64,000 bases of DNA from Eledone cirrhosa (lineage: Eukaryota). A program made the position numbers and the translations under genes. The stretch spans positions 19,034,001-19,098,000 of the forward strand of contig OZ024760.1 in NCBI GenBank assembly GCA_964016885.1. The letters are read 5' to 3'. This document shows, piece by piece, positions 1 through 64,000 of the stretch. Every line of letters begins with the position of its first letter. Within the stretch, counting starts at the first letter, position 1. The notes beneath the pieces were generated by a model. That model saw only the letters and a list, made by a program, of their open reading frames with translations, was not told where the DNA came from and did not search any database.

Positions 1-330
1 GGTGTGGATGGTGTTGGTGGTGTTGATGGTGGTGTTGTGTGGATGGTGTTGGTGGTGTTGATGGTGGTGTTGTGTTGGTGGTGTGGGTGTTGATGGTGGT
101 GTTGTGTTGGTGGTATTGGCTGTGTTGTTTGTTGTGTTGTTTGTGTTGTTTGTGTTGGTGGTGTTGGTGTTGTTGTTGGTGTAGGCGTCAGGTCATGTTC
201 TTGGTGGTGGTATTGATGGTGGTATTTATGCTGGTGTAGGTGATAGGTCGTGTTGATGGTGTAGGTGATAGATTATGTTGGTAGTGGGTGTGTTGGTGGT
301 GTTGGTGTTGTTGTTGCTTATGGTGGTGGG
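1..330. repeat. (GGT/TGT)n low-complexity compound repeat
   Basis: Degenerate GGTGTT/GGTGGT runs, similar in composition to the reverse complement of the 6.9-10.4 kb CAC satellite. Confidence 0.85.
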
Positions 331-587
331 TTTAAACTAAGTTAAAAACAACAACAACTCAACCCACAAGGCTAACCTTAACAACAAGAAGACACTGAAG
401 TCGTTGATAGGAAATAAATTGACATTTTAAAAGGGAAACATCGGAATACTTAATAGTGAAATAATTCCATGGAAACAAAGATGTTTTGGAATTCCTTAAT
501 TTAATCTATCGCGACAATATCCTCATTCTTATTATACGCAGAGGAATACATTTCCAAGATTAAGCTGCCATGATCGTCATCTTTATT

Positions 588-822
588 ACCAGCAACAGAA
601 GCAGCAACGACAGCAGTAGCAACAGCAGCAGAAGCAACAATAACAACAGCAATAGGAGCAGAAGCAACAGTAACAACAGCAGAAGCAACAACAGCAACAG
701 CACCAACACTTCAGCAGAAGCAACAACAGCAACAACAACAGCAGCAACAACAACAACAATAACAACAGCAATATCATCATCAGCAACAACAGCAGCAACA
801 ACAATAACAGCAACAGCACTAC
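588..822. repeat. (CAA/CAG)n trinucleotide low-complexity tract
   Basis: Direct reading; it explains the poly-L/S/N ORFs here. Confidence 0.85.
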
Positions 823-1263
823 TCGATAATATCTTTTCTTTGTGTTTGTATAAGGTGATAAATTTTGACAAAGTGTGAAATATATTCGCTGCGATGTCTA
901 TGACAATTTATGACCAAATGTCGTAGAAACGACTTTGGTTTCGACAGACAGCGACTGTTTTAAGGCAGCTCATTGAAATTAAGATGTAGGTGGCTGAGCA
1001 TTCCTCAGACGCATGTACACCGTATAAGAATTGTATTGGAATAATTGATAAATATATATATTAATTTATACAACCTTCGATATATATATATGTGTGTGTC
1101 TTATGGTAGCTAAGATGCTTCCATAGGCGGTATGCCGGTTGAGCACTCTATGCTCTTACAGAGCAGAGTATGATAGAATAGAAGACGAAAAAGAGAGAAT
1201 ATGCTCCGAAATCATTAGACGTGTCCGTCGAACCTGCGGGTCCAGAATCAGACAGACCCACAC

Positions 1264-2683
1264 AGTGACTGGAGCAAGGCAACTCTCCTACCCTTCTTCA
1301 AAAAGGGTGACAGGAAACTGTGTTCCAACTACAGGGGTATCAGTTTAATTGACGTTGCTGCCAAGAATTTCGCAATTCTTCTGCTGAAGAGGTTCCAGGC
1401 CATCCGTGATATCCGTACCCGTCCTTCTCAGGGCGGCTTCCGCCCGGGGAGGGCGTGCGTTGATCAAATCTTCATTCTCCGGCGTGTCCTGGAACAACGG
1501 TGGGCACGTCAACAGCCTATCGCCCTCTGCTTCATCGACTTTGCAGCTGCCTTCGACTTGGTAGATCGGGAAGCCCTATGGCTTATAATGCAGAAGGACG
1601 GCATCCCAGTGAAGTTGCTTCATCTCATACAAGGCTATTACCGGTCGACTCGGGCTCGAGTGAGGGTTTATGGTGGGGAGACGGAGTCGTTCGATGTTGG
1701 GACCAGTGTTCGGCAGGGCTGTGCTCTATCGCCAATTCTCTTTAACTACGCCATTGACTACACTCTCAACACAGCGCTCCAGGATTACCCGGGCGTAGAG
1801 GTCGGAAGAGGGGTCGTGGTGACGGACCTGGCCTACGCGGATGACATCGTGCTGATGGGCGTTAACGGGACAGATGTACAAGGTGCTCTCGAAAGGGTGC
1901 ACACTGCAGCTGCCGCCAAGTCGAAGGTCATGACGTCACTGGTCTCGCCTGATGCCTGGCAGCCAATATCTCTCGAGGGTGTGGACTTGGAGGAAGTGGA
2001 GTCCTTCGTTTACCTGGTCTCAACAGTGGTTCCAACGGGACAGGGCGCAGCCGAGGTCAAGCGTCGCATAGGTGCTGCCAGATCCGCTTTTGGGCGCCTC
2101 CAGCGGTGTCTGTGGGACAGAAGAGAGATCACCTCGGCGACCAAAGGGCTAATCTACAAGGCCGTCGTTCGCACTATCCTCCTCTATGGCTGTGAAACAT
2201 GGCCTATGAGGGTAGTCGATCAACAGGGGCTGGAGGTCTTCGACAATGACTGTCTCCGCCGCATTCTTCGCTAGCGACGCGTTGATCGGGTACCTACCAC
2301 CAGTCTTCGTCTTCGCTTGAATCTTCGATCCCTTCCTTCAGTGCTTCTGCAACGGTGCTTGAGATGGTTTGGTCACGCAGCCCGGTGCCCTGAGGGTGAA
2401 CTGATCCGCGATGTTCTCCTCCCACCGCCACTCCCTAACTGGCGCAAGCGCGTTCGCGGGCAGCTGAAGACCTGGGCAACGACGATCAAGGAGGACCTCC
2501 CCGAACTCTCAGGTCCGCAGGTGGTCGGCCTGCGCCGATGGAACCGTGATTGGCTCGCTGTCTCCAGTGACCTAGCCCGGGACCGTCTTGCGTGGGCTGC
2601 CATGGTTCGAGATACCGTCAGGACAAGGGAAGAAGCCGGCTCAACCCGTCCAGGGTGAATGTCGACACAAGTACAAGTACACA
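1264..2683 (+). mobile_element. 5'-truncated RTE-clade non-LTR retrotransposon (RT domain to 3' end), pseudogenised
   Basis: Frame 1 from ~1264 reads DWSKATLLPFFKKGDRKLCSNYRGISL, GGFRPGRACVDQIF, FIDFAAAFDLVDR, VRQGCALSPILFN, LAYADDI, LLYGCETW, LRWFGHAAR. One in-frame TAG at 2272-2274, stop at 2658, then a very short 3' UTR ending in CAAGTA repeats as in RTE elements. Confidence 0.93.
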
Positions 2684-3439
2684 ATGATCGCGTCTCGAGC
2701 TGTCCGCCGGGGAAACAATTGTAACACACAATAAATTGAGTTCAGATGCATCACTGATTTTTCGTTTTCTATTCTATATATATATATATATATGTGTATA
2801 TATATATATATACATACATGCATGCATTTTAATCTTTAGAGCATTTGGAGCAATATTCCAACCTTTGACCTCGTCAGGTAGACAACACTGATGTCTCTGT
2901 TGGTTGCTGAGATAGAAACAATTGCATTTTCATACAGGTGAACACTAATGTGGAGAGGAAGACGTAAAAGAATTAACAGATTAAAAAATATCACTGTGCT
3001 TAATTAAACATTTATTGTTTTGTTACCGCACATCTGAATTTTACAGCAATAACAGCTTAAAATGCACTTAAAATTTTAAGATTAATGCATTGAATTTTAC
3101 GCACTGCAGTTTTTCACAATAATGGCTTTCACTCACGCAAAATCACTGCAAAATTATTAAATGTTACCGGGAAAAATAAACGAGACTTTAAATTATGATT
3201 AAGCACTTGCCATTACTTAGACGAAGTTATAATAGAAACATTTTATACGCCGCAAAAGCGAACAAAATACATGACGTGATAAATATGGACGCTTGATTAG
3301 TAATTATCTGTTTTTGACAGACGTCCTGGACCGCACGGGACCACATTACAAAAGTGATGGAACCTGCTTGAAATGTACATAACAGCACTATGACAGCAAC
3401 CACTATATAGTGTATAGTCGTCGATTTCTTCTTCTTCTT

Positions 3440-4022
3440 CAGTGTATTACTGGTACTTTATTTATTACTGATACTATAGTTAATCTCGGTGGGATTTGAA
3501 CTCAGATCATAAAGGGCCGTAACTCTATGCTGCGAAGTATGGTGCCCGACACTCTACTGATACTGCTAATTCGCAGTGCTATTAAATAATGGTTTTTTAC
3601 TTTTGGCACAAGGCCAGCAATTACCCCAGTGCATTACTGGTACTTTATTTTATCAACCCGGTAAGGATGAAAGGCAAAGTTAACCTCGGCAGGATTTGAA
3701 CTCAGACCGCAAAGGAACGTAACTCTACGCTGCAAAGCATGGCGTCCGATTCGCTACTGATACTGCCAAACCACCGCCCTACACTTACCACAATAACGCT
3801 TATAAGTATGATACAATGCATTTAAATTAATAAATGTTTCTACTTTAGGCACAAGGCCAGCAACTTCTCAGTACATTACTGGTACTTTATTTTATCGACC
3901 CCGTAAGGATGAAGCGCAAAGTTAACCTCGGCGGGATTTGAACTCAGACTGTAAAGGGACGTAACTATGCTAGAAAGCTTGGCGTCCAACCCTCTACCGA
4001 TACTGCCAATTCACCACCCTAT
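3440..4022 (-). mobile_element. Three tandem copies of a tRNA-derived SINE
   Basis: Repeated GGATTTGAACTC (reverse B box) with CTGGTACTTTATTT... body; the same family recurs more than 10 times in the window. Confidence 0.85.
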
Positions 4023-4428
4023 TAAATTAATAAATTACATGATAATATATTCATAGATTATTACAAGAACTTGAAGACGGAAACAGCATGATGGAAACAG
4101 CAATATTTGAAAGGCACAATAGAAGTGAATGAAATATCATTACAGTAGCGCTGATTGGTTGTATATTGAATCTATCATCTCATAACAGAATATAGAACAA
4201 CTATATATTGATAAAACAATCACATTGGACTGAAAGTGATCAGAGATATTATTGTTTATCGGAATGAATATAATAGCTTAGAATTAGAATCTGTCGAAGA
4301 ACAGAGTTCTAGCTACATGATGTTGAGGAAAAGCAATTAAAGAAAATTAGCTGACCCTGTTAAAATTCCACAACTTTACGATTGAAAAATACCAGAGAAC
4401 AATATGACGTGGTAAATAATATATAACT

Positions 4429-4626
4429 AAGGAAGTGTGGTAAGGAACCAAATGGACCATAACGCACCAGAATACTCAATACTTAGGGTAGTAGAGTGGG
4501 TAATAGGAAAATGTTCAAGACCCCCGACGGTAGAGACCAAGCCGTTTCGACAGCTATTTCTGGACATCCAGAAATAGCCATCGAAACGGCTTGAGCTCTG
4601 CCGTCGGGGTTTTGAACAATTTCCTA
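4429..4626. mobile_element. Palindrome-plus-tail element (family D) next to (TA)n
   Basis: Imperfect inverted repeat 4504-4626 centred near 4565, with a one-sided 5' tail; homologous to 62958-63185 and 42895-42980. Confidence 0.75.
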
Positions 4627-5640
<1,014 letters not shown>

Positions 5641-5644
5641 AGGT

Positions 5645-5808
5645 AAGGACTTCCAAATACAGGAAGAGTAAGACCAAGGTTAACATATGTTGATGCCCTA
5701 AGGACAGACACTGGTCTGTTGGAGATGCAGGACATGGCAGCGATGGTGAGGGACAGAGACCGCTGGAGAGAACTCGTCTATGGATCTCGGGAATTTTACC
5801 CGCCCTAG
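5645..5808 (+). mobile_element. 3' terminal fragment of an RTE-like LINE inside (TA)n
   Basis: Encodes [36 protein letters not shown]; nearly identical to 32490-32631. Confidence 0.8.
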
Positions 5809-5811
5809 AAA

Positions 5812-6757
<946 letters not shown>

Positions 6758-6760
<3 letters not shown>

Positions 6761-6841
6761 CGTTTCTGAATTTGTTGGCAACATGACCCTCCCAAAGTAT
6801 AACAATATATATATATTGGCAACATGACCCTCCCAAAGTAT

Positions 6842-6850
<9 letters not shown>
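6758..6850. mobile_element. Remnant of palindromic family A (tail plus duplicated terminus)
   Basis: TTTCGTTTCTGAATTTGTT followed by TTGGCAACATGACCCTCCCAAAGTATAACAATAT twice, matching the ends of 17170-17752 and 55848-56270. Confidence 0.75.
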
Positions 6851-6881
<31 letters not shown>

Positions 6882-6884
<3 letters not shown>

Positions 6885-9800
6885 ACCAACAACAATACCT
6901 CCAGAAACACCACCACCACCACCACCTAAACTACCAACAGCTCCACCAATATCATCAACAGCATCAACACCACCACCACCACCAACAACACACCACCACC
7001 ACCACCACCACCACCAAAACTACCACCACCACCACCACCACCACCACCAAGACTACCACCACCACCAACAGCACCACCAATATCATCAACAGCATCAACA
7101 CCACCACCACCAACAACAACACAGCACCACCAATATCATCAACAGCATCAACACCACCACCACCAACAACAACACACCACCACCACCACCACCAAAACTA
7201 CCAACACCACCACCACCAACAGCACCACCAATATCATCAACAGCATCAACACCACCACCACCACCAACACCACACCACCACCACCACCACCACCAACACT
7301 ACCAACACCACCACCACCCAACAGCACCACCAATATCATCAACAGCATCAACACCGCCACCACCACCAACACCACACCACCACCACCACCACCAACAACA
7401 CACCACCACCACCAACACCACCACCAATATCATCAACAGCATCAACACCATCACCATCACCACCACCAACACCAGACCACCACCACCACCACCACCAAAA
7501 CTACCACCACCACCACCACCAACAGCACCACACCACCAAGACTACCACCACCACCACCACCACCACCAACAGCACCACCAATATCATCAACAGCATCAAC
7601 ACCACCACCACCACCAACACCACACCACCACCACTACCACCACCACCAAAACTACCAACACCACCACCACCAACAGCACCACCAATATCATCAACAGCAT
7701 CAACACCACCACCACCACCAACAACACACCACCACCACCACCACCACCAAAACTACCAACACCACCACCACCAACAGAACCACCAATATCATCAACAGCA
7801 TCAACACCACCACCACCAACAACAACACCACACCACCACCACCACCACCAAAACTACCAACACCACCACCACCAACAGAACCACCAATATCATCAACAGC
7901 ATCAACACCACCACCACCAACAACAACACCACACCACCACCACCACCACCACCAAAACTACCAACACCACCACCACCATCAGAACCACCAATATCATCAA
8001 CAGCATCAACACCACCACCACCAACAACGACACCACACCACCACCGCCACCACCACCAAAACTACCAACACCACCACCACCACCACCAAAACTACCAACA
8101 ACACACCACCAACAGCACCACCAATATCATCAACAGCATCAACACCACCACCACCACCAACAACACCACACCACCAAAACTACCACCACCACCAACAACA
8201 ACACAGCACCACCAATATCATCAACAGCATCAACACCACCACCACCAACAACAACACACCACCACCACCACCACCAAAACTACCAACACCACCACCACCA
8301 ACAGCACCACCAATATCATCAACAGCATCAACACCACCACCACCACCAACACCACACCACCACCACCACCACCACCAACACTACCAACACCACCACCACC
8401 CAACAGCACCACCAATATCATCAACAGCATCAACACCGCCACCACCACCAACACCACACCACCACCACCACCACCAACAACACACCACCACCACCAACAC
8501 CACCACCAATATCATCAACAGCATCAACACCATCACCACCACCAACACCAGACCACCACCACCACCACCACCAAAACTACCACCACCACCACCACCAACA
8601 GCACCACACCACCAAGACTACCACCACCACCACCACCACCACCAACAGCACCACCAATATCATCAACAGCATCAACACCACCACCACCACCAACACCACA
8701 CCACCACCACTACCACCACCACCAAAACTACCAACACCACCACCACCAACAGCACCACCAATATCATCAACAGCATCAACACCACCACCACCACCAACAA
8801 CACACCACCACCACCACCACCACCAAAACTACCAACACCACCACCACCAACAGAACCACCAATATCATCAACAGCATCAACACCACCACCACCAACAACA
8901 ACACCACACCACCACCACCACCACCAAAACTACCAACACCACCACCACCAACAGAACCACCAATATCATCAACAGCATCAACACCACCACCACCAACAAC
9001 AACACCACACCACCACCACCACCAAAACTACCAACACCACCACCACCATCAGAACCACCAATATCATCAACAGCATCAACACCACCACCACCAACAACGA
9101 CACCACACCACCACCGCCACCACCACCAAAACTACCAACACCACCATCACCACCACCAAAACTACCAACAACACACCACCAACAGCACCACCAATATCAT
9201 CAACAGCATCAACACCACCACCACCACCAACAACACCACACCACCAAAACTACCACCACCACCAACAGCACCACCAATATCACCAACAGCATCAACATCA
9301 TCACCACCACCAACACCACACCACACCACCACCACCAAAACTACCAACAACACCACCACCAACAACAACAGCAATATCATCAACAGCATCAACACCATCA
9401 CCACCACCAACACCACACCACCACCACCACCACCACCACCACCACCAACACCACACCACACCACCACCAAAACTACCAACACCACCACCAATATCATCAA
9501 CAGCATCAACACCACCACCACCACCAACACCACACCACCACCACCACCACCACCACCAAAACTACCAACACCACCACCACCAACAGCACCACCAATATCA
9601 TCAACAGCATCAACACCACCACCACCACCAACAACACACCACCACCACCACCACCACCACCAAAACTACCAACACCACCACCACCAACAGAACCACCAAT
9701 ATCATCAACAGCATCAACACCACCACCACCAACAACAACACCACACCACCACCACCACCACCACCAAAACTACCAACACCACCACCACCAACAGAACCAC

Positions 9801-10420
9801 CAATATCATCAACAGCATCAACACCACCACCACCAACAACAACACCACACCACCACCACCACCACCACCAAAACTACCAACACCACCACCACCATCAGAA
9901 CCACCAATATCATCAACAGCATCAACACCACCACCACCAACAACAACACCACACCACCACCACCACCACCACCAAAACTACCAACACCACCACCACCACC
10001 ACCAAAACTACCAACAACACACCACCAACAGCACCACCAATATCATCAACAGCATCAACACCACCACCACCACCAACAACACCACACCACCAAAACTACC
10101 ACCACCACCAACAGCACCACCAATATCACCAACAGCATCAACATCATCACCACCACCAACACCACACCACCACCACCAAAACTACCAACAACACCACCAC
10201 CAACAACAACAGCAATATCATCAACAGCATCAACACCATCACCACCACCAACACCACACCACCACCACCACCACCACCACCAACACCACACCACACCACC
10301 ACCAAAACTACCAACACCACCACCACCAACAGCACCACCAATATCATCAACACCATCACCACCACCAACACCACACCACACCACCACCAAAACTACCAAC
10401 ACCACCACCAACAACAACAT
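6882..10420. repeat. CAC-rich compound minisatellite with anchor CACCAATATCATCAACAGCATCAACA
   Basis: The anchor recurs every ~50-130 bp; identical 75-aa antisense ORFs at 7148 and 8230 show a ~1082-bp higher-order duplication. Confidence 0.9.
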
Positions 10421-10699
10421 ATATTTCAGAAATATCTGGTGTTGTGAGTAAGCTACCTAATCAAGCGACACTGTACTTAACGTAAAGTAGTTAGATGTTT
10501 GTCTCTGTAGACGGTGGAAGGAAGTCTTGTTACTAAGGAGGAATGGTAAATTGGGTGTTGTAAGAAGATAAGAAGCGCTGTGTCACTAAAAGCAAGACAG
10601 ACTTTTAAACGGATCAAACAAATTCAGATGTTAAGGATTCTTCAAATAAAGCAGACCATTTTCTTTGTACACGCACCAACACTAAGCACGTACACACGT

Positions 10700-10713
10700 A
10701 TAATATATATATG

Positions 10714-10744
<31 letters not shown>

Positions 10745-10935
10745 GTATGTATATATATATATATATGTATATATATGTATGTGTATATATATGTATGTGT
10801 ATATATATGTGTATATATATATATATACATATATATATGTATATGTATATATATGTATATATCTATACATATATATATATGTATATATATATATATGTAT
10901 GTATATATGTATATATATATATGTGTAAATATATG

Positions 10936-10969
<34 letters not shown>

Positions 10970-11041
10970 TATATATATATATATACACATATATATATAT
11001 ATATACACATATATATATATATATATATACATATATATATG

Positions 11042-11072
<31 letters not shown>

Positions 11073-11103
11073 GTATATATATATATACATATATATATAT
11101 ATG

Positions 11104-11138
<35 letters not shown>

Positions 11139-11151
11139 ACATATATATATG

Positions 11152-11217
<66 letters not shown>

Positions 11218-11241
11218 TATATATATATACACATAAATATA

Positions 11242-11299
<58 letters not shown>

Positions 11300-11355
11300 T
11301 ATATATATACACATATATATATACACATATATATATATATATACACACATATATA
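10700..11355. repeat. (TA)n microsatellite with TG/CA interruptions
   Basis: Direct reading. Confidence 0.95.
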
Positions 11356-11555
11356 NNNNNNNNNNNNNNNNNNNNNNNNNNNNNNNNNNNNNNNNNNNNN
11401 NNNNNNNNNNNNNNNNNNNNNNNNNNNNNNNNNNNNNNNNNNNNNNNNNNNNNNNNNNNNNNNNNNNNNNNNNNNNNNNNNNNNNNNNNNNNNNNNNNNN
11501 NNNNNNNNNNNNNNNNNNNNNNNNNNNNNNNNNNNNNNNNNNNNNNNNNNNNNNN
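11356..11555. other. Assembly gap (200 N)
   Basis: Run of n. Confidence 1.
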
Positions 11556-13846
11556 TACTTCCCTTGCTTTTATCGAGAATCTAATTGTAATACGTGACGT
11601 ATTCTATTCTATAGCGATTAGGTCTTCAAAATGTTTATTATAAACATACAGAATATTTTCGAATATTCTATGTCTATATTCACATATATATCGCTATTTC
11701 AAAGCATTTATTCCAATTTCTAATTTCTGCCGGACCGGCAACCGCTCTTTCAAACCAGTTCCTGTACACATCTAAGTATTCTATAAGTCTCTAGCTGTGT
11801 CATTCTCGATAAAAGCACTGGATATGTAGTCCTGATGATTTCTAACAAGAATGAAACGCGTAGATTACTTCCCTTGCTTTTATCGAGAATCTAATTGTAA
11901 TACGTGACGTATTCTATTCTATAGCGATTAGGTCTTCAAAATGTTTATTATAAACATACAGAATATTTTCGAATATTCTATGTCTATATTCACATATATA
12001 TCGCTATTTCAGAGCATTTATTCCAATTTCTAATTTCTGCCGGACCGGCAACCGCTCTTTCAAACCAGTTCCTGTACACATCTAAGTATTCTATAAGTCT
12101 CTAGCTGTGTCATTCTCGATAAAAGCACTGGATATGTAGTCCTGATGATTTCTAACAAGAATGAAACGCGTAGATTACTTCCCTTGCTTTTATCGAGAAT
12201 CTAATTGTAATACGTGACGTATTCTATTCTATAGCGATTAGGTCTTCAAAATGTTTATTATAAACATACAGAATATTTTCGAATATTCTATGTCTATATT
12301 CACATATATATCGCTATTTCAAAGCATTTATTCCAATTTCTAATTTCTGCCGGACCGGCAACCGCTCTTTCAAACCAGTTCCTGTACACATCTAAGTATT
12401 CTATAAGTCTCTAGCTGTGTCATTCTCGATAAAAGCACTGGATATGTAGTCCTGATGATTTCTAACAAGAATGAAACGCGTAGATTACTTCCCTTGCTTT
12501 TATCGAGAATCTAATTGTAATACGTGACGTATTCTATTCTATAGCGATTAGGTCTTCAAAATGTTTATTATAAACATACAGAATATTTTCGAATATTCTA
12601 TGTCTATATTCACATATATATCGCTATTTCAGAGCATTTATTCCAATTTCTAATTTCTGCCGGACCGGCAACCGCTCTTTCAAACCAGTTCCTGTACACA
12701 TCTAAGTATTCTATAAGTCTCTAGCTGTGTCATTCTCGATAAAAGCACTGGATATGTAGTCCTGATGATTTCTAACAAGAATGAAACGCGTAGATTACTT
12801 CCCTTGCTTTTATCGAGAATCTAATTGTAATACGTGACGTATTCTATTCTATAGCGATTAGGTCTTCAAAATGTTTATTATAAACATACAGAATATTTTC
12901 GAATATTCTATGTCTATATTCACATATATATCGCTATTTCAGAGCATTTATTCCAATTTCTAATTTCTGCCGGACCGGCAACCGCTCTTTCAAACCAGTT
13001 CCTGTACACATCTAAGTATTCTATAAGTCTCTAGCTGTGTCATTCTCGATAAAAGCACTGGATATGTAGTCCTGATGATTTCTAACAAGAATGAAACGCG
13101 TAGATTACTTCCCTTGCTTTTATCGAGAATCTAATTGTAATACGTGACGTATTCTATTCTATAGCGATTAGGTCTTCAAAATGTTTATTATAAACATACA
13201 GAATATTTTCGAATATTCTATGTCTATATTCACATATATATCGCTATTTCAAAGCATTTATTCCAATTTCTAATTTCTGCCGGACCGGCAACCGCTCTTT
13301 CAAACCAGTTCCTGTACACATCTAAGTATTCTATAAGTCTCTAGCTGTGTCATTCTCGATAAAAGCACTGGATATGTAGTCCTGATGATTTCTAACAAGA
13401 ATGAAACGCGTAGATTACTTCCCTTGCTTTTATCGAGAATCTAATTGTAATACGTGACGTATTCTATTCTATAGCGATTAGGTCTTCAAAATGTTTATTA
13501 TAAACATACAGAATATTTTCGAATATTCTATGTCTATATTCACATATATATCGCTATTTCAGAGCATTTATTCCAATTTCTAATTTCTGCCGGACCGGCA
13601 ACCGCTCTTTCAAACCAGTTCCTGTACACATCTAAGTATTCTATAAGTCTCTAGCTGTGTCATTCTCGATAAAAGCACTGGATATGTAGTCCTGATGATT
13701 TCTAACAAGAATGAAACGCGTAGATTACTTCCCTTGCTTTTATCGAGAATCTAATTGTAATACGTGACGTATTCTATTCTATAGCGATTAGGTCTTCAAA
13801 ATGTTTATTATAAACATACAGAATATTTTCGAATATTCTATGTCTA
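11556..13846 (+). mobile_element. 310-bp tandem array with one hammerhead ribozyme per unit (non-LTR retrozyme-like)
   Basis: CCCTTGCTTT recurs at 11561, 11871, 12181, 12491, 12801, 13111, 13421 and 13731; each unit contains GTAGTC-CTGATGA-TTTCTAACAAGAAT-GAAA-CGCG-TA-GATTAC. Confidence 0.9.
11826..11868 (+). ncRNA. Minimal type I hammerhead ribozyme (first of 7; others at 12136, 12446, 12756, 13066, 13376, 13686)
   Basis: Stem I GTAGTC/GATTAC, core CUGAUGA and GAAA, short stem II TTC/GAA, palindromic stem III CGCG, cleavage triplet GUA (after 11862). Confidence 0.88.
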
Positions 13847-17168
<3,322 letters not shown>

Positions 17169-17382
17169 TCGTTTCTGAATTTGTTTAGCAAGATTCTTTA
17201 TCTGAAATCGTGTGTTGAAACCGATATTGTTATACCTTGGGAGGGTCATGTTGCCAATAAGAAACACACGCACCAGTTGCTTTCACTTCAATTTAATTTA
17301 ATATATATTTATAAATTTACAAATTTATAAATTTCTGGTTGGTTGGTTGGTTCCACAACCAGATAGTTGTTTATATATATAT

Positions 17383-17427
17383 AGTCATACTTCTTTCGTC
17401 ACACACTCTGTGACCTCTTCAGTGACT
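17383..17427 (-). ncRNA. Mirror-image hammerhead ribozyme (family A, left arm)
   Basis: Reverse complement reads AGTCA-CTGAAGA-GGTCACAGAGTGTGTGAC-GAAA-GAAG-TA-TGACT, with one change in stem III. Confidence 0.7.
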
Positions 17428-17548
17428 GGGGATTTCTTTCTTCGTTTCTGTGCCTTTCCTTTCTTCTATCCTACGCCATTTTGTTTGTCAAACAAAATGG
17501 CGTAGGATAGAAGAAAGGAAAGGCACAGAAACGAAGAAAGAAATCCCC

Positions 17549-17593
17549 AGTCACTGAAGAGGTCACAGAGTGTGTGACGAAAGAACTATGACT
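17549..17593 (+). ncRNA. Minimal type I hammerhead ribozyme (family A)
   Basis: AGTCA-CTGAAGA-G-GTCACA(GAGTG)TGTGAC-GAAA-GAAC-TA-TGACT. Confidence 0.8.
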
Positions 17594-17758
17594 ATATATA
17601 TATAAACAACTATCTGGTTGTGGAACCAACCAACCAACCAGAAATTTATAAATTTGTAAATTTATAAATATATATTAAATTAAATTGAAGTGAAAGCAAC
17701 TGGTGCGTGTGTTTCTTATTGGCAACATGACCCTCCCAAGGTATAACAATATATAAAT

Positions 17759-17807
<49 letters not shown>

Positions 17808-17810
17808 AAT

Positions 17811-17873
<63 letters not shown>

Positions 17874-17876
17874 AAT

Positions 17877-17909
<33 letters not shown>

Positions 17910-17910
17910 A

Positions 17911-33470: not shown

Positions 33471-33780
33471 GTATTTAATTCTTCGTAGTACGAGCAGCAG
33501 CAGTAGTAGTAGTGTTAGTCATAGTGATAGCAGCAGTGTTAGTAGTAGTAGTATTAGTAGTAGTAGTAACAGTAGTAGTGTTAGTCATAGTGATAGCAGC
33601 AGTGGTAGTAGTAGTAGTATTAGTATTAGTGGTGGTAGTGACGTTTATGAGTTGTGTGTGATTGTATGGGAGGCCATGAAAGGCGTTGAGCATGGTTCTG
33701 TTAATCGCCTCTGTTTGTTGTATAGTGAGACGTGTTATAGCAGTGAAGACGACAAAAGGAAAGAATTGAATGGAGTGGAT

Positions 33781-33852
<72 letters not shown>

Positions 33853-33897
33853 TGTATATAAAAAGAGAGAGAAAGAGGAATTGGTAAACACACACAC

Positions 33898-33958
<61 letters not shown>

Positions 33959-34407
33959 TACATGGAAAGTTATATTTAAATTGTTGAGTTAACAACGAGT
34001 AAATATTTATAACTGATATAAAAGCACTCAACAAGTATTTGGAGTATATTTATGATATTAAATAAATGGAAACTATATTTATAAAACCATATTTATTTCA
34101 TTATATATATTTCAGGGATATCATATTAACAATATGTTATGCCTTCTTCAGACAAAATACAATATAAACAGTCTTATAAATAAATAGATACGACATACCT
34201 TTCAATCGACTTGCATTTGGGAGGTTGATTACCAAATCAACCTCCCAAATGCAAGTCGATTGAAAGGTATGTCGTATCTATTTATTTTAAGACTGTTTAT
34301 ATTGTATTTTGTCTGAAGTAGGCATAACATATTGTTAATATGATATCCCTGAAATATATATAATGAAATAAATATGGTTTTATAAATATAGTTTCCATTT
34401 ATTTAAT

Positions 34408-34412
<5 letters not shown>
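33959..34412. mobile_element. Family B palindrome (~360 bp) plus one-sided tail
   Basis: Symmetry about ~34232 from 34052 to 34412; tail 33959-34051; flanked by (TA)n. Confidence 0.82.
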
Positions 34413-34442
<30 letters not shown>

Positions 34443-34446
<4 letters not shown>

Positions 34447-34556
34447 AAATAAAATAATTTAAGTTAAATACTTAAAATTTGGCTTCGTTTATTAAAGGTG
34501 TACTGCTAATAATAAACGAAGCCAAATTTTAAATATTTGACTTAATTATTTTATTT

Positions 34557-34558
<2 letters not shown>
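34443..34558. mobile_element. Family F hairpin element
   Basis: AAAATTTGGCTTCGTTTATTA...TAATAAACGAAGCCAAATTTT; inverted copy at 40301-40410. Confidence 0.75.
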
Positions 34559-34588
<30 letters not shown>

Positions 34589-34600
34589 TGTATATATATG

Positions 34601-34651
<51 letters not shown>

Positions 34652-34675
34652 GATATATATGTATATATATGTATA

Positions 34676-34712
<37 letters not shown>

Positions 34713-34747
34713 GTATATATATGTATATATATATATGTATATATATG

Positions 34748-34807
<60 letters not shown>

Positions 34808-34820
34808 TATATTATATATG

Positions 34821-34868
<48 letters not shown>

Positions 34869-34978
34869 GTATATATATATATATATGTATATATATATGT
34901 ATATATATATATATATGGTATATATATATATATATGTGTATATATATATATATATGTATATATATGTATATGTATATA

Positions 34979-36705
34979 TCAGTGAACGATAAATGTGACA
35001 ACTATCAGCAACAAACCATCCAGTCACCAGTGAACGATATGTGGGTATGACGCAAGACAAATTCAAAACGCGTTATTACTCACATGTCGCATCCTTTCGA
35101 CATCCAGAAAAAAGATTTACAACAGCTCTGGCTAGCAGAATCTGGGATTTGAAAGACCAAGGCATCCAATATAAACTAGATTGGTCAATTTTGAACCAAT
35201 CTAAAAAATATGCTAGAGGAACAAGAAAATGCACGCTCTGCATAAATGAAAAATTTTGGATATTGCAAAATCTCAAATCACCAAAGACCTGCCTGAACAC
35301 AAAGACGGAAATTTTTACCCGTTGCCCCACACATGAAATCACACCTGCTTTCCAGCTCATATAAACTTAACACACTTTCAGACACTTATCCTCCATAAAC
35401 TCTGATTATTCTCTTTTTAATTACCCTTTCTGACTTACTTTCATTCTTATCCTTGTCGATAATTTCATTTATTTCACTTTTATTTATTTTTTTATTTATT
35501 TTTACTTCACCCCCCCCCCCCCCCCCCTTTATTCTCCGATCAACTTCCTATTTTCTATTTTTTACTTCCCCTTCTTTACTTCCTTTTTCCTCTACTAACT
35601 GATTATTCCTGTCTTTTGTGTTTTTCAATCCAGATATATTTTTCATTTTTATTTTTATTTTATTTTTGCGCAGCCTATCTTACGATTTTATATTTGTATT
35701 TATTTATCCACATTTCAATATGGCTGAACGCCTTAATGTTTGTATACTTTTTTTATATATGTACATGAGTGACTACGTATGTGCGCGCGCGTGCGTACAT
35801 GTATGTGTATATATATATATATATGTACGTGTATGTATGCGTGTGTGTACTGGTGTTTGTGTGTGTGCGTGTGTGTATATTATGCGTATGTGTAAGTGTC
35901 TTTATATCCGTGTTTTTTGACATTTCGGTTTTATATTTTTTGTTTCTTTTTTCTCCCCCCCCCCCCCCCTTCCCTCTTTTGTTACTTACCCAGTTTCATA
36001 CATGGGCATGCAAACAGGTTTATATGCGCGAGTATAAGTATGTGTGTGTGTGTATGTACGTATCGAACGTATGGACGTGTAAACGCGCGTGTGTATATAA
36101 GCATAATTATTTTTACATTTCTTTTGTGAGATACGCGTGTCTGTGTATGTATGTACCCCCGCCTTTTTTGTTTTCTTTAATTTTTTCTTTCTATCTTGTC
36201 TTTCTAATTTATCGTTACTATATTTTTATAAATATATCGTAATAGATACTTTTCTTTTATTTATTATACTCTCTTCATCTCCTTTCTTTCCGCATCTAAA
36301 TGTACGAGTGTCCAGGCGTTTTTATGCGCGCGACTTTATTTTCTTATTTTTACGAAGTAACCATTTCCGTCTGCATAATACAGACATATAGATACATTTG
36401 CCCTAAATTTTTATAATTACGCACACTTTCTAACCATACATTTACACGTGCACATATACATATATGCACATCTATGAGCGTATATACATACACATACACA
36501 CACCTAACTATTTTTCTTGATAGATTTTTATATATTTCAATTTCTATTTCATTTATCTATATATTTTTTTTGATTTTCTTGATGTGTTTTTCTAAGTATT
36601 TGCCCATGTTTTATATTGCCTCATCTGACGAACGAATGAAGTCGTTTATTTCGTATTCGCCTCATTCGGGAAACCTCTGGTAATGAGGTAATAATATTGT
36701 ATTGA
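34979..36705 (+). mobile_element. Penelope-like element 3' fragment (GIY-YIG plus long T-rich 3' region ending in an HHR)
   Basis: [21 protein letters not shown]...TTALASRIWDLKD..IQYKLDWSI...CTLCINEKFWIL...LNTKTEIFTRCP; bounded by (TA)n on both sides. Confidence 0.85.
36618..36689 (+). ncRNA. Type I hammerhead ribozyme with long stem II
   Basis: GCCTCAT-CTGACGA-A-CGAATGA...TCATTCG-G-GAAA-CC(TCT)GG-TA-ATGAGGT; all three stems pair, triplet GUA. Confidence 0.85.
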
Positions 36706-36709
36706 TTTT

Positions 36710-40300
<3,591 letters not shown>

Positions 40301-40500
40301 ATAAAATAATTAAGTCAAATATTTAAAATTTGGCTTCGTTTATTATTAGCAGTACACCTTTAATAAACGAAGCCAAATTTTAAATATTTGACTTAATTAT
40401 TTTATTTTACATTACTCCGGAGTAACCAAAGCTACCTGCGTACTTCGTCGAGTGCTCGAATCTGCATACTAGGGTCTCGGTAAACAACCAACATATACTG
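40301..40500. mobile_element. Family F hairpin plus one-sided tail
   Basis: Near-perfect hairpin 40301-40409 followed by ~90 nt of unique tail, then (TA)n. Confidence 0.75.
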
Positions 40501-40594
40501 AATATATATATATATATCTATATCTATATATATATATATATATATAAGCAGAAGGGATATTCAATTTGTTGGTAATTCAACAAATATAAATGTT

Positions 40595-41105
40595 TAGTTA
40601 ACCTCGGCGGGATTTGAACTCAGAAAGGCAAGGGTCGTAACTCAATGCGTCAAAGCATGGCGTCCGACACTCTACCGATACTGCCGACACATATAAATAT
40701 ATATACACTTGCACAAAGACATACCAGCTGCAATAGCAGATCTTCCCAACAAGAATCCATTGTATATATCTGCTGAAATGATCACACTATATGTAGAAGT
40801 AATTTGTTAGTAATGAAGTATGTGAAGTCCCCTCAGCAACAGCAGTAGCATCAACAAGAACGGCAACAGTAACAACAACAGCAACAAAAACAACAGAACC
40901 AATACTAATAATTGTCTGTAAGTTTGGCACAAGGTCTGCAATTGGAACGGAAGGAGAGTCGATTAAATCGACCCCAGTATGTTACAGGTACTTTATTTTA
41001 TCGACCCAGTATGTATGAAGGGCAAAGTTAACTCGTCGGCATTTGAACTCAGAACGTAAGGGGCCGTAATTCTATGCCGATGCTTTAACAATACCCACCA
41101 ATCCA
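40595..41105 (-). mobile_element. tRNA-derived SINE fragments (40595-40690 and 40920-41105)
   Basis: GTTAACCTCGGCGGGATTTGAACTCAG and related motifs. Confidence 0.75.
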
Positions 41106-41255
41106 ACAACAACAATAATATGGTAACACAAATATTCCCTTTGATAAAAGGGACTCTGGGAATGATAAAAGAATCACACCCACACATCTGTACACACACA
41201 CACACAGATATATAACTAAGACACCAGGACTTACAAATATATATATATAATATAG

Positions 41256-41362
41256 AAAGGGCTTCTCCAGTACTAGAACTGTTTCTTTCGAAGGAAATCA
41301 TCAAGCTTTCCTGATGATGATTTCCTTCGAATGAAACAGTTCTAGTACTGGAGAAGCCCTTT
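41256..41362. mobile_element. Palindrome with inverted HHR-like cores, related to 30441-30514
   Basis: CTGATGA(TGA)TTTCCTTCGAATGAAACAGTTCTAGT and its mirror. Confidence 0.65.
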
Positions 41363-41381
41363 ATAAATAATATAAGCCCTT

Positions 41382-41412
<31 letters not shown>

Positions 41413-41439
41413 ATGTATAATAAACAATATAATATAATT

Positions 41440-41509
41440 ACCTCATTACCAGAGGTTTCCCGAATAAGACGAATACGAAAAACGCCCTCATTCGTTCATC
41501 GGACAAGGC
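41440..41509 (-). ncRNA. Hammerhead ribozyme homologous to 36618-36689
   Basis: Minus strand GCCTTGT-CCGATGA-ACGAATGAG...CTTATTCGG-GAAA-CCTCTGG-TA-ATGAGGT; core has a U-to-C change. Confidence 0.7.
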
Positions 41510-41984
41510 AATTTAAAACAGTGAAATATTTGAAAAATCTCCTCAAGAAAGGCAAGAGTTTAACGGGCAAAAAAAACAAACCAAGAGATATATAAAAAAA
41601 TAAGGAAATATAGATAGGGTATGTGTATAAATGTGTATATATTCACTCACAAATGTACATTTGTGAGTGAATATATACAAATGCATGTGTATAGTGAAAA
41701 TGTGCGTAAGTGCGTATATGAGGGCAAGCATAATAGTGTATGAGTGACCAATACGTATATAATATAAGTTGAAAAATAATGTACATCTAGATTTAGGTAT
41801 TAAATATATACACATACAAGTATAAACACACACGCGCGATCATTTATATGCGGAAGATAAAAAGGGAAGGGAGTGTATTAGTAAAAATATATATATAATA
41901 TATTACGAAATAACATCAAAAATAACACTGCACACGTCCAAGGCACAATGAGTTGTGTTGAGGAATGCACTGACGACATGCAGT

Positions 41985-42049
<65 letters not shown>

Positions 42050-42702
42050 GCGCATTAAATAATAATAATAATAATGATAATAATGAAAACGCCATCGTAA
42101 GCAGCAATAAATAAATGAAACCAAGAAGAGAAGCATTTGAAATTATCAAAGTATCAATAACGGTAGGAACCGATCAATAAGGTTAAAACACCTTGTATTG
42201 ATAGCAAGGTTTGTGAGAAATCGTAAAATAGAAATAGAACTAAAAAATTAAATTATCAAACCTGCTTCCATATGTAATTAGAAGCAGTGTTAACATCGTT
42301 GATAAGATAGTGTAATACTAACAAGATTTTGAGCATAAAGCTCTTTCCCAGAGGTGGGGAAAAAACAGCGGAAGCAACATATTTAACACATTCTCAGCAA
42401 ACTTCATCGATGGATTATGAAGGGTGTTAGGTTTTTATTTTTTAGGGGGGGGGGGGGGGGTTATGTCATAGGATTTGATGTGAAAACAGCAGAAAAAAAA
42501 ACAGAACAAAAACTGCTTAGAATGCAAACAGTCGTGCATCATTTGAGATAAGATGTTGTAGAATATATGAATACAGTATGTGGATATATACATACTAGAC
42601 GTATGTATGTATGTGTGTGTGTATGTGAGAGTGTATAGATGTGCCCAAAAAGGTATATTTGTATGTCGCCCGTCCCCTTACTCTATTTTATTTCTCATTC
42701 TT

Positions 42703-42738
42703 TCTTCTGAGGAAGGACTAGCGTCCGAAACGTTAAGA
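42703..42738 (+). ncRNA. Minimal type I hammerhead ribozyme
   Basis: TCTT-CTGAGGA-A-GGAC(TAGC)GTCC-GAAA-CG-TT-AAGA; palindromic stem III (AACGTT). Confidence 0.82.
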
Positions 42739-42839
42739 CCCTCTTCCTCCTATATCAAGCGATAACCTAATATATACCTTCCATATACTGTACCGATTGT
42801 GTTGTTATTTCTGTTTACCTTTTACACACACACGCACAC

Positions 42840-42872
<33 letters not shown>

Positions 42873-43229
42873 CATATATATATATATATATAACAAAGAA
42901 GGTGTGGTAAGAAACCAGGTGGACCATAACGCACCAGGGAACTCGATACTTAGGGTAGTAGAGTAGGTATTTTTCCTGTATATATATATATATTGACTCT
43001 CAACACAATACACTCACAGGATGTTTTTCAAAATACAACTTCCTTCTATGAAGAAAAACCAGTAACCTTCTCTTTCTACCCAATTTTTCAGCAACAAGGA
43101 TGGAAGAACATTTATTCCAAACATTTGATTTTAATTTTAAACCTTTCATTTTTAACTCCTATTAATTCTTTTAAATTTTTTACAATGGATTTTTAAGATG
43201 GATTTTAATAATACATCGAAACCGGTAAT

Positions 43230-43375
43230 ACTTCATATACTTTATATACATTATATACATTATATACATTATATACATTATATACTTTATATACATTATA
43301 TACATTATATACATTATATACATTATATACTTTATATACTTTATATACTTCATATACTTTATATACATTATAAAC
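43230..43375. repeat. 9-bp minisatellite TATATACAT
   Basis: Direct reading. Confidence 0.85.
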
Positions 43376-43469
43376 ATTTTAAAAAAAGAATTGTCCCTCT
43401 CATTTTTTAAAATAATGTTATCTTTTCAATAATTGTTTTGGGACAAATTACTTTCAATTACTTTCAATT

Positions 43470-43650
43470 ACTTTTGGCACAAGGCCAGCAATTACCCAGT
43501 GTATTATTGGTACTTTATTTTATCGACCCCGTAAGGATGAAAGGCAAAGTTAAACTCGGCGGGATTGGAACTCAGAATGGCAAGGGCCGTAACTCTATGC
43601 GTCAAAGCATGGCGTCCGACCCTCTACCTATACTGCCAATCCACCGCCCT
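43470..43650 (-). mobile_element. tRNA-derived SINE
   Basis: Full family sequence in reverse. Confidence 0.85.
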
Positions 43651-43714
43651 TATCCTTTCAATAATGTCACTTTGACGAATCAAAAAAGAAAAACAGACCC
43701 TTAAATATATTTTC

Positions 43715-43853
43715 CGTGAACAATTGTTTCACCTTAGCGGATCCTCAGCTCGTAATGGGCATGGTTATACGGAACAGGAAGGACAACCGTACGATTGTCC
43801 TTCCTGTTCCGTATGCGAGCTGAAGATCCGCTAAGGTGAAACAATTGTTCTGG
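43715..43853. ncRNA. Palindrome with a hammerhead on each strand (plus 43816-43853, minus 43715-43752)
   Basis: CGAG-CTGA(A/G)GA-TCC(GCTAA)GGT-GAAA-CAATTG-TT-C(T/A)(G/C)G; palindromic stem III; one mismatch in each stem I. Confidence 0.7.
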
Positions 43854-43882
43854 GTATGGTGAACTAACTGTTGTGTAACCAC

Positions 43883-43929
<47 letters not shown>

Positions 43930-43934
43930 TATAT

Positions 43935-44135
43935 TTATTAAAATAACAGATTAAAGTTTAAGCAAAGAATCGCTGCTTGAAGATCCCGTTAAGGGTGAAA
44001 GCAGCGATTCTTTGCTTAAACTTTAATCTGTTATTTTAATAAATATTTGCTCTACGGTTCTTATATATTTGATATATATTTATCCTTATCGCGCCCTCTT
44101 TGGATTTTAGTCTTCAAATTTATTATTATTACTAT
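43935..44135. mobile_element. Family C hairpin plus tail in (TA)n
   Basis: Inverted repeat 43935-44043 enclosing TTGAAGA-TCCCGTTAAGGGT-GAAA. Confidence 0.75.
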
Positions 44136-44497
44136 ACATATATATATATATATATAGTTAAGTATATAAGTACGCATACGTGTGCACACTTACATTTATT
44201 TATCAGCCGTGCTAGGGCGTGAAATAAAATTCTAATTTAATACTGGTATCATTCTATTCTGTCTATAAAAAAGTTTACCTGGTCAGGAGTCGACTAAATG
44301 AGTCTTATTGAAAAGGAAAAACAAAGAACCCTTTCTTTCACTCTGGCCAAAATGGCAGCTAAGTAGTCCGTAAATCTTACATTGGTATCTTGGTAAAAGA
44401 TAGAAGTGTTCGGAAGATGTGATCGTGTGACTGACTGGATCTCGTTTTGATGATTGCTCTTATCAGTCTGACTTGGCTGGGAGTAAGGCTTAAACGT

Positions 44498-45148
44498 CAC
44501 CATCACTACAACTACTACTACCACCACTACCACTTCCACCACTACCACTTCCACCACCGTCACCACCACTATTACAATAACTACCACTACCACAACCACC
44601 ACCATCATCACCATCATTAATACAACCACGACCGCCACCACCATCATCAACAACACCAGCAAAACCATCATTATCACTAGCACCACTACTACCACCACCA
44701 CTACAACCGCCATTACCACCACCATCACTTCCACGACTACTGCCACCACCAATACAACGACCACCTCTATCATCAACACCTCCACTATCACCACCACAAC
44801 GAAAGCCACCACCACTACCACTACGACTAATACGAAGACTACCACAACTAACACCATCAGCAGCACCACAACCACTATCACCACCACTGCAACCACCACC
44901 AACACCACCACCACCAACAAGAACAACAATAATAGCCACCACCACAACCAACAACAACAATAATAGCCACCACCACCACCACCAACAACAACAATAATAG
45001 CCACCACCACCACCACCAACAACAATAATAGCCACCACCACCACCACCAACAACAACAACAATAATAGCCACCACCACCACCACCACCACCACCACCAAC
45101 AACAACAATAATAGCCACCACCACCACCAACAACAACAACAATAATAG

Positions 45149-45179
<31 letters not shown>

Positions 45180-45200
45180 TAGCCACAACAGCCAACAACC
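44498..45200. repeat. CAC/CAA low-complexity tract
   Basis: Direct reading. Confidence 0.9.
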
Positions 45201-45563
45201 GGCAAGCTATATAACTATATAAACTTATAGATTCACTTCCAGTCACGTGATCAGTCAAAATGTCAGATGGTGGTATTTACGGACGCCATTGTTAATGTAT
45301 AGAGATATTACAATTTATATTTCTAAGCATATATATATATAGATGTTTGAAATATATAACTATAAACATGATTTTTATATTCTGCACGGAATTGAATCGT
45401 TTGATAAACATTCAGAAAAATATTGGGGTTGTAAATCGAAGCACTGATCTTATGTGTGTATGGTTTTATATTTTATCATAAATTGTTTCATACATGTACA
45501 CAAGCCTTTATAAAATGAACTCGTTAGTTTCTGTTCTTTCAATTCTCTCAGTCTATGTATGTA

Positions 45564-45638
<75 letters not shown>

Positions 45639-45773
45639 ATAATAAATATTTTAATAAATATATATATATATGTAGATATGTGTGTGTGTGTGTATATATA
45701 TATATATCGGTAACTTCTCTCTCTCTCTATATATATAAATATATATATATATATGTATTTATATCGGTAACTT

Positions 45774-45815
<42 letters not shown>

Positions 45816-45848
45816 AAATACATATATATATGTATTTATATCGGTAAC

Positions 45849-45908
<60 letters not shown>

Positions 45909-45929
45909 CTAACTTCTCTCTCTCTCTAT

Positions 45930-45990
<61 letters not shown>

Positions 45991-46474
45991 ATCGGTAATG
46001 TCAATTATATGCTATGGTGGAGTTCTAAATTCAAGATAGAAAAACTGTTGTTACACATTTTCAATATAACTTCTAAACATAAGCAATTTGCATTATATAT
46101 ATAATGTATATAAGCAATTTGCATTTATGTGAGTTTTAACATTCTATAGTAACAGATGTAAACGTTATAGTTTATACGCGTGGGTTGTGATTAAAATTAT
46201 GGTAGTAGTAACATCGTGTGAGTTGACAGGGTCGTTGGAGCATCGAATAGAATGTTTTTTTGGTATTCGTTCCGGCTCTGTGCGCCCTGTGTTCAGATCC
46301 CGCCGAAGTCAGCTTTGTCTGTTATGTTTTTTCGGTGCGGTGTAGGGTATAACACTCAATCATTATAGTACTCAACCATTCACTCACTTTCTCTCTTCTC
46401 TCCTCTCTCTCTTTCCTACTCTGAAAGAAATATCCGCCAAGTTTAAAAGGCCCAATGTCAGGAGTTACTTAATA

Positions 46475-47745
46475 TTAGGAGGGATGTCGGGACAAATTCC
46501 CCAAACACTCCTCCCAACGGGTTCTCTAAGAAGCAACCGTCTGGAACTAATCCGGCTGGATTTCTAAGCGAGATCAGCCGAGATCATGGATCTTGTCCAA
46601 CCATCTTGCTCGGGGATTACCCCTGGATGCTCTACAGGCTAGTTTTGCCCGTAAACTCTGTCCAGGGATTATTTCCTGAGGCATTCTATCCACATGCTCA
46701 TAGTATCGGATTTGTGATCTCCCGATTCGGAGAAGTAGAATCTCAACCTAGTGCGATTTTCTCTGATCTCTAAGCTCCACACTCTATCGAGTGTGACGTT
46801 ACTCGAGAGACCCAATGTCTACCTCTGGCCCTCCTGCCAATTGGCTTTTACCCGTAAAATCTTTCCTGAGACATTTTAACCATATGTTTGTAGTATCGGA
46901 GCTGTGATCTCTGAATTCAGAGATTCTTTCCTGAGACACTCTAACCACATGTCCATAGTATCGGAGCTGTGATCTCTCAATTTAGAGAAGGACCAGCTCT
47001 ACCTGGCATGACTCCTGTGATTCTTTCCTGAGACATTCTAACCACATGTCTATAGTATCGGAGCTGTGATCTCTCAATTCAGAGATTCTTTCCTGAGACA
47101 TTCTAACCACATGTCTGTAGTATCAGAGCTGTGATCTCTCAATTCAGAGATTCTTTCCTGAAACATTCTAACCACATGTCTGTAGTATCAGAGCTGTGAT
47201 CTCTCAATTCAGAGATTGTTTCCTGAAACATTCTAACCACATGTCTATAGTATCGGAGCTGTGATCTCTCAATTCAGAGATTCTTTCCTGAGACATTCTA
47301 ACCACATGCCCATAGTATTGGAGCTGTGATCTCTCAATTCAGAGATTCTTTCCTGAGACATTCTAACCACATGTCTATAGTATCGGAGCTGTGATCTCTC
47401 AATTCAGAGATTCTTTCCTGAAACATTCTAACCACATGTCTATAGTATCGGAGCTGTGATCTCTCAATTCAGAGATTCTTTCCTGAAACATTCTAACCCC
47501 ATGTCTATAGTATCGGGGCTGTGATCTCTCAATTCAGAGATTCTTTCCTGAGACATTCTAAGCACAAGTCTGTAGTATCAGAGCTGTGATCTCTCAATTC
47601 AGAGATTCTTTCCTGAGACATTCTAAGCACATGTCTATAGTATCAGAGCTGTGATCTCTGAATTCGGAGAAATAGCAGCTCTACTCGAAGTGACCTTATG
47701 GACTCCAAGCTACACACTCTTTCATGTAACGTTACTTTAAACGTC
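46475..47745 (-). mobile_element. Decayed RTE-like LINE 3' end containing a 65-bp internal tandem array
   Basis: Minus-strand translation IRRSQIRYYEHVDRMPQE...SRGNPRARWLDKIHDL...RWEECL; the 65-bp unit encodes IERSQLRYYRHVVRMSQER. Confidence 0.78.
47020..47670. repeat. 65-bp minisatellite, ~10 units plus 2 upstream
   Basis: ACCACATG at 47041, 47106, 47171, 47236, 47301 and onward. Confidence 0.92.
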
Positions 47746-48204
47746 ATTTCAGAGTCCATACATATATGTATTATAAATTAAAACAAATATTTATTATCAA
47801 ACAACGTTTCATTTTATTGTTGTTATATTAGAAGTAACAATTCTTTGAAATATGTTGTATTAACGCATCATGTTACTCATCTGTTTCCTGTAATGTCGTC
47901 TCATAACAATTTCAATCAGCTTTTCTTTCCTTTCCCTTTGCTGTCGTCTTTTGTGTTACATTAAAATAACAAACGAACGAACATTATTTATTTCATTAAT
48001 AACAGTTTGTGAAGAGAATTATTCGAGGCTTTATAGTATTCTAAAATGACATAGAAACGAGAGAAGCCGATCAGTGCCAATGTTTGTAGAAATCATTTGA
48101 AGAGAGTTGTTACTAACTATTCTGTTGATGTCGGTGGTTCTATTACCATTTTTCTCTGTTTGATTGCTGCAAGTTATTGCTTTCTACGTCACGCAATGTT
48201 TCGA

Positions 48205-48455
48205 AGTGGTGGATTGGCAGTTACGTCCCTTTACAGATTGAGTTCAAATCCCGCCGAGGTTAACTTTGCCTTTCATCCTTACGGGGTCGATAAATTAAAG
48301 TACCAGTAATACACTGGGATAATTGCTGGTCTTGTGCCAAAAGTAGAAGCAGTTATTATTTAACTTTGACTTTCATCCTTACAGGGTCGATAAAATAAAG
48401 TACCTGTAATGTACTGGGTAATTGCTGGCCTTGTTCCAAAAGTAGAAACAATTAT
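48205..48455 (+). mobile_element. tRNA-derived SINE with tandem partial copy
   Basis: GAGTTCAAATCCCGCCGAGGTTAACTTTGCC. Confidence 0.8.
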
Positions 48456-49006
48456 TATTTATTTCATTAATAACAGTTTGTGAAGAGAATTATTCGAGGC
48501 TTTATAGTATTCTAAAATGACATAGAAACGAGAGAAGCCGATCGGTGCCAATGTTTGTAGAAATCATTTGAAGAGGGTTGTTACTAACTTTTCTGTTGAT
48601 GTCGGTGGTTCTATTACCATTTTTCTCTGTTTGATTACTGCAAGTTATTGCTTTCTACGTCACGCAATGTTTTCAAATGGGACATGGTATCTCTAGCATA
48701 ATATTTCCACTCATAATCTTGAAAACACTCAAATAGGAAATAAAATAACCTGAGGAGGAGCCAATAGAGAGATGCATGCTGGCATTATGCCACTTTACGC
48801 AGCATATAACATATTGAGCGTAGTTGAAATTGATATAAATATCATAGTTTATCTTGATCATCTATAAAAGTGAAATTCGTTAAGATGGCCGTTTATGTTA
48901 AATTATTCCATTGCACTTCCAATTTCAAATACATTTGCATGGTGTAATCATTAATTAGGCGGTGAATTAGCAGAGTAGTTAGAACGTCGGATAGACTGCT
49001 TTATGA

Positions 49007-49080
49007 CAGTGGTGGGCAATAGGCGGCACGTGGGCCACAATCCGGGCCGCAAGACCAGTCAGAATGGCCCGTGATAAACC
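49007..49080. mobile_element. Possible hAT-type DNA transposon terminus
   Basis: CAGTGGTGGGCAATAGGCGGCACGTGGGCCACAATCCGGGCCGC resembles CAG-starting hAT/Charlie ends; no partner end found. Confidence 0.4.
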
Positions 49081-49192
49081 GCCGTTTTTAATTTTTACCT
49101 TGTAGGCTTGTTTAGAATCTTTTTCGTAACCGTAATACAATCTTCTGTTAACCTAAAAGCGTGTTTCGAACATATTCTCTCTCTCTCTCTCA

Positions 49193-49245
<53 letters not shown>

Positions 49246-49906
49246 AGACACACACACACACATATTTCTAAACGCTGAGGATGCGTGTGAGAGGTAATAA
49301 AACCCATAAAAGTTAAGTCATTCACGTACAGTTTATTAAATAAATGCTTTAACAATGAAATTAGTTATGGAAAGTTTCCGTGTAATAAACGTTATCAAAT
49401 TAAGTACATCAAATATAAATAAATTATAAACTACAACATGGTGATGACCTACACTACTACAATATGGCGGAAAAGAAAGAAATCTCTTCTTTAAAAAAAA
49501 AAAAAGCACCCATTTTATTTTCCAACTACATAACCATAAATTCAATTTATTTTTGTAAATATTGCCATAAAATTATGGTTGTCATCGAAAATAAAAAAAA
49601 CAACAAAATGGCCTTTAATATTCACTGATTGAATAATCTAATTAGATCAATCTAATTGGTTTTATAGATTAATTGTGGAATCGAATATCTACTACTGGAA
49701 CAAAATGTTTTAGTTCAACGTTTTGTCTTAGTTACACGTTTATTGCTACAATAGACCGTTATTTAGAAAGAGTCGGTGTATAAGTCTATTATTACAGAAA
49801 ACAGATGAGTACACCTATATCTGTGTTGAAGTTCGATATATATAATAAATGAATTATTATAATGCATCAAGGATTAGTAATAATACTAATCATTGGTCTT
49901 CTTGGA

Positions 49907-49968
<62 letters not shown>

Positions 49969-50234
49969 TCTATATATATATAGTATAATATCTATTACTT
50001 GTTCCAACCGATAGGCTCAGGTCATGGTGAGGCACCGCCAATAAAATGCATTAAACGTCGCCGATAGGATATATATATATGTATGTATATATATATATAT
50101 TATATATATATGTATATATATTTAATGCAACAATTTATTTAATGCAACAAGATTATTGATTCTGTCAGATTAAAGAAAAACAATACAAAATAAAATCTTT
50201 AACTATACTTCTGTGCATTTTCACCTTCACTTTT

Positions 50235-50280
<46 letters not shown>

Positions 50281-50285
50281 TATAC

Positions 50286-50324
<39 letters not shown>

Positions 50325-64000: not shown

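Follow-up and report, generated by a model that had tools for sequence, protein, structure and literature searches.

The window analysed here – a 64,000-nucleotide stretch of the Eledone cirrhosa genome – holds a tandem array of a retrozyme-like element in which each hammerhead motif is enclosed by a long inverted repeat. The question raised by this arrangement is whether the enclosing helix is a functional RNA structure and, if so, what it does for the RNA. Few natural circular RNAs are as abundant as those of animal retrozymes, and the steps by which their ends are delivered to a ligase, their circles survive their own ribozyme and their sequence is rewritten into DNA have been proposed rather than shown.

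The repeat unit and its predicted fold

The array extends from 11556 to about 13849 on the forward strand, as delimited by tandem-repeat and arm positions, and comprises 7.4 units with a period of 310 bp, measured from the recurring pair of arms (seven left and eight right). On the left it abuts an assembly gap of 200 N (11356–11555); on the right, near 13849, it stops at a short insertion end, followed by (TA)n. The unit is non-coding, has a GC content of about 34% and carries one type I hammerhead, all within the range of non-LTR retrozymes (170–400 bp, GC below 50%). The element is dispersed over many loci, with 14,359 hammerhead cores of one pattern genome-wide (the reversed control gave no matches), 15,731 exact copies of the 16-bp clamp and 1,254 long insertion ends of one form. 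Contigs from four of the six sequencing runs differed from two of the units by a few single letters and nothing more. On these features the element is a young non-LTR retrozyme of a known kind, in line with PMC7229834, whose sections on coral, mussel and axolotl retrozymes likewise describe tandem units of 170–400 nt with low GC and one type I hammerhead each. Those elements were shown to be expressed and to form circles, whereas the Eledone family is known here from DNA alone.

The type I signature (CUGANGA ... GAAA ... UH, with three stems and an open stem I) lies at 11826–11868 (+). The 5′ strand of proximal stem I (11826–11831), predicted by the fold and seen to covary, forms 6 bp including one G·U and leads into the core C3–A9 (11832–11838), recognised by its letters and by covariation of C3–G8. 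Stem II, with a basal U·U pair and a 6-nt loop II (11839–11852), is backed by covariation and by comparison with the Rfam HH9 model, and its U10.1–U11.1 variant is already known (PMC3088659; PMC7229834); passages of PMC3088659 report both the U·U and the U3–A8 core variants as active in other hammerheads. Positions 11853–11862 hold the GAAA core, a palindromic stem III (11856–11861), for which pairing in a dimer is predicted, and the GUA triplet; cleavage is predicted directly 3′ of 11862. At the gathering score Rfam returned no hammerhead in the window and only one tRNA-like match; the best match was Hammerhead_HH9, whose cut-off is 52 bits and which the unit matched with 19.2 (E = 0.026), and a copy from the sister family D scored 18.6 bits against the Rfam hammerhead model. 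The putative ribozyme is thus identified by its core letters and by covariation, not by Rfam. A tRNA-like sequence on the reverse strand at 27731–27802, with several broken pairs, is probably the head of a SINE.

The outer helix of stem I, here called the clamp, joins a 5′ arm at 11802–11817 (+) to a 3′ arm at 11875–11890 (+). As the preliminary description had it, the arms are exact reverse complements over 16 bp, and they are so in every full 310-bp unit. The pair probability is 0.97–1.0 in 14 of the 16 pairs, and when the unit was shuffled 1000 times with its dinucleotides preserved, no perfect inverted repeat longer than 13 bp arose. As a circle the unit has a folding energy of −61.1 kcal/mol, compared with −46.3 ± 4.8 in the shuffles, and falls to −40.8 kcal/mol when the arms are forced open, so that the clamp supplies most of its excess stability. 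In the cut linear monomer, the predicted fold pairs the clamp within one molecule at a probability near 1.

Between stem I and the clamp lies the 8×6 internal loop that had been described, but the predicted fold places a 3-bp GGA/UCC helix inside it, and the fully open form was rejected. Stem I is accordingly laid out as 6 bp, a 3×1 loop, 3 bp, a 2×2 loop and the 16-bp helix. Its 5′ side at 11818–11825 comprises the 2×2 loop, the GGA strand and a 3-nt loop strand that is the predicted dock for loop II; its 3′ strands at 11863–11874 comprise the 6 bp, a 1-nt loop, UCC and the 2×2 loop. A loop-opening U, 6 bp from the core, and the loop II sequence YAAnnA recur across families, as in canonical type I hammerheads. 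A contact between loops I and II is plausible, with the small 3×1 loop, not the whole 8×6 stretch, as its candidate partner.

Elsewhere in the unit, the hairpin AGAATATT-TTCG-AATATTCT is exact, with 8 bp at 11960–11979 (+), just upstream of the short insertion end. The GCCGG-A-CCGGC element at 12038–12050 (+) also folds, but its stem has 5 bp and its loop is GAC instead of the single nucleotide first suggested, which is unable to close the stem. A small hairpin directly 3′ of the clamp (11899–11913, +) is predicted by the fold, and the alignment puts a hairpin of other sequence at the same place in sister families.

Compensatory change in the outer helix

Within the window's own family (family A), variation is too sparse for compensatory pairs, and sister families were required. 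These were seen in the flanks of the fetched loci, where the body of the unit is 72–81% identical and the hammerhead region differs. From 94 distinct extracted segments, 40 rows were picked to span about six sister families and aligned by sequence alone; 15 clamp pairs were scored, the outermost being left out. Nine of the 15 have changed on both sides. Paired cells make up 91.5% of 598, compared with 80.5% in shuffles and 37–58% when the arms are slid against each other, although two of five whole-structure measures did not rise above the shuffles (both-side-change pairs, 343/500; further pair types, 499/500). The rows are related, so the compensatory events number about a dozen rather than 93. 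RNAalifold predicts the same helix unprompted.

Pairwise comparisons are more direct. Families A and C differ at eight of the 15 clamp pairs, and all eight are Watson–Crick in both; families A and D differ at six, of which four are compensatory, one is G·U and one is a mismatch. Covariation extends to stems I and II and to C3–G8 in the core, which reads U3–A8 in 13 of the 40 rows. The hairpins at 11960–11979 and 12038–12050 are kept; in a set of 13 rows, three of their 13 pairs show changes on both sides, two of these in the first hairpin, and the innermost pair of the second is broken in five of the rows. While the clamp sequence turns over between families, its length and its A/U-rich outer end are maintained. 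The search for covariation among genomic copies that the preliminary description had called for thus found it, and the outcome that was to refute the idea, a helix not conserved in other copies, did not occur: compensatory changes have maintained it in the sister families.

Could such symmetry arise with no RNA function, as a mutational by-product in which a reverse transcriptase or the DNA repair machinery switches templates and makes one arm a copy of its partner? Such switches, with short microhomology, are frequent at the central junctions of insertions, and a few partial copies start at a clamp arm. Copying of this kind, however, yields Watson–Crick pairs only, and on both strands alike, whereas the inherited changes here are strand-specific G·U pairs: on the strand considered, clamp cells show 27 G·U and five A·C. 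Nor would it explain why the non-palindromic core pair C3–G8 and stems I and II covary too. This reading is largely refuted, and we give it very little credence.

The same direction is seen among variants inside the young family A, where changes carried by every unit of an array (array-wide) were set against those confined to a single unit (76 of 85 loci, with at least three units each). In the clamp, all three array-wide variants are G·U, compared with 12 of 13 single-unit variants that break a pair (Fisher p = 0.007). When all helices are pooled with the core, 6/6 array-wide and 3/26 single-unit changes leave the structure intact (p = 9e-5), and core changes, of which there are five among the single-unit variants, are absent from the 34 array-wide ones. 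A>G accounts for 10 of 34 array-wide and 9 of 120 single-unit changes (p = 0.002), an excess that a structured RNA intermediate in the copying would lead one to expect; among array-wide changes only, the A>G to T>C ratio of 10 to 5 is not significant (p = 0.12). A-to-I editing within the helix could produce the excess, as could a tolerance of G·U. Editing and selection for G·U are indistinguishable from these data, and each presupposes that RNA of this strand forms the helix.

Taken with the covariation across sister families, these array-wide variants that stay paired bear out the view that the unit is a structured RNA rather than a plain satellite, and we consider it very probable that the 16-bp helix is a functional RNA structure. 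The covariation tells us that the clamp matters; its purpose is not thereby shown.

Extended stems I are not a new class, judging from accounts of newt and cave-cricket satellites. The 'stem 0' of Dolichopoda pDo500 (PMC2837043) and newt satellite 2 (as reviewed in PMC6155905) likewise have a looped stem I extension, compensatory stem changes and a debate over single versus double hammerheads. The pDo500 extension totals 19 nt, compared with about 50 nt, including the 16-bp perfect helix, in Eledone, and the passages on these two satellites draw no tie to circle formation (PMC2837043, PMC6155905). The main text of PMC7229834 is silent on a long outer stem I helix, inverted arms or fixed ends, although its figures may draw such helices. 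In the literature searched – with thin coverage of subscription papers, and with older newt and Schistosoma work seen through reviews – we found no covariation of a long outer helix, no register-swap argument and no two-armed retrozyme arrays.

Further hammerheads occur in the fetched loci. Sister families C, G and H (L085:7107-7604, L128, L134, L124, L147) have the U3–A8 core variant throughout, and in family C stem III is a full palindrome of 12 nt, a further sign of dimer folding. Unrelated hammerhead repeats with long looped stem I extensions and palindromic stem III lie in L076 near 1381, in L090 near 2230 and 2697, and in L093, one of them with a unit of about 466 bp. A clamp may, on such sequences, be general in the Eledone genome.

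Pairing register and the role of the clamp

Stem III of the window's unit has only 1–2 bp and a pair probability of 0.0 in the folded monomer. Where helix III is short and palindromic, type I hammerheads of metazoans mostly act as dimers, according to passages of PMC4209133 and PMC7229834; the latter reports for axolotl retrozymes that both forms cleave better as dimers and that monomers are circularised by RtcB. A dimer fold exchanges the strands of stem I; the clamp arms are therefore exchanged with them, and the middle monomer becomes paired with itself. This bears directly on the earlier proposal that the clamp holds cleaved ends together for ligation. The holding of ends remains a fair inference – the clamp is predicted to strengthen the hold between cut products from −8.7 to −32.0 kcal/mol – but the register drawn for it, the local one, ties the end of monomer n to the start of monomer n+1. 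Re-ligation in that register restores the multimer, and circles need the swapped one.

Which register is favoured depends on temperature. For a two-hammerhead stretch at 37 °C, the unconstrained minimum is a double hammerhead whose middle monomer is self-clamped (−104.0 kcal/mol), compared with −103.9 kcal/mol for an inactive local fold and −90.5 for two single active hammerheads; the local register wins by about 3 kcal/mol at 25 °C and 5 kcal/mol at 15 °C. In an energy model that leaves out tertiary contacts and folding kinetics, the swapped register takes 0.42 of the ensemble of the window's variant at 37 °C, 0.05 at 25 °C and 0.01 at 18 °C. Seven of eight dimers were scorable in this way. 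Two other family-A dimers reach 0.90 and 0.46 at 25 °C and a family-D dimer 0.02–0.09; in the family-A variant L073 neither register forms. Folding during transcription would be expected to favour the local hairpin, and loop–loop contacts can activate single hammerheads, as discussed in part of PMC6155905.

We think it somewhat better than an even chance that the clamp, as the outer extension of stem I, is a ligation stem that holds the monomer's own cut ends. Arrays would be transcribed into multimers, in which stem III is predicted to be too weak alone, so that neighbouring hammerheads would pair through its palindrome. The resulting double-hammerhead fold would swap the clamp partners, and the middle monomer would be excised with its own 5′ and 3′ arms paired. 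Its 5′-OH and cyclic-phosphate ends could then be sealed by a host ligase such as RtcB, as results in PMC7229834 suggest: in the animal retrozymes tested so far, self-ligation reaches 1–3%, compared with 30 to more than 80% with RtcB, and by analogy RtcB is more likely to be the sealer than the ribozyme. In the monomer circle, a hammerhead with no partner would be expected to cut poorly, and nicks would be clamped by about 25 bp and could be resealed.

A comparable helix has been engineered. In the synthetic Tornado system for circular RNA, built on twister ribozymes, a helix reportedly holds 5′-OH and cyclic-phosphate ends for sealing by a tRNA ligase. In the viroid ELVd the ends made by its ribozyme are likewise sealed by a ligase, and there, as passages of PMC5895719 describe for E. 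coli, structure near the site is largely dispensable, changes next to it causing no loss of ligase circularisation unless the ribozyme is affected, which counsels caution about a ligation stem. The Eledone family offers a natural series of compensatory mutants of an end-holding helix, together with a prediction of dimer-only cutting and partner swapping, and a natural ligation stem would be useful for the production of circular RNA.

The helix might instead be a folding scaffold only, which by closing stem I lets the internal loop dock with loop II and allows a single hammerhead to cleave, with no special part in ligation. The conserved letters of loops I and II across families and the preference for the local register at lower temperature speak for it. 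We hold it to be unlikely, however: a few pairs beyond the loop suffice for such a contact (the Rfam HH9 model has five), whereas the best-kept and best-covarying clamp pairs are the outer 11, distant from the loop. The innermost four are looser, and the pair second from the internal loop is unpaired in 19 of the 40 rows.

A less probable alternative still is that the helix serves as a handle or shield, a putative binding site for a host protein specific to double-strand RNA or for a Penelope-like protein, or a protection of the cut ends from exonucleases. Its constant length and A/U-rich outer end under sequence turnover would suit such a role, and in vitro the PAc hammerhead required its protein for cleavage (PMC11167929, in the part that deals with it); the insertion ends and the best-conserved sequence, however, lie elsewhere, about 100–140 nt downstream.

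Insertion footprints and Penelope-like elements

How the array came to be in the genome bears on what its RNA looked like. Along one chromosome, 15 family-A loci taken in order comprise 12 with both orientations, two with one arm and one cut by a gap. A second sample was taken by the long insertion end (unit positions 165–167): 60 of the first 100 listed among the 1,254 were followed, seven of which extend past the fetched stretch. Among the 53 complete insertions, 49 have two back-to-back arms and four have one; in all 49 two-armed cases the long end stands opposite a short end, at about unit positions 126–139, which is blurred by TA microhomology. Both arms carry a common haplotype at 54 of 60 loci, compared with 336 of 3540 cross-locus pairs. 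Shared haplotypes, inverted arms and fixed ends together favour an array written at insertion from one template over one grown locally. The window's copy shows the short end only; it may have lost its inverted arm in the gap at 11356–11555. The many matches that end at query base 50 mark the cut-off of the search, not ends of the element.

It is here that a further reading can be weighed, in which the helix acts as a brake: paired in the local register it would keep cut neighbours together and favour their re-joining, and surviving multimers would template the tandem arrays, with circles as a side product. The window's variant prefers the local register at 25 °C and below, and the main substrate of PAc is uncut RNA, according to part of PMC11167929. 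Polymorphism common to several but not all units exists in ten of 54 long arrays, including the window's own, and one array carries an insert repeated at an eight-unit period. This insert, an unrelated 773-bp element located exactly where the 5′ clamp arm begins (L033:4424-5196), recurs identically eight units further on (L033:1170-1942), either by way of a multimeric template or through later DNA duplication. Against the brake, the other 44 of the 54 arrays of at least four units hold no shared polymorphism, and 81 loci carry 41 haplotypes, many of them private and fixed in all units of both arms. Uniform arrays and private fixed haplotypes suggest passage through one single unit, the kind of bottleneck that a monomer circle would impose; we judge the brake improbable, and the insertion template was probably a monomer circle. 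One insertion, L222, departs from this one-template pattern by combining two haplotypes, in 15 and in 3 units.

The footprint resembles that of Penelope-like elements, for which parts of PMC11167929 and PMC8557442 describe the cutting and extension of both target strands, two internal starts, a tail of 30–40 nt at one end, an inverted 5′-truncated copy and (TA)n targets; the inverted copies, the tail at one end and the (TA)n targets are found in the Eledone insertions. The stretch at 11988–12030 (+), between the two fixed insertion ends (unit about 126–139 and 165–168), would on this comparison (PMC11167929) correspond to the Penelope-type tail and to a pair of reverse-transcription start sites. 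A Penelope-like protein would nick both strands of a (TA)n target and copy one RNA template from two start points about 30–35 nt apart on it, giving two back-to-back arrays, and thousands of insertion footprints fit the mechanism worked out for Penelope in vitro. Two things set the Eledone insertions apart from Penelope-like elements: the unit has no ORF, and each arm is a rolling array that can reach about 19 units.

An origin of vertebrate retrozymes from Penelope-like elements, shared with pLTR hammerheads, is proposed in the covered parts of bioRxiv 10.64898/2026.07.22.740005, and a parallel exists in Eledone, where a Penelope-like family with a GIY-YIG domain has the retrozyme's U·U stem II and GUA triplet. 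That preprint suggests local growth of arrays from a terminal repeat, whereas the Eledone arms argue for an array made at insertion; the same parts make no mention of head-to-head arrangement, tail or stem I. The family in question, family B, has 11,707 cores, with GIY-YIG in one of four scanned ORFs, and a tail of its own of about 60 nt. As the partner of the retrozyme it was rejected, because only the 28-nt hammerhead core matches and the tail differs. Of 150 listed GIY-YIG loci, 30 were inspected for a Penelope-like element with the same tail, and none of them has one; a single locus among these 30 contains an independent family-D insertion.

Joined with the self-clamped monomer, this footprint suggests a wider scheme, which we put forward tentatively as possible but short of probable, and in which the clamp would be a register switch. 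Only the double hammerhead would cut, releasing a monomer already closed on itself; the lone hammerhead of the circle would stay silent and nicks would remain clamped; and a dimer of the Penelope-like protein would roll two reverse transcriptases round the same circle to leave two back-to-back arrays. If true, such a switch would answer a question raised in PMC7229834, namely why retrozyme circles escape linearisation by their own ribozyme.

Several other insertions and repeats were seen alongside. In the window, a short back-to-back family B insertion at 30420–30545 represents the terminus of a Penelope-like element that has ORF pieces of GIY-YIG and RT-like type, and at 17300–17720 a back-to-back insertion lies in the long (TA)n tract adjoining the array, with a minimal Penelope-type hammerhead that has no stem III in each arm. 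Downstream of GIY-YIG, L234-L261 hold a Penelope-like family with a terminal U3–A8 hammerhead, a palindromic stem III and the GUA triplet. Finally, the window contains at 46860–47670 a 65-bp tandem repeat in ten copies with 95% identity, with diverged copies upstream.
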